Shown here one piece after another: positions 1 through 64,000 of a DNA stretch of 64,000 nt (position 1 is the stretch's first letter; every line of letters starts with the position of its first letter). Position numbers and translations under genes: made by a program. The stretch is taken from NCBI GenBank assembly GCA_965209055.1, contig OZ242374.1, forward strand, positions 1,152,001-1,216,000, given 5' to 3'. This stretch comes from Acidobacteriota bacterium. GTDB lineage: Bacteria; Acidobacteriota; UBA6911; RPQK01; JAJDTT01. The notes under the pieces were generated by a model. That model was not told where the DNA came from and did no database searches. It saw only the letters and a program-made list of their open reading frames with translations.

Positions 1-45
1 GGAGAGGATGGCCCCTACGACGTCGAGATCGTAGATTATCACTGA
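1..45 (+). CDS. higB: HigB-type toxin, 3' end only (runs off window)
   Basis: Frame 1 reads GEDGPYDVEIVDYH*, the typical HigB C-terminus, directly upstream of higA. Confidence 0.8.
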   Translation, partial: GEDGPYDVEIVDYH

Positions 46-58
46 GGAGGTCGAGGTG

Positions 59-397
59 ATGAGCTTCAAAAATGGAATGCGCCCGGTGCACCCGGGAGAA
101 ATCTTGCGGGACGAGCTGGATGCGCTTGGTATGTCGGCCAATGCGCTGTCAAAAGCGCTGGACGTGCCCGTGAATCGAATCACGGCGATCCTGAGTGGGC
201 AGCGGGGTGTGACGGCCAACACGGCATTGCGTCTGGCGCGTTACTTTGGGACGACCCCGCAGGTCTGGCTGAACCTGCAGAAGACGTGGGAGCTACGGCG
301 GGAAGAGATCAACGCTGGGCGCCTGATTGCCGAGCGCGTTCAGCCCCGGCAAACGATGTTGCCGGGAGAAAAATATAGAACCGATGCCCGTTCCTGA
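59..397 (+). CDS. higA: HigA family addiction-module antitoxin (HTH)
   Basis: MRPVHPGEIL...ALRLARYFGTTPQVWLNLQ signature; GAGGAGG RBS; alternative GTG start at 56. Confidence 0.92.
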   Translation: MSFKNGMRPVHPGEILRDELDALGMSANALSKALDVPVNRITAILSGQRGVTANTALRLARYFGTTPQVWLNLQKTWELRREEINAGRLIAERVQPRQTMLPGEKYRTDARS

Positions 398-462
398 CCA
401 ATGGACATCAATATTCGACCGTGAGAGGCTGACAACACCCCTCGGGAAAAGGAGACTCCATC

Positions 463-1572
463 ATGGATTTCATTGACAAGCTCAAAGCGCTGTCTGTCCG
501 CGCCCAAACTCATGCTGCCCACGCCCAGACCGAAGAAGCGACCAAGACCGCACTCGTTCTCCCATTCTTGAATGTTTTGGGATACGACGTCTTTAACCCT
601 ACGGAAGTCGTCCCAGAATACACCGCCGACGTGGGCCAAAAGCGGGGGGAGAAGGTGGATTATGCCATTTTGAAGGACGGAGCACCCATCATCATTCTGG
701 AGTGCAAGCCTGTGAGGTCCGATTTGAACTCAGAGAATGCCTCACAGCTTTACCGCTACTTCACAACTACAGAATCTCGCTTTGGGGTCCTCACGAACGG
801 AATGGTCTACAAATTCTATTCTGACTTGGAAGAGCCGAATAAGATGGATCCCAGGCCCTTCCTGAAATTCGACCTGTCCAATTTCACTCCCAATACCGTG
901 GAGAACCTAAAGCGGTTCACCAAAGACTCTTTCGATCTAGAAGACTCCATACGGGCCGCCACAAATTTGAAGTACACCACGGCCATCAAACGAATTCTGG
1001 CAGACCAGCTCAGGCGGCCCTACGAGGACTTTGTGCTGTTTATTCTGGGTCAGGTTTACAAGGGGGTGAAAACCAAGAGCGTCCGGGAAAAATTTGTGGA
1101 TTTGACCCAACACGCCTTTCGTGAGTTCATCAACGATCGGGTCAACGACCGGCTGCAATCAGCCCTGGAAAATGAGCCTCCCCCTGAACCTTCCGTGGAT
1201 GATGAGCCTTCCCCTGAGCCATCTTCGGAGACAAAAGAAGGGCCGCTCGAAATTGCGCGGAAGCCTGGAATCATAACTACGGAAGCGGAAATCCAAGCCT
1301 ATTCCATCGTGAAATCCGTCTTGGCTGAAGTTGTAGATCTGGACCGGGTAACGCTTCGGGATCTCAAGTCTTTCTGCAATGTCCTGCTAGACGACAGCTT
1401 GCAGCGACTGATTTGTCGTTTCCGTTTCGATTCTGAGAATAAGTCCGTTGGGGTGCCCAACCCCAACTCGGAGGAGGTCCGGTTCCCCATTGACTCCCTC
1501 AACGATATTTACGGTTTGAAAGATACTCTCCGAGAGCGCGTCTCGTTTCTCTTGTCCAAGTTCGGTTCATGA
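463..1572 (+). CDS. Type I restriction enzyme HsdR N-terminal-domain protein (PD-(D/E)xK nuclease)
   Basis: TEEATKTALVLPFL..GYDVFNP.EV.PEYTAD..GEKVDYAI...IILECK..LTNG motifs. Confidence 0.8.
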   Translation: MDFIDKLKALSVRAQTHAAHAQTEEATKTALVLPFLNVLGYDVFNPTEVVPEYTADVGQKRGEKVDYAILKDGAPIIILECKPVRSDLNSENASQLYRYFTTTESRFGVLTNGMVYKFYSDLEEPNKMDPRPFLKFDLSNFTPNTVENLKRFTKDSFDLEDSIRAATNLKYTTAIKRILADQLRRPYEDFVLFILGQVYKGVKTKSVREKFVDLTQHAFREFINDRVNDRLQSALENEPPPEPSVDDEPSPEPSSETKEGPLEIARKPGIITTEAEIQAYSIVKSVLAEVVDLDRVTLRDLKSFCNVLLDDSLQRLICRFRFDSENKSVGVPNPNSEEVRFPIDSLNDIYGLKDTLRERVSFLLSKFGS

Positions 1573-1619
1573 GAAGACGGACTCGGTGACCAGAGACGGA
1601 TTCCCGGAAGAGGCGCCTC

Positions 1620-2417
1620 GTGGAGAACAGTCGAATTCAGGTGAGCCCCACTCCTGCACACGGCCGTTTTGAGTCCTTCCTCTATGCCCTCGTAGTGTTC
1701 GCGTGTCTCCTCACTCTGCCTGTCATTTACTACGAATGGCAGGGAGTCAATTCCAGACTGTTGACTATAGCCGACTGGTGCATCTGGGCGATCTTTGTAG
1801 TTGAATACGGAGTCCTTCTGACACTTGCCCGCGACAGGAAGCGATACATCGTAGGGAACTGGCTGAACGCCGGGATCATTGTACTGTCCTTCCCCCTACT
1901 ACCAGCGATGATGGGATCTGTCCGCCTCGTTCGTCTAACTCGCCTGGTTCGACTCTTCTTGGTGGCAACCAAGGGGCTCCGCACGATGAAGGTCGTCGTG
2001 AGCCAAAAGAGTTTCGTCTATGTGCTGAGCGTGACAGCGTTGCTTGTGGTAGTGGCGGCTCAGCTTCTCCACATGCTGGAGCCCATGCCCGGAGGATTCA
2101 CGGATGGGCTGTGGTGGGCGGTAGTAACCACGACTACCGTGGGCTATGGAGATATCACACCAACGACTGCAACAGGCCGTTTTGTCGCGGTCATGCTGAT
2201 GCTGGCGGGCACGGCTCTGATCGCCACAGTTGCGGCTTCGGTGTCGGCCTATTTCGTTGGAGCCGAACGAACTGAAGAGTACGAAGATCTCAAAGCCCGG
2301 CTGAGCCGAATCGAACGCATGCTGGAGAAAAACCTCCCACCGGCCTCTGGCCAATCGACACACGCAAGAAGCCACAATGAGGGCGATCCGTCGCCGCCAA
2401 AAACCTCACGCCCGTGA
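1620..2417 (+). CDS. Voltage-gated-type potassium channel / ion transporter
   Basis: TTVGYGD selectivity filter; S4-like RLVRLTRLVR; several TM segments. Confidence 0.9.
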   Translation: MENSRIQVSPTPAHGRFESFLYALVVFACLLTLPVIYYEWQGVNSRLLTIADWCIWAIFVVEYGVLLTLARDRKRYIVGNWLNAGIIVLSFPLLPAMMGSVRLVRLTRLVRLFLVATKGLRTMKVVVSQKSFVYVLSVTALLVVVAAQLLHMLEPMPGGFTDGLWWAVVTTTTVGYGDITPTTATGRFVAVMLMLAGTALIATVAASVSAYFVGAERTEEYEDLKARLSRIERMLEKNLPPASGQSTHARSHNEGDPSPPKTSRP

Positions 2418-3178
2418 GTGGATTATGTTCTGGTCCGCGACCCGGCACTTGAGCATCTGCTCCACGGCGAGAGGCGAGAGCGCCCATTCGGTCAGCGTGC
2501 TGTAGCGTCGCTGGCCAGCCCGAGACAACGGGAAAGCCTTGGGCGCGTCCGCGAGCCCGGGTTGTTCGATGTCGGCCGCGATCCACTCATCCAGGTCGTG
2601 CCGCACTGGGACCTCCGGGGCCTTGGCCCCTTTATCCACAAATTGCATACTGCCACTTCATAGAGTGTTTAAAACGCCTTCCCGCCAGGGATAATTGGGA
2701 CGGGAGCGACCCTCCCAGGGGGTGTTGCGCAGATGTGAATTGCGCAACACCCCCGCGCCCGCACCGGGCAGCAAAAAGGGGGGGTCGCTCCCGTCCACCT
2801 CCATTTTCCCCGTGCGGCCACCCTGTGGCCGGAAAAATGGCCGTAACTGACTGAAACGACAAGGGATCGGGGGAGACGGACTTGTGAACCACCGGGACCG
2901 CTTTTTGTGAATCCACCCCCTTTGTCCCATTCACATCCCGGATCGGGCGCGAGACCCCCGTTGTGCCCACCCGAAACGAGTCGCCGTAGACCTTTTCGAC
3001 TGCCAAGTGCAGAACCATCTCGGCGACCGTCTCGCAACGTTCACGATGTTGCTCACCTGGTCCGAACTGATAGTCTCGGCCTCCATGTGTCCATCCTGCG
3101 ACACCGGCTCGGTGGGGGGCGAACTATTGTCGGTAAAGTTCGTTACCCAGGCTGCGTTGAAGAGGGAGGAGAGCGACC

Positions 3179-3418
3179 GTGAGGGGACCGAAGTTAGGGG
3201 TGCAAGTCGTCTTCTCCGGCGGAGAGTTTGCGATCTACCGGGCGGAGTCGGTGAACTGGGACCGGCGGACCGGAACATTGACCCTGGAGCATTCCGGCCG
3301 ATCCTCCGTGTTCGAGCATTGGGGCGCGAGCCTCCAGGTCGTCGCCTGGCGGTGGGTCGATGGGTCGATTCAGGACCGGACCTGGAGAGTGAAGACCGGG
3401 CACGGCGGGCGCCTCTAA
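3179..3418 (+). CDS. Small hypothetical protein
   Basis: GTG start after GGAGGAG; protein-like composition; no family recognised. Confidence 0.4.
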   Translation: MRGPKLGVQVVFSGGEFAIYRAESVNWDRRTGTLTLEHSGRSSVFEHWGASLQVVAWRWVDGSIQDRTWRVKTGHGGRL

Positions 3419-3565
3419 GGCACAATAAGTTGATCTTATTGGACCCTGTGTCCTCCTAGAGGCGCTTGGACAGCTTCTCTCGGACCGTGTTACCGGGTAG
3501 CTCACGGTGGATCCCCGCCCCCCGAGAGAACCTGAGAAACCCGCTTCCTTCCCTCAGGATGTCCA

Positions 3566-4084
3566 TTAATTCGAGTTAACGGATGTCGAAGGATCTCTGG
3601 GAGCTTTGTAGACCACGATGGCCTCGCCCTTCGTCGCGGCATCGGTCGCCGCACCCAACCCAGCCCCGATTCCGAAGCCAATGCCGGCCATCATCAGATT
3701 ACCTAGCGCATTGAGATCGTTATCCGACTTGAGGGCAAGCGCACTCAGCATAACGCCAAATCCGATCCCGCCACCGATCAGCGTTCCGTTGGCAAGTCCA
3801 TCCTCCGGTTGAGTTGTGATCGTCTCGATGTCTTCTTTGGGAATCACCGCCCGGGAGATGTTGGTCACGAGCATCAGGTCGGTATCGGAAAGATCCTCGA
3901 AATGACCCTTGATTCGATCTCCGTCCTTTGTTTCCACCGTGATGGGGACCGTCACTTTCAAGGCCGCAACCTTCTCCCATCGTCCGGGGATCACCTCCGC
4001 GTGTGCTGGCATGGAGGTCAATCCGGCAAGAATCAAGGCGAGTGATTGAATCCGGCATGTCTTCATCGTTTGGGTTATCTTCAT
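3566..4084 (-). CDS. Secreted/membrane protein with glycine-zipper segment
   Basis: Signal peptide (AHA cleavage motif), GTLIGGGIGFG and GIGFGIGAGLG; GGAGG RBS. Confidence 0.75.
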   Translation of the reverse strand: MKITQTMKTCRIQSLALILAGLTSMPAHAEVIPGRWEKVAALKVTVPITVETKDGDRIKGHFEDLSDTDLMLVTNISRAVIPKEDIETITTQPEDGLANGTLIGGGIGFGVMLSALALKSDNDLNALGNLMMAGIGFGIGAGLGAATDAATKGEAIVVYKAPRDPSTSVNSN

Positions 4085-4401
4085 GGCGCCTCCTTCTGCC
4101 TTGGAGTAACGTCGCTTCCTGTTAGCGACTCCTTGTCAGAAAATGTGATTTTTCCGTCGGAAGTGGCTCACCGAGGCGAGCGGACGATGATCGATCCTAG
4201 GTAGTCCCCGGCGAAAAACGGCATGGAGCCGCGAAGCGCGGAAGGGCGTGTCGGCGTTCAGGAGCCGATTCGGCTGCCTGTTTGTTGCCTGTGCAGCGTG
4301 CCAAACATAGGGAGTCAACCACTTTAACGATTCGGCGAAGAACCCGTTAAGTGATTGAAAACGTTAATGTTCGTTAGTCTTTGACTGAGGGACAGTAGGG
4401 A

Positions 4402-4854
4402 TTAGAAATCGCCGCTCCTGACGAGCTTTTGCGCGGAACGGTAGGTTTCCAGGGCTTCGTCGGTCTTGCCCTCGTCGCGGAAGACGCGGGCCTTGAACAT
4501 GAGGAGCATGAACCGGTTTTCCTGTGCGTCGACGGCCTTCAAGCTGGCGTCCACCGCCTGGCGGGCCAGACCATGCTGGTCCGCGTTCAGCAGCTCCTCG
4601 CTCAGGTTCAGCACCGAGAGCGTCAGCACGCCTTCATTCTCGGCGCCGAAGCCCAGGTCCAGGATCTCCTGGATCTCCGCCACGACCGCATCGTACTCGC
4701 CCGATTCGAGCTTGAGCTGGGCGATCTCGTAGTGAGTCGCGGCCGCCGCCAGCTTGGCGTTTTCCGCCGGGTTCGACGCCGCTGCGGAAACGCCCCGGAC
4801 CGGCGCCAATCCGAAAACCAGTAGAAATACGGAAAACCGGATCAGAGCGCTCAT
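4402..4854 (-). CDS. Secreted TPR-like protein
   Basis: Signal peptide, helical TPR-like pattern; ATGA-coupled to the anti-sigma gene. Confidence 0.75.
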   Translation of the reverse strand: MSALIRFSVFLLVFGLAPVRGVSAAASNPAENAKLAAAATHYEIAQLKLESGEYDAVVAEIQEILDLGFGAENEGVLTLSVLNLSEELLNADQHGLARQAVDASLKAVDAQENRFMLLMFKARVFRDEGKTDEALETYRSAQKLVRSGDF

Positions 4855-5351
4855 CTCTCTCCTCTGATCATATCAAAGGGATTCTCCCCCTTTTCCGCTC
4901 GTTGGGCGAGGGAAGAAGGGAAGGTCTCCCGTTTCAATGCCACCAGGAACGGGTTCTCCGCCTTGGCGAAGACTCGAGGCGCCGGCGGCGCCTCCTGGAT
5001 CCGTCCCATGAACCCGCCCGAGAGAATCGCCAGCACCACCAGGCTGGCCGCCGCGTACCGGACCTCGGGAAACCGGACCAGCGCCGCCAGTCCCGATCCC
5101 AACTGCTCCCAGAGGGAGTCCCGGGGAACCGGCAACCTCGACTCGATCCGGCTCCAGATCTCCGGAGCCGGCTCCGCGTCCGGCGACCCGGCCCTGAGCC
5201 AGTCCGACAACTCGCGCTGCTCCTCGTAGATCCGGGCGCACTCGGCGCACTCGGCGAGCTGGACCCGAACCGACGGCTCCGACCGCGCGTCCAGGCTGTC
5301 GTCGGCCAGCGCCGAAATCGAAAGCAGAAAACCTCGGCAGGAGCAATTCAT
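4851..5351 (-). CDS. Membrane-anchored anti-sigma factor (zf-HC2-like)
   Basis: N-terminal Cys motif (QLAECAEC, with Q where His is usual), single TM; coupled to ECF sigma. Confidence 0.8.
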   Translation of the reverse strand: MNCSCRGFLLSISALADDSLDARSEPSVRVQLAECAECARIYEEQRELSDWLRAGSPDAEPAPEIWSRIESRLPVPRDSLWEQLGSGLAALVRFPEVRYAAASLVVLAILSGGFMGRIQEAPPAPRVFAKAENPFLVALKRETFPSSLAQRAEKGENPFDMIRGER

Positions 5352-5938
5352 TGCTTCCTCCCCATGTAGGTCTTCACGTGGTCCTTCACCACCAACCTGG
5401 CGCGGTAGATGTCGGTCTTCACCGAAAGCAGCGAGCGGCCCACGATTCTTGAAATCTCTTCGTACTTCATCTTCTGGAAAACAGCCAGCACGAACACGTC
5501 ACGATACTTGGGCGTGAGCGACCGCAAGGCGCAAAGAATGATCTCATTGAGCTCTTGAGAGAGAACCGCCCGCTCCGGATGCAGATCCATGCCCTCGTCG
5601 GCCAGGAGCCAGTCCAGGGGACCTTCCTCTCCCTCCAGGGAGATTTCACTGACCTTCTTGGTGCGGCGGAGCTTCTGGTAGACCTCGTTCCGGGCGATCC
5701 GATAGAGCCAGTAGCGAAACTGTTTCGGGTCCCGGAGCTTCTTGAGTTCCCGGTGAACCTTGAGGAAGGTTTCCTGTGTGAGGTCTTCGGCATCTTCCTT
5801 GGAGCCGATCAGCCGTAAGATAAAATTGTAAATGCGCTTGACGAACAGCTCGTAGAGCGCATGAAAGTCGGCAGCCGAACCCTGCTGGGCCCTCTTGACG
5901 ATTGCCGCCAACTCATCCGGGCTGATTTCGTCTGGCAT
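5348..5938 (-). CDS. ECF (sigma-70 group 4) RNA polymerase sigma factor
   Basis: DAEDLTQETF, FRYWLYRIARN (region 2); YEEIS..VG.S..SVKT.IYRAR (region 4). Confidence 0.95.
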   Translation of the reverse strand: MPDEISPDELAAIVKRAQQGSAADFHALYELFVKRIYNFILRLIGSKEDAEDLTQETFLKVHRELKKLRDPKQFRYWLYRIARNEVYQKLRRTKKVSEISLEGEEGPLDWLLADEGMDLHPERAVLSQELNEIILCALRSLTPKYRDVFVLAVFQKMKYEEISRIVGRSLLSVKTDIYRARLVVKDHVKTYMGRKQ

Positions 5939-6030
5939 ACGTACGGACTAAAACGGAATTCAGGCCGCCCCAACCCGTCTCTCCGACATTGCCAAAGCTA
6001 CCAGCCCTCCTCTCTTCCAATCACTTTAGG

Positions 6031-6056
6031 AGATGACCCTGGCGGCAAAAAGTCGC
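6031..6056 (-). promoter_or_regulatory. Putative ECF promoter GCGAC-N16-CATCT upstream of the ECF sigma gene (autoregulatory)
   Basis: Same bipartite motif and 16-bp spacing found at four other sites in the window. Confidence 0.7.
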
Positions 6057-6100
6057 AAGCGGGGGACGGGTGAGGGAAGTGGTATCATTGGCCATTATGC

Positions 6101-7786
6101 TTGCGGACGAGTCTTTCCGGATTCGTTCCCAACGGCCGGCTCGCGACTCGGCTCGAACGCCCGTCGGCGGCCCGGCGAATCGAATCGGAGTTTAATCCAA
6201 CCGTGAGTCGAACTGGCGGGAGGCGCGGGTATGGCAGAAGGCTGGGGAGCTTCGGCTTCTTCGCCTCCCTGGTGGCCGCGTCGTTGCTCTCGGCGCTGAT
6301 CTGGCAGTTCATCCCGAGTACCGGGGACGATTCCCACTACCGGCCGGATCCGGGTTCCTCCCGGGGAACCGCCGGCTGGAGCCGGGCGGACCGGACGGTG
6401 GCGGGTTCGTTTCCGTTTCCCCGCTCCTTCGGCTCGTCATCGCCAAGCCCCGGCGCCGGGACGTTTCAGACCTCCCGCTCCTCGTCGTCCGGCCGGCGCG
6501 CTTCGTCCCCGCGCCGCCGGACCAGCCAATCGAGAAGCACCTCGCGCGGCGCCTCCCCCGCAGTCGCCGCCTCCACCGGCGGGACCGCGGATGCGGCGGG
6601 TCCCGGAGCCGCAGTCGAGCCGATCGCTCCCGGGGGCCGCTCCACGGACGACATGATGGCCCGGGCGGACGAGCTCCGGCAGTTCGAGCGCGACTACCAG
6701 GCGGCCTGGAGCCAATTCAGCTCCGGCCTCTCGCCGGGGAACCCCTATATGAACGCCCGCAATCCCTTCCGGCGGGCGTTCCTCGACCGGGCGGACCCCA
6801 ATGACGTCACCGGCGACGACCCCGTCGACGAAACCGGAGACACCGGCGATCCGTCCACCGCCACGCCTCCGCCGGAGATGCCGAATCCGCCGCCCGCGCC
6901 ACCCGTCGGACCCGACCCCGTGCCCCCGGCTCCCCCTCCGCCCCCGTTTCGTCCCGGGGGCGGCGTCATCCGCCCGGACCCCCCCTTCGACTTCGTCGTG
7001 GTCGGCGACTACGGCTCCGGAGGGAGCGCCCAACGGGTCTACAAGGGCCGCCGGGACGCCCGGAACCGGTTCATTCTGGAAAACGACCGGACCTTCACCA
7101 TCGGGCCCAATCCTGAAGGGTACCGGGTGTTCGACGAGGACGAACGCCTCCTGGTGACCGACTTGAACGAGGACGGCCACCTGGACATGGTCCGGGCCAT
7201 GAACGGTCCCCTGGGCGCCCTGCTGAAGACGGAAATCGGCGACGGCACGGGCCAGTTCGAGCTCCAGGCACAAGGTCACCTTCTCCGCCGGCAGGTCCTG
7301 AATTTCGCCCTCTTCGATTTCGGCGGCGATGGAGAGTCGGAAATCGTCCTGGTGACCGACGTCGGACCCGGACTCACCATCTACACGCGGGACGGCGAGC
7401 AGTGGGTCCACGACAAGGAACTGGCCTTGGACTTTTCGCCCGGAATCGTCATGACCTCCAACCTCAGGCGCCTCGACAAGCGACTCTACATCCTGGACCG
7501 GGACATGGGCCGATCCATTTATTTCTCCACCTTCTTTCACGACGGGCGGCCAAGGCGGCTGACGTTTCCCCGGTACTCCCTCCACACCCTGGAAATGGAG
7601 GGCCCGGACGAAGAGGCGGCCCCGGAAGTGTTGGTCTACGAGGACTTCGGCTGTTTTTCCGTTTTCGAGAAGACGGAGCAGGGCTATGCCCTCTACGCGT
7701 CCTTTCCGGCGCCGCAATATCCCGGCTTGATTATCGTGGGAGACTACTTTAGGCTTGACTTCCGCCAGATGGTGGTGTGGTGGTGA
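6101..7786 (+). CDS. Membrane-anchored protein with Pro/Ser-rich linker and FG-GAP/VCBS-like repeats
   Basis: N-terminal TM, Pro-rich stalk, DLNEDGHLD and DFGGDGESE Ca-binding-type motifs; start uncertain. Confidence 0.7.
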   Translation: MRTSLSGFVPNGRLATRLERPSAARRIESEFNPTVSRTGGRRGYGRRLGSFGFFASLVAASLLSALIWQFIPSTGDDSHYRPDPGSSRGTAGWSRADRTVAGSFPFPRSFGSSSPSPGAGTFQTSRSSSSGRRASSPRRRTSQSRSTSRGASPAVAASTGGTADAAGPGAAVEPIAPGGRSTDDMMARADELRQFERDYQAAWSQFSSGLSPGNPYMNARNPFRRAFLDRADPNDVTGDDPVDETGDTGDPSTATPPPEMPNPPPAPPVGPDPVPPAPPPPPFRPGGGVIRPDPPFDFVVVGDYGSGGSAQRVYKGRRDARNRFILENDRTFTIGPNPEGYRVFDEDERLLVTDLNEDGHLDMVRAMNGPLGALLKTEIGDGTGQFELQAQGHLLRRQVLNFALFDFGGDGESEIVLVTDVGPGLTIYTRDGEQWVHDKELALDFSPGIVMTSNLRRLDKRLYILDRDMGRSIYFSTFFHDGRPRRLTFPRYSLHTLEMEGPDEEAAPEVLVYEDFGCFSVFEKTEQGYALYASFPAPQYPGLIIVGDYFRLDFRQMVVWW

Positions 7787-7802
7787 CGCGGTTACGAATG
7801 TT

Positions 7803-7828
7803 GCGACTTTCGAGAACCTGTGGCATCT
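7803..7828 (+). promoter_or_regulatory. Putative ECF promoter GCGAC-N16-CATCT
   Basis: gcgac tttcgagaacctgtgg catct upstream of the gene at 7942. Confidence 0.65.
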
Positions 7829-7941
7829 CTAGGAAAATCAGTTTCGGCGGAACAAGTAGCGTGTTTTTGTAGTCGGACGGCAGTATTTCGGTGCGGTCCG
7901 CGTTATTGTTTCCAATCGTCATTTTGCAGAGGAGTAAGGGA

Positions 7942-8586
7942 ATGAACAAATCGAGAGCGATGCTTTTTTCGGCAGTCCTGCTGACCGTGGCCTTCGGCGC
8001 AACGGCTATGGCAGGCACCTCAGTTTCCTTCATGGCGGCCGGGCACACGTCAGAGCAGTCTGCCGTTTTCGCCAGCTACCTGGTCAGCATTCCCAATGAA
8101 GATCCCATGTATGCATTCGACACGGCCATTTCCGTGAGCAACGTCCTGGCAGCGCCGGCCGGGATCGACGCCACGGGCGGCTATGGCGAGGGCTACAACG
8201 AGATGGGCACCCTGGAGATCTACCTCTACAACCGGGACGGCACCATGATGATGCATGAGACCTCCATGGATTCGCCCGGCTCCGGTTTGACCGACGGGAT
8301 GCTCGGCAAGGGCCAGACCTACACTGTGCTCTTGAGCGAGATCGTGGGTGACATGGACTTCGTGGGCTACGGCTGGGTCGTGGCCAACTTCGACGGTGTC
8401 GCCGGAACCCGCACCGTCATCGGCAGCTTCGTGAATCAGCACGGAACCATGTCGCCGCCCGTGTCCCGCCATGGCGCAGGGATCAAGCCCATGATGGTGA
8501 GCTCGGACATGGACATGGGGCACGACGACGATGACGACGATCACGATCATGATCACGACGACGATCACGATCACGACGACGAGTAG
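7942..8586 (+). CDS. Secreted beta-sandwich protein with C-terminal His/Asp-rich tail
   Basis: Signal peptide MNKSRAMLF...AMA; tail HDDDDDDHDHDHDDDHDHDDE; purine-rich RBS region (GAGGAGTAAGGG). Confidence 0.8.
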   Translation: MNKSRAMLFSAVLLTVAFGATAMAGTSVSFMAAGHTSEQSAVFASYLVSIPNEDPMYAFDTAISVSNVLAAPAGIDATGGYGEGYNEMGTLEIYLYNRDGTMMMHETSMDSPGSGLTDGMLGKGQTYTVLLSEIVGDMDFVGYGWVVANFDGVAGTRTVIGSFVNQHGTMSPPVSRHGAGIKPMMVSSDMDMGHDDDDDDHDHDHDDDHDHDDE

Positions 8587-8717
8587 CGGAATACTCCGGT
8601 CTTGAACACCGTCATCGCCGCATGGTGACGGTGAGGTTCCCTGCAAAATATTTTCCAGGCAGGGACTCGCGCTGCCGAACCGGGAAATCCGGGGACGGGA
8701 GCAACGGAAGTTGAAGT

Positions 8718-8764
8718 CGGGGGCTGCCCCTGGGTCAAGGAGCAGCCCCCGGCTCTTTTTCTTT
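8718..8764 (+). terminator. Rho-independent terminator
   Basis: cgggggctgc...gcagcccccg stem followed by T-rich tract. Confidence 0.6.
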
Positions 8765-8851
8765 GTCCATCGTTCAATACGGTTCTTTCCCACTTGGGAC
8801 GTTCTCCCGAGTGGGAATTTTTGGTTCCGTTCGTTTCGGGAGGCTCCGGAC

Positions 8852-9727
8852 ATGACTTGGCTGCTCCTTTACCTGGGCCTCTTCTCAACTCCCGCCGTCG
8901 ACCCGGAATTGGAGAAGTCGGTCCAAACCTTCTGGGACCTGCTTCAGAAGGGCGACAAGGTGGGAGCCCTCCAATACGTCGTTCCGGAGAGCCGGAATCC
9001 GTTCCTCAACCGCCCCGCCAACAACTTTCGCTCCTGGGAGCTGGACCGGATCGAACTCCGATCCCCGGACGAAGCGCTGGTGACGGTGAAGGTGCAGCAG
9101 ATGCTTTTGCCGTCTGCGAGCTACTATCCCGTGCCCACCCGCGAGATCTGGATACGCCAGCCGGACGGATGGCGGATTCGGATTCTTCCCCGGAATCCGG
9201 AGCAGATCAGAAGGGCGTTCATCGGCGGCCCGGCGCCCAAACCGACCGGCCCGAACCCGGGAACGTTGGAGGTGGTCCCCCGGCAGGTCAAGATCCACTT
9301 CCTGGACCGGACGCAACAGGGTGCGGTCCGGATTCGCAACGGCCTGTCTGAAACGGTCCACATCTCTCGAATCGACTACGACCGGACCCGTTTCGAGCTG
9401 CTGGAGAGCGCCGGCTCCGTCGCCGCGGGCCAGGACCTCCGCCTGTCGTTCCGCTACATCGGGAACGAGTCCGGGAAGGGCTTGAGCAACGAACTCCGCC
9501 TTCTGCTGAAACGGGGCGGCGATGAAGATGCCAGGGAGCAGCTCTTCACCGTCCGAGTCCTCTACAACTACGTGAGTCCCGGCGCCAGAGGCCTCCTGGG
9601 TCTCACCGGGAAAAAGCTGGACCGGCTCAAGCGCGGCGAGTCCGTGAAGCCCGTGGTCGACAGCCCCGTGTCACCCCCTCCCCTCCCCGGCCTCCCCTCC
9701 GCCGTCGAGCCGGAAGCCAAGCCGTAA
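8852..9727 (+). CDS. Secreted hypothetical protein (possible Ig-like C-terminal domain)
   Basis: ATG after GGAGG, hydrophobic N-terminus, long ORF with coding-like codon use. Confidence 0.7.
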   Translation: MTWLLLYLGLFSTPAVDPELEKSVQTFWDLLQKGDKVGALQYVVPESRNPFLNRPANNFRSWELDRIELRSPDEALVTVKVQQMLLPSASYYPVPTREIWIRQPDGWRIRILPRNPEQIRRAFIGGPAPKPTGPNPGTLEVVPRQVKIHFLDRTQQGAVRIRNGLSETVHISRIDYDRTRFELLESAGSVAAGQDLRLSFRYIGNESGKGLSNELRLLLKRGGDEDAREQLFTVRVLYNYVSPGARGLLGLTGKKLDRLKRGESVKPVVDSPVSPPPLPGLPSAVEPEAKP

Positions 9728-9847
9728 AAGGAGTGAGGAAGGCGATTTCAATCGCCCGTTCTTCTCTTCTCTCTCACACCCATTCCCTCCCGCGGCCAGC
9801 CCATAACCGAATTGCACTCAACATCGTTCGGAAGTAATGTGATGTAA

Positions 9848-10096
9848 ATGCAATCAACTGACATCACAGAAACCAAGACCCAGATTACCGCGCGCCTGCC
9901 GAATACGGTGGTCAGCGCGCTGGATGCAGCCGCCCGCCGTCTCAGGCGCAGCCGGGCGGAGGTCGTCCGCCGGGCGGTCGAGCGTTACCTCGAGGATTTC
10001 GACGATCTCTCCGCAGCCGTCGACCGGCTGCGGGACCCGAGCGATCCGGTGCTGGATTGGGACCAGGTCAGGCGTGATCTTCTCGATACGGATTAA
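9848..10096 (+). CDS. Ribbon-helix-helix antitoxin (RelB/CopG-like)
   Basis: ITARLP...RSRAEVVRRAVERYLED; overlaps relE. Confidence 0.85.
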   Translation: MQSTDITETKTQITARLPNTVVSALDAAARRLRRSRAEVVRRAVERYLEDFDDLSAAVDRLRDPSDPVLDWDQVRRDLLDTD

Positions 10097-10340
10097 GGCC
10101 AGCGCGGCCAAAGAGTTGAATCGGGTCGTCAAGCCGGACCAAAGACGGATTGTTGCGGCCATCGACCGCTTGGCGGAGAATCCTTTCCTCGGCAATGCGC
10201 TGAAAGGAGATATGCGGGGCCTCCGCCGGCTTCGCGTCGGGGATCACCGTGTCATTTACGAAGTGGGCGAATCGATCCTCGTCGTGCTGGTTGTCCGCGT
10301 CGCCCACCGCCGGGATGTCTACCGGCCAAGACCGGATTGA
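10074..10340 (+). CDS. relE: RelE/ParE family toxin
   Basis: GTG start; LRRLRVGDHRVIYEV...VLVVRVAHRRDVYR. Confidence 0.9.
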   Translation: MIFSIRIKASAAKELNRVVKPDQRRIVAAIDRLAENPFLGNALKGDMRGLRRLRVGDHRVIYEVGESILVVLVVRVAHRRDVYRPRPD

Positions 10341-10435
10341 AGACGGACCTTCGAGGAGGGGCGATTTCCAATCGCCCGTTCGTTGGTGGTAGATAGGCGC
10401 TCCGGATTCCGGCGGTTGGGAAACCGCCGCTCGTG

Positions 10436-10681
10436 TCAGACGGCGCCGCGGCCTGATCCCACGAAGTATTCCCGGAGCACGTCGAGAGTGCCTTCGGTGC
10501 GGGCCATGCGTTCCCCCAGCGAGACTTCCATCCGAGCCATGCGCTTCTCCAGCGAAACTTCGAGGTGGGACATGCGTTCGCGGATATCGGCGCGTTCCCG
10601 TGCGGCTGCGCGGGACTGCGTGAGGATGAGGCCGCCGAGTGTGATGGTGGCGGCGATGATTGCCATGAGTTCAAGGGTCAT
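10436..10681 (-). CDS. Small N-terminal-TM coiled-coil protein (family member 1 of 9)
   Basis: MTLELMAIIAATITLGGLIL + 11-residue repeats ending ERMARTEGTLDVLR. Confidence 0.75.
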   Translation of the reverse strand: MTLELMAIIAATITLGGLILTQSRAAARERADIRERMSHLEVSLEKRMARMEVSLGERMARTEGTLDVLREYFVGSGRGAV

Positions 10682-10720
10682 CGGACTGTTCCTTTCACTC
10701 ACTCTCCCCGATGCCCAATT

Positions 10721-11662
10721 TTACTCCGCCCCGCCAGGTGGATCAACAGGAGACCGGTGCGAGGGGCGTCGTCCGCCCTCCCGCAGACCCCGGTAGAAAC
10801 CCCCCGCCCAGACCGCCAGCCCCGCCGCCAACCCGGGAAGCCGCGCCAGGGCCTTCATCCACACCATATTATTAATAAGGAACAATCGCCCCATGATCAG
10901 GGGCAACCGCCACAGCGGAAGCGCCAGGCTCAGCGCCGGGCAATGCCGCAGCCACGAACCCGGCACGCGCTCCAGGGTCCGAAATCGCCCACTCCAATAC
11001 CCCAGGCGTCCGAGATGAACCCGGGCCCGGTCCCAAGCGACGTCGTTCGGGTGCCAGACCCCCGTCGACCCCTCGAAACAGAGCCGTCCTCCCCCGCGCC
11101 GCCCGATCTTCCGGCAGAGCATCAAGTCCTCCGCCATCTCCATTTCCTCGTCGAAGCCCCCGCAAGCCGCCAGGTCCGCCTTCCTGACCAGTAGATTGCA
11201 ACTGGACAGGGCGTCCCGATCTCCCGAAGCCAGCCCCGGCAGGAACGACGAGAACTCGATCCAATGCAGCACCTGGCCCGCCGCGCCGGTCCCCGGCGGG
11301 AGCCCCACCCACCCCGAAACCATGGCGATCCGTTCCGAGGACAGCAGGCGGGCATGAAGCGTCTCCAGCCACCCGGCCTCCGGGACCGCATCCGCGTCGA
11401 CAAAAGCCAGCACGGCGCCGCGCGCCTCCGCCGCCCCCCGGTTCCGCGCCGCCCCCGGAAACAGCCGTCCCTCCCGAGACACCACCCGGACCCCGGGAAA
11501 TCGCCCCTCGAGCCGCCGCGCCGCCTCGTCTCCCCCCGACTCCACCACCAGGACCTCGAAATCCAGTGACGTCTCCTGAGCTTCCAAGGCCTCCAACAGC
11601 CGGGGCAGCAACTCGGCATGCCCGTAGCAAGGAATGACCACACTGACCGCCGGACCTCTCAT
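10721..11662 (-). CDS. Glycosyltransferase family 2
   Basis: VSVVIPCY, AARNRG, FVDAD, GGFDE..AED. Confidence 0.9.
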   Translation of the reverse strand: MRGPAVSVVIPCYGHAELLPRLLEALEAQETSLDFEVLVVESGGDEAARRLEGRFPGVRVVSREGRLFPGAARNRGAAEARGAVLAFVDADAVPEAGWLETLHARLLSSERIAMVSGWVGLPPGTGAAGQVLHWIEFSSFLPGLASGDRDALSSCNLLVRKADLAACGGFDEEMEMAEDLMLCRKIGRRGGGRLCFEGSTGVWHPNDVAWDRARVHLGRLGYWSGRFRTLERVPGSWLRHCPALSLALPLWRLPLIMGRLFLINNMVWMKALARLPGLAAGLAVWAGGFYRGLREGGRRPSHRSPVDPPGGAE

Positions 11663-11832
11663 CACACCGGAATCGTAACAGGAGCGACGGAGCGACGACT
11701 TTCCAGTCGCCAAGGGAGCGGAGCGACCCAATTCGTCAACGTTCCTTCCTCATTTTCCTTCGTTACTTTTTCTCCTTTCTCCGTTATGGAATGAGTCGCC
11801 TTCACCATCTGCCGCAAACCTTGCGGGGGAAC

Positions 11833-12478
11833 GGGGCGGCGGTTTCCCAACCGCCGATTCCCGAGCAGGAGGAGCACAGGAGCGCAGCCGGGCGATTAGG
11901 AAATCGCCCTTCCAAACACTGGGGCGGGGGCGGCGGTTTCCCAACCGCCGATTCCCGAGCAGGAGGAGCACAGGAGCGCAGCCGGGCGATTAGGAAATCG
12001 CCCTTCCAAACACTGGGGCGGGGGCGGCGGTTTCCCAACCGCCGATTCCCGAGCAGCGGGAGACCAGGAGCGCAGCCGGGCGATTAGGAAACCGCCCTTC
12101 CAAACACTGGGACGGGGGCGGCGGTTTCCCAACCGCCGATTCCCAAGCAGCAGGAGAACAGGCGCCGTACCGGGCGATTAGGAAATCGCCCTTCCAAACA
12201 CTGGGGCGGGGGCGGCGGTTTCCTAACCGCCGATTCCCAAGCAGCAGGAGAACAGGAGCGCAGCCGGGCGATTAGGAAACCGCCCTTCCAAACACCGGGG
12301 CGGGGGCGGCGGTTTCCCAACCGCCGATTCCCGAGCAGCAGGAGAACAGGAGCGATGCCGGGCGATTAGGAAATCGCCCTTCCAAACACTGGGGCGGGGG
12401 CGGCGGTTTCCTAACCGCCGATTCCCGAGCAGCAGGAGAACAGGCGCCGTACCGGGCGATTAGGAAATCGCCCTTCCA
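11833..12478. repeat. Tandem array of seven 94-bp REP-doublet units
   Basis: Unit starts 11837, 11931 ... 12401; each has hairpins GGCGGTTTCC(C/T)AACCGCC and GGGCGATTAGGAAATCGCCC. Confidence 0.92.
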
Positions 12479-12495
12479 ATCGCCTTCCCTCTCCC

Positions 12496-15400
12496 CTATC
12501 GACTCCAATCCTCCTCCGCCGGAATCCCGCGACTCGTCAGCACTTCCATTCCCGGCTCCACCGCCAACGCGGACACGGCATCGACCCCGCTCCCGTCCCC
12601 TGCCGCCGGACCCCGAAAAATCCCCCGGATCTCCCCTGTCCGCGGATCCCGCAGGATGCTCACCGGCCGGTCGGTCTCCTCATCCAACCTGGCCGACCCT
12701 CCCGGCCCCGACAGCGTGATGCCGGCCAACTCGCCGGCCCATCCGGCCCGGACGGGCAGAACAAACGCGAACGACGACCTCCCGTCCCCGTCGGCCAGCT
12801 CCGGCATGGCGAAGCTCAACGAAAACAACTCCTCCCCGTCCCCATCCTTCCCCGTAATCTCATACTCCCCGCCGGACCGCGGAAGCCGCGCCGGAGCATC
12901 CACCACGAACGCCGGCTCCAGGTACGGAGTCCCGTCGGACCCGACGCCGCCCCAAAGCAGGAGGCTCTTCGCCGGCGCCGCCACCAGCGCGGACCCCTCG
13001 GCGCTGCCTGCGGCGTACAAGCGGTAACGGAGCGCGTTGGTGAAGTGATAAGCGCCGATCCACTGGGCCTCGGTGCGGCAGTAGGCCATCAGATCCGGCC
13101 AGACCGGCGGAAACACCCGCCCAGGCTCGATGAGATCGTATCCCCAGTCGCCGATGGAACCGTCCATCTGCGGAAACGCCGGATCCAGCGCGGCCGGCGC
13201 GCCGCAGGGCGCATGGGCCAGGCTCAAGTTGTGGCCCAGCTCATGCGCCATGATCACCGGATGGGGTATGGAGAAACTGATCAGGCCGGGTCGTTGGCCC
13301 AAACCGGCGAGACCACCGGTGAACTCGCCTCCAATCGTGCCCATGTAGTACCCACCAGCCCCTTCCATGGCATGGATGATTGCGGTTTCGCCGAACAGCG
13401 ACACGGGGTCGTTGGTCGAGGTCGACACGGGCGCATGGGCCTTGACGTCGAGTTCCTTGATGGGCAGCAGCGCCCGTGTCTCCTTGAGCAGGGGATGGCC
13501 CCCGGGGTCACGGGCCATGCCTTCGGCCAATTCCACGATCGACGAATCCGGATTCTCATCCCATAGGAATGGAATCACGGTCAGATCGAAGACCGGCATC
13601 GTCCGGACGTCGACCGCCAGGCGGCCGCTCTCCGGGATCCGCTTCGTCACGCCCGCATCGGGACCCGGCGTTCCCTCCGGGTCGACGTCGATCACCATCT
13701 CCAATCCCGGTTGCACCACCGAACCGGGCACCAGAACGTTGGCGGAGGCGTTCAGATCCCCTTTGTAAAACTCTCCCGGTATCGGAACCGGCTTCCCCGG
13801 AATGTCCACCACGTGCGTCATCGTCCCGTTCCGATAAAAAGTGGCCCGGACCGGAGGGAGATCCGACCCGGTCCCGCGGTCCGGTTCCACGAACACCCGG
13901 AGCAGGGCTTCCTCTCCCGCCACCAGCGGCACCGGGAATTCTCGCGACTGGACGGCCTGAGTCAGGATCACGTCCGGCGGATCGCCGGCGCCGCAGATCC
14001 CGATCCGCCGTTTCCAGACGCCGGACAGCCAATCCTGAAACCCGGCGTCCGAAGGCGCGCAGAGGTTCGCGCCGTGGGCCAGAAGTTCCTCCAGCCGGCC
14101 CAGATCCGTCAGCCGGGCGGGCAACGCTCCGGTCATCCCGCCGTTATTCGAGAGCACGATGCTGCGCAAACTCTCCAAGCCACCGAATTCCGGCGGCACG
14201 GCGCCCGTCAGTTCATTGTCCTGCATCCGAAGGAACTCCAGCCTGGTCAGTCTCCCCAGTTCCGGCGGGACGGCGCCCGTCAGGGCGTTCCCTTCGAACC
14301 ACAGCCCTTCCAGGTTCTCGAGGGCGCCCAGTTCCGGCGGGATGGAGCCGGTCAGATCATTCCAGGCGAGGTCCAGCGTCTTCAGGCTGGCGAGCGACCC
14401 CAACACCGCCGGGATCGTTCCCGTCAAGCCGTTGGCCCGGAGCCACAGGCTCTCCAGGTTGGCGAGTGCGCCGAGTTCCGGGGGAATCGGGCCGGACAGG
14501 GAGTTTCCCCTGATCCACAAATTCCTCAAGTTCGTGAGCGAGCCCAACTCCGGCGGGATGGAGCCGGTCAGGCCGTTCCCGTCCAGGTTCAGGTCCGTCA
14601 GGTTGGCGAGCGACCCCAACTCTGCCGGGATCCCTCCCGTCAACATGTTGCCGAAGAGCCGCGACGTCTCCAGGTTGGAGAGTGCGCCCAGTTCCGGCGG
14701 GATCGGCCCGGTCAGCCGGTTGTAGTTGAGGTTCAGGTGGATGAGCTCGGCGAGCGAGCCGAGTTCCGGCGGGATGGGACCCGTCAAGGCATTGTAGCCG
14801 AGATTCAGATCCGTCAAGCGGGTGAGCGAGACCAGCTCCACCGGGATCGTTCCCGTCAAGTTGTTGTTCGAGAGATACAACGTAACCACGCGCCCGTCGT
14901 CGTCGACTCCGACGCGGCGCCATTCCTCCAGGGGACGGTCCGTCATCCAGTTATCCCGCTCGGTCCAGTGCGGACCCCCGGTCGCATCGAACAGCACCGA
15001 CAGGATTTCCCGGTCCGACGGAGGCGGACAATCCGTGCCTGTCCCCTCGTGAGACGGTATGCCGCTCATCCACGCCCGGAACGATTCCCCGGCCGGGACA
15101 CAGAGATCGGTGTCCGCGTAGTGGAAGTCCTGAAGCGAAGTGAGTGAAGACAGGGACATGGGCAGGCGGCCGGAGAGGGCGTTGCCGCCGATCCTCAGCT
15201 CGGTCATCTGCCGCAAACTCCCCAAGTTGCCGGGAACCCGCCCCTCCAGTCCGTTGCCGGCCAGGTCGAGCGCCGTGACCCGGCCCTGGGAATCGACGCT
15301 GACGCCGTGCCATTCTCCCAACGTTCCTTCTCCGCGCCACCCGTCCGAGTTCGTCCAGTCCGGGCCGCCGGTGATTTCGAAGAACGCCTCCAGCACCGCC

Positions 15401-18330
15401 CTGTCCGACTCGTTGCAGTACGCCCTGCCGTGAAGCACCTCGATTTCGCTCGACCAAGCCGTGAAATCGGGGCTTCCGGGTATGCAGAGACCTGCGTTCC
15501 TTTCAATCCGGAACTCCTCCAGGTCCATCGCCAAGAGGCTTTCCGGCAGCGGTCCGGTCAGGCGGTTCCAGTCCAGAAACAGGAACCGCAGTCCGGCAGC
15601 CGACCCCAGTTCAGTTGGAACCGGTCCGGTCAGGCGGTTGAGGCGTAGAGACAAGTTCCACAGCTTGGCCAGCGCACCGAGTTCGGGCGGGATCGCATCC
15701 GTCAACTGATTGCGGGAAAGCCACAAATGCTCCAATTCGGCGAGCGAGCCCAATTCCGGCGGGATCGAGCCCGTCAGTCTGTTGCGGTCGAGTCTGAGGG
15801 TATTCAAGTTGGCGAGATCGCCCAGTTGAGGCGGAATCGAACCCACCAGAAAATTGTTCTGGAGCGACAATTGCTCCAGTTTGGCGAGAGCGCCCATGCC
15901 TGGCGGGACGGGACCGGTGAGGGCGTTGTCGCTCAGGTCGAGGGTCCTCAAGTTTGAAAGTGAATTCAGCTTCACCGGAATCGGGCCGGTGAGGAAGTTG
16001 CTCTGCAGGCTGAAAGACGTCGCCTCGGCCAGTGAACCGAGTTCGGGCGGGATCGGCCCCGTCAGGTTGTTTCCATTCAGACCGAGGCTCGTCAGGTTGC
16101 CGAGGGACCCCAGTCCCGGTGGTATCCGCCCGGAGAGGTGATTGTCGTTGAGACTGAGAAGTTCCAGGTTGGCGAGCGAACCCAGGCCGGACGGGATCGG
16201 CCCCGTCAGGGCATTTCCCCCGAGCTCCAGGGTTTCCAATCTGACGAGGGACCCCAGTTGAGGCGGGATCGGCCCGGTCAACTCATTGTTCCCGAGCGCG
16301 AGAGACGTCAGGTTGACGAGCGAACCCAGTTCCGCCGGGACCGGTCCCGTCAGGGCATTGCCGCTGAGATCGAGGGTCGTCAGGTGAGTCAGGGCGCCCA
16401 GTTCCGGCGGGAACTCGCCCGCCAGCCCATTGTCCCTGAGGACCAACCGGGTGACGCGCCCCCCGGCATCGACATCCACCCCGTGCCATTCCCCGAGCGG
16501 ACGGCCGGTCCCCCAGTTCCCGCTGTCGGTCCACCCGGACCCGCCGGCGAACTCGTAGAGCGCCGTCAACGCGGCCTGCTCGGAAACCACCACCCCCACC
16601 GTGACCGACGCCGTCTGCGTCCGTCCGACGGCGTCGCGCACGGTGATCCGATACGTCGTCGTGGCCCGCGGCGACACCGGCCGCGATCCCGACGCCGGCA
16701 CCGCACCGATGTCCGGCGTGATCTCCGCACCCACCGCGTTCGTCGAAGACCAGGTCAACGTGGCGCTCTCACCCCAATCGATGGAACCCGGCGAAACCGA
16801 CAGCTTCACCGTCGGGGGAGGCGCCACGCCTCCGCTGGCCCCGTCTCCGTCCATGACCCGCACCGCCGGCACCGACGAGAGCGAATGGCTCGTCTTTCCG
16901 AACCGCAGTCCCAGTGGAGCGAATTGCGAATCGTCCTCGCTTCGAAGGAACAGCAGACCCCGAAAGTCCGCCAGGAACCCCGTATCCACTCCTTCCGCGC
17001 CGAGCCATTCCGGGAGCGTTCGCGCCAGTTGCCGAAAGTTTCCGTGGTTGATGAACACCCCCTCCAACGGGTCGTTCCCCTCTTCATCCCGAACCCGTAG
17101 CTCCACGGTCGAAGCGGCGTCCGGTTTGAAGATGGCCACTCCGGCGCCGATCGCCGGCGACTCCTCCACGAACAGGGCGAACTGGCTTCCCAGCTCCACC
17201 GGTTGCACGCTCACCTCAACACCCGTCCCGGCCTGCCGGTAGGTCAACAACCCGCTGACCGCCGCCGACTCGGACTCCACCTCGATCCAGCCCCGCCGGA
17301 TCGCCCCGGCGCCGGCGCTCTTCAGCACCCGGCTGCCCAACGACGGAATCAGGAACGCCGGTTCCACATCGAACAGATCCCGGACCGGCCGGCCCTCCTC
17401 GTCGAAGACTTCCACGATCACCGACGCAGAGGCTTCCGCGGCGATGTTGCTGAGCGCCAACTGCACCGACCAGCCGCTTCCGTCCACGTAGTCCGGAAAG
17501 TAAAGGGTCGTCTCCGTCGGTTCCTGCGCCTCGTCCCGGATCGCCGGCACCGACGAGAGTGATTGGTTCCGCTTTCCGAACCGCAGCCCCAGCGGAGCAA
17601 ATCTCGACTCGTCCTCGCCACTCAGGAACAAAAGACCCCGGAAGTCCCTCAGGGATTCCCGGTCGATCCCCTCCACGTCGAACCATTCGGGCAGCGTGCG
17701 CGCCAACTGGTGAAAGTTCCCGTGGGACACGATCCCCCCGTCCAGCGGGTTGTTCCCCTCTTCGTCCCGGACCCGGAACTGGATGCTCGACGACGCCTCC
17801 GGTTTGAAGACCGCCACTCCCGCTCCGACTTCGTCCGTCTCCTCCACGAACAGCGCGAAACGCCCGCCCAGCCCGGCCGGCTCCACGCTCACCTCGATCC
17901 CCGTCGTTCCCTCCTTGTAGGTCAACAGTCCGCTGACCGAGTCCGCACGGGCGCGGACCTGGATCCAGCCGCGCCGAATCTCCCCCGCGCCCGAGCTCCT
18001 CAAAACCCAGCTGCCCAAGGCGGGAATCTCGAAAGTCAAACCCGACTCGAACAGATCCGGTACGGGCCGGCCCTCCTCGTCGTAGACCTCAACCACAACC
18101 TCGGCTCCCGCATCCGGATCGACATTGCTGAGCGCCAACTGCACCGACCATCCGCCACCGTCCACATAGTCGGGAAAGTAGAGAACCGTCTCCTCCGCTT
18201 CCTGATTCTGATTCCGGATCGTCTCCCGGACTTGGAGTTGGGCCTTCTCCGGCCCCTCGGCAGGCGACTGACTCGAAAACGAGGCCGCTAAAAACAAAAA
18301 GGCAAACAACGGAACCAAAATCTTCCTCAT
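12496..18330 (-). CDS. Giant secreted LRR protein with duplicated N-terminal surface module and C-terminal zinc metalloprotease
   Basis: Signal peptide; two LYFPDYVDG.GWSVQLALSN modules; many 24-aa LxxNxLTGxIPxELGxL repeats; HELGHNLSLAH. Confidence 0.88.
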   Translation of the reverse strand: MRKILVPLFAFLFLAASFSSQSPAEGPEKAQLQVRETIRNQNQEAEETVLYFPDYVDGGGWSVQLALSNVDPDAGAEVVVEVYDEEGRPVPDLFESGLTFEIPALGSWVLRSSGAGEIRRGWIQVRARADSVSGLLTYKEGTTGIEVSVEPAGLGGRFALFVEETDEVGAGVAVFKPEASSSIQFRVRDEEGNNPLDGGIVSHGNFHQLARTLPEWFDVEGIDRESLRDFRGLLFLSGEDESRFAPLGLRFGKRNQSLSSVPAIRDEAQEPTETTLYFPDYVDGSGWSVQLALSNIAAEASASVIVEVFDEEGRPVRDLFDVEPAFLIPSLGSRVLKSAGAGAIRRGWIEVESESAAVSGLLTYRQAGTGVEVSVQPVELGSQFALFVEESPAIGAGVAIFKPDAASTVELRVRDEEGNDPLEGVFINHGNFRQLARTLPEWLGAEGVDTGFLADFRGLLFLRSEDDSQFAPLGLRFGKTSHSLSSVPAVRVMDGDGASGGVAPPPTVKLSVSPGSIDWGESATLTWSSTNAVGAEITPDIGAVPASGSRPVSPRATTTYRITVRDAVGRTQTASVTVGVVVSEQAALTALYEFAGGSGWTDSGNWGTGRPLGEWHGVDVDAGGRVTRLVLRDNGLAGEFPPELGALTHLTTLDLSGNALTGPVPAELGSLVNLTSLALGNNELTGPIPPQLGSLVRLETLELGGNALTGPIPSGLGSLANLELLSLNDNHLSGRIPPGLGSLGNLTSLGLNGNNLTGPIPPELGSLAEATSFSLQSNFLTGPIPVKLNSLSNLRTLDLSDNALTGPVPPGMGALAKLEQLSLQNNFLVGSIPPQLGDLANLNTLRLDRNRLTGSIPPELGSLAELEHLWLSRNQLTDAIPPELGALAKLWNLSLRLNRLTGPVPTELGSAAGLRFLFLDWNRLTGPLPESLLAMDLEEFRIERNAGLCIPGSPDFTAWSSEIEVLHGRAYCNESDRAVLEAFFEITGGPDWTNSDGWRGEGTLGEWHGVSVDSQGRVTALDLAGNGLEGRVPGNLGSLRQMTELRIGGNALSGRLPMSLSSLTSLQDFHYADTDLCVPAGESFRAWMSGIPSHEGTGTDCPPPSDREILSVLFDATGGPHWTERDNWMTDRPLEEWRRVGVDDDGRVVTLYLSNNNLTGTIPVELVSLTRLTDLNLGYNALTGPIPPELGSLAELIHLNLNYNRLTGPIPPELGALSNLETSRLFGNMLTGGIPAELGSLANLTDLNLDGNGLTGSIPPELGSLTNLRNLWIRGNSLSGPIPPELGALANLESLWLRANGLTGTIPAVLGSLASLKTLDLAWNDLTGSIPPELGALENLEGLWFEGNALTGAVPPELGRLTRLEFLRMQDNELTGAVPPEFGGLESLRSIVLSNNGGMTGALPARLTDLGRLEELLAHGANLCAPSDAGFQDWLSGVWKRRIGICGAGDPPDVILTQAVQSREFPVPLVAGEEALLRVFVEPDRGTGSDLPPVRATFYRNGTMTHVVDIPGKPVPIPGEFYKGDLNASANVLVPGSVVQPGLEMVIDVDPEGTPGPDAGVTKRIPESGRLAVDVRTMPVFDLTVIPFLWDENPDSSIVELAEGMARDPGGHPLLKETRALLPIKELDVKAHAPVSTSTNDPVSLFGETAIIHAMEGAGGYYMGTIGGEFTGGLAGLGQRPGLISFSIPHPVIMAHELGHNLSLAHAPCGAPAALDPAFPQMDGSIGDWGYDLIEPGRVFPPVWPDLMAYCRTEAQWIGAYHFTNALRYRLYAAGSAEGSALVAAPAKSLLLWGGVGSDGTPYLEPAFVVDAPARLPRSGGEYEITGKDGDGEELFSLSFAMPELADGDGRSSFAFVLPVRAGWAGELAGITLSGPGGSARLDEETDRPVSILRDPRTGEIRGIFRGPAAGDGSGVDAVSALAVEPGMEVLTSRGIPAEEDWSR

Positions 18331-18384
18331 TTCAATACTCTCGACATCAAGACTCTCCCCTGGGAGTATCCATGTTGCAAGGGG

Positions 18385-18690
18385 TGGGTTCTCATCGGTG
18401 ATTCCATCCCGGGTCGTTAGTCAGTGAGGTGTCCGGTTTCCTGTTGGCATGTGATCTGTCCGGTTCACTGGGCGCGGATACGCCCTGGGGAGCCTCGGGT
18501 CAAGCCTACGGCTCCTCCGCTTCGCTGCGGCCCTTCGGGTGACCCGACGCTCCCCAGGGCGTGAAGAGCTTTCAAGGCCGTAAGCAAGCTTCCGGCCAGG
18601 CCTGACCGGAAGTTCTACAGATCATTCCTCGGGGGACCCGTCACGCCCCCTTTCCTCCTCATCTCGCTCCGTCGCTTCAGCAGACCACAC
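18385..18690. mobile_element. Putative 306-bp non-autonomous insert (MITE-like) within the IS110 3' end
   Basis: Flanked by GGGG direct repeats; repeated TGTCCGGTT (18430, 18457); 14-bp perfect stem 18480-18562; terminal IR weak. Confidence 0.45.
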
Positions 18691-19624
18691 GGGGCGCTTC
18701 GGGCAACCAGGTGCGGTCCTGACTCACCAGGGTGTTGGCTAGGACGATGAGCTTGCGCATGACGGCGACCAGGGCCACCTTGCCGGGCTTGCCACGCCCG
18801 GTCAGTCTCCCATAGACCTCGGCCAGGTCGCGGTTCCAGCGCAGGGCGGCCACCGCCGGCATGTACAGGAGCCGTCGCGCCCGCGCTCGTCCGCCCCGGA
18901 TGAAGGCCCGTCCCTGCCAAGCCCCCGACTCGCGAGGAACGGCGGCCAACCCGGCCAGACTGGCGACGGCCTTACCGCTCAGGGTGCCCAGCTCCGGCAT
19001 CTCGGCCAGTAGACCCGCGGCGGTGGTGGCCGCGATCCCGGGAATGGAGGTCAGGATCTCCCACTTGCGCGCCCGCTCCGGATCGGCCGCGATCAGTTGC
19101 TGTATTTTTCGGTCAATGGCCTTCGCCTGGCGCTCGAACAGGTTGATCTGGGTCTGGTTCTGCCGCTTGGGCAGGGGATCGCGCAAATGGGCGCGGCGGT
19201 TCAGCGCGGCCGTGCGCTGGCGCATCAGCGCGTCCCGGCACCCCTGCAGTTCCTGGAGCCGGCGTTGCGTCTTGGACGGCGCCGGGGTCCGGCGCGGATC
19301 CAGGCTGGCCCCCATCTGGGCCAGCATCCGGGCGTCTACGGTGTCGGTCTTCGCGCGGCTCCCGGTCGCCTGAGCAAAACACCGGGCCTGCCAGGGATTC
19401 ACTCTCGACAGCGGCAGCTTCGCTTTCCACAGCGCTTCCTCGAGGTTCCGGTGATAGGGGCCGGTGGCCTCGTAGGCGACGCACTCGACCGGAGTTCCGA
19501 TCCAATCGATCAGCGCCCGGAAGCCGGCCGGGTCATTGTCGAACCGGGCGGATCGGCCGTCGGCCAGCCGGTGGGCGTCCAGGTGCGCTTTCGAGATGTC
19601 GATGCCTACGGTATGCTGTTTCAT
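18677..19624 (-). CDS. IS110 family recombinase/transposase
   Basis: VGIDISK, YEATGPY, AKTD.VDA (DEDD) and SIPGI...AGLAAV.RESG motifs. Confidence 0.95.
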   Translation of the reverse strand: MKQHTVGIDISKAHLDAHRLADGRSARFDNDPAGFRALIDWIGTPVECVAYEATGPYHRNLEEALWKAKLPLSRVNPWQARCFAQATGSRAKTDTVDARMLAQMGASLDPRRTPAPSKTQRRLQELQGCRDALMRQRTAALNRRAHLRDPLPKRQNQTQINLFERQAKAIDRKIQQLIAADPERARKWEILTSIPGIAATTAAGLLAEMPELGTLSGKAVASLAGLAAVPRESGAWQGRAFIRGGRARARRLLYMPAVAALRWNRDLAEVYGRLTGRGKPGKVALVAVMRKLIVLANTLVSQDRTWLPEAPRVVC

Positions 19625-19726
19625 CTTTCCGGTCTCCTATGCTTGTCATTCGGGCCTTGATGCCCTCGTATCCATTCAGGACATCGGGAAAGACGGTGGC
19701 CGACCTTACTCCACATCCGGATCTAA

Positions 19727-20915
19727 GGAAGGTCTGATTAAGTCGAGTCAGCGTTCTGCACGATAATTCTTCCATCATCACTGCATGGAGGATAGATGAT
19801 GTCGCAACGAACGTTCGCAGATCTGGAATACGACGGCAAGAAGCGGGTGACCCGTCGGGAGAGATTTCTGGCCCGGATGGACCGGTTGATTCCATGGGAG
19901 CAGTTGGAAGCCCGGATTCGGCCCGTTTACCCGAAAGCGGGACGGGGACGGCGTCCCTACCCGCTCTCGACGATGCTTCGGATCCACTGCGTGCAGCTGT
20001 TTTACAACCTGAGCGATCCGGGGATGGAGGATCTGCTCTATGAGGTGGAGTCGGTGCGGCGGTTCGTGGGCCTGAAGCTCACGGGGCCGCTGCCGGACGA
20101 GACGACGATTCTGAAATTCCGTCATCGGCTGGAGGAGCATGGTCTGGGGGAGGCGCTGTTCGAGGAGATCGGTTCTCACCTGCAGCGGCAAGGCCTGCGG
20201 CTGAGCCGGGGGACGATCGTGGACGCGAGTATCCTGGCGGCGCCTTCCTCGACCAAGAACAGGGAGGGGGCGCGGGACCCGGAGATGCATCAGACGAAGA
20301 AGGGAAAACAGTGGTATTTCGGAATGAAGGCCCACCTGGGGGTGGACGCCCAGACGGGGGTGGCGCACACGGTGGTGACGGCGCCGGCTAACGAGCATGA
20401 CGTGACGCGAGCCGGTGAGTTGCTGCACGGCTCGGAGTCTCAAGTTTGGGGGGATTCGGGATACCAGGGAGTGGGAAAGCGGTCGGAGAATCGAGATCGG
20501 CCGGTGGATTGGCAGGTGATGATGAAGCCGGGGAAGCGTTGGCGGCTGCCACCGGAGAGTGAGGCGGCGTTGGCCGAGCGGCGCAAAGCGTCGGTTCGGG
20601 CCAAGGCAGAACATGTATTCGGGTACCTGAAACGGCATTTCGGCTACGCGAAGGTGCGCTACCGGGGGCTGGCGAAAAACACCCAACGGATCTATTTGCT
20701 GGTGGGGTTCGCCAATCTGATGATCGCCGAGCGCTCTGGCGTGAACGCCTGATCCGGGCGCGGGAGAGGTGCGTCGAGATTCGGGGAATCAGTCTGAGAA
20801 TGGGGGCACCCAGAGCCTTGCCAGGGTGGTACTCCTCATAATGAAGGTTTGGACACCGCAAAGCCGAAACAATAACGGCTCTCACGTCCCTTGAATCGAC
20901 TTGTTCAGACCTTCC
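19727..20915 (+). mobile_element. IS5-family insertion sequence, 1189 bp
   Basis: TIRs GGAAGGTCTGATTAAGTCGA / TCGACTTGTTCAGACCTTCC; CTAA target duplication at 19723-26 and 20916-19. Confidence 0.95.
19796..20752 (+). CDS. IS5 family transposase
   Basis: PDETTILKFR, GTIVDAS, RDPEMHQTKKGKQWYFGMKAH, GDSGYQG, RAKAEH. Confidence 0.96.
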   Translation: MMSQRTFADLEYDGKKRVTRRERFLARMDRLIPWEQLEARIRPVYPKAGRGRRPYPLSTMLRIHCVQLFYNLSDPGMEDLLYEVESVRRFVGLKLTGPLPDETTILKFRHRLEEHGLGEALFEEIGSHLQRQGLRLSRGTIVDASILAAPSSTKNREGARDPEMHQTKKGKQWYFGMKAHLGVDAQTGVAHTVVTAPANEHDVTRAGELLHGSESQVWGDSGYQGVGKRSENRDRPVDWQVMMKPGKRWRLPPESEAALAERRKASVRAKAEHVFGYLKRHFGYAKVRYRGLAKNTQRIYLLVGFANLMIAERSGVNA

Positions 20916-21323
20916 CTAACGGTCAGCGGCGACACGGTCCAGCCACCGCCGCCCGGGCCGCTCATGAGCGGCCCGGGCGGACTTATTTAAACAGACAAGC
21001 GGCGACTTTCCTGTCGCCAGGGGAGCGAAGCGACCCCATCCCGCCAATTTTTCCGTCGCCGACCGCGAGAGTCCGCGAGGGAACATTCCAACCCCTCCTC
21101 TTCAACACCGCCCCCGCTCCCAACATTTTTCTTCGTTACTTTTTCTTCTTCCCCGTTATGGAATGGGTAGAGTTCACGAAACCAGCTCATGACGACCGCG
21201 ACGAGAGGCTCGACCGCGAACACCCCTGAACCCTTTCCGCATTCCGTCGTCCGGTCTCCGGAACTCCGAAGAGGTTCCCCGCCGGGACAGGAACCGATAT
21301 AATTCCAACTCTGGGAAAAACAG

Positions 21324-21611
21324 ATGACCCTTGAACTTCTCCAGTGGATTTCCCCTGCCGTCATCATCGGCGTCATGCTCTACCTGCATCGCCTCAACCG
21401 CCAGGACATCAAAGGACTGCGCGGCGAAATCACGGATCTCCGAAACCATGTGGATACCGATATCGGGAATCTCCGCAGCCACGTGGATACCGGCCTCGCC
21501 GATCTCCAAAACCGCATGGGCCGGCTCGAAGAACGCATGGCCCGCTTCGAGGGCACGCTCGACGTCCTCCGCCAATTCCTGGTCCGCAACAACCGCGGCA
21601 CCGCCGCCTGA
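21324..21611 (+). CDS. Small N-terminal-TM coiled-coil protein (member 2)
   Basis: TM, DLRNHVDTDIG-type 11-aa repeats, ERMARFEGTLDVLR. Confidence 0.78.
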   Translation: MTLELLQWISPAVIIGVMLYLHRLNRQDIKGLRGEITDLRNHVDTDIGNLRSHVDTGLADLQNRMGRLEERMARFEGTLDVLRQFLVRNNRGTAA

Positions 21612-22014
21612 TCTCCCCCAAGAGCGAAAGGAGCGGCGGTATCCTTACCGCCGACCGCATCCCTGCATCCCCCCGAGCTCTGCTGCCGTACGACCGCCAG
21701 TCCTCCTCCGCATACCGGCCAATGACACCGGCATCTTCCCGAGCGCTTCGCCGGAAGTTGCCTTGGAAATGACCGGCTGGAGGATTGGCTCGCCAACCTC
21801 ACGGCAATCTCTCCTCCGGCCGGGAACGGAAACACCGCCCTCACGGGACCCCGAGTCCGTGAAATCCAATCCCCAAACCCTCCACGGTTGGGTCACGCCC
21901 CTTTTTCTCTTTCCGTCTCTTGACATTGCCTCGCGATTGCCTCAAACTTCCTCGTCACTGTTCAAAAACGGCAGCGCGGAACCGGGAGAGTCCGTGTCGC
22001 CGACGCAGTGTAAC

Positions 22015-22181
22015 GCAACTTTTCGAAAGGGACAGCATCTTTCTTAACCGTCACTGTCGGAAAGGCGCCTGATTCGGCGTCTTTCGTGTGGCTTGTGCTC
22101 ATGGAGAAGTTGAGAACGCGTTTCAAGCCATCGCCATGCCGGTCGGACGAAACACGCAACTATTCGGAAAGGGCGGCATCT
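22015..22181 (+). promoter_or_regulatory. Two tandem putative ECF promoters GCAAC-N16-CATCT (22015-22040, 22156-22181)
   Basis: ~55-bp imperfect direct repeat 141 bp apart, each carrying the motif. Confidence 0.7.
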
Positions 22182-22360
22182 TTCCTAATCGACACTGTTG
22201 GAGACGAGGGGCTTTGGTGATCGAATTTTGTTTTGTGCGTCAAGAGGGAACCAGCGGTTTGGTTCCGTCCTTCCCGGAGGAGGAGTCTCGGGACATTCTC
22301 CACTCCGGGGAATTTCTGTTTTCAGGGGATTTGTAAACTTATTCGAAGGAGGACTTTCCA

Positions 22361-24109
22361 ATGAAAGGATGGTTGAAACTACTGGTTCTGGCCGCTGTGC
22401 CAGTCCTCGCGGTCACTATGGTCGCGAATCCGGCGCTCGCCGCCGACAAGGGGTCGCAGTTGATCTTCCAGAGCAACATGGCCCATCAGAGCTTCATTTC
22501 CGTGATCAACGCCAACGATAGCCGCGCGGTTACGGTACTGGTTCAGTACTACAACGACGAGATGACGAGGGTTGCCTGGTATTTGAGAGTGATCCCCGCC
22601 GACACGAACCTTCTGGTCGACCCTTTCAACCACGCGATTCCGGGCACGGCAAAGCAGGATGATGACGGTGAGGACATCGCGGGGTCGGAAACGAACATAA
22701 GTGAGGTTCTTGGCTCCCTGCCCGCAATGACCAACGATGATGACGGCCCCGGAATCAATACCGGCCATTTTGTGATCGCTGTCACCGCAGTTGGCGCCAA
22801 TACGGTGGACGACCCAGACACCACTGACTCCGAAGCCAACACTGCGGCTACGGTGAACATCCTTTTCCCGACTTTCCTGGCTGCGGATCTGCATGGGACG
22901 GACAACATCGACAATGGCGGCGCACTTAGCCTCGACGGCATGGGTCTCGACCCCACCGAGTTCGAAGCCACCGAGGCGGTGCCGGATGACAATACCACCA
23001 AGAACGTCGGAGACTTGAGCATCAGCAACGCTCAGCCCGTCGCATTCAACCACCTGACGGGGCATTTCACGGAGGCGCTGACCTCCACCGGCGCGGGTGG
23101 CGCCGATCAGACCGCATCCTGGGGTGGCACACCGGTAGTCCGGCCGGCTGTCACCAATACGGCCAACGCGGCGACCATAAGCGCCGACTACACGACCCTG
23201 AACGGCCTGAACCACGTCGATGGTACTGCGTCGGGTCGTCTGGCCGAAAAGGACGCCGGTGGGACGGAGGTGAATGCGCTACCGGACACCTTTATGGTTT
23301 CCGGCTATACGAACCAGGGCGGCAATATGAGCGACGCCGGCGGCAAAATCCAAAATGGCGACCGCGACCACAGGGCCCTCACCGGCGGTGCTTTCGTGCT
23401 CCCCGCTCTTCACGGTGGCGGAGAGATGGCCCAGCAGATCATGCTGTTGATGTCCGTATCGGAAAATTGGGGCGATCCGGGCAGCTACGAATTGGTCCCC
23501 GCCATGACGGGAATCAATGTCCTCCTCATGGATGGCCAGGGCGACCCCTTGGATAGCGTAGCGATCAGCGATCCCAACGCAGGTGTAGTCGGCGGTGGCG
23601 GGACAGATCCTGCGGCGGATTCTGCGACCACCAGTATCATCGTCAAGGGCATCCAGGTCATGACCGATGCCGATCTTTCCAAGTGTACTGGCACCGCAAT
23701 CTCCGGGCCTTGGAGTCTTGCCAGTCTGACGAGCCTCATTCCCGAGGCGACTGCAGGCGGAGACAAGTTTGCGGGTCTGGATGCCGAGCTTGATCCGATG
23801 ATGAACCTCTCGCCGGGCTGGATAAAGTTTGCGCGCAGCAACTTGAGTTGCGAGGTGAGTTATGGAGACGGCGATGCTGCGGCTACTGAGACATTCGAAA
23901 CTCCTGACGGTGTTCCTCCGGTAGACGACCGGACCTATACCGGCGGTACGCTGATCGTGGAGGAGCAATCCGCTGCCACGCGTACATTCGTCACCACGGG
24001 TCGAGCCTTGTTGAAGTTCATCACGTCGGATTCGACTTTCGCGGCCTCATGGACCCTGAAGTCTCCTGTGGCCGACACGACGGGCGAAGACGGCGACGCC
24101 TCCAACTAG
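22361..24109 (+). CDS. Secreted acidic Thr/Gly-rich protein (S-layer-like candidate)
   Basis: Signal peptide (ALA motif), strong RBS AAGGAGG, own terminator; no catalytic motif seen. Confidence 0.75.
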   Translation: MKGWLKLLVLAAVPVLAVTMVANPALAADKGSQLIFQSNMAHQSFISVINANDSRAVTVLVQYYNDEMTRVAWYLRVIPADTNLLVDPFNHAIPGTAKQDDDGEDIAGSETNISEVLGSLPAMTNDDDGPGINTGHFVIAVTAVGANTVDDPDTTDSEANTAATVNILFPTFLAADLHGTDNIDNGGALSLDGMGLDPTEFEATEAVPDDNTTKNVGDLSISNAQPVAFNHLTGHFTEALTSTGAGGADQTASWGGTPVVRPAVTNTANAATISADYTTLNGLNHVDGTASGRLAEKDAGGTEVNALPDTFMVSGYTNQGGNMSDAGGKIQNGDRDHRALTGGAFVLPALHGGGEMAQQIMLLMSVSENWGDPGSYELVPAMTGINVLLMDGQGDPLDSVAISDPNAGVVGGGGTDPAADSATTSIIVKGIQVMTDADLSKCTGTAISGPWSLASLTSLIPEATAGGDKFAGLDAELDPMMNLSPGWIKFARSNLSCEVSYGDGDAAATETFETPDGVPPVDDRTYTGGTLIVEEQSAATRTFVTTGRALLKFITSDSTFAASWTLKSPVADTTGEDGDASN

Positions 24110-24177
24110 GCCAGGTTTTCTCATCTGAGGACCATCTCTCCACCAACGAGAGGCGGTCGACGGAGCGAGACGAACCA

Positions 24178-24214
24178 GGGGGGAGCCCATACCGGGCTCC
24201 CCCCTTTCTTTTTT
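24178..24214 (+). terminator. Rho-independent terminator
   Basis: ggggggagccc-atacc-gggctcccccc followed by T tract. Confidence 0.85.
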
Positions 24215-24261
24215 CACCATCCAACCTTGCCGGCTTTCGGCTCATAACCTCAGACTGAATT

Positions 24262-24287
24262 GCGACCCTTCTGAATTTGCGTCATCT
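24262..24287 (+). promoter_or_regulatory. Putative ECF promoter GCGAC-N16-CATCT
   Basis: gcgac ccttctgaatttgcgt catct upstream of the gene at 24407. Confidence 0.65.
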
Positions 24288-24406
24288 TTCCCAACTAGCG
24301 TTGGCGTGGAGCGGCGGTTTCCAACCGCCGAACTCCGGCCGGAGCATGGGGAAACTCGGCGTCGGCAAGACGATCGTTTTCGACCTGCAATCAGGAGTTC
24401 TGTGGA

Positions 24407-25882
24407 GTGCATACCCAGAGCAGACAGTTGGTAAGGAACTTCTTCAGTGTCGTTGTTCTCTTGGCTCACGTTGCGGCGTCTGCGCAGGGTGTGACCGCGA
24501 ACCCGCAGGAATGGCGGCTGCTTTCACGTGGTCAGGTCAACCCGCCGGGAGTCCAGGCTTTCGTGGAGACTTTCTTCTCCTACAATCAGTTGAATGCCGT
24601 TCCTGATGGGGATCTGCTGCTTGGTTTTTCTGCGGTTCGCAATACCAATCCCAAAAAGGATACGGATGTCTTCGTGTCTCGCTTCGTCCGATCGGAGGAT
24701 CGCTGGAATCCACCTGTTCCAATTGCCGGAAGCACCGATCTCGAGAGGTCGCCGACAATGTGGATTGACGTCCGTTCGGGTGTGGTCCACTCCGCTTGGG
24801 TCGGCAATGAGAGGAAAAAGTCGAAAGGGGAGAGGAGTGAGCTCCGGGTCGGCTATCGGCGGTCGGAGGACGGAGGAGCCACTTGGAAGCCAGCCCGGCA
24901 ATTTCCCGTCGGGACAGCGCTTGCGCGGCGCCCACAGTTGGTCGGGGACGGCCATGGCGGCTTCCACCTGACCATCTCCAATGGCTATCCGAGCAAGCAA
25001 GAGCGAATCCACCTGTTTCACAGTGTCGATGAGGGCGGGACTTGGCGTCCGGTGGACGTCAATTTCCCTGAAGATCAAAAAAGGGGGAACACGATATCTC
25101 CCCAGTTGGCCGTGAAGCCGGCCGGTGGCGCCTGTATTGTCTGGCTCGACCCGACTGCCGGACGCAGGGCGGTCGTTTTCAGCATGACGAACGCGGAATC
25201 CGTCTGGTCGGCGCCGGTTCGCGTCAATGACGATCCGGCAATGAGCTGTCTCAAGCCCCGGCTGGCAATTCAGGGAGATTCGGTCTACGCCGCCTGGCAT
25301 GTGGTAACGGGCGACCGAACGACTCTCTACTTCGACCATTCGCCGGACGGCGGCGCCACCTGGAACGAGGACCAGGTGATATTCGATCGGAAGGCGCTGT
25401 CGGTCCAGGCTTCCCTCCAAACCTTCGACGGCGGACTCCTGGCCGGCTGGGTTGAATCGGAAACCCAGATGGGCCGTACGAATCGGAATCTCTCCTATCG
25501 CCTCTATTCTCCTGCCACCGGCTGGACGGCCCCAAAAGGGGAGAGTGACTCCCTGGCGGGAGACCATGGGCCCGGCCGGTTCTACTACGGCTTCGATCTG
25601 CTGCCCTGGAAGCAGGGATGCCTGGTGGCCTATTCCAAGGGGGCATTGGGCTTGTCGCCGGAGATCTACCTCGCCTGGAGTCGCGACCTGAACGCCGGCT
25701 TCTCGGAACTGATGAAAATAAGTGCGCCCAAAAAGGGTTTCGAGCATCTATATCCACGATTGATCCGTTCGGGCGACAACGAGGTCGCCGTGGTCTACAA
25801 CCGGCGAAAGATCCGCCGGTCGCCCTTGGAGCCGCGGGTCATCTTGGGAGATGTGCTGGTGGCTCGAATCGGAATACCGTAG
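24407..25882 (+). CDS. Secreted BNR/Asp-box (sialidase-fold) protein
   Basis: Signal peptide; Asp-boxes SEDGGATW, SVDEGGTW, SPDGGATW. Confidence 0.8.
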   Translation: MHTQSRQLVRNFFSVVVLLAHVAASAQGVTANPQEWRLLSRGQVNPPGVQAFVETFFSYNQLNAVPDGDLLLGFSAVRNTNPKKDTDVFVSRFVRSEDRWNPPVPIAGSTDLERSPTMWIDVRSGVVHSAWVGNERKKSKGERSELRVGYRRSEDGGATWKPARQFPVGTALARRPQLVGDGHGGFHLTISNGYPSKQERIHLFHSVDEGGTWRPVDVNFPEDQKRGNTISPQLAVKPAGGACIVWLDPTAGRRAVVFSMTNAESVWSAPVRVNDDPAMSCLKPRLAIQGDSVYAAWHVVTGDRTTLYFDHSPDGGATWNEDQVIFDRKALSVQASLQTFDGGLLAGWVESETQMGRTNRNLSYRLYSPATGWTAPKGESDSLAGDHGPGRFYYGFDLLPWKQGCLVAYSKGALGLSPEIYLAWSRDLNAGFSELMKISAPKKGFEHLYPRLIRSGDNEVAVVYNRRKIRRSPLEPRVILGDVLVARIGIP

Positions 25883-26075
25883 TCGGAGGTAAGGTCTGGA
25901 AGACCCCTTGAATTGTGGGCAAACTCTTATGCGGACACGGTTTGTCGATAGCTGTGTGCCGTGTCAGAGGAGTTGTGCTATTGTGAGTCAGTGACTCTGC
26001 CCGTATTGTGCCGAGAGCACATATCTTGCTTATATCGAGAAACGCATTCAGTGCGCCGAATTGGGAGGAATACCC

Positions 26076-27909
26076 ATGTTGAGACGTGATTCCGGTCAAT
26101 CCGTATCGTTCCGTGACGGTTTCAGACGACCTTGTTCGTTCCATATGGGGGGCGTTTTCCTCTCTCTCCTAACCGTTATGCTGCTCGCCGCGCCGCAGCT
26201 GGCCTTCGGCCAGTCCAATGTGACGGTGACGGTCAGTCCTAGGTCGCTGGAAATCGACGAAGGTGCGACCGGTACGTACGACGTGAATCTGGACGCTTCA
26301 CCGGCTGCAGGCGTGACAGTGACGGTGAACGTTGCCGGGACGACAGATGCTGTGACCGTGGACGCGACTGCTTCCGCAGGATTGGAATTTACCTCCGCCA
26401 ACTGGGTTGCCGACACCCCAAGGACTGTTACGGTAACCGTGGGCACAGACCTGAATGCAGTGGATGAGGTGGTGACCCTCACGCACACGGCCACGATCAC
26501 CGACTCCGAGGACAACGAAGAGGAAGTGACGTTGAGGAACGCGTCGGTGACCGTGACGGTCGACGATGCTCAAACGCAGGGCGTAACCCTAGGGGACCTG
26601 ACGCCGGCTGAGGTCCCCGAGGCCGGCAGCGCTACGTACACGGTGGTGTTGGACACGCAACCCACCGTTCCCGTCACCGTGGATATAGGGGGGACGTCCG
26701 GTGAGATCACCGTGAGTCCTTCGAGGTTGGTCTTCAATCCTACCGGCACCGTAAACCTCTACAGCACGGAGCAGACGGTGACGGTGTTTGCCGGAGAGGA
26801 TTTCGACGCTGAGGACGACACGGCGACTCTGACGCACACGGTACGCGGCGGGGACTACACCGGTGTGTCGGCAAACACCGTACCCGTGACGGTCGACGAC
26901 AACGACACGCGTGGCGTGACCGTGGTACCCGCCACGCTCAACATCGCTTCCGGCGCGATAGGGACGTTTACCGTCGTGCTGAACACTCAGCCGACGAACT
27001 CGGTGAGGATCACGATGGCCGAGGACCAGGCCGATCTCAGCGTCAGCCCGTCCAGCCTGAGTTTTTCGTCGGTCACTTGGAACCGTCCACAGACGGTTAC
27101 GGTTCGGGTCGCCTCAGGTTATTTTCGTGATAGCTTGGTCACCCCACACCCCACCTCTGTGACACTGACCAACTCAATAAATACTTCCTCGAGTAGCAGG
27201 GACGAGGCCTACGACACGGCCGAAGTAGCCAATGTCGAATTGACGATCTCCAACTCCGATACAGCGCCCGCCGTGAGATTGAGTACAAGCTCGGTGACCA
27301 TAAACGAGGGCAAGGATGCAACATACACCGTGAGGCTGGCGACGAATCCTGGCGTGGGTGAGAGTGAGACCGTCACGGTGAACGTCCCCACGGGTTCGGG
27401 TTTCGGCGTGGATACGGCTTCATTGACCTTTGCAGGGGACACCTCTGAGGGTGCCGCGGATGCGACCTGGAACACAGCGCAGACGGTGACTGTGACCGGA
27501 CCCGTCGACGACAACGCGGTGCAGGAGACGACCACGATAACGCACACGATCGGCACCGTGATCGTCGCCAACAGCATCTTGCGGGCGACGGTGCGGGAGA
27601 GCGACACGCGCGGCATTACGATCACGCCGACGTCACTTGAGGTCACCGAGGGCGGGACCGCAAGGTACAACATCGTGCTCGATTCCGAGCCGGTTGGTGA
27701 CGCTGAAGACAGGGTGACGGTGAACGTAGGTGGAGTGTCAGGTGATGTGACTGTGGCCCCGTCACAGCTTCTCTTCACGGGCGGTGCCACTGGAACTTGG
27801 CAAACGGCGCAGGAAGTGGTAGTCAGCGCCGCTCCCGACGACGACGGCGAAACCGATGCTCCCGTGACTCTTAGTCATACGGTGCGAGGCGGGGACTACG
27901 ACCGCCTGA
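26076..27909 (+). pseudogene. 5' part of a large adhesin (Calx-beta-like repeats), interrupted by IS1634
   Basis: Signal peptide; repeats YTVVL.T.P...VTV...LTF...W...Q.VTV; frame stops 3 nt inside the IS. Confidence 0.85.
27803..27909 (+). repeat. 107-bp target-site duplication, copy 1 (copy 2 at 29815-29921)
   Basis: Identical aacggcgcaggaagtg...cgaccgcctga abutting both IS ends. Confidence 0.95.
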
Positions 27910-29814
27910 CCTGACTTCGACGGTTTTGAACCGTAAGTTATTGATTTAATTATGCAAGTGTTCTCAGAGTACACTACAGAGCTAGGAAATGGAGAGCGGG
28001 GCGGGGTTCAACTCTGGGGACGATTTGGCGACAACAGCAGGGTCGTGGTCCGGCGGAGGGTGAGGCCGACCGTCTTGTAGAGCAAGCGCTGCTCCCGGGT
28101 GGAGCCGAAGGGGACCAGGTAGCGGTTGCCGTTGCCCTGATCGCGGATCAGCGAGACGGTCACGTTGCCGAGTTCCGCCAGGATTCGGTCCTCGCTCAGC
28201 GACGGCTGGCCGGCATGCTGCCGGGCGTACTTCCAGCGCAGGATGCGCAACAGCGCGAAAGCGACGTAACAGAGGGCGACGTGGGCGCGAACCCGGCGCT
28301 CAGTCCAGTGAAAGACCGGGCGTACCCGGAGCGTGTGTTTGAGCACCCGGAAGCCCTGCTCGATCCTCCACAACTCGGCATAATGCGCCCGGATCTGTGA
28401 GGCGGGGGGTTCGCCCAGGCTGGTCCAGACCCCGTGCAGTCCATCAAAGAGAGCATCGCGTTCGATCGCCTGGCGGTTGAGCGTGACCGCATGGCGTTTC
28501 AGCTTCAGGAACCGTCCCGGGCGCCGCCCGAGCGGTTCTCCCTTCGCGATCTTCTCTTCGGCCTTCTTCACCGCCTGCTCTCGGGCTCGGGCGTCCCGGC
28601 GCGCCTTGCTCGGACAGTACCGCACCACCAGCCGGCGACCGTTGACTTGCCGTTCGGTCAGACGCCTCAGACGTCCCTTCCGGTCCAGCGGCTGTGGAGT
28701 CCACTCCTGCGGAGAGCCCAGGGCAGCGAAGTCGGCCCGCTTGAGCTGCCGGAGCCGTGCCGCGACCACCCAGTCCAACCCCGCCTTTGTCAGCGCCCGC
28801 AGGTTCTTGTCGCTCAGCAACCCGGCGTCGGCCACCACCACCGCCCGTCCAACTTCGAACTGCTCTCGCAACTCCTGAAGCATCGGCAACAGCGTCTTGA
28901 CCTCCGTCGTGTTCCCCGGGAACAAGCGATACCCGACCGGCAACCCTTCCGTCGTCTGCATCAACGCCAGCACCACTTGCGAGCGATACGGTTTCCCGTC
29001 CTTGCTGTATCCCTTGCGTCGCAAATCGTCTTCCACTTCGGTCGCGAAGGAGAGCGTCGTCGTGTCCAGGAACACGACTTGCACCGGCCCTCCCAACAAG
29101 CCCCGGACGGTTCCGTCCAAATGCTTCAGCAATCGGCTCTGCCGCTGACGATTCAGGCGATCCATCATCCGGTAGACCCGCTCCAGGGGGAGGTTCACCC
29201 CCTGCTCGGACAACTCCGCCGCCAGGTGGCGCTTGCTTTTGCCGGGCGCAGCCAGGCGCGCCAGCATCAACTGCCGGAACACCCGCTCGGACCCCCGTTG
29301 ATTCCGGGGCCAGAGGCGAGCCAGACCGAGATCGTCGTAGAGTTGGCCGAAGACCTCGTGAAAGCCCAGCTTCAGATCCTTTTCTCCCTGGAGCTTCCGG
29401 GCGTCGGCAATCGGGATCGGCCCCAAAGCCTTCCGCTCCCGCCGCGCGGCCACCGCCTGCTCGGCCAGATACGCCGGCGGGAACAGCGCGGGCTGCCGTT
29501 GCTCCAGCAGGCGCACCTTCTCGTACTCGGCGACCCGGAGGAGTTCCTCAAGTGCGGGCCCCTCGGGAGCGGAACCCATGGAGCGGATCAGGCGCTGGCG
29601 GGGTTGACGGTGTTCGTTGCGGTAAGACTCGACAATTTGGACGACGACATTGGGCGTGTGTCGGCGGCGAATCTGTCGCACAAACATGGGGAAAGTCTAA
29701 CAGAACAATAAGATAATATCAATATTCCAGGTACACTACAGACGGGCCCAAAACTCAACCTCAATGGGCTCAAACGTTTCCGAGCCTCAGCGCCGATAAT
29801 TTGTCGAAGTCAGG
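27910..29814 (-). mobile_element. IS1634-family insertion sequence, 1905 bp
   Basis: 12-bp perfect TIR CCTGACTTCGAC / GTCGAAGTCAGG; long direct repeat. Confidence 0.92.
28008..29687 (-). CDS. IS1634 family transposase
   Basis: VFLDTT, GYSKDGK, VVADAGL, Y..LW.IE.GFR.LK..L..RP.FHW..RVRAH. Confidence 0.92.
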   Translation of the reverse strand: MFVRQIRRRHTPNVVVQIVESYRNEHRQPRQRLIRSMGSAPEGPALEELLRVAEYEKVRLLEQRQPALFPPAYLAEQAVAARRERKALGPIPIADARKLQGEKDLKLGFHEVFGQLYDDLGLARLWPRNQRGSERVFRQLMLARLAAPGKSKRHLAAELSEQGVNLPLERVYRMMDRLNRQRQSRLLKHLDGTVRGLLGGPVQVVFLDTTTLSFATEVEDDLRRKGYSKDGKPYRSQVVLALMQTTEGLPVGYRLFPGNTTEVKTLLPMLQELREQFEVGRAVVVADAGLLSDKNLRALTKAGLDWVVAARLRQLKRADFAALGSPQEWTPQPLDRKGRLRRLTERQVNGRRLVVRYCPSKARRDARAREQAVKKAEEKIAKGEPLGRRPGRFLKLKRHAVTLNRQAIERDALFDGLHGVWTSLGEPPASQIRAHYAELWRIEQGFRVLKHTLRVRPVFHWTERRVRAHVALCYVAFALLRILRWKYARQHAGQPSLSEDRILAELGNVTVSLIRDQGNGNRYLVPFGSTREQRLLYKTVGLTLRRTTTLLLSPNRPQS

Positions 29815-32800
29815 AACGGCGCAGGAAGTGGTAGTCAGCGCCGCTCCCGACGACGACGGCGAAACCGATGCTCCCGTGACTCTTAGTCATACGGTGCGAG
29901 GCGGGGACTACGACCGCCTGAGGGCGGACAACGTCCGTGTCACGATCAAGGAAATAGATAGCCGTGGCATAGTTGTGGATGCGGACCCGAGTGACGAAGC
30001 GCTTACCAGCGATATGCCCGCCATAGCGGAAGGTGGGACCGGCACATACAGGGTCAGGCTGGAGTCAAAGCCGACCGGAACAGTGACCGTTCGGGTGCTC
30101 GGCGTGTCGGGCGACGTTTCCGTGTCTCCGTCGACCCTGACCTTTACCACCAGCGACTGGAATGACTGGAAGATGGTGGAGGTGAAGGCTGGTCGGGACG
30201 ACGACGCGGATCAGGACCCTGCCGTGACGCTGACGCATGCGGCCAGTGGCGGCGGGTATTCCACGACCTCGGGTGCGGTGACGGTGACGATCACCGAAAG
30301 CGAAACCAGGAGTGCGATAGTGACGCCGAGGGCACTGGAGGTCACGGAGGGAGCGGCGGCGAAAAGCTATACGGTGGTCCTGACCACGGAACCCTCAGGC
30401 ACGGTGACGATAACGTTGGGTAGCGCGGGCTTGGCGGCCGCCAGGTCACACTCTTTGACGGTCAGTCCCACGTTGCTGACGTTCACGCGGGGCAACTGGA
30501 ACGTTCCGCAGGCAGTGACGGTGAGGGCCGCAGAGGACGAGGACGCAATCTCGGCCGACAACGCCGACGGAACCGCGGACACAGCGGACGACATCGTAGT
30601 GCTGACGCACGAACCGCGTGGCGGCGGCTACGATGCCGTAACGGTGTTGCCCGTGTCGGTGACAGTCGAGGATAACGACTCGGCGAGTATCATTGCGAGT
30701 ACCCCGTCACTGGAGATGGCCCAGGGGACGCGCCGCACCTATACGCTCGTGCTCGGTTCCAAGCCGGCGGCGAACGTATCGGTGGCGTTTTCCACCCCAC
30801 CCACCGGCGTAACTGTTAGCCCGGTATCGCCGGTGGTATTCACACCGAGCGACTGGTCCAACCCCCGGACTATGACGGTGCACGCGGCGTCCGCTACGGC
30901 GACGACCCCTGCGGCGATCGGAACCACGAATCTGGAACACACGGCAACCGGAACCGGCTACGACCCCGACACCGTCATCTTGGAGATCAAGAGCGGGACC
31001 CAGCCGGATGTCGCCATCAACCCGAGGTCATTGGAAATCACGGAAGGGGGCAGTGACTCCTACACCGTGGTGCTCACCAGCGAACCATCGGCGACTGTAC
31101 ACGTGGACGTATCCGGGGCGGCTGATGATGTCCGGGTGAGCCGAACGCGGCTGAGCTTCTCGACCAGCAACTGGAACCGGGAACAGTCAGTGACCGTAAG
31201 CGTCTCCGACGACGACGATGCGGTTCCCGAGCCCGTCGCAACATTGACCCACGAAGTGACCGGCGCGAGTGAGTACGAAAACCCCACGACTCCATTCACG
31301 GTCTCATCCGTGATGGTGACTCCCAAGGAGAACGACGAGGCGGGGGTGACGGCGTCGCCAACTTCATTGGATGTTGCAGCGGGGTCCAGCGGGACCTATC
31401 GAGTCAGGCTGACTTCGGAGCCGCTGGCTGCCATAACGGTGACGGTGATTAGCCCGTCCGACGACATTACGGTGACCGAGTCGCCGCTCGTCATTATGCC
31501 GGCCGACTGGAGTAGGGAGCATACTCTCACGGTGAACGTGGCTGCGGACGCCGGAAAGGATACGGAACAGTCTTTCACGCTGACCCATACGGTGGACGGC
31601 GACAGCTACTACGCTAATGTCCCAGGTCCGTCCGTGACGGTTAGGGTACCGGTGGAGGGCGCCCCGGGCGCACCCACGGGACTGACGGCAGAAGCCGGCG
31701 ACCAGAGTGTGGCCCTGACCTGGAACGCACCGGCCAACGACGGCGGATCGGCGATCACCCGCTACGATGTCCGCCACCAGGAGGTCGGCGGAAGCTACGG
31801 CGCCTGGTCCCGCGTTCCCGGCGGCGGGAGTGCCAGGAGCACGACCGTTGGGAATTTGGAGAACGGAAAGTCCTACGAATTCCAGGTGCGGGCGGCAAAC
31901 GCCACCGCTGCCGGCCAACCGGCCATAACCAGCGCCACGCTGGCGGAATCCGCTCCGGGTGCGCCGGCCAACTTCACGGCCACCGCCGGTGACGAGCAGG
32001 TTGCTCTGAGCTGGGGCGCGGCGTCTGGCAGCGGTTCGGACATCCTGCGCTATGAATACCGCTACGCCGCGGCCGGCCGAGCCTACGACGACGCTTGGAC
32101 GACCGTCAGCGGCGCCGGGAACGCCAGGAGCGTCACGGTTTCCAACCTCACCAACGGCACGGAATACCGATTCCAGGTGCGGGCGGTGAACAGCATCGGC
32201 GACGGCACCGCTGCCGAAGTCAGAGCCACTCCGGGCCGCGCTCCGAGCGCGCCGACGGGCGTGACGGCGAGAGTCGAAAGCGAGACCATCACGGTGAAGT
32301 GGGGCATGCCGGCCGACACCGGCGGCTCCGACATCACCGGCTACCAGGTGCGCTACCGCATGAACGGTAGTGGCTGGAGCAGTTGGAGGACGGTGGCCGG
32401 CGGCGGAAGCGCCACCAGCTACACCATGACGGGCCTGACCAACGGGATCGGCCATGAGATCCAGGTCGCAGCGGTGAACGCCATCGGGCGCGGCGCCGTC
32501 GCCTCGGTCGAGGCCACGCCCATGGAGGGTCTCAACTTCGCCCACTTTGCCAACGGCACGGCGGGTGAGGTGACCATCACGTCCGACATCGTGCTGGTGA
32601 ACGTGGAGACCTCCGCGGTGACCCCGGCCATCTACTTCTACAACCAGATGGGCGACATGATCGACGCCGACTCGGTGGTGGATGTGACGGGAGACCTGAT
32701 GGTCAATGGCGACGGCGCCTTGACCGTTCCCATGGGGATCCCGAGCCGAGGCGAAATGACAATTTCGACCAACGGCGAAGGTGCCCTGGTGGTCGGATCG

Positions 32801-33928
32801 GCGAGGGTGTTCGGCACCGGCCGCCTGGGAGGCGTGCTGCGCTTCGACATCCCGGCCGTTGGAGTCGCCGGCGTGGGAGCCAGCGAGCCCGTCAGCGACG
32901 CCATCTTCCCGGCTCGCCGGATGATCGGTGGAGTCAGAACCGGAGCGGCGATCCGCAACCTCAGCGCCGATGACATGACCGTGACCTGCATGCTGATGCA
33001 GGGCGGCGAGGTCATGGATACGGCCCCGATCATGCTGGACGGCGACGGCCATCACTCCGCGTTCATCGACGAGATGTTCCCGGGCGCCGATACGGTCGAC
33101 TTCGTGGGATCGGTGCGTTGCACCGCCCCCGGCGACGGCATGTTCGTCGGAGTCGCCCTGGAAATGGATGCCGCCAACGGCATTTTCACCACCCTCCCGA
33201 TGGTGCCTCTGGGGTCCGGCGCCGGCAGCGGTAATTCGACGCTCAACTTCGCACACTTCGCCAACGGCGATTTCGGCGGAACGGCAACGAGTTCCGACCT
33301 GGTCTTCGTCAACGTGGCCACCTCGGCGGTGGCCCCGGCCATCCACTTCTTCGACCAGAAGGGCACCATGATCGATGCCGCGATGGTCGTGGACGCCACG
33401 ATGGACGGAGTCGAGGTCGCCGACGGTGTCCTGATGGTGACGGACGAGATCCCGGTCATGGGTGAAATGACCGTCACCACCAGTGGCATGGGCGAGGGCA
33501 TGGTCGGCTCGGTGAGAGTCGTCTCTGACGGACCCATCGGCGGTGTCCTCCGCTTCAATATCCCCAGCATCGGGGTTGCCGGAGTGGGAGCCAGCGATGC
33601 CGTGAACGCAGCCATCTTCCCGGCCCGCCGCATGGCGGCCGGCATCAACACCGGCGCCGCCATCCGCAACCTCATGGCGGATATGACGTCGGTGACCTGC
33701 CGCTTGATGATGGGCGGTCAGAGGCTGGGTGAGAAGGTGATCAATCTGCCTGGCAACGGCCAGAACTCCGAGTTCATCAACGAGATGTTCGCCAACGCCA
33801 ACACGGACGACTTCACCGGCTCGGTCCACTGCACCGCGCCGTCGGGGTCCATGTTTACCGGCGTGGCTCTGGAGATGGATTTCAACAACGGGATCTTCAC
33901 CACCCTCCCGGTGGTCCCGGTCCGGTAA
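29815..33928 (+). pseudogene. 3' part of the adhesin: Calx-beta-like repeats, three fibronectin type III domains, two C-terminal surface modules
   Basis: In frame with the 5' part once the IS and one DR are removed (5841 nt); FN3 motifs APTGLTA..W..P..GGS.IT.Y...Y.FQVRA.N; LNFAHFANG x2. Confidence 0.85.
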
Positions 33929-33953
33929 CCATCCCCAAAAGGGAACCAAACCC

Positions 33954-33990
33954 AAAAGGGGCAACCGCACCAGCGGTTGCCCCTTTTTTT
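33954..33990 (+). terminator. Bidirectional-type rho-independent terminator
   Basis: aaaaggggcaaccgc-acca-gcggttgcccctttttt. Confidence 0.85.
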
Positions 33991-34207
33991 GGAGCGGCGA
34001 CTTTCCTGTCGCCGGAGAAGGCGGTTTTCCTACCGCCGATTGGAGTGGCGACTTTCCTGTCGCCACGGGAGCGAAGCGACCGATCCCGAGCCGATTTGCC
34101 AATCGTCGAATGGAGCGTCGGCTTTCCTACCGCCGAACTACCGACCAACGAAAAACCCGAACGGCGAGCGGCGAAGGGTGCACGGGGCGACAGGAAAGTC
34201 GCCCCTC
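33991..34207. repeat. Cluster of REP-like palindromes
   Basis: GGAG-CGGCGACTTTCCTGTCGCC, GGCGGTTTTCCTACCGCC and variants in both orientations. Confidence 0.8.
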
Positions 34208-34212
34208 CGCGA

Positions 34213-35103
34213 TTATAAATCGCCTCGCATCCCCGCCACGACGCCTCGCCAGATGGTCGCCACGCGCCGCCGGCGCAGCAGCACGGCGTTCCAGGCCAGG
34301 CTCAACACCAGCGACTTCCCCCAACAACCCCATGCCCAGGCGCCGGCCCGATGCTTCCTCAGGAACAGCACCGCATTCCGCCGGACCCAGAACACCCGCT
34401 TCAGGGGATCGTGCCGCGTCGAATGCGCCCGCCGGTGATAGACCCTCGCCGCCGGACAGAAGTAGGCCCGGTACCCCCGCCTTCCGGCGCGGAAGAGGAA
34501 GTCCACCTCCTCGTGGTACATGAAGTAGTCCTCGTCGAAAAACCCCGCGTCCTCGAACACCCGCCGGTGGACCAGAAGCGCGCATCCCAGCAGCAACTGC
34601 ACCCGGCGGACCCGGCCGTACCGCCCGCCGTCCCGCGCCCCCTTGCCGCGAAAGGAAGCCAGGACGTGGCTCCAGGTGATGCGTCCCCAGGCGGCGTCCA
34701 ACCGGTCCGGCCTCTCCTGCAGCAGGACCTTCGGTCCGTAGACCCCCGGCCCCTTCTCCCGGGCCGTCTCCAGCAGCCGGGAGACCGTCTCCGGCTCCAC
34801 CAGGATGTCGTTGTTCAGCAGGAGAAAATATTCGGCGGCCGGACTCGAGCCGTCTTCCGCGCCGGGAACCGACCTCCGCAGCACCGAGTTGAGGGCGCCC
34901 CCGTAACCCAGGTTCTCCGCCAGCGGCGCCAGGCGCACCGGATCCCGCACCTGGTCTGCGGAGCCATCGGTGGACCCGTTGTCCACCACGACGATCTCGA
35001 GGTTGGGGTGAAGCGTACAACGCAACGAGTCCAGGGTCGCCGGGAGGACGTCGCGCCCGTTCCAGTTCACGACGATCGCTACGACCCGTTCATCAGTCGG
35101 CAT
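34213..35103 (-). CDS. Glycosyltransferase family 2 (rhamnosyltransferase-like)
   Basis: IVVNWNG, VVVDNGSTD, LLNND, FDEDYFMYHEEVD. Confidence 0.9.
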   Translation of the reverse strand: MPTDERVVAIVVNWNGRDVLPATLDSLRCTLHPNLEIVVVDNGSTDGSADQVRDPVRLAPLAENLGYGGALNSVLRRSVPGAEDGSSPAAEYFLLLNNDILVEPETVSRLLETAREKGPGVYGPKVLLQERPDRLDAAWGRITWSHVLASFRGKGARDGGRYGRVRRVQLLLGCALLVHRRVFEDAGFFDEDYFMYHEEVDFLFRAGRRGYRAYFCPAARVYHRRAHSTRHDPLKRVFWVRRNAVLFLRKHRAGAWAWGCWGKSLVLSLAWNAVLLRRRRVATIWRGVVAGMRGDL

Positions 35104-36149
35104 ATTTCCCGTCCCGTGAGGACCCGGTCGCGGCGCACCCGCCAGCGCTTGGCCAGCGCCTGGGGAGTCCGCGCCATCCCCGCCGCGAGTCCTCGCAGGA
35201 ACGACCCCACGTAGCCCGCCTTGAGGGCGTGGAACGCCGTGCTGCGGGCCCAGCCGTAGGCCAAGTGGAGCAGGTTGCGTCCCGGTTGATAGGTGACCAT
35301 CAACTGCCACCGGTTGCGGGTGATCCAGTAGACCCGGGCCGGCGAATAGCAGACGGGGAGTGAAGGCGGGTCCGGCCGGGGTGGGATCGACCGGACCCTG
35401 GCGTCCGTCTCCGCCGGAAGGACGAGTCGGCAGTCCTCCTCTACCGATGCCAGGAGGTCCGCCACCAGGTCTTTCCGAGAGGAATCGGACGCTGCCTCTA
35501 TATGGTAGACGATAGCCTCGGGGACGTAAAGGCAGGAATGGCCGGTGAACTGGGCTCTCAGGCTCAGTTCCACGTCCTCCAGGTACATGTAGTAGGTTTC
35601 ATCGAAGAGCCCGATGCGGTCGAAGAGCCGGCGGCGGTAGAAGGCGGCGCCGGCGCTGGCCCCCAGGACCGGCCGGCTGTGGCTGTGGAGCCGGCACGCG
35701 TCGCCCCGGCCCCGCTTGAAGGGCATTCCCGTCCGGTCGTAGCCGTCGCCGGCGCTGTCGATGAGGTCCCGCCGGCGGAAGTCCATCATTCGGGACGCCA
35801 GGAACCAGTAGGAGGGGTTCCGGTCCAACGCCGCCAGTCCCGCCTCCACCCAGCCCGGGTCCACCTCCGTGTCGTTGTTCAGGAGCGCCACGTATTCGGA
35901 ACTGCAATGGAGGATGCCGCGATTCACCGCCCGGGCGAACCCCTGGTTCTCCTCCAGCGCCAGCGCCTCCACCCCGGGAAACCGGTCTTCAAGCATCTCC
36001 CGGGTCGAGTCGGTGGAACCGTTGTCCACCACCAGGACGGGGCATCGCACCCGCTGCCTGGCCAGCGACGAGAGGCAGTGCTCCAGCAGCCGGGCCCGGT
36101 TCCACGTGGGGATGATCACCGTCAGCCTGGGATCGTAGCCGCCGGTCAT
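35079..36149 (-). CDS. Glycosyltransferase family 2
   Basis: VIIPTWN, LLNNDT, FDETYYMYLEDV. Confidence 0.9.
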   Translation of the reverse strand: MTGGYDPRLTVIIPTWNRARLLEHCLSSLARQRVRCPVLVVDNGSTDSTREMLEDRFPGVEALALEENQGFARAVNRGILHCSSEYVALLNNDTEVDPGWVEAGLAALDRNPSYWFLASRMMDFRRRDLIDSAGDGYDRTGMPFKRGRGDACRLHSHSRPVLGASAGAAFYRRRLFDRIGLFDETYYMYLEDVELSLRAQFTGHSCLYVPEAIVYHIEAASDSSRKDLVADLLASVEEDCRLVLPAETDARVRSIPPRPDPPSLPVCYSPARVYWITRNRWQLMVTYQPGRNLLHLAYGWARSTAFHALKAGYVGSFLRGLAAGMARTPQALAKRWRVRRDRVLTGREICRLMNGS

Positions 36150-37105
36150 GCCTGGCGTTCCTCCCGCCGGCCTCGAAGCAGCCCCAGGTTGTAGTGGTAG
36201 CTCATGAGATCCGGATAGAGGGAGCTCAGGTCCGGCCAACCCCGTTTCTCGGTCCAGGCGCAGGCCCAGGTCAGCAGCTCCATGCGCACCCGGTCCCGGA
36301 GCCGGTATCGGGGCAGGCGGTCCACGTTGAGGAAGTCCGCCAACTCGGGATGCTTGCGGTAGAAGTTCCAGGCCGAGGAGCCGACCCGCCGCTGCCGCCG
36401 GACGAAAGCCCTCACCGACGTCGGGTGGTGATGGTGGGCCACCGCGCCCGCGTGGTAGACCAGCCGCATCCCCATCCGGTGGAGCCGCCATCCCAACTCG
36501 ATGTCCTCCCACCCGTACTCGCCGAAGTCCTCGTCGAACCCCCCCGACTCCCGGAAGAACTCCCGGGAGATGGAGAGGTTGCTGGTGTAGAAGAAGTTGA
36601 AGGGAACGTCGTTCGGGTCTTCGATCAGCGCGAACCCGAACTGCCACCCCTCCTCGCCCACGTACTCCATGAACCGGGTCCGGGGATACTCCCGGGCCCA
36701 GGGCGTGTACCCGATCACCACGACCCGTTCGGCATCCTCGCGCCGGACCCCGTCGCGCGCCCCGAGATGCCCCTCCAGAAAACCGGACCCGGGAACCGTA
36801 TCGTCCCCCAGAAACACCAGCCACTCCCCCCGGGCCCGCCCCACGCCCAGGTTCCGCGCCGCGCCCTGCTTGCGATTCTCCTGGTGAAGGTAAACCAGCG
36901 GCACCGGATACTCCGAAGCCATCCCCCGAACCCGCTCGCCCGTGTCGTCGGTGGATCCGTCGTCCACCACGATCACCTCGTAGGGAACGCCGCCCCCCGA
37001 ATCGTCCGCAGACTCCTCAAGCAACGTCTGCCGGCCCAGCGCCTCCAACGTCCGCACCAGGATCCGGGACCGGTTGTAGGTCGGGATGACGACGGTCGCT
37101 CGCAT
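36146..37105 (-). CDS. Glycosyltransferase family 2
   Basis: VVIPTYNR, VVDDGSTD, GGFDEDF..YGWED. Confidence 0.92.
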   Translation of the reverse strand: MRATVVIPTYNRSRILVRTLEALGRQTLLEESADDSGGGVPYEVIVVDDGSTDDTGERVRGMASEYPVPLVYLHQENRKQGAARNLGVGRARGEWLVFLGDDTVPGSGFLEGHLGARDGVRREDAERVVVIGYTPWAREYPRTRFMEYVGEEGWQFGFALIEDPNDVPFNFFYTSNLSISREFFRESGGFDEDFGEYGWEDIELGWRLHRMGMRLVYHAGAVAHHHHPTSVRAFVRRQRRVGSSAWNFYRKHPELADFLNVDRLPRYRLRDRVRMELLTWACAWTEKRGWPDLSSLYPDLMSYHYNLGLLRGRREERQA

Positions 37106-37279
37106 GGTCCTGCCCCAAGTCTACCAAGGAGAGCCGATCTCCAATCGCCCGCTCTTGCGTCGCCGCATTGCTACGCGGCAGTCCGGCGGTTGGAAACCGC
37201 CTCCCGCTGGGCTCTTTCGCATATTTGTCGCGGCCGTCGTTGTATATTGTGAATGCAAGACTTCGGAGGACTCCAAGCC

Positions 37280-37552
37280 ATGAATGTCGATCTGATCAGC
37301 GTCCTGGTAGCCGTCGTCGCAGTAGGAGTCGGCCTGGCCGGACTGGTGCTGGCCGGTTGGCGAGGCGTTCGGCTCGAAATGCGCGAAATGCGCCACGAGA
37401 TGCGCGGAGAGATCCACGAAATCCGGCAGGACATGGGCAACCACATGGGACGGATCGACTCCCAAATCGCCGAACTCCGGGAACGGATCGGCCGCGTGGA
37501 AGGATTACTGCAGGGACTGCGGAAAGTCTTCATCCCCCGCACCGCGGACTAG
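37280..37552 (+). CDS. Small N-terminal-TM coiled-coil protein (array copy 1, 90 aa)
   Basis: MNVDLISVLVAVVAVGVGLAG...LRERIGRVEGLL; GGAGG RBS. Confidence 0.85.
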   Translation: MNVDLISVLVAVVAVGVGLAGLVLAGWRGVRLEMREMRHEMRGEIHEIRQDMGNHMGRIDSQIAELRERIGRVEGLLQGLRKVFIPRTAD

Positions 37553-37752
37553 GACCAGCGCTGCCAGGAAGGGCGATTGGAAGGGTGATTGGAAGGGCGA
37601 TTTCTAATCGCCCTCTTCGTCTTTCCCCCCAAGCCGAATAAGAAATCGGCGGTTAGGAAACCGCCGCCCCGCCCCAACCGAGATCTTTCGCATATTTTCC
37701 GCGATCGTCGTTTGTATACTATTGAACGCACAACATCCGAGGACTCGAAGCC

Positions 37753-38088
37753 ATGAATGTCGATCTGATCAGCGTCCTGGTAGCCGTCGTCGCAGTAGGA
37801 GTCGGCCTGGCCGGCCTGGTGTTGGCCAGTTGGCGGGGCGTCCGGCACGAAATGCGGGGCATGCGCCACGAGATGCGCGGAGAGATCCACGAAGTCCGGC
37901 ACGAAATGCGCGGCATGCGGCACGAGATGCGGGGAGAGATCCACGAAGTCCGGCAGGAGATGCGGGATATGCGCAACCACATGGGACGGATGGACGCCCA
38001 TATCGGCGATCTCCGGCAACGCGTGGGGCACGTGGAAGGATTGCTGCGGGGCCTGCGGGAAGTCTTCGTTCCCCGCACTGCGGACTAG
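37753..38088 (+). CDS. Small N-terminal-TM coiled-coil protein (array copy 2, 111 aa)
   Basis: Paralog with an internal 18-aa duplication. Confidence 0.85.
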   Translation: MNVDLISVLVAVVAVGVGLAGLVLASWRGVRHEMRGMRHEMRGEIHEVRHEMRGMRHEMRGEIHEVRQEMRDMRNHMGRMDAHIGDLRQRVGHVEGLLRGLREVFVPRTAD

Positions 38089-38276
38089 GAGGAGCGCCAG
38101 GAAGGGCGATTGGAAGGGCGATTTCTAATCGCCCTCTTCGTCTTTCCCCCAAGCCGAGTAAGAAATCGGCGGTTAGGAAACCGCCGCCCCGGCCCGCCCC
38201 AACCGAGATCTTTCGCATATTTTCCGCGATCGTCGTTTGTATACTATTGAACGCACAACATCCGAGGACTCCCCCC

Positions 38277-38546
38277 ATGAATGTCGATCTGATCAGCGTC
38301 CTGGTAGCCGTCGTCGCAGTAGGAGTCGGCCTGGCCGGACTGACATTGGCCAGTTGGCGGGGCGTCCGGCATGATATGTGGGACATGCGGCAGGAGATGC
38401 GGGACATGTGCCAGGAGATGAGGGACGTGCGCAACCACATGGGACGGATCGATTCCCATATCGCCGAACTCCGGGAACGGATCGGCCGTGTCGAAGGACT
38501 ACTGCAGGGACTGCGGAAGGTCTTCATCCCCCGCACCGTGGACTAG
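38277..38546 (+). CDS. Small N-terminal-TM coiled-coil protein (array copy 3, 89 aa)
   Basis: Paralog; ATG at 38277 after GAGG. Confidence 0.85.
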   Translation: MNVDLISVLVAVVAVGVGLAGLTLASWRGVRHDMWDMRQEMRDMCQEMRDVRNHMGRIDSHIAELRERIGRVEGLLQGLRKVFIPRTVD

Positions 38547-38752
38547 GACCAGCGCTGCCAGGAAGGGCGCTAGGAAGGGCGATTGGAAGGGCGATTGGAA
38601 GGGCGATTTCCTAATCGCCCGTTCTTCATCCCCCCAAGCCGAATAAAAAATCGGCGGTTAGGAAACCGCCGCCCCAACCGAGATCTTTCGCATATTTTCC
38701 GCGATCGTCGTTTGTATACTATTGAACGCACAACATCCGAGGACTCCCCCCC

Positions 38753-39034
38753 ATGAATGTTGACCTGATCAGCGTCCTGGTAGCCGTCGTCGCAGTAGGA
38801 GTCGGCCTGGCCGGACTGACATTGGCCAGTTGGCGAGGCGTCCGGCACGAAATGCGGGACATGCGGCAAGAGATACGGGGAGAGATCCACGAAGTCCGGC
38901 AGGAGATGCGGGATATGCGCAACCAGATGGGACGGATCGACTCCCATATCGCCGAACTCCGGGAACGGATCGGCCGTGTGGAAGGACTACTGCAGGGACT
39001 GCGGAAAGTCTTCGTTCCCCGCACTGTGGCCTAG
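38753..39034 (+). CDS. Small N-terminal-TM coiled-coil protein (array copy 4, 93 aa)
   Basis: Paralog. Confidence 0.85.
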   Translation: MNVDLISVLVAVVAVGVGLAGLTLASWRGVRHEMRDMRQEIRGEIHEVRQEMRDMRNQMGRIDSHIAELRERIGRVEGLLQGLRKVFVPRTVA

Positions 39035-39070
39035 GAGGAGCGCCAGTAAGGGCGCTAGGAAGGGCGCTAG

Positions 39071-39600
39071 GAAGGGCGATTTCCTAATCGCCCGTTCTTC
39101 TTCCCCTCACATCGCGTCAGGAATCAGCGGTTGGAAACCGCCGCCCCAGGGGGAGGAAGGGCGATTTCCCAATCGCCCGTTCTTATTTCCCCTCACACCG
39201 CGTCAGGAATCGGCGGTTGGAAACCGCCGCTCCAGGGGGAGCAAGGGCGATTTCCCAATCGCCCGTTCTTATTTCCCCCACATCGCGTCAGGAATCGGCG
39301 GTTGGAAACCGCCGCCCCAGGGGGAGGAAGGGCGATTTCCCAATCGCCCGTTCTTATTTCCCCCACATCGCGGCAGGAATCGGCGGTTGGAAACCGCCAC
39401 CCCAGGGGGAGGAAGGGCGATTTCCCAATCGCCCGTTCTTCTTTCCCTCACATCGCGGCAGGAATCGGCGGTTGGAAACCGCCGCCCCAGGGGGAGGAAG
39501 GGCGATTTCCTAATCGCCCGTTCTTATTTCCGCCACATCGCGGCAGGAATCGGCGGTTAGGAAACCGCCGCCCCATCGGCGATTGGAAACCGCCGCCCCA
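39071..39600. repeat. Tandem array of six ~85-bp REP-doublet units
   Basis: Unit starts 39071, 39156, 39242, 39327, 39412, 39497; same two hairpins as the 11.8-kb array, in opposite orientation. Confidence 0.92.
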
Positions 39601-39611
39601 TCCGCTTTTTT

Positions 39612-40934
39612 TCACACCGCCCGGTTGACGTAGTCGATGGCCCGGAGGCAGGCCACCCTCAACCCCTCCCGGCGGACAGTGCGGAAGAATCTCGCCGCCA
39701 GGCCCGGCGGACCCGGCGGATGCAGCGCGGCGTGAGATGCTACCCAGCGGAGGTCCCGGAACTCCCTCTCGAGAGTCCGGATCTTCTCCCGCAGGGCCTC
39801 CGGCAGGGAATCCAGTGACGCCGCGCTGGGCCCCAGGTCCAGCAGGGAACCCAGGTCGAGCGACTGCAGGAACTCCAGTTCCTCTTGGACGTAGCCCGGA
39901 TCGTCCACGATCTGCCGCAGCGGGTCGCCGAACAGCTCCACGATCTCCCGGTCGCCGCGCCGGCGCAGCGCCTGAACCTGGCGCCGCTTCTCCAGCAACC
40001 GCGGCAGCGATTGGAGCACGTCGTCCACGGCCACCAGGTGGTTCAACGAGTCCAGCAACCGCGACCGTGCGGTGGCGCCGCCCTCCTCCAGCCTGTGCCG
40101 CGTCTCGGACCAGAAGTAGAAACTCTCCTTGCGGACCCCCGAAAAATGCACCGCCCGCTTCACCGAGAGGACCAGGGCCAACGGCAGGATCTTCCGGAAG
40201 TTCTCCTCCTCGTAGTTCTTGAAGATGGTGAGCAGCGCGTTCCGGTGGATCAGGTAGCGGGTCTTCTCCGGGGCCTGGGTTTCCAACGTGGCATGTCCCC
40301 GGTGGCGCACCACCGAATCGGGGGCCAGGACCACGCGGTAGCCGGCCAGCCAGAGCCGCCAACCCAGGTCCACGTCCTCGAACAGGGCGAAGTAATCCGG
40401 GTCGAATCCCCCCAGCTCCAGAAAGACCTCTCGGTCCACCAGCATGGCCCCGCCGCAGGGGAACAGCACCTCCTCCCGGCGGACCGCCTTCTCCACCGCC
40501 AGGCCCAGATCCTCCTGCAACCCGTACCCCAGGTATTGCAGGGAGGAGCCGTTGTAGTCGATGCGGCTCCCCTCCCAGTCCAGGATCCGGGAGGCCACGC
40601 AGGGAGTTCGTGCGTCCAGCTTCTCCAGAGCGGCGGCCAGCCAATCCGGTTCCGGGCGCATGTCGTTGTTGATGAAGGCGACGCAGGACCCCTGCGCCGT
40701 CTCGGCCCCGACGTTGCAGGGCTGGGCGAAGCCGCGGTTGACTCCGTTCTCCAGCAACCGGACCTGGGGATAGCGCCTCCGCAGGAACTCCTGGGAGCCG
40801 TCGGTGCTCCCGTTGTCCACCACGATGACCTCGCCCGGTTCCAGCGCCAGCAGGGGAGGGAGCAGGGTCGACAGGTGGGATTTTCCGTTCCAGTTGACGG
40901 TGACGACCGTGACGTCACCGGGGGATGGGGACAT
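39612..40934 (-). CDS. Glycosyltransferase family 2
   Basis: VTVNWNG, FINNDM, GGFDPDYFALFEDVD. Confidence 0.9.
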   Translation of the reverse strand: MSPSPGDVTVVTVNWNGKSHLSTLLPPLLALEPGEVIVVDNGSTDGSQEFLRRRYPQVRLLENGVNRGFAQPCNVGAETAQGSCVAFINNDMRPEPDWLAAALEKLDARTPCVASRILDWEGSRIDYNGSSLQYLGYGLQEDLGLAVEKAVRREEVLFPCGGAMLVDREVFLELGGFDPDYFALFEDVDLGWRLWLAGYRVVLAPDSVVRHRGHATLETQAPEKTRYLIHRNALLTIFKNYEEENFRKILPLALVLSVKRAVHFSGVRKESFYFWSETRHRLEEGGATARSRLLDSLNHLVAVDDVLQSLPRLLEKRRQVQALRRRGDREIVELFGDPLRQIVDDPGYVQEELEFLQSLDLGSLLDLGPSAASLDSLPEALREKIRTLEREFRDLRWVASHAALHPPGPPGLAARFFRTVRREGLRVACLRAIDYVNRAV

Positions 40935-41874
40935 GGCGCGATTGTACGATAAGGCGTTTCAATTGTGCGTCCGTCACCCGCCGCTGGTTCCGGATGCGGC
41001 GCCTTAGGCGCAGCGTCTCCGGAAGCCACCGCAGGTTCCAGGCCAGGTTTCCCAGTTGCGCCCACTTCCGGCGCGCCGGCTGGCGCAGGGTGAGCAGCCC
41101 CCACAACGCCCGGGCCAGGTTGGAGCCCTCGTAGTTCTTGAGCAGCGAGCGCATGTTGTGGCGCTCTCCCAGGATCTCCCGCCAGAGGAGTCCGCGGTCC
41201 TCGCGGGTGGACGCGCTCAGGTGATGGTAGGCGACCGCCCGGGGCGCGGTGACCACCCGGAATCCCAGCAGCCAGAGCCTCCAGCAGAGGTCCACGTCCT
41301 CGTGGTACATGAAGAAGCGCGGGTCGAATCCGCCGGCCTCCCGGAAACGGATCCGGTGGAAGAGGGCGGCGCCGGCGCAGGCGAAAAGGACCTCCCGGCT
41401 CTCGTCGTACTGGCCCCGGTCCTCCTCTCCCATCCCCCGGTCCCAGGTGTAGCCCAGCCGGTTCATGCAGCCTCCGACCCCGTTGAGCCGGTGGGGCCGG
41501 TCGTACAACCTCAGCTTGGAGGAGACGGCCGCGACGGAGGGGTCCGCTTCGCCGGCGGCCACCAGCTCTTCCAGCCAGTCCGGCTCCAGGCGGAGGTCGG
41601 TGTTGAGCAGGGCCAGCCAGGTGCCGCGGGCTTCCTCGGCGGCCAGGTTGGCGGCCCGGGAAAAGCCCAGGTTCCGCTCCTGCGGGAGGACCCGGACCCA
41701 GGGGAACTCCCGCTCGACGTAAGCGGCGCTCCCGTCCCGGGAGGCGTTGTCCACCAGCAGCGTCTCCAGGGGCCGGCGGGTCTGAAGTTCCAGGGAACCC
41801 AGCAGTTCCTCCAGGTAGCGGCGGCCGTTGTAGTTGACGATGGCCACGGAGGCGGGCGCCCTGCGCGGTCCCAT
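40915..41874 (-). CDS. Glycosyltransferase family 2
   Basis: AIVNYNG, VDNAS.DGS, GGFDPRFFMYHEDVD. Confidence 0.9.
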   Translation of the reverse strand: MGPRRAPASVAIVNYNGRRYLEELLGSLELQTRRPLETLLVDNASRDGSAAYVEREFPWVRVLPQERNLGFSRAANLAAEEARGTWLALLNTDLRLEPDWLEELVAAGEADPSVAAVSSKLRLYDRPHRLNGVGGCMNRLGYTWDRGMGEEDRGQYDESREVLFACAGAALFHRIRFREAGGFDPRFFMYHEDVDLCWRLWLLGFRVVTAPRAVAYHHLSASTREDRGLLWREILGERHNMRSLLKNYEGSNLARALWGLLTLRQPARRKWAQLGNLAWNLRWLPETLRLRRRIRNQRRVTDAQLKRLIVQSRHVPIPR

Positions 41875-43925
41875 CACCGGCGTCTCAGCTTTTCCCGGAG
41901 GCGGAGGACCGCCAGTTTCCACAAGGGGACTTCGGTGCGCAAGTGCCGGATCTCCCGGCGCAGCAGCCGGATCAGCTTCTGCCGTTCGTTGATGAGGAAT
42001 CGGGTGTTCAGCCAAGCCTCGTCCCGTTCCTGAAGCAGTTCCCTGATCCGTTGGTGGAGGGCCGGAAACTGCGCGTCCCGGGCCAACGCCGAGAGGCCGC
42101 AGGCGGACGCGGATTCCGGGCCGGGCTCCGGGAACAGTGAAGTCAGGGAGTCCCGTTGGGCGTCCGAGAGAGGAGTCTTGGAGATCAGAAAAAGACTCCG
42201 GTAGGCCGGTTCGGCCAGATCCGCAACATAGCAGCTCCGGTTGTAGAGCCGGTTCAGGGAGGTCATGGAGGTGGTGTCGTTCAACTGGAAGTAGTGCTGC
42301 GTCAGCACCTGCATGGCGCGCCAGCGAGGCAGGTAGCCGCTGGGGAAGCGGTGGACCTCGTAGCCGGCCCGGTCTGAGAAGTGACTCTCCACCAGGTCGT
42401 GGGAAGGGAGTCCCAGGGTCCGATGCTCCTCCAGGAAGCGGCGGGCGTTCAGCAGTCCCTCCGCCAGCTCCTCCTCGGTCCGTTCCACGTCGGGCGTGGA
42501 GAAGGGGGCGCCGATCAGGATGAAGGAACGGGCGACACGGTCCAGTTCCGAGAGGAAATCGGGACGCCGCTCCGGTTCCAGGTGCTCCAGGACGTCCAGG
42601 GACAGCACCAGGTCGAAGGAGCCGTCGCCAAACGGCTGCTCCCAGGCCGGAGCCGGCGCGTGGTTCGGATGGTCGCAATGCCTCAGGTCGGTGGTTCGGA
42701 CCCGGACGGGCCTGCCCGTTTCCAGGCCGGAGAAGAAGTCCGCCGTGGTGGCCACGTGTCCGTCCCGGTCGCCCAACAGGCCGCCCACGTCCAGGATGGG
42801 ACCCTGGGTCAGCCGGGAACCCACCTGCGACGCGAGGCGGTACCGCTGGTAGAGGTCGAAGGGCAGGCCCAGGACCAGGCTCTCCCGGGAACAGGGCTCG
42901 GCGCCGATCTCCACGTCGTGGATGCGGAGCCGCGGTCCCAGGGGGAACGGTTCGAAGATCAGGTGGTGTCCCCCGGCGGCCACGCGGACCGGCGGGAGCT
43001 CCACCTGCACGGTTCTCCGCTCCGAGTCGAGGTGGATCTCGGCCAACGTGGAGCTGCCGGCGCGGACCCGCAGCGTCGTGAAGTCGGGCGAGGAGGAGAC
43101 GGAGAAGCGGGTCGTGATACGGACCGGTCCGGCCAGCCGGTTCAAGAGATAGAGGGCCGAGGAGTTGCCCCGCATTTCCCGCGATCCCGCCTCCAACGCC
43201 GACCATCCCCAGCGCGGCAGCGCCTCCAGGGGACCGTCGACCGAGACGAATTCCGGTTCGGGGCCATAGTAGTCGTGCCGCCAGGCCGCCGCCCGCTCAG
43301 CCGCTGGAGACCCCTTGAACGCCGCCAGGAACTGGAAGTTGTAGGGAGTCACGGAGAAGCGGTAGGTCACGTCCAGGTCCAGCTCCTCCAGCGCCGAGAT
43401 CCAGAAGGAGGGGGGCCGCTCGAAGCAGTGGGTCGGCTCCGGCCGCCGGAAATGGAGAGGATCCGGGGTGGCTCCCGCCATCAGTCCGTCCGGGCCCAGC
43501 ACCCGCACCGCCTCCCGGAGGCAGGCGCGCGGGTCCGGAAGGTGCTCCAGCAGGTCGAACAGGGTGACGACGTGCGCGCATCCGTCGGGGAAAGGGAGTT
43601 CCTGGGCGTCTCCCTGAACCAGGAAGGGACGCGCCGGAGGGTGTTGGGAGAGCGCGTAGCCGCTCAGGTCGAGCCCCACCGCCCGCCGTCCGGACCCCCG
43701 GACCGCCTCTGTCAGGTACCCGTAGGCACAACCCAGCTCCACCAGCAGGCCCTGGGGCTGGATGGCCTCCAGCAACTCGATCCACGGACTCCACTCCGGA
43801 TGCGCCCGGGCGTAACCCTCCCGCGGGTACCCGCTGGTTTTGCCGTGGAAGTAGTCGTGATCGTAGAGGTCGCGGTGTTGGCGAAGGCCGGAAGAATCGC
43901 CCCAACTCCCCCTCCCGGCTCGCAT
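41874..43925 (-). CDS. Double class I SAM methyltransferase with C-terminal coiled coil
   Basis: ELGCAYG and LDVGG motifs, two D(L/V)LEHL motifs; start uncertain. Confidence 0.8.
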   Translation of the reverse strand: MRAGRGSWGDSSGLRQHRDLYDHDYFHGKTSGYPREGYARAHPEWSPWIELLEAIQPQGLLVELGCAYGYLTEAVRGSGRRAVGLDLSGYALSQHPPARPFLVQGDAQELPFPDGCAHVVTLFDLLEHLPDPRACLREAVRVLGPDGLMAGATPDPLHFRRPEPTHCFERPPSFWISALEELDLDVTYRFSVTPYNFQFLAAFKGSPAAERAAAWRHDYYGPEPEFVSVDGPLEALPRWGWSALEAGSREMRGNSSALYLLNRLAGPVRITTRFSVSSSPDFTTLRVRAGSSTLAEIHLDSERRTVQVELPPVRVAAGGHHLIFEPFPLGPRLRIHDVEIGAEPCSRESLVLGLPFDLYQRYRLASQVGSRLTQGPILDVGGLLGDRDGHVATTADFFSGLETGRPVRVRTTDLRHCDHPNHAPAPAWEQPFGDGSFDLVLSLDVLEHLEPERRPDFLSELDRVARSFILIGAPFSTPDVERTEEELAEGLLNARRFLEEHRTLGLPSHDLVESHFSDRAGYEVHRFPSGYLPRWRAMQVLTQHYFQLNDTTSMTSLNRLYNRSCYVADLAEPAYRSLFLISKTPLSDAQRDSLTSLFPEPGPESASACGLSALARDAQFPALHQRIRELLQERDEAWLNTRFLINERQKLIRLLRREIRHLRTEVPLWKLAVLRLREKLRRR

Positions 43926-44088
43926 GGCTGGCCAGCACAATACCACGCCACCCAGGCCGATTCCACGGAGGAGAGACGACCGGAGCGGCGACATTCCTGT
44001 CGCCGGGAGTGGCGACATTCCTGTCGCCGATTGGAGCGACGCCGTTCCCCCATCGACACTTCAAGCCGGGGAAACAGGACCCCCCGTC

Positions 44089-44484
44089 CTAATTCGTGCT
44101 GATCCTCTGGACGAAAGCGTCGCGCAAGCCCGTCAGCAGTCCTTCGACATGCGCCATGCGTTCCCGAAGTTCGCCGATATGGGAGTCGATCCGTACCATA
44201 TGCCCGCGCAGACCCTGCATCTCGTGCCGCGTCTCCTTTCGCAGACCTTGGATCTCCTCCCGCATCTCGCGCCGCAGGCCTTCATTCTCCTCCCGCATCT
44301 CGCGCCGCAGGCCTTGATTCTCGTCCTGCATCTCGCGCCGCAGGCCCTGGTTATCGTCCTGCATCTCCTGCCGCAGGCCCCGCATCTCATTGCGGAGCCC
44401 TATGAAGGCGGTGAGGGTCAGCCCGGCCAAGCCGACACCAACCGCCACCACGGCTACCAGGACGCTCACCAGATCGATATTCAT
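44089..44484 (-). CDS. Small N-terminal-TM coiled-coil protein (131 aa, tandem 11-aa repeats)
   Basis: MNIDLVSVLVAVVAVGVGLAG; GLRREMxxENx repeats; ELRERMAHVEGLL. Confidence 0.85.
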   Translation of the reverse strand: MNIDLVSVLVAVVAVGVGLAGLTLTAFIGLRNEMRGLRQEMQDDNQGLRREMQDENQGLRREMREENEGLRREMREEIQGLRKETRHEMQGLRGHMVRIDSHIGELRERMAHVEGLLTGLRDAFVQRISTN

Positions 44485-44579
44485 TGCCCGAAACACTCAC
44501 ATGAGGGGACTTTCCTGTCCCCTTCCCAATCTCCATGGGAAGTTCGGCGGCTGGACCCCCCTTCTTGTTCTGAGAAAAA

Positions 44580-44712
44580 AGGGGCGATTTTCAAACGCCC
44601 GGTCTTTGTCGCGAGGTTTGTTGCCGCTCCGTGCGGCGGTAGGAAAACCGCCGCTCCACCGGCGACAGGAAAGTCGCCGCCCCGTGCGGCGGTAAGAAAA
44701 CCGCCGCTCCCG
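44580..44712. repeat. Cluster of REP-like palindromes
   Basis: GGCGGTAGGAAAACCGCCGCTCC, GGCGACAGGAAAGTCGCCG, GGCGGTAAGAAAACCGCCGCTCC. Confidence 0.75.
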
Positions 44713-44752
44713 CTCCCGGCATTTCGCCGGGCATGGGCCGGTGGGGAAGCTC

Positions 44753-44995
44753 CTAATTCGTGATGATCCTCTGGGCGATAGCGTCTCGTAATCCCTTCAG
44801 AAGTCCTTCCACGTGCGCCATGCGTTCCCGGAGTTCGCCGATATGGGAGTCGATCCGTCCCATGTGGCCGCGTATGTCACTCATCTCCTGCCGCATCTCC
44901 TGCCGCAGCCCTCGGACCGTGGTCAGAAACAAGCCGGCCAAGGTGATTCCCACTGCCACAATGGTGACCAGTACGCTGATCAGTTCAAGATCCAT
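44753..44995 (-). CDS. Small N-terminal-TM coiled-coil protein (80 aa)
   Basis: Shorter paralog of 44089-44484. Confidence 0.85.
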   Translation of the reverse strand: MDLELISVLVTIVAVGITLAGLFLTTVRGLRQEMRQEMSDIRGHMGRIDSHIGELRERMAHVEGLLKGLRDAIAQRIITN

Positions 44996-45178
44996 GATTC
45001 AGCTCCCTTCGCATCCCAAGTGGGCCGCCTCCCGGTCGTGGTGGACGCGAACTGCGCACATCCTGCGATGAACCGCCGGCGGTTCCCCGCTCTCAAAAGA
45101 TATAACGACGGCGAAGAAAAATCCGCGATCCGGTCTCTCGAATTCCCGCAGGAGGGGACATCCCGACCCCGATATTTC

Positions 45179-46387
45179 TCAATAGACGGCACTTGGACGA
45201 TCGCCGCCCCCGCTCCACCGATGCTCCATCCGGACCGCGCCCGACTCCCTGCCCCGCGAGCGAACGCTGAACGGAATCGACCTCCAACTTTCCGCCGCCG
45301 GCTCCTCCAGATGGGAACACGCCGCAACCAGAACCCGGTACCCGCCCGCCAGCAGGGGAACCTCCCGCAGCGTGAGCCGCCCCCGGTAACGGCCGCCGCC
45401 CAGAGGCTTCAGCTCTTCAATGCTGCGGGTCCGGGTTTCGTGGATGGTGAGGCCGTCGTCTCGCCGGATCGCCACCCGAAGGCCGGGCCGGCCCCGGAAG
45501 CCGGACGCGAACCCGGCGACGACTTCCAGCCGCATTGTATCGCCGGTCCGGAAGCTCTCGCATCGGGAGCCCGAAACGTCCTCCAGCCGGAGGCTTTCGA
45601 TTCTGCGGTCCGGCGGGGCGCCCGTACCGGAGATTCCGGCTTCCTCGCCGCGATCGGCCGACGCCTGCCCCAGGTACCGGCCGTAGTCCTCCACCACCGT
45701 AACGGCGTCCCCCTGCGATCGGGGCCGGCCCTCCCGGAGCCAGATCGCTTCCTCGCACAGGGTCTTGATCTGGTAGAGGTTGTGGGAGCAGATCACGATG
45801 GCCGCACCCCGCTTCTTGATGGACAGGATGCGGTCGGTGCACTTTTTCTGGAAGGGCTGGTCTCCCACCGCCAGCGCCTCGTCGATGACCAGCACGGCAG
45901 GGTCGAATCCGGTGGAGACGGCGAAGCCCAGCCGGACGTACATGCCGGCGGAATAGGTCCTCACCGGCTGGTCGATGAATTCCTCCAGCTCGCTGAACGC
46001 CACGATCCGGTCTTCCTCCTCCCGGACCAGGACCGGGTCCAATCCCATGAGAGCTCCGCTGAACCGGATGTTCTCGCGGCCGCTGAACTCGGGATGAAAG
46101 CCGGCGCCCAGGTCCAGCAGGGCGCCGACCCGGCCGTCCACGTCGACCCGCCCCGAGCTGGGGTGGGCGGCGCCCGAAACCAGCTTCAGCAGAGTCGTTT
46201 TTCCGGAACCGTTCTGACCGACCACTCCCAGGGCCCGGCCCGCCTCGACCTGGAAGCCGACCCCCTCCAGCGCCCGAATCCGGAAGCCCGGCTCCCTGCC
46301 GGTGAGGACCTGCCGGAGAAGACCCCGGGGGCTCCAGTGCACCCCGTAGAACTTGGAGAGGCGGACGGCCCGGACGGCGGGTCTCAC
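45179..46387 (-). CDS. wzt: Polysaccharide ABC exporter ATP-binding subunit with C-terminal domain
   Basis: GQNGSGKTT, YSAGMYVRLGF, IDEALAVGD. Confidence 0.92.
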   Translation of the reverse strand: MRPAVRAVRLSKFYGVHWSPRGLLRQVLTGREPGFRIRALEGVGFQVEAGRALGVVGQNGSGKTTLLKLVSGAAHPSSGRVDVDGRVGALLDLGAGFHPEFSGRENIRFSGALMGLDPVLVREEEDRIVAFSELEEFIDQPVRTYSAGMYVRLGFAVSTGFDPAVLVIDEALAVGDQPFQKKCTDRILSIKKRGAAIVICSHNLYQIKTLCEEAIWLREGRPRSQGDAVTVVEDYGRYLGQASADRGEEAGISGTGAPPDRRIESLRLEDVSGSRCESFRTGDTMRLEVVAGFASGFRGRPGLRVAIRRDDGLTIHETRTRSIEELKPLGGGRYRGRLTLREVPLLAGGYRVLVAACSHLEEPAAESWRSIPFSVRSRGRESGAVRMEHRWSGGGDRPSAVY

Positions 46388-47169
46388 AACAGGTCCACCA
46401 GTTGGTGCCGCGTCCGGTCCAGAATGGAACGCCCCAGCCGATAGAACGCGACGGAGATGACGACCCAGTAGAGCAACCCCCAGAGGGAGGGCTCCGGAGC
46501 GCCCAGGAAGGCGAACCGGTAGGCCTCCACCATGTGGGTCAGCGGGTTCAGCGAGAGGAGGAACCGGTACGGTTCCGGAGCCCGGCTCAAGGGGTAGACG
46601 ATGGGCGTGACCCAGAAGAAGAGCATGAACAGGACGCCCAGGAGCTGGGCCACGTCGCGAAAGAAGACGTTCAGGCAGGCGGCCATGGCGGCCAGCCCGT
46701 AAGTCATCAGGATCTGGACCACGAAGAGGGGGAAGATCAGGACCAGGAACCGGAAGTCGGTCAGTTGGGTGACCGCGAGCACCACGAGGAAGACGGCCGT
46801 CCCCAGCAACTGGTGCACGACGGCCGAGAACAGAACGCTGAAGGGCAGCGTCTCCAACGGAAAGCGCTGCTTCTTGATGATGTTGGCGTTCTCGATGAAG
46901 GTCCGGGCCGAGCGGACGACGCCCTCCTGGATGGCCATCCAGGGCAGCAGCGCCGCGAAGAGATTGAGGGCGAAGACTCCGGTGGAGGCCTCGGGCCCGA
47001 ACCGGACCTCCAGCACCAGCGAGAAGACCAGCGTGTAGAGAGCCAGTTGCAGGGCCGGATTCAGAATCGACCAGAACAGGCCCGCGACGGAGCCCACGTA
47101 CCGGCTCCTGATGTCCCGCGACACCAGTTCACGAATCAGGTGCTTGTGGCGCAGGAGCGAACTCAACAT
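46384..47169 (-). CDS. wzm: Polysaccharide ABC exporter permease
   Basis: RDIRSRY.GS..GLFW.ILNP; TPIVYP; LNPL. Confidence 0.92.
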   Translation of the reverse strand: MLSSLLRHKHLIRELVSRDIRSRYVGSVAGLFWSILNPALQLALYTLVFSLVLEVRFGPEASTGVFALNLFAALLPWMAIQEGVVRSARTFIENANIIKKQRFPLETLPFSVLFSAVVHQLLGTAVFLVVLAVTQLTDFRFLVLIFPLFVVQILMTYGLAAMAACLNVFFRDVAQLLGVLFMLFFWVTPIVYPLSRAPEPYRFLLSLNPLTHMVEAYRFAFLGAPEPSLWGLLYWVVISVAFYRLGRSILDRTRHQLVDLL

Positions 47170-47236
47170 GGTCCCGCGCCATTATAGGTCACCCGGACGG
47201 AGAACCATGGAGCGGGGACGTTCCTGTTCCCGCCTA

Positions 47237-47272
47237 CTACAGTTGCAGGACGTTGACCTCGGGAACGATCAT
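47237..47272 (-). pseudogene. Truncated VapC (PIN) toxin start
   Basis: ATGA-coupled to the antitoxin; MIVPEVNVLQL* then a REP-like hairpin. Confidence 0.55.
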
Positions 47273-47529
47273 CGCTGAATCTTTCGACCCGATTCTTCCA
47301 CTTCCAACTCGTCCACCAGTTGATTGAGCCGATTGATATCAATACCCGGCTTGAAGCCGAAGGCGTGGGGCTTCACTTGGAATCGAGACGTTTGAGGTGT
47401 ATTGGCCCGCATCTCCAACCCGATTCGCAAGGCATCGTTGACCACGGCTTTCATACTTCGGCCGGAACGGCGAATCTCCCGGCGCAGGAGCCGGGCGACA
47501 TCCGATTCGATTGTCAACGTTGTCCGCAT
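47269..47529 (-). CDS. VapB-like antitoxin (RHH)
   Basis: MRTTLTIESDVA...SMKAVVNDALRIGL. Confidence 0.85.
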   Translation of the reverse strand: MRTTLTIESDVARLLRREIRRSGRSMKAVVNDALRIGLEMRANTPQTSRFQVKPHAFGFKPGIDINRLNQLVDELEVEESGRKIQR

Positions 47530-47676
47530 GGGAGCCATCTTGATGACTCCTCGATGTGATGACAAGATTCCCGAGACAAATCACCCCTCACCCCGGCCCG
47601 GCCAATGGACGGGTCAGGCAGGATTCGCCCGCGAAATGGGTTGCCCTGGGGAGGACCGGACTGGATGTCCGGCCCC

Positions 47677-48027
47677 TCACGAAACTCCGGCCCGGACCTC
47701 CCGGGTGATCCGCGTCACCACGTGGTCCGGCGCCTCGTCGAGACTCCGCAGGAGATCGGCAAAGATCCTGGGCCGGCGGATCACGATCTCCTGGAGATCC
47801 CGGGAAACCCTTCCCGCCAGGGCCAACAACACGTCGGCGTCCTCTTCCAGGTCTGCCGCGAGCCGGCGAATGGTCCGTTCAGGCGGGGGCGGAGTCTGTT
47901 CGAATTCGACCTTGCTCAAGTACGCCGGTTGGACACCGGCTCGGGAAGCCACCATCCTCAACGAGAATGCACGGTTTTCACGCTGCCGCTTTTCCCGGAC
48001 CGTGCGAATGTGTTCTCCAAAAGTCAT
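47677..48027 (-). CDS. XRE-family HTH regulator
   Basis: FSLRMVA.RAGV.PAYLSKVE; paralog of 50417-50767. Confidence 0.85.
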   Translation of the reverse strand: MTFGEHIRTVREKRQRENRAFSLRMVASRAGVQPAYLSKVEFEQTPPPPERTIRRLAADLEEDADVLLALAGRVSRDLQEIVIRRPRIFADLLRSLDEAPDHVVTRITREVRAGVS

Positions 48028-48284
48028 CGTCTCCTCCTGGTCGTTTCCGATCGTCCAACGATCAAATGTGCACCAGGGGCTAGAAACTACACGATCCGGG
48101 TGACAGGAGGGGCGACATTCCTGTCGCCCCGTAATCGTTGTTGCTGTCCGATTCGGCGGACGCGGCTGGGGTCAAGCAGGACCAGCGGAATCAGGTGGGG
48201 ATGGGCGAGAGAATTTCAAGTCTCCTCGTCAATGTCGAGAAGAAACACGACCCGGATCACTCGCTCACCCCGTCGAATGACTGG

Positions 48285-49025
48285 TCACCGCCTACTCAGG
48301 CAAGCCGGACACATGCACGTTGTATTTCCGGGTTCTTTGTGGGCCAGACCATGCACCGTGCCTCCTTCTTGGTCAAACCTGTGGGCGATGAGATCAAAAT
48401 AGTTCGTGTCGCCTGATTGGTAACGCCGAAACGTAGCATAGGCTATGTGGTCGGCAAGCTGAATCACACGGGACGCTCGGGAGTCGATGAACATCGGCGT
48501 GTCGGCCAGATATTTTATGGCTCCCCATCGGGTGCCGGTGACTCGGAACCCAATCGCTAGGTTCTGGAGGGTGGTTTCATGCGTGGATTTGTCAAGGATT
48601 ACAAGGCCCCTTTGAGTGTCTCCACCGTCATGCAGCCGCCCCAAGTAGAGGTCAAACCTCTTCAAGAGGTCCTCAAAGGCAATTTCCATTGGGTCTCGAT
48701 CGGGGTAGGATGCCTTGTGTACTGCACAGGCAAAAGCTCGGGACGATTCGATTGAAGATGCAAGCACTTGAAGAACGGCTTTGATTGTGCCTCGTGCCTC
48801 GTTTGGCCCCATCCTTTTCCATGGCATTTTTCGGCGGGCGTAGATTTCCGAAGCATGAAACTCAACTCCGCTCGGATCTTCGGGGACAATTCCCTCTGCC
48901 AGTCTGTCCAGCTTGCGGGTGACCCAATGTGATTGTGCCTCGAATACCGAAACACCACCGAGGACCAAATACTGTTCGTTGACGTTACTCGCGGAGCCCG
49001 AATCGTCCAGATAGAGAAGATGCAC
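48285..49025 (-). CDS. DUF3800-like protein
   Basis: LLYLDDSG, EFHASEI, IQLAD motifs; lower GC than flanks. Confidence 0.8.
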   Translation of the reverse strand: MHLLYLDDSGSASNVNEQYLVLGGVSVFEAQSHWVTRKLDRLAEGIVPEDPSGVEFHASEIYARRKMPWKRMGPNEARGTIKAVLQVLASSIESSRAFACAVHKASYPDRDPMEIAFEDLLKRFDLYLGRLHDGGDTQRGLVILDKSTHETTLQNLAIGFRVTGTRWGAIKYLADTPMFIDSRASRVIQLADHIAYATFRRYQSGDTNYFDLIAHRFDQEGGTVHGLAHKEPGNTTCMCPACLSRR

Positions 49026-49439
49026 GGGGGAAAGAAAAATGCAGCCGGGTGAACCGAAGTTCAACGAACCGCCGTGGCAGCCCTCCCAACCGCAAAGTCA
49101 TTGTCGCATTTGCCGAGAATGGCTGTCAAATTTGTTTCCAATTCCGGCTCCGCCGATGTCACACGCTTGTCCTTCCTGGCCACTTGGGGCCAGGCTCCGT
49201 CTTATTCAACGACCGAAGGCATGAAACCGCGAATATGCTTTCGGGAGAGCTCATCACCGTGCTCTCCGGTGCGGACCGAGAACCGCGTGAGGGTGTCCCG
49301 GTGGGCCCCGGCCGGCCGCTCAACCGAACGGATGGAGCAGCCCGCCGGGAGCATTGGGACCTACCGCGCTGAGTCGCCATGAAGACCGGCGACAGGAAAA
49401 CCGCCGCTCCTATCGGCGACAGGAAAGTCGCCGCCGCTC

Positions 49440-50372
49440 CTACCAGGTGGCGCTGTCTCGGACCAGCGGGGGCTTCCCCACCTTCACCCGGCGGGCCCCG
49501 ACGCTATCGAGGCGGTCGAGCCGCGGCGCCCCCTCCAACGCCTGGAGGTCGGCGTCGAAGTACTCGAACCAGGGGAGCCCGGCTTCGGTGTAGTCGGCGG
49601 CGGTGGGCGGCTCATACGGCGGCGCGTATCCGGTCACCGTCCGGTATTGCCCGCTGTTGAGGAGGTGGACGAAACAACGTGAGCGGACGTCCCGCTCCCA
49701 GGCGGAGAATCCGTAGTCGTCGGAGTAGACCTCCTGGCGCATCATCCCGCCGGGCGCGAGGCCCATTTCGCTATCCGGCAGCGCCGAACAATAGATGGCA
49801 TCGATTTCGTAGGAGTCGGGGACCCTTTCGGCCATCAGTCTCTCGTACCGCGACGCCTTCATCGGATAGACGACGAACTGCAGGCCGCCATGCTCCGCGG
49901 CTCCCGTCAACTGCTCCTCGGCCGTATAGCCCTGCCCGAGGGGCATGGCGACAAACTGGCGGATCAATCCCTTGCGCACGCAGAAGCCGTCGAGCCAGGG
50001 CTGATCCGGGATCACGACATAGTCCTGGGGCCGCCGGTGCAGCTCGTTGCGGAACGATTGTCCCGTGACGGCGTCGACTTTCCCGGTCGATACCTTGACG
50101 GCCATGGGGTACGAGCCACCGAAAGAAATCCAGAGCGCCTCCGCCTGGTACATGGGCATGAAAACGCCGCCATGATCGCTCCACCGTTGCGGCAGGCGAT
50201 GGGCATAGTCCTCCACGTGGTGCAACGGAAACACTCCCAGTCCCGGGGGCAGGGGATACTCACGGTCGTCATCCGGAATCCGCAGGGTCCTCGCAAACGA
50301 AATCGAACACCTCGCCTCCCGATGGACCTCCGGAAAGCTGAAAGCCAACGTATCGTGCCGTAGTTCAATCAT
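49440..50372 (-). CDS. Conserved hypothetical protein
   Basis: RTLRIPDD..YPLPPGLG.FPL, PMYQAEALWISF, QPWLDG, RQFVAMPLG; function unknown. Confidence 0.8.
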   Translation of the reverse strand: MIELRHDTLAFSFPEVHREARCSISFARTLRIPDDDREYPLPPGLGVFPLHHVEDYAHRLPQRWSDHGGVFMPMYQAEALWISFGGSYPMAVKVSTGKVDAVTGQSFRNELHRRPQDYVVIPDQPWLDGFCVRKGLIRQFVAMPLGQGYTAEEQLTGAAEHGGLQFVVYPMKASRYERLMAERVPDSYEIDAIYCSALPDSEMGLAPGGMMRQEVYSDDYGFSAWERDVRSRCFVHLLNSGQYRTVTGYAPPYEPPTAADYTEAGLPWFEYFDADLQALEGAPRLDRLDSVGARRVKVGKPPLVRDSATW

Positions 50373-50416
50373 TTTCTCCTCCTCTCCTGTTCCCCCAGGT
50401 TCCTGCAACCTGTCCT

Positions 50417-50767
50417 TCACCAGTCACCGTCGCGAATCTCTCTTGCAACCCTCAGCACCGCGTGGTCCGGCGCCTCGCGGAGTTGACGCAGCAGATCGGC
50501 GAAGAGTTTTGGACGGAGCATCACGATCTCCTGAAGGTCCTTGGACACCTTCCCCCCCATCGCCAGCAGCACGTCGGCATCCTCGTCCAGCTCCATGGCG
50601 AGCCGGCGGATGGTCCGCTCCGACGGAGGCGGTGTCTGTCCCCGCTCGATCTTGCTCAGGTAGGCCGGCTCGATTCCGACGCGCCCGGCCACCTGCCGCA
50701 ACGAGAAGGTCCGGTCCTTGCGCCGCCGCCGTTCCCGGACCTCTCGAATGTATTCTCCAAACGCCAT
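50417..50767 (-). CDS. XRE-family HTH regulator
   Basis: FSLRQVAGRVGIEPAYLSKIERG. Confidence 0.88.
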   Translation of the reverse strand: MAFGEYIREVRERRRRKDRTFSLRQVAGRVGIEPAYLSKIERGQTPPPSERTIRRLAMELDEDADVLLAMGGKVSKDLQEIVMLRPKLFADLLRQLREAPDHAVLRVAREIRDGDW

Positions 50768-50956
50768 TCCGACCCCGGGACCGATCGTTTCGTCCCTCGT
50801 TCGAGTGTGTACTATATACTACACACTACATATGACAAACGGAGCGGCGGTTTCCAACCCCCAACCACGGGAGTGACCATAGGGGGAAAAAGAGTCGGCG
50901 GTAAGAAAACCGCCGCTCCGCGGGGGTGTGCTAAAATCAGGCCCGAAATTCCGCCC

Positions 50957-51931
50957 ATGAGATTGATCTCCATGGTGATTCCCCTTTTCAACGAGGAGGA
51001 ATCGCTCCCCGAGCTCTACCAAGGCATCGTCGAGGAATTGAGTCCCCGGTCCGGCGACCTGGAGATCATCTTCGTCGACGACGGCAGCACCGACGGTTCC
51101 TTCGCCACGCTGACGCGCCTTCAGCAACGCGACTCCCGGATCCGGATCATTCGGTTTCGCCGGAATTTCGGGAAGTCAGCGGCTTTGGCGGCGGGTTTTC
51201 AGCACGCCCGGGGAGAGGTCGTGGTCACCATGGACGCTGACCTTCAGGATCGACCCCACGAGGTGGGCAAGCTGTTGGACCGGCTCGAAGAGGGGTTCGA
51301 CCTGGTCTCCGGATGGAAGGTCAAGCGCCGCGACCCCTGGCGCAAGCGCGCCGCGTCGCGGATCTTCAACTTCGTCACCGCCTTCCTGACGGGAGTTCCG
51401 CTCCACGACCTCAACTGCGGACTCAAGGCCTATCGCCGGGAGGTGATCCGCGAGGTGAAGGTCTACGGCGAGATGCACCGGTTCATTCCGGTCCTGGCCA
51501 GCTACCGCGGCTTTCGCATCGGCGAGGTCCCGGTGGACCATGCGCCCCGCGCCTACGGGCGCAGCAAGTACGGGGCGAGCCGATTCCTGGGCGGCTTCTT
51601 CGATCTCCTGACGGTGATCATGCTGACCCGCTACAACAGCAAACCGCTGCACGTCTTCGGGATTCTGGGCCTGGTGCTGCTGCTGGCCGGCTTTTGTGTC
51701 GAGGCCTACCTCACGGTGGGTTGGCTGCAGGGTCAATGGATCGAGGACCGGCCCCTGTTCATGCTGGGAATCCTGCTCCTCATCGTGGGCGTCCAGTTCA
51801 TCTTCTTCGGGCTCCTGGCCGAGATGATCGCCTACTCGTCCCGCAGGGAAGGGGACTACTCGGTGCGCGAGGTCCGGGTGGCGGAACCGGAGGAGGCCAG
51901 CTCAAAGTCCCTGGTCTCTCTGCCCGGATGA
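50957..51931 (+). CDS. GT2 polyprenol-phosphate glycosyltransferase (ArnC/GtrB/DPM1-like)
   Basis: VIPLFNEEE, RNFGKSAAL, MDADLQD, two C-terminal TMs. Confidence 0.9.
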   Translation: MRLISMVIPLFNEEESLPELYQGIVEELSPRSGDLEIIFVDDGSTDGSFATLTRLQQRDSRIRIIRFRRNFGKSAALAAGFQHARGEVVVTMDADLQDRPHEVGKLLDRLEEGFDLVSGWKVKRRDPWRKRAASRIFNFVTAFLTGVPLHDLNCGLKAYRREVIREVKVYGEMHRFIPVLASYRGFRIGEVPVDHAPRAYGRSKYGASRFLGGFFDLLTVIMLTRYNSKPLHVFGILGLVLLLAGFCVEAYLTVGWLQGQWIEDRPLFMLGILLLIVGVQFIFFGLLAEMIAYSSRREGDYSVREVRVAEPEEASSKSLVSLPG

Positions 51932-53070
51932 GGATCGCCCTCCTGGGTCCGGCCCATCCCCTGCGCGGCGGAATCGCCCAGTACACCGCATCCCTTTACG
52001 GGGAGCTGGAGCGGCGCCACCAGGTGCGCATCTTTTCCTTCCGGAAGCTCTATCCCCGGTTGCTGTTTCCCGGAAGCTCCGAGTTGGACCGGAGCCCCAG
52101 CGCCTGGCGGGTGCCCTCCGTCAGGATCCTCCGGCCCCTCCGGCCCGGGAGTTGGGCCGCGGCGGCCCGGAGAGTCGCCGCCTGGGAGCCCGAACTGCTG
52201 GTCTTCCAATGGTGGCACCCTTTCTTCGGTCCGGCCTATGCCGACCTGATCCGGCGCTTCCGCAAGCGGTCGGCGGCGGTGATCCTGTTTCTGTGCCACA
52301 ACGTCTTTCCCCACGAGCGGATGGGGAGCCGCGTGCTGGAGAAGATGCTGGTGAGGATGGCCTTTCGCCGCGTGGACGGCTTCCTGGTCCAGTCGCAGGG
52401 CCTGGCCCGGCAGGTGCGGGAACTCCGTCCCGCGGTCCCGGTCCGCAGGGTCCGTCATCCCGCCTATTCCTTCTACCGGCGCTGGGACTCCGAAACGTCC
52501 CGGCCGGCCGGGAAACCCAGCATCCTCTTTTTCGGCAACATCCGGGCCTACAAGGGGCTCGACGTCCTCATCGAGGCTTTCGCCCGGGTTCGCAAGGAGC
52601 TGGAGGCGGAGCTGGTGGTGGCGGGGGAGTTCTATTCCGATCCCGGTCCCCTGAAGGAACGGGTCCGGGCTCTCGGCCTCGACGGCGATGTTCGCTGGAC
52701 CGGCGCCTATGTGCCCAACCGCGAGGTGCCCGCCCTCTTCCGCCGCGCCCACGTGGTGGCGCTTCCCTACCGGAGCGCGACCCAGAGCGGAATCGTCCCG
52801 CTGGCCTACCAGTTCGGCGTCCCGGTCATCGCCAGCGACGTGGGCGGACTCTCGGAGGTGGTGCGGGACGGCAGGACCGGGCTCCTCTTTCCAGCCGGGG
52901 ATTCCGAACGGCTGGCGAGTCTCCTGGTAGATTATTTTCGCCGGAATCTGCGGCCGCGGTTCCAGCCCCACATCCTGGAATTCAACCGGAAGCTGGGTTG
53001 GGAGCGGGTGGCCGGACCGATTCTGGAGCTGGCCCGGTCGCTGGGAGCGAAGGAAGACGGGGAAGTCTGA
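51928..53070 (+). CDS. Glycosyltransferase family 4
   Basis: RGGIAQY, FFGNIRAYKG, PYRSATQSG, SDVGGLSE. Confidence 0.9.
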   Translation: MRIALLGPAHPLRGGIAQYTASLYGELERRHQVRIFSFRKLYPRLLFPGSSELDRSPSAWRVPSVRILRPLRPGSWAAAARRVAAWEPELLVFQWWHPFFGPAYADLIRRFRKRSAAVILFLCHNVFPHERMGSRVLEKMLVRMAFRRVDGFLVQSQGLARQVRELRPAVPVRRVRHPAYSFYRRWDSETSRPAGKPSILFFGNIRAYKGLDVLIEAFARVRKELEAELVVAGEFYSDPGPLKERVRALGLDGDVRWTGAYVPNREVPALFRRAHVVALPYRSATQSGIVPLAYQFGVPVIASDVGGLSEVVRDGRTGLLFPAGDSERLASLLVDYFRRNLRPRFQPHILEFNRKLGWERVAGPILELARSLGAKEDGEV

Positions 53071-53072
53071 TC

Positions 53073-55334
53073 ATGTCGGGGAGAAGGAAACACCGGAGGT
53101 CGCCTCCTGGTCCTGCCGCCCGTCTCTGGCGGCCGGACCTGCTCTACCCGTGCCTCCTCCTGGCCCTCGTCCTGGGCCTCTACTGGAACACGCTGGGCCA
53201 CGATTTCGTCCACGACGACCTCACCCTGATCCAGCAGAACCGGACGGTGACGGAGCAGCGGTGGGGCGAGATCCTGAGTCCCCGGGTCTACCGGCCGGTC
53301 CGCACCCTCACCTACGCCCTGAACTATTGGGCGGGCGGGCTGGACCCCACCGGGTACCACCTCTTCAACCTGCTCCTGCACGCTCTGAATTCGTTGCTGG
53401 TCTACTGGCTCTTCCGGGCCGTCACCGGCCGCCGGACGCTGGCGTTGGCCGGAGCGCTCCTCTTTGCCGCCCACCCGGTTCAGACCGCCGCCACGGCCTA
53501 CGTCTCGGGACGGAAAGACCTGTTGGCCGCCTTCTTCATCCTCGGGGGGTGCCTGTCGTTCCTCTCCTACCGGGACTCGGGCCGGCGCCGGTATCTCCTT
53601 GTCTGTCTCGCCTGCCTAGTGATGGGCGTCCTGGCCAAGGAACTGGTCATCGTCCTTCCGGCGCTGCTCCTGCTGTTGGACCTGTGCCGGACGGACCGGT
53701 CCCGGGGCCCGGGGGGCGAGCCGGCGACGGTTCGCATCGTCCGCGCTCTCCTGCGTTCCCGGATCGCCTACGCTCTGGGTTTTCTCCTGGCCGCGGTTTC
53801 GTTCTACTACGCCCTTTATCTGAGTCCGGCCAGCCGCATGGAGGGACTCTGGGGTGGGAGCCTGGCGGCCCACGCCGGCACCTCCTTCAAGCTGTTCTCC
53901 CACTACCTGGCGCTGGCGGTGTTCCCTCACCCCTTGATCGCGGACTACAGCGGAGAGGTTTTTCCCCTCTCTCCCGGGTTCGCCGACGCGGCGACGCTGC
54001 TGGCGGTGCTCCTGCTGGCGGCCTTCATCGCCTCCGCCGTCTGGCTCTATCCTTCCCGGCCCCTGGTCTCGCTGGGAATGGGCTGGTTCCTGACGGCGTT
54101 GGCGCCGGTGCTCCAGATCGTCCCCTTTCACGAGTTGGCGGCCGACCACTTTCTCTACGTCCCGCTGATCGGGGTTTGCCTCGTGGGTGGGTTGACCGTG
54201 GACTACGTCTCCCGGGAAAGGGGTTACAGGGAGCTGGCCCTGGGAGTTCTGGCGCTGGTCGTGGTCGTCTTCTCGGTGCGCACCGTGGGGCGCAACCGGG
54301 ACTGGGCCGACGTCGGGACCCTGTGGCGGGCGACCCTGGAACAGGCGCCCGGGTCGTACCGCGCCCACAGCAATCTGGCGGTCACCTACATGGGGAAGCA
54401 GGAGCCGGAGGCGGCCCTGAAACACACTCTGAGAGCCTTGGAGCTGAATCCCGGACGGGCCCTGGAGTGGAGCAATCTGAGCGCCCTGTACGTCCAACTG
54501 GCGGAACGGGCGCGAGCGCAGAGGAAATACGACCTGGCGTCGAGTCTGCTGGACAAGTGCCGCGAGGCGGCGGAAGAAGCCCTGGAGAGAGACGACTCGA
54601 ACTTCATGAGCCTGGCCAACATGGGGAACTGCTTCGAGAAGGAGGCCGAGGTCGCCGTCGACACGGGAGAGACGGAAGAAGTCGTGCTGCTGCGGCAGAC
54701 CGCGTTGAGCTACTTCCAGAGGTCTCTCAAGTTCCGGAACCGCGAACCCTCCGCCCGCATGGTCTGGCTGTCGATCGGAGGCATCTTCCTGGACCAGGCC
54801 CGCGTGGCCCACAGTCAGCGGGTTGAAGCCTTCAACAAGGGGGAGTTCCGACGATTGCAGGAGTTCGAGAAGCAGGCCAACGAGCTCTACGAACAGGCGA
54901 TCGTCCATTTCAGGAAATTCGTGGAGGCCTATCCCGGCAGCCGCCAGGGACAGCTCAACCTGGGGCTCTGCTACGTTCACCTGAAGAAATTCCAGGAGGC
55001 CGTTCCACACCTGGAGCGGGCCGTCCGCCTCCGGGCCGAGCCGGAGAGCGTGAACCTGCTGGCCCACTGCTACGACCGGACGGGCGACGGCGACCGGGCC
55101 GTCCGCCTCTACCGCCAGTCGATTCGCCTCCGGGCCGCGGCCGAGACCCATTACAATCTGGGCGTGCTCCTCCGGCGCCGGGGCGAGCTGGCGGAGGCGG
55201 AGAAGAATCTGAAGCGCGCCCTGGAGTTGTCGCCGTCCAGGGACCTGGCCCGCAAGATCGGTATCGTGCGGGGCCTCATTCAAGACCATGTACGCCGATC
55301 ACAAGATCACGGTCGTCATCCCCTGCCTCAATGA
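53073..55334 (+). CDS. TMTC-like membrane glycosyltransferase (GT-C) with TPR repeats
   Basis: FVHDD, YRPVRT.T, YHLFNLLLH, LFAAHPV, KE, then TPRs. Confidence 0.8.
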   Translation: MSGRRKHRRSPPGPAARLWRPDLLYPCLLLALVLGLYWNTLGHDFVHDDLTLIQQNRTVTEQRWGEILSPRVYRPVRTLTYALNYWAGGLDPTGYHLFNLLLHALNSLLVYWLFRAVTGRRTLALAGALLFAAHPVQTAATAYVSGRKDLLAAFFILGGCLSFLSYRDSGRRRYLLVCLACLVMGVLAKELVIVLPALLLLLDLCRTDRSRGPGGEPATVRIVRALLRSRIAYALGFLLAAVSFYYALYLSPASRMEGLWGGSLAAHAGTSFKLFSHYLALAVFPHPLIADYSGEVFPLSPGFADAATLLAVLLLAAFIASAVWLYPSRPLVSLGMGWFLTALAPVLQIVPFHELAADHFLYVPLIGVCLVGGLTVDYVSRERGYRELALGVLALVVVVFSVRTVGRNRDWADVGTLWRATLEQAPGSYRAHSNLAVTYMGKQEPEAALKHTLRALELNPGRALEWSNLSALYVQLAERARAQRKYDLASSLLDKCREAAEEALERDDSNFMSLANMGNCFEKEAEVAVDTGETEEVVLLRQTALSYFQRSLKFRNREPSARMVWLSIGGIFLDQARVAHSQRVEAFNKGEFRRLQEFEKQANELYEQAIVHFRKFVEAYPGSRQGQLNLGLCYVHLKKFQEAVPHLERAVRLRAEPESVNLLAHCYDRTGDGDRAVRLYRQSIRLRAAAETHYNLGVLLRRRGELAEAEKNLKRALELSPSRDLARKIGIVRGLIQDHVRRSQDHGRHPLPQ

Positions 55335-55962
55335 GGAGGAGGGGATCCGCATGGTCCTGGAGCGGATCCCCCGGTTCGTGGACGAGGTCATCGTGGTGGA
55401 CAACGGCTCCACCGACGCCACGGCCCGGGTCGCCGCGGGTCTGGGGGCCCGCGTGATCCGGGAGGACGTGCGCGGGTATGGCCGCGCCTACAAGACGGGC
55501 CTGCTCCACGCCCAGGGGGACATCATCGTGACGCTGGACGGGGACCACTCCTACCCCGTCGACTCCCTCTCCTACCTGATCGAGGCGCTCATGGGCGCCG
55601 ACGTGGGCTTCGTCTCCGCTTCCCGGTTCCCGGTGCAGAACCCCAAGGCCATGTCCTGGACCAGCTTCGTCGGAAACAAGTGCCTGAGCGTGGTCCTCTC
55701 GGTCCTGTTCCTGCGCCGGGTCCGGGACTCCCAGTCGGGGATGTGGATCTTCTACCGGGAGGCGCTGGAGAACATGAACCTGGTCAGCGACGGGATGGCC
55801 TTCTCCGAGGAGATCAAGATCGAAGCCATGCGCCATCCCCGGATCGGCTTCAAGGAGATCCCCATCAACTACTCGAACCGCGCCGGAGAGGTGAAGCTCC
55901 GGCCCTGGAGAGACGGTTGGAGCAACCTGGTCTTCCTCTTCAGGAAACGGTTCGGAGGGTGA
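55288..55962 (+). CDS. GT2 DPM1-like glycosyltransferase
   Basis: IPCLNEE, GYG.A, LDGDHSYP, DSQSG. Confidence 0.9.
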   Translation: MYADHKITVVIPCLNEEEGIRMVLERIPRFVDEVIVVDNGSTDATARVAAGLGARVIREDVRGYGRAYKTGLLHAQGDIIVTLDGDHSYPVDSLSYLIEALMGADVGFVSASRFPVQNPKAMSWTSFVGNKCLSVVLSVLFLRRVRDSQSGMWIFYREALENMNLVSDGMAFSEEIKIEAMRHPRIGFKEIPINYSNRAGEVKLRPWRDGWSNLVFLFRKRFGG

Positions 55963-56933
55963 ACGTGGATCCGGACGCCATCCTCTCCTGCCCCGTCTGC
56001 CGGTTTCCCCGCTGCCGGTTCTGGCGCTGCCTGGAGGACCGCTTCTTCCGGGTCACGCGCGACACGTTTCCCCTCTACCTCTGTCCGGAATGCGGACTCC
56101 GCTTCCAGCGGGCGTCCGACGTTGCCGGCCGGATCCCCGGCTTCTACCCGCCCGGCTACTGGTGGGACCCGGAGGGGGACCCCCGGGGCGTGGAGGGTCT
56201 CTACCGGGAGTGGGTCCTGCGGCGCGACCATTTGCGCTTCGTCCTCTCGGCGGCCCCGCCGGGGAACGGCCGCCGCCTCCTGGACATCGGCTGCGGCAGC
56301 GGCACCTTTCTGAAGCTGGCCCGGGAGGCCGGTTTCCGGGTCAAGGGGCTGGAGGCCTCCCCCGAGGCGGGGGAGGCGGCGGAGAAGATCCTGCCGGGCC
56401 GGGTGGTGGTGGGAGACGAACGGGACCTGATCAGAAGCGGCGCCAGGTTCGACGTGCTCACCCTCTTTCACGTCCTGGAGCACCTGCCCCGGCCGCTGGA
56501 CTACCTTCGCCGGGTCCGCCGGCTCCTGGCCGATGATGGCGGTCTGGTGGTCCAGGTTCCCAACAGCCACAGCATCCAGGCGGCGCTCCTGGGCTCCCGC
56601 TGGTACGGCCTGGACTGTCCCCGCCACATTCACAACTTCACGTCGCAGGCGCTCATCGAGCTGCTCGGGCGCGCCGGCTTCCGGGTTCGCCGCGTGCGCC
56701 ACTTCTCCCTGCGCGACAACGCCGCCGCCCTGGTCTCCAGCCTCTTCCCGGGCCTCGACCCCATGTCCCGGAAGGTCCGCCTGCTGCGCGAGGAGAAGCG
56801 GTCGCGCTCCTGGGGGCTCCTTGCGGCGGAGGCCGTCTATTTCGGGCTCCTGCTCCCGGCCCAGCCCCTTGCCGCCCTGGAAGCGGCCCTGGGAAGGGGC
56901 GCCACGGTGACGGTCTTCGCCACAGCCGAATAA
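55959..56933 (+). CDS. Class I SAM methyltransferase with N-terminal zinc-ribbon
   Basis: CPVC/CPEC, LLDIGCGSG, HVLEHL. Confidence 0.88.
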   Translation: MNVDPDAILSCPVCRFPRCRFWRCLEDRFFRVTRDTFPLYLCPECGLRFQRASDVAGRIPGFYPPGYWWDPEGDPRGVEGLYREWVLRRDHLRFVLSAAPPGNGRRLLDIGCGSGTFLKLAREAGFRVKGLEASPEAGEAAEKILPGRVVVGDERDLIRSGARFDVLTLFHVLEHLPRPLDYLRRVRRLLADDGGLVVQVPNSHSIQAALLGSRWYGLDCPRHIHNFTSQALIELLGRAGFRVRRVRHFSLRDNAAALVSSLFPGLDPMSRKVRLLREEKRSRSWGLLAAEAVYFGLLLPAQPLAALEAALGRGATVTVFATAE

Positions 56934-57090
56934 CCCTCCGAACCACCAGGAGCGGGGCGGCGGTTTCCTAACCGCCGAACTCCCCCTTGGCCGCCGAACT
57001 CCCCCTGGCACTCGGGTTGCTCCTCACAGAGAACCGGACCGGAATTGTCCAATCCGGCTCCGGGGGAGTAGACTTGCAGGGAGTGTTTCC

Positions 57091-57369
57091 ATGACGTTTG
57101 AAGTCACGGTCATTATCGTTTCGCTCGGTGGCCTTTATCTGACCACCACCGGCCTCATCCTCACCCAATTCCGGGCTGGTCATCGGGATCTCAGCGGACA
57201 ACTGGCGGACATCCGGTCGGATCTTCGTGACGCTGCTCGTGAAATCATCGAAATCCGTGATCGCATCGCCCAGGTCGAAGTCACGCTGACCCAACGCATC
57301 GCCCGGGTCGAAGGCAACGTGGAGATGCTCCGGGAGTACATCATGGGAAAAGGACGCGAGGCTGTCTGA
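57091..57369 (+). CDS. Small N-terminal-TM coiled-coil protein (member 9)
   Basis: TM...LILTQFRA, RIARVEGNVEMLREY; most like 10436-10681. Confidence 0.75.
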   Translation: MTFEVTVIIVSLGGLYLTTTGLILTQFRAGHRDLSGQLADIRSDLRDAAREIIEIRDRIAQVEVTLTQRIARVEGNVEMLREYIMGKGREAV

Positions 57370-57397
57370 ACTCCCTGGCATTCCGGGTCCATGACCA

Positions 57398-58456
57398 TTG
57401 GCCGATTCTCCGAAACGCAGTAGGAAACTTGTTTCCGTCGTCGTCGTGAATTACGGCCGCGCCGAACTGCTGCGCGCCTGCCTGAAATCTCTCCTGGACC
57501 AGACCTGGCCCCGCCTGGAAATCCTGGTGGTCGACAACGGATCCCGGGACCACAGCACGGAAGTCGCCTCCTCCTTCGCGGACCGCGGAATCCGGCTTCT
57601 GGCCCTCACCGAAAACCGGGGTTTCGCCGCCGCCGTCAACCTGGGGGTCCGCCGGGCCCGGGGCGAACTGGTGGCCCTGCTGAACAACGACGCCGTGGCG
57701 TCACCCGAATGGGTCGAGCAACTGGTGTCCGGCCTCGACGCCTCGCCGGACGTGGGCATGTGCGCCTCCAAGATCCTCTTTTACGGGTCCGACGTCATCG
57801 ACAAGGCGGGCCATCTCATCTTTCCGGACGGGCAGAACCGGGGCCGGGGGACCGGCGAGCCGGACCGGGGCCAGTACGACCGGAACCGGGAGGTCCTGGC
57901 GGCGGACGGCTGCGCCGCCCTCTACCGCAAGGAAGTCCTGAAGCAGGCGGGCGGCTTCGACGAGAATTTCTTCGCCTACGCGGAGGACGCCGACCTGGGG
58001 CTCCGGGCCCGCTGGCTGGGCTGGCGCTGCCGCTACGTGCACGGGGCGGTGGTGCATCATCACCACTCCTCGACGCTGGGTCCCTACTCGCCCCGGAAGA
58101 TCTACTGGGTGGAGCGGAACCGGATCTGGCTGGCGCTCAAGAACTTCCCCCTCCCCCTCCTGCTCCTGAACCCCTTTTTCACCATCTATCGTCTGGCCTG
58201 GAACCTCTGTGCGGCGCTGCTCCGCCGGGGGCCCGCCGGCAACTTCCGCCGGGAAGGCTCGCTGTGGCTCCTGCTCCGGGTCCAGCTCCGGGCCTGCCGG
58301 GACGCCCTCACCGGCGCCGGCCCGATGCTCCGCGAACGCCGCCGCATCCGGTCCACCCGCAAGATCGGAGACCTGGAATTCTGCCGCCATCTGTTCCGCT
58401 TCCGCATCTCCGCCTGCCGCCTCGCCTTCGGGGACAAGGAGCGGCGACATCCTTGA
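57398..58456 (+). CDS. Glycosyltransferase family 2
   Basis: VVVVNY, LLNNDA, GGFDENFFAYAED. Confidence 0.9.
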   Translation: MADSPKRSRKLVSVVVVNYGRAELLRACLKSLLDQTWPRLEILVVDNGSRDHSTEVASSFADRGIRLLALTENRGFAAAVNLGVRRARGELVALLNNDAVASPEWVEQLVSGLDASPDVGMCASKILFYGSDVIDKAGHLIFPDGQNRGRGTGEPDRGQYDRNREVLAADGCAALYRKEVLKQAGGFDENFFAYAEDADLGLRARWLGWRCRYVHGAVVHHHHSSTLGPYSPRKIYWVERNRIWLALKNFPLPLLLLNPFFTIYRLAWNLCAALLRRGPAGNFRREGSLWLLLRVQLRACRDALTGAGPMLRERRRIRSTRKIGDLEFCRHLFRFRISACRLAFGDKERRHP

Positions 58457-58506
58457 AGTGTGATAGTGTTCCCTGTTGCCGTGCCTCTCCGGCCGCAGCG
58501 TTCCGA

Positions 58507-58578
58507 GCTGGCGTAGCTCAAGGGTAGAGCAACTGATTTGTAATCAGTAGGTTGGGGGTTCGATTCCCTTCGCCAGCT
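58507..58578 (+). tRNA. tRNA-Thr(TGT)
   Basis: Cloverleaf; ctgat-ttgtaa-tcag anticodon arm; GTTCGATT. Confidence 0.95.
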
Positions 58579-58787
58579 CTCCTTCTTTGCCAGGCCCGGC
58601 CCGGGTGTCCCGGCCGGCGGCGTCAGGCCGTCCCAATTTGAGTTTGAAACGGTCCAACGAAGTGCGTATAATGTGGCACTTCCCGTATCCTCCCTGGCAA
58701 TCAGGCTGTTTTCCAGGAAGGTGGGGTGTACTGGCAGGAACAAAACGGCGGGGCGGACGGGGATTGGAGATTCCCCGATTGCAATGA

Positions 58788-58872
58788 GGAGGGGTGGTCG
58801 AGTGGACAAAGGCAACGGGCTGTAAACCCGTCGCCCTTCGGGGCTACGCAGGTTCGAATCCTGCCCCCTCCA
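58788..58872 (+). tRNA. tRNA-Tyr(GTA)
   Basis: acggg-ctgtaaa-cccgt arm, long variable arm, GGTTCGAATCC. Confidence 0.95.
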
Positions 58873-59001
58873 GACCAGGCGCCGGGAGCGGCGGGGAGCG
58901 GCGGTTTGGAACGGCGGTTTCTAACCGCCGAATCCGAAGCCAACCCTAATCGCCACGCTCCGGATTTCGGACGGACTCGAAATTTTCGCATACGGTCGAG
59001 A

Positions 59002-59077
59002 GCGGGAGTAACTCAGTTGGTAGAGTAATAGCCTTCCAAGCTATCGGTCGCGGGTTCGAGTCCCGTCTCCCGCTCCA
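59002..59077 (+). tRNA. tRNA-Gly(TCC)
   Basis: tagc-cttccaa-gcta arm; encoded CCA. Confidence 0.95.
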
Positions 59078-59117
59078 ACAGTGGCCTCGTGGACAACAGC
59101 CGGCGAGACGGGTATGT

Positions 59118-59189
<72 letters not shown>

Positions 59190-59227
59190 TTCCAACTGAC
59201 AGCCAAAGGTAATTCAGGAGTTCCATC

Positions 59228-60415
<1,188 letters not shown>

Positions 60416-60419
60416 GGCG

Positions 60420-60569
60420 ATGCGCGACATCATCACGCTCCGATGCATCGAGTGCAATCGGAAAAACTATAATACGACCAAGAACAAGAAGACTCAGCGA
60501 GGTCGGCTCGAGCTGAGAAAGTACTGCAGTTGGTGTCGTCGCCACGTGGCTCACCGCGAGGCGCGATAA
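60420..60569 (+). CDS. rpmG: 50S ribosomal protein L33 (not in ORF track)
   Basis: MRDIITLRCIECNRKNYNTTKNKKTQRGRLELRKYCSWCRRHVAHREAR. Confidence 0.96.
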   Translation: MRDIITLRCIECNRKNYNTTKNKKTQRGRLELRKYCSWCRRHVAHREAR

Positions 60570-60581
60570 ATGATTTTCAAC

Positions 60582-60659
60582 AGGCCAGTAGCTCAAAGTT
60601 GGTAGAGCGCCGGTCTCCAAAACCGGATGTTGGGGGTTCGAGTCCCTCCTGGCCTGCCA
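60582..60659 (+). tRNA. tRNA-Trp(CCA)
   Basis: ccggt-ctccaaa-accgg arm; encoded CCA; between rpmG and secE. Confidence 0.96.
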
Positions 60660-60696
60660 ATTTTGGGGCCCTGAGCGGCTTGGGTCCGGAACCGTC

Positions 60697-60912
60697 ATGT
60701 TGGAAAAACTTGCGAGCGCTCCCACGAGGCTGAAGAGCTTCTATTTCGACGTGAAGAGGGAATTGCGGAAGGTCACCTGGCCCGGCCGCAACGAGGTCTA
60801 TGGGACCACTGCGGTGGTGCTGATCAGCGTCTTCTTCTTCGGGTTCTATCTCTTCTTCGTGGACATGATTCTGAGCAACCTCGTGGACCGGGTGTTCGAG
60901 TTTTTCCGGTAA
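60697..60912 (+). CDS. secE: Preprotein translocase subunit SecE
   Basis: ELRKVTWP + TM. Confidence 0.95.
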   Translation: MLEKLASAPTRLKSFYFDVKRELRKVTWPGRNEVYGTTAVVLISVFFFGFYLFFVDMILSNLVDRVFEFFR

Positions 60913-61009
60913 CGAACGTGTTTTCCCCGGAGCCGGGTCCGGGACGCTGCGGAGCGGGATGACCGGCTCCGCGACAGGAAGGAAGGAGGGTTCGCCGTTG
61001 GAGGATTCC

Positions 61010-61564
61010 ATGGGTGGCTCGGGCGAATCCGCACTCCCCAAGAAGTGGTACATCATCCACACCTATTCCGGTTTCGAGCGGAAGGTGGCCGAGGGTCTCA
61101 TGAACCGGGTGCAGGCCTACGGTCTGCACGGGAAGATCGGCCAGATCCTGATTCCCACCGAGGATGTCGTGGAGATGCGCGGCGGCAAGAAGGTCGTCAC
61201 TTCCAAGCTCTTTTTTCCCGGATACATCCTGGTGGAGATGGAACTGACGGACGAGACCTGGCACCTGGTTCGCAACACCCCCAAGGTGAGCGGCTTCGTC
61301 AGTCAGGGCAACAAGCCCACGCCCCTGACCGAGGAAGAGGTCAACCAGGTGGTTCAGCGGGTGTCGACGGCCGCCGAGAAGCCCAAGCCCAAGTTCATGT
61401 TCGACAAGAACGACATGGTCAAGATCATCGACGGCCCGTTCTCCAACTTCACCGGAGAAGTCGAGGACGTGAACGTGGAACGCAGCACCCTGAAGGTCAT
61501 GGTGACCATCTTCGGAAGGCCGACGCCAGTGGAGTTGGAGTTCATACAAGTAGAAAAGCTCTAG
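61010..61564 (+). CDS. nusG: Transcription termination/antitermination factor NusG
   Basis: KWYIIHTYSGFE, FPGYILVEM, KOW; alternative start 60959. Confidence 0.97.
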   Translation: MGGSGESALPKKWYIIHTYSGFERKVAEGLMNRVQAYGLHGKIGQILIPTEDVVEMRGGKKVVTSKLFFPGYILVEMELTDETWHLVRNTPKVSGFVSQGNKPTPLTEEEVNQVVQRVSTAAEKPKPKFMFDKNDMVKIIDGPFSNFTGEVEDVNVERSTLKVMVTIFGRPTPVELEFIQVEKL

Positions 61565-61660
61565 GGGCGGCGGTTTCCTAACCGCCGAACTCTTCGCGGG
61601 AACGGCGGTTTGGAACGGCGGTTTCCTAACCGCCGAATCCCCTAGCGAACAGGAGAAAAA

Positions 61661-62098
61661 ATGGCCAGACGCAGAGGCAAACGCGTGATCGGAATGGTCA
61701 AGCTCCAGATCCCGGCCGGCAAGGCGACCCCGGCGCCCCCGGTGGGGCCGGCCCTGGGCCAGCAGGGCGTCAACATCATGGATTTCTGCAAGGCCTTCAA
61801 CGCCAAGACCAGCTCCGACGAGGGGTTGATCATTCCGGTGGTCATCACCGTCTACCACGACCGGAGCTACAGCTTCATCACCAAGACGCCGCCGGCCGCG
61901 GTCCTGTTGAAACGCGCCGCCGGAATCGCCAAGGGGTCGCCGGAGCCCAACAAGAGCAAGGTCGCCCGGGTGACCATGGGGCAGGTGGAGGAGATCGCCC
62001 GGATCAAGATGGCCGACCTGAACGCCGGCGACATGGAGGCGGCCTCGCGGATCATCATGGGGACGGCCCGGAGCATGGGAGTCGAGGTCGGTCCGTAG
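61661..62098 (+). CDS. rplK: 50S ribosomal protein L11
   Basis: [16 protein letters not shown]. Confidence 0.98.
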
Positions 62099-62113
62099 TC
62101 AGGAGCATTCCGG

Positions 62114-62803
62114 ATGGCTGGAAAGAAATACCTGGAAGCGAAGAAGAAGGTCGAACCCCGGGAATACTCGCTGGAGGACGCGATCCAGCTCCTGCAGCAG
62201 ATCAAGTTCACCCGTTTCGACGAGACCTTGGAGATCGCACTCCGTCTCGGCGTCGATCCCCGGCACGCGGACCAGATGGTCCGAGGCACCGTGGTGCTGC
62301 CTCACGGCCTGGGCAAGGCGGCGACGGTCTGCGTCATCGCCTCGGGAGAAAGGGTGAAGGAAGCCGAGGCGGCGGGTGCCGACTTCGTGGGCGGCGACGA
62401 GATCGTGGAGCGGATCCAGAAGGGTTGGCTCGGCTTCGATGCCGTCGTGGCCACCCCCGACATGATGAAGCTGGTGGGGAGGCTGGGAAGGATTCTGGGT
62501 CCCCGCGGGATGATGCCCAATCCCAAGGCGGGCACCGTCACCTTCGACGTGGGCCATGCCGTGCAGGAGATCAAGGCCGGAAAGGTGGAGTTCCGGGTGG
62601 ACCGGAACGGCGTCATCCATGCTCCCCTGGGGCAGATTTCGTTCTCCGCCGACCACTTGGTCTCCAATGCCCTCAGCTTGATCACGGCGGTGGTCAGGGC
62701 CCGGCCGGCGGCGGCCAAGGGGCGGTACCTCAGGACCATCTACGTTTCGTCCACCATGAGCCCCGGGGTGAAGGTGGACGCCAATCGAGTGGAGGCGGCG
62801 TAA
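62114..62803 (+). CDS. rplA: 50S ribosomal protein L1
   Basis: [16 protein letters not shown]. Confidence 0.98.
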
Positions 62804-62903
62804 GGGCGCGTCCCGGGCGCCGGGCGCCGGACGGAAATGATCCGGCGGCGGCGGCTCGGACCGGACCCCGCGAAGCCCCGCCTGAAGAAAGAGGCAGGTC
62901 GCA

Positions 62904-63425
62904 GTGACACGGGACGAAAAAAGACAGATCATCCAGGCGCTCAGGCAGACCTTCCGGCAGAACCAGACGGTTCTGCTGTTGACGTTCTCCGAGATCAACG
63001 TTCCGGATCTGACCGCGTTGCGGAGGCAGATCAGGGAAGCGGGCAACGGTTACCGGGTGGTCAAGAACACTCTGGCCATCCGCGCCGCCGAGGAAACTCC
63101 CGTCGGACAGTTGAACGACGACTTCGAAGGGCCGACCGCGGTGGCCTTCTCGGATTCCGATCCCACCGTCCTGGCCAAGATCCTCAAGGAATTCGCCGAC
63201 GCCCATCCGGGCATGAAATTCAAGTCGGGAGTGGTTGCGGGGCGGGCCGTGGGGGGCGACCAGGTGTCGGAACTGGCCGACATGCCCTCGCGGGAAGAGC
63301 TCCTGGCCAAGGTTGCCTTTATGTTCAATGCTCCGCTGACTCGTCTCGCCACCACGCTGCAGTCCCCCCTCGCCAAGATGGGATCGCTGCTCAAGCAAGT
63401 GGCCGAGCAGAAAGAGGAAGCGTAA
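62904..63425 (+). CDS. rplJ: 50S ribosomal protein L10
   Basis: RVVKNTLA, MPSREELLA; synteny. Confidence 0.96.
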   Translation: MTRDEKRQIIQALRQTFRQNQTVLLLTFSEINVPDLTALRRQIREAGNGYRVVKNTLAIRAAEETPVGQLNDDFEGPTAVAFSDSDPTVLAKILKEFADAHPGMKFKSGVVAGRAVGGDQVSELADMPSREELLAKVAFMFNAPLTRLATTLQSPLAKMGSLLKQVAEQKEEA

Positions 63426-63466
63426 TCGGAAAGGACCACCGGGTCCCTCATCGGAGGTAAAGAGAA

Positions 63467-63844
63467 ATGTCCATTACCAATGAACAGATCCTGGAGTGGA
63501 TCGGCAACGCGTCGATCCTCGAGATCAATCAGCTCGTCAAGGACATGGAGGAGAAGTTCGGGATCAGCGCCGCCGTGGCGGCTCCCGCCGCCGTCGGTGG
63601 CGCAGGGGCCGCGGCCGAGGCCGTCGAGGAGCAGACCGAATTCGACGTGGTCCTCACCTCCTACGGAGCCAAGAAGATCAATGTCATCAAGGTGGTCCGC
63701 CAGGTCACCACTTTGGGACTGAAGGAAGCCAAGGACCTGGTGGAGAGTGCTCCCAAGACGGTTCGCGAAGCGGTGGACAAGGAAGAAGCCGAGAAGATCA
63801 AGAAGCTCTTCGAGGACGCCGGCGCGACCGTCGAGCTCAAGTAG
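63467..63844 (+). CDS. rplL: 50S ribosomal protein L7/L12
   Basis: [28 protein letters not shown]. Confidence 0.98.
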
Positions 63845-63861
63845 AAGCGGATCCCGTCGCT

Positions 63862-63906
63862 GGAGCGGCGGGAGCGGCGGTTGGAACGGCGGTTTCCTAA
63901 CCGCCG
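63862..63906. repeat. REP-like palindrome with duplicated 5' arm (similar copies at 58885-58929 and 61564-61634)
   Basis: ggagcggcg ggagcggcggtt ggaacggcggtttcctaaccgcc. Confidence 0.75.
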
Positions 63907-64000
63907 ACTCCCCCCTCCCCGCTCCCCGTCCCACAGCGCCCCCCGGCGCGGGGCCGCGTGCGGGTGCCCGGGTTTCACGTCCCTCTCGCCGGCGGGGCGA

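Follow-up and report, generated by a model that had tools for sequence, protein, structure and literature searches.

The question raised by this locus is how an insertion sequence came to lie exactly at the foot of a REP-like hairpin, and whether the element itself carries the information for choosing that site. The window, meaning the whole 64,000-nt stretch that was analysed, comes from a sponge- or coral-associated Acidobacteriota lineage. With a probability of about 93%, we read the element as an IS110-family bridge-recombinase insertion sequence with target- and donor-binding RNA loops, its left end encoding a bridge RNA of ~165 nt. It occupies 18367..20999 on the minus strand, the bases at which the similarity of three copies in the genome ends exactly, and its own length is 1440 bp without a nested IS5 element and the 4-bp duplication of that element. 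An AG core (CT on the coding strand) is found at 18365-66 and 20998-99; the boundaries count the core copy at 20998-99 as inside, and 18365-20997 is an equally valid writing. The CT core is present at both junctions in all copies checked. The right half of the target, RT plus one core (18355..18366, minus strand), reads ..CTCCCCTGGG-AG on the plus strand and CT-CCCAGGGGAG on the coding strand, and the left half (21000..21025, minus strand) is the REP-like hairpin GGCGAC-AGGAAA-GTCGCC(G), with the left target GTCGCCG as its 3' arm. A first-pass annotation made from the letters alone had proposed a bridge RNA programmed against this repeat, and every string and coordinate on which it drew is present in the sequence.

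The recombinase gene (18677..19624, minus strand) is intact and encodes 315 aa with a DEDD RuvC-like domain and a Tnp domain. The domains PF01548 and PF02371 score 77.7 and 68.1 bits, both above cut-off, the model NF033542 'IS110 family RNA-guided transposase' scores 205.2 bits against a cut-off of 140, and the only PDB relatives are IS621 (8wt6, E = 1.2e-36) and ISCro4 (9t56, E = 8.2e-38), so the family assignment of the first-pass annotation holds. In the alignment to 8wt6, residues D9, E52, D94, D97 and S233-G234 fall on IS621 D11, E60, D102, D105 and S241-G242, where the offset of 2 between the chain numbering and that of the paper is inferred from the chain length of 328.

Two intact sister copies are found in the same genome, at C1:218376-219815 and C1:4550362-4551801, and the own copies differ by 3/1440 and 6/1440 bases. 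Both sister recombinases are full length and identical, and the window protein departs from them by two residues, M174I and L188W. A more distant paralogue at C1:2084501-2085536 was set aside as decayed, its gene being broken into frames of 209 and 262 aa; the RNA model R1 described below scores 25.5 bits upstream of it. Only the window copy is interrupted, by an IS5-family element of 1189 bp (19727..20915, plus strand; DDE transposase 19796-20752) that has inverted ends GGAAGGTCTGA... and is flanked by duplicated CTAA (19723-26 and 20916-19). Nine genome copies of this IS5, 100% identical over 1189 bp, fix its boundaries, and eight of the nine have a YTAR 4-bp direct repeat; the transposase matches PF01609 and PF05598, and NF033581 at 334 bits. 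The nested IS5 is recently active. It inserted in TTAG of the target-module apical loop, between the two target guides, which are now 1193 bp apart, so the window copy is unable to produce a target-binding loop by itself. The recombinase gene, the donor-binding module and the two ends have all stayed intact in it, and its bridge RNA region is identical to that of a sister on both sides of the IS5 (5' half equal to copy c3 at 80/80 positions). It could move only with a target-binding loop supplied by the two intact sisters. The IS5-less form that the first-pass annotation had deduced by deletion needs no reconstruction, since the two natural intact copies carry exactly that sequence, and the corresponding joint 19722->20916 is found in contigs of all three DNA-type runs. 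The description of the bridge RNA as fully decodable is thus right for the sister copies and too generous for the window copy, whose target-binding loop is split.

The non-coding end downstream of the gene is long and could itself be thought to hold a guide RNA. This right end (18367..18676, minus strand, 310 nt, last bases ..TTGCAACATGGATA) includes ATGGATA, the left-donor sequence, as well as a -35-like TTGCAA (18375-18380), and it is kept in every relative in which it was located, namely at all but 3 of the 22 loci (L015, L024, L026). Within it lies a palindrome with 23-nt arms (18480..18562, no strand assigned), outside the bridge RNA. Elements of the IS1111 group have their guide RNA 3' of the transposase and carry sub-terminal inverted repeats, and a right end of this length with a strong hairpin is what an element of that type with a functional seekRNA downstream of its transposase might look like. 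We regard that reading as scarcely credible. The palindrome is variably present among relatives, and because it is missing from three otherwise intact ones and has a copy elsewhere in the genome, it is an insert. No inverted repeat joins the two IS110 ends among the 25 longest inverted pairs checked, there are no sub-terminal inverted repeats, and each of the four guide strings is found upstream of the gene. The element shares with IS1111 and its seekRNA the recombinase superfamily and, on our reading, an RNA-guided choice of site, and differs in having the RNA 5' of the gene. Rfam has no family for the left-end RNA; its sub-threshold mir-939 matches fall on the right-end palindrome only, and are taken as chance.

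On the bridge-recombinase reading, the RNA is encoded by the left end, ahead of the gene. The start of that end (20981..20999, minus strand) comprises the core CT, then TGTCTG as right-donor sequence, together with a -10-like TGnTTAAAT that has its hexamer at 20985-90. Both single-sequence and consensus folds give a 5' stem-loop followed by two internal-loop modules. The 5' half of the RNA (20920..20980, minus strand; 49.1 bits with model R1) contains the 5' stem-loop at 20949-80, the 5' arm of the target helix at 20936-48 and the LTG at 20925-33. Beyond the IS5, the 3' half of the target-binding module (19694..19726, minus strand) contains half of the apical loop, the RTG GGAG at 19709-12, the handshake UA at 19707-08 and the 3' arm of the basal helix at 19694-19705, and R1 gives this half and the donor module a joint score of 98.6 bits. 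The helices that close the target loop are GGTGGC..GACC (19696-19705) and GGTC..GCCACC (20936-47). The donor-binding module (19624..19693, minus strand) consists of a basal helix, the LDG AUGGAUAC at 19668-75, an apical GGGC/GCCC stem at 19652-65, the RDG GACAAG at 19642-47 and a handshake at 19640-41, and its basal helix pairs the Shine-Dalgarno AGGAG (19634-38) and the A of the start codon. If the transcript starts at the G 7 nt past the -10-like hexamer, the LTG is nt 50-58 and the RTG nt 78-81.

How well this fold is supported can be asked of the relatives. Across 14 distinct sequences, 98.5% of the cells pair, and both sides have changed in 8 of 47 pairs, with at least one such pair in each of the four main helices. 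The alignment behind this count was fitted to the fold model, and against that background the 8 compensatory pairs were reached in 0/500 shuffles, with slid controls giving at most 1. Variation in the RNA is concentrated in the LTG and the apical loop, with 18 variable columns out of 28, compared with 16 out of 137 in the rest (Fisher p ~1e-8, computed with 16/140). Three loci (L012, L013, L028) carry an extra RNA-like module; this had been a candidate for their bridge RNA, and was dropped once the true RNA was found further downstream. The second module of L013 has ATGGAGAC and then an end-like ..CTGGAGA-CT, which is a hint of covariation in the donor loop.

The contents of the two internal loops can be compared with the published definitions of the guides. 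In the sections of Durrant et al. (PMC11208160) available to us, the LTG is defined as 9 nt identical to the top-strand LT plus core, and the RTG as 4 nt complementary to core plus RT. The four strings picked out by the first-pass annotation agree in strand sense and length with the definitions of LTG, RTG, LDG and RDG given there. In the three own copies, the LTG GUCGCCGCU equals the top strand GTCGCCG+CT at 9/9 positions; on the plus strand, AGCGGCGAC at 20925-33 matches AG+CGGCGAC at 20998-21006. The RTG is complementary to CT+CC at 4/4 in the same three copies, with CTCC at 19709-12 facing GGAG at 18363-66. The LDG equals the right end of the element plus C at 8/8, GTATCCAT being found at 18366-73 and again at 19668-75, and the RDG complements CT+TGTC at 6/6, with GACAAG at 20994-99 of the left end and its complement CTTGTC at 19642-47. 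By pairing rules, the U that follows the RTG could form a pair with the A at donor position 7, and the C that follows the RDG with the G at target position 7.

When the left end was dinucleotide-shuffled 2000 times, 22 shuffles equalled the 9-nt target match, 20 the 8-nt donor match, 190 the 6-nt donor match and all of them the 4-nt RTG match, which alone is not unusual. The 9-nt and 8-nt matches are individually unusual and the 4-nt and 6-nt ones are not. The weight of the case lies in position within a conserved fold and in covariation. Every full element has the same donor ends, so that covariation does not bear on the donor loop; the donor-loop assignment is a probable one, drawn from the 8-nt match, the 6-nt match and the architecture.

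All three own copies lie in GTCGCCG-CT-CC at the 3' foot of a REP-like hairpin, and in the two sister copies, too, the right end is followed by CT-CC. The genome has 215 perfect hairpins of 7 bp with CTCC after them; they fall into four arm subtypes and often form tandem arrays. With 35 of these of the GTCGCCG type and 134 of the ACCGCCG type, there is indeed a REP subfamily of the targeted kind, as had been proposed. Free exact targets number 62, where 11-mers of the same composition average 11.9 and 0/200 reach 62. The GT subtype makes up 62 of 565 NN-CGCCGCTCC sites, yet holds all three insertions, for which the chance is (65/568)^3, ~0.0015. As to the further matching REP feet that the first-pass annotation named in the window, the sites at 33991 and 43982 (C1:1185991 and C1:1195982) are exact 11-mers, the one at 49420-49440 reads GTCGCCGCCGCTCC and has one mismatch, its 7 nt before CT being GCCGCCG, and another exact 11-mer lies at window position 58438.

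Because the left target is the 3' arm of a hairpin in all three own insertions, one might suppose that the protein reads the hairpin shape, as REP-associated transposases do, and that the matches in the loops are REP debris. A 2026 preprint on the IS110 element ISPpu10 of Pseudomonas putida (10.64898/2026.03.19.712850) describes, in the portion accessible to us, a target with a GC-rich stem-loop 5' of the paired bases that adds specificity, and the 4-nt and 6-nt matches are, as noted, not rare by chance. A comparison of hairpins at used and free sites has no power here, since 35 of the 62 free exact sites are also perfect hairpins; a strict perfect-arm test among the relatives (8/22 loci) was dropped, imperfect hairpins being under-counted by it. 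What tells against this reading is that the matching strings lie in the unpaired internal loops of a conserved fold and have no hairpin partner in the left end, and that they change in step with the target.

The evidence for this last statement comes from 22 intact copies, 2 of our own genome and 20 from related Acidobacteriota genomes. Five LTG variants are found, GTCGCCG, ACCGCCG, ACCGACG, CACGCCG and GACGCCG, each adjoining its own cognate 7-mer, and the 7-nt match of LTG to target is exact in 20 of the 22 copies and has one mismatch in 2. Of the 120 permutations of guide classes against targets, the true pairing alone gives at most 2 mismatches. In one genome two guide classes are found side by side, each inserted at the sites that belong to it. 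A diverged subtype, whose donor ends are unchanged, is inserted in GGTATG-CT-CCCTC in 7/7 copies, with GTATGC and the complement of CTCCCTC in its loops. Thus neither the own copies (3/3) nor the related ones lie at unrelated targets, the outcome that would have spoken against the first-pass annotation, and natural guide variants accompany changed targets. The match has its exceptions: LTG position 9 is G or C instead of U in three classes, and there it cannot pair the core T, and two related copies with RTG GCAG (L023, L027) mismatch their right flank. The relatives are close kin (recombinases 81-88% identical), so copy counts overstate the independent events, and the independent units are the five guide classes plus the one diverged subtype. 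On these sequence comparisons, one scaffold with one set of donor ends appears to have been naturally retargeted at least six times, across five REP-arm variants and one unrelated repeat, for which the left guide is shorter and the right guide has 7 nt. A protein-only model predicts no such co-change of guide and target, five classes and a sixth subtype with a non-REP target included, and it is disfavoured on that ground; we consider it very improbable. The target hairpin may still be a second layer of specificity.

The bridge-recombinase reading can be put together as follows. The LTG GUCGCCGCU, having the sequence of top-strand GTCGCCG+CT, would pair the bottom strand, the RTG GGAG would pair CT+CC of the top strand, and the two target guides would jointly specify the 11-bp GTCGCCGCTCC at the foot of one REP-like subfamily. 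The donor loop, with AUGGAUAC and GACAAG, would recognise the joined ends of a circle, ..ATGGATA-CT-TGTCTG... A DEDD/Ser recombinase bound to the two loops would then exchange strands at the CT core, and the circle would be inserted without terminal repeats and with duplication limited to the core. Formation of the circle and recombination are themselves presumed steps, as is a promoter rebuilt at the circle junction that would drive expression. The candidate promoter is a modest one, consisting of TTGCAA, 17 nt and TGnTTAAAT, with hexamers at 4/6 and 4/6 by eye; the -10 has no A at position 2, which is partly offset by the TGn extension, and the 17-nt spacing is a predicted one, across the joined right and left ends. 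No sigma-70-like site is found in the integrated copy, which fits a junction-dependent promoter.

A rival reading takes the family to be a fossil, in which the guides record past insertions and the three copies no longer move. There are three copies only against 62 free exact targets, integrated copies have no promoter-like site, and one copy has already been struck by IS5. The sequencing data were Logan contigs, in which rare forms are dropped and relatives of less than 93% likeness are outside the comparison; among them there is no contig joining 18366 to 21000 as an empty site would, and no junction form, and the recombinase gene has no cover in RNA run X19; given those limits, these absences weigh neither for nor against movement. 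Three joints in X8 (18366->19727, 19096->19724 and 20915->21000) were ignored, having sides of less than 30 nt and being likely from repeats or other organisms. The only RNA-library signal comes from one metatranscriptome, in which a few contigs of 37-68 nt, belonging to a relative, lie over the 5' stem-loop and target module; contigs so short from an RNA library cannot show transcription, and are a weak hint of it. Against a fossil are the differences of just 3 and 6 bases per 1440 among the copies, the full-length, identical sister recombinases, and the identity of the window RNA region to that of a sister on both sides of the IS5. Related genomes have up to 13 model hits each, the element is found in 5/8 genomes of the same genus, and IS621 too is described, in the part of PMC13626964 available, as being present in few copies and weakly expressed when integrated. 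We therefore think extinction of these copies unlikely.

The pairing of the donor-module basal helix with AGGAG and the start-codon A suggests one more property of the left-end transcript, which we put forward as less likely than not. The transcript may be both guide and recombinase leader, either bound as bridge RNA or translated. In the window copy, the IS5 would sever the junction promoter and the target module and spare the helix, and this copy with its split guide would depend on its sisters, moving with the IS5 as cargo only with their help. If that is so, the dose of recombinase would be tied to the supply of guide.

The nearest described system is IS621 of Escherichia coli, a bridge RNA with its recombinase (Durrant et al. 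2024, PMC11208160; Hiraizumi et al. 2024, PMC11208158; both available to us in part). The present element is like IS621 in its domain pair, its DEDD and Ser-Gly residues and its CT core, in an RNA placed in the left end upstream of the gene and made of a 5' stem-loop, a target-binding and then a donor-binding module, and in the order and sizes of those modules as given in the sections of PMC11208158 at hand. The two also share a 9-nt LTG, a 4-nt RTG and an 8-nt LDG, a handshake directly 3' of RTG and RDG, an 11-bp target at a REP, and, for the putative junction promoter here, a -35-like box in the right end with a -10-like one in the left. They differ in that only ~30% of aligned residues are identical (by eye; E = 1.2e-36), the target here is GTCGCCG-CT-CC against ATCAGGC-CT-AC in the available text of PMC11208160, there is almost no linker between modules where IS621 has ~11 nt, the RDG is a contiguous 6-mer where that of IS621 is discontiguous, the donor-module basal helix reaches the Shine-Dalgarno and start codon, and the host is of the sponge- or coral-associated lineage named above. 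The ISCro4 transposase is the best PDB relative (9t56, E = 8.2e-38, residues 3-297), in a comparison of proteins alone. Relative to the stem-loop described for ISPpu10 in the accessible portion of that preprint, the left target here forms the 3' arm of the REP hairpin itself; as a point of difference, the diverged subtype inserts in another repeat. The recombinase tree of Durrant et al. includes Acidobacteria, as far as the available material goes; the target-binding loop was not found among the supplement bins listed there, and the element may nevertheless be in that set.

The bridge-RNA mechanism itself is already published, the system having first been described in 2024, and this is an ordinary example that leaves the picture of how IS110 elements work unchanged. 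It demonstrates that raw sequence alone can suffice for decoding a bridge RNA, and it adds an Acidobacteriota lineage in which one scaffold appears to have been retargeted naturally. For those who engineer bridge recombinases, the relatives offer a small natural series of tolerated guide changes, including an unpaired ninth LTG position and insertions with 1 mismatch at two core-distal positions.

Two insertion sequences, one inside the other, are found at window 18200-21200 on reading the sequence and its ORFs. The outer one is an IS110-family element (18367-20999, minus strand), 1440 bp long with a 2-nt CT core at each junction, and a search of the element for an inverted repeat linking its two ends finds none. 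Its 315-aa recombinase (18677-19624, minus strand) has the domains DEDD_Tnp_IS110 and Transposase_20; with 205 bits, above a cut-off of 140, NCBIfam names it "IS110 family RNA-guided transposase". The inner one is a 1189-bp IS5 unit (19727-20915) with inverted ends GGAAGGTCTGA..., a CTAA duplication at 19723-26 and 20916-19, and an IS5-family DDE transposase (19796-20752, plus strand) recognized by domain and NCBIfam matches. Because the genome has nine copies of this unit at 100% identity, 8 of the 9 with a 4-bp YTAR direct repeat, its boundaries within the IS110 element are not in doubt; judging by sequence, the IS5 element has been active recently. There are also 15 copies of a 93%-identical variant matching the first 1028 bp, and identical flanks in two IS5 copies point to a duplicated region. 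A 1944-aa ORF (12496-18330, minus strand) has its start codon 36 nt from the IS110 right end on the same strand, so that the insertion, now 2.6 kb with IS5, cuts it from its former upstream region.

The window belongs to a 6.08-Mb single-contig genome, and the sequencing runs that contain it carry the habitat labels of sponge and coral-reef metagenomes; there is no sign of a pathogen or of a link to resistance. Two more IS110 copies, both without IS5, are at C1:218376-219815 and C1:4550362-4551801 of that contig. Between these sisters, 3 of 1440 bases differ. Compared with one of them, the window copy has 6/1360 changed bases on the gene's side of IS5 and 0/80 beyond it; its recombinase has two changes (M174I and L188W) relative to the two identical sister proteins. 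The IS5-less joint 19722->20916 occurs in DNA contigs from all 3 DNA-type runs examined, as expected given the sister copies. The first-pass annotation had placed the element in a REP, and all three copies are indeed flanked alike on the coding strand: on the left a hairpin GGCGAC-N6-GTCGCCG, then CT and the element; on the right the element end ..CATGGATA, then CT-CC. The genome also has a distant paralogue (L039, C1:2084501-2085536), 66-73% identical in parts, with its gene broken into two frames and a weak RNA-model match (25.5 bits) just upstream, and a solitary relic of the right end (C1:1111403-1111590), 69-84% identical and without the palindrome region. That palindrome of the right end, with 23-nt arms (window 18480-18562), looks like a separate small palindromic insert, because exactly this stretch, about 75 nt, is absent from three otherwise intact relatives (L023, L029, and L030) and an 86%-identical copy is elsewhere at C1:2368165-2368230.

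The only sequence relatives of the recombinase in the PDB are the transposases of ISCro4 (E = 8e-38) and IS621 (E = 1e-36), aligned over residues 3-297. The alignment sets D9, E52, D94, D97, and S233-G234 opposite D11, E60, D102, D105, and S241-G242 of IS621, residues whose roles are described in PMC11208158.

The 182-nt left end of an intact copy, the non-coding end upstream of the gene, has a three-part fold by single-sequence and consensus folding: a 14-bp 5' stem-loop, a large internal loop closed by a 12-bp helix, and another internal loop that is closed by a second helix and bears a small apical GGGC/GCCC stem. No Rfam family matches this RNA. For covariation, 14 distinct sequences were aligned to a covariance model trained on 12 of the 14; in this alignment, whose fitting to the model favours the structure, standard pairs fill 98.5% of cells, compensatory pairs occur in every one of the four main helices, and both partners vary in 8 of 47 pairs, a count reached by 0 of 500 shuffles, with slid controls giving at most 1. 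The modules match those that Hiraizumi et al. (PMC11208158) describe for the IS621 bridge RNA in both order and size (5' stem-loop at 1-33, target-binding loop at 34-98, donor-binding loop at 110-177; LTG 50-58, RTG 77-80, LDG of 8 nt). The inter-module linker is almost absent here. If transcription starts 7 nt past the -10-like hexamer, the guides would fall at LTG 50-58, RTG 78-81, LDG 115-122, and RDG 143-148.

The strings and coordinates of the first-pass annotation are all found on reading the sequence. In the first loop, the left target guide (LTG) GUCGCCGCU on the 5' side equals the top strand GTCGCCG+CT (9/9), and the right target guide (RTG) GGAG on the 3' side is the complement of CT+CC (4/4). 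In the second loop, the left donor guide (LDG) AUGGAUAC equals the right end ATGGATA+C (8/8), and the right donor guide (RDG) GACAAG is the complement of CT+TGTC (6/6). PMC11208158 puts the IS621 handshake dinucleotides immediately 3' of RTG and RDG; on our own reading against the IS621 papers, the corresponding positions are the U after RTG, which can pair with donor position 7, and the C after RDG, which can pair with target position 7. When the left end is dinucleotide-shuffled 2000 times, the 9-mer match recurs in 22 shuffles, the 8-mer in 20, the 6-mer in 190, and the 4-mer in all of them; the guide matches taken alone are suggestive, not decisive.

The decisive test of the guide reading is whether guides covary with targets. 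A scan of one genome per species gave 20 loci in four genomes labelled Acidobacteriota MAGs, with recombinases 81-88% identical, and these with the two intact own copies make a panel of 22 elements. The RNA scaffold is nearly invariant across them, with variable columns making up 18/28 in the LTG and target-module apical loop versus 16/137 elsewhere (Fisher test p ~1e-8, run with 16/140 for elsewhere). There are five LTG variants, GTCGCCG, ACCGCCG, ACCGACG, CACGCCG, and GACGCCG, and in 20 of 22 cases the 7-mer on the left side of the core equals the LTG of the element itself, the other two (L014 and L016, both in GCCGCCG) having one core-distal mismatch. The true pairing of guide classes with target classes is the only one of 120 to give 2 or fewer mismatches, and where two guide classes share one genome, each keeps to its own type of site. 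For 19 of the 22 a right end was located, and the RTG complement is the core plus right target in 17 of these, the exceptions being L023 and L027 with GCAG in place of GGAG. In L012, L013, and L028, the left end has an extra stretch of about 660 bp (about 1112-1770 in L013) that begins with a normal CT-TGTCTG, and ends TTGCAAAGCTGGAGA-CT. This stretch has no gene but includes another bridge-RNA-like module, whose LDG position reads ATGGAGAC; it resembles a derivative of a related element that lacks the gene and lies ahead of the true bridge RNA.

The target is the 11-mer GTCGCCGCTCC, the foot of a REP-like hairpin, with 62 further genome occurrences; same-composition 11-mers average 11.9 with a maximum of 44, and 0 of 200 reach 62. 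The genome has 215 perfect 7-bp hairpins followed by CTCC, with arm subtypes ACCGCCG (134), GTCGCCG (35), GCCGCCG (23), and ATCGCCG (23). With 62 of the 565 NN-CGCCGCTCC sites, the own element is set to a minority subtype, and all 3 own insertions are in the minority GTCGCCG; the commonest guide among relatives matches the majority subtype. As for the additional REP feet proposed in the window, comparison with the 11-mer finds 33991 and 43982 exact and 49420-49440 a one-mismatch site. In the uninterrupted site, an outer 9-bp inverted repeat CTCCCCTGG / CCAGGGGAG (18355-18363 and 21017-21025) would surround the hairpin; neither sister site shows this repeat.

In the window copy, IS5 has entered the TTAG of the apical loop between LTG (20925-33) and RTG (19709-12), and the split halves score 49.1 and 98.6 bits with the RNA model versus 202-203 bits for intact copies. 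This copy retains its gene, donor module, and both ends; it cannot form a target-binding loop. Joining of the right and left ends would set TTGCAA (18375-80) 17 nt upstream of TGnTTAAAT (hexamer 20985-90), a putative junction promoter with each hexamer matching 4/6 as read by eye; PMC11208160 and PMC11208158 give such a -35/-10 arrangement across the joined ends of IS621. In the window copy it would now read into IS5. Since the IS621 bridge RNA works in trans (PMC11208160) and the two loops of one synaptic complex belong to different RNA molecules (PMC11208158), the sisters could in principle mobilise the window copy with IS5 as cargo. In an integrated copy, no promoter-like site is found by the tool's criteria. 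The REP hairpin and T-rich element start form an intrinsic-terminator-like site facing into the element (L003 1401-1430; window 20990-21018, minus strand), which might shield the left end from read-through. Both fit the weak expression of the IS621 bridge RNA from integrated loci reported in the abstract of PMC13626964. In one sponge metatranscriptome, short contigs cover the 5' stem-loop and target module of a relative but not the gene, which, given contig data and the likeness threshold, is no more than a hint.

An RNA-model search of 15 genomes of the family finds the RNA in 6 including its own; the other five are among 8 further genomes of the genus, and the 6 genomes of the sister genus have none. 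It also finds a diverged subtype (3 copies in one genome, 4 in a second), whose donor ends are unchanged and whose loops contain GTATGC and GAGGGAG, the latter the complement of CTCCCTC. All 7 are at GGTATG-CT-CCCTC, so that one scaffold has acquired a new target by way of a left guide that is shorter and a right guide that is longer. The copies (L044, L048, L052, L057, L059, L061, and L063) are always inside a different, TIR-bounded repeat of about 165 bp with inverted ends CAGCCCGTGG.. and a 4-bp TTAC/TTAA-type duplication, hence MITE-like, and one mobile element would thus be the landing pad of another. L061 and L063 are 1588 nt versus 1516 in the other copies, and have a 72-nt tandem repeat of the first left-end part (about 1092-1165), joined ..GCACC-CT-TGTCTG...

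Both the observation and the bridge-RNA interpretation of the first-pass annotation hold, and all the defining features open to a test by sequence mark the element as a genuine IS110 bridge-recombinase family member. The kind of system is already known, and its guide variants form a natural series that illustrates it neatly rather than being a surprise.
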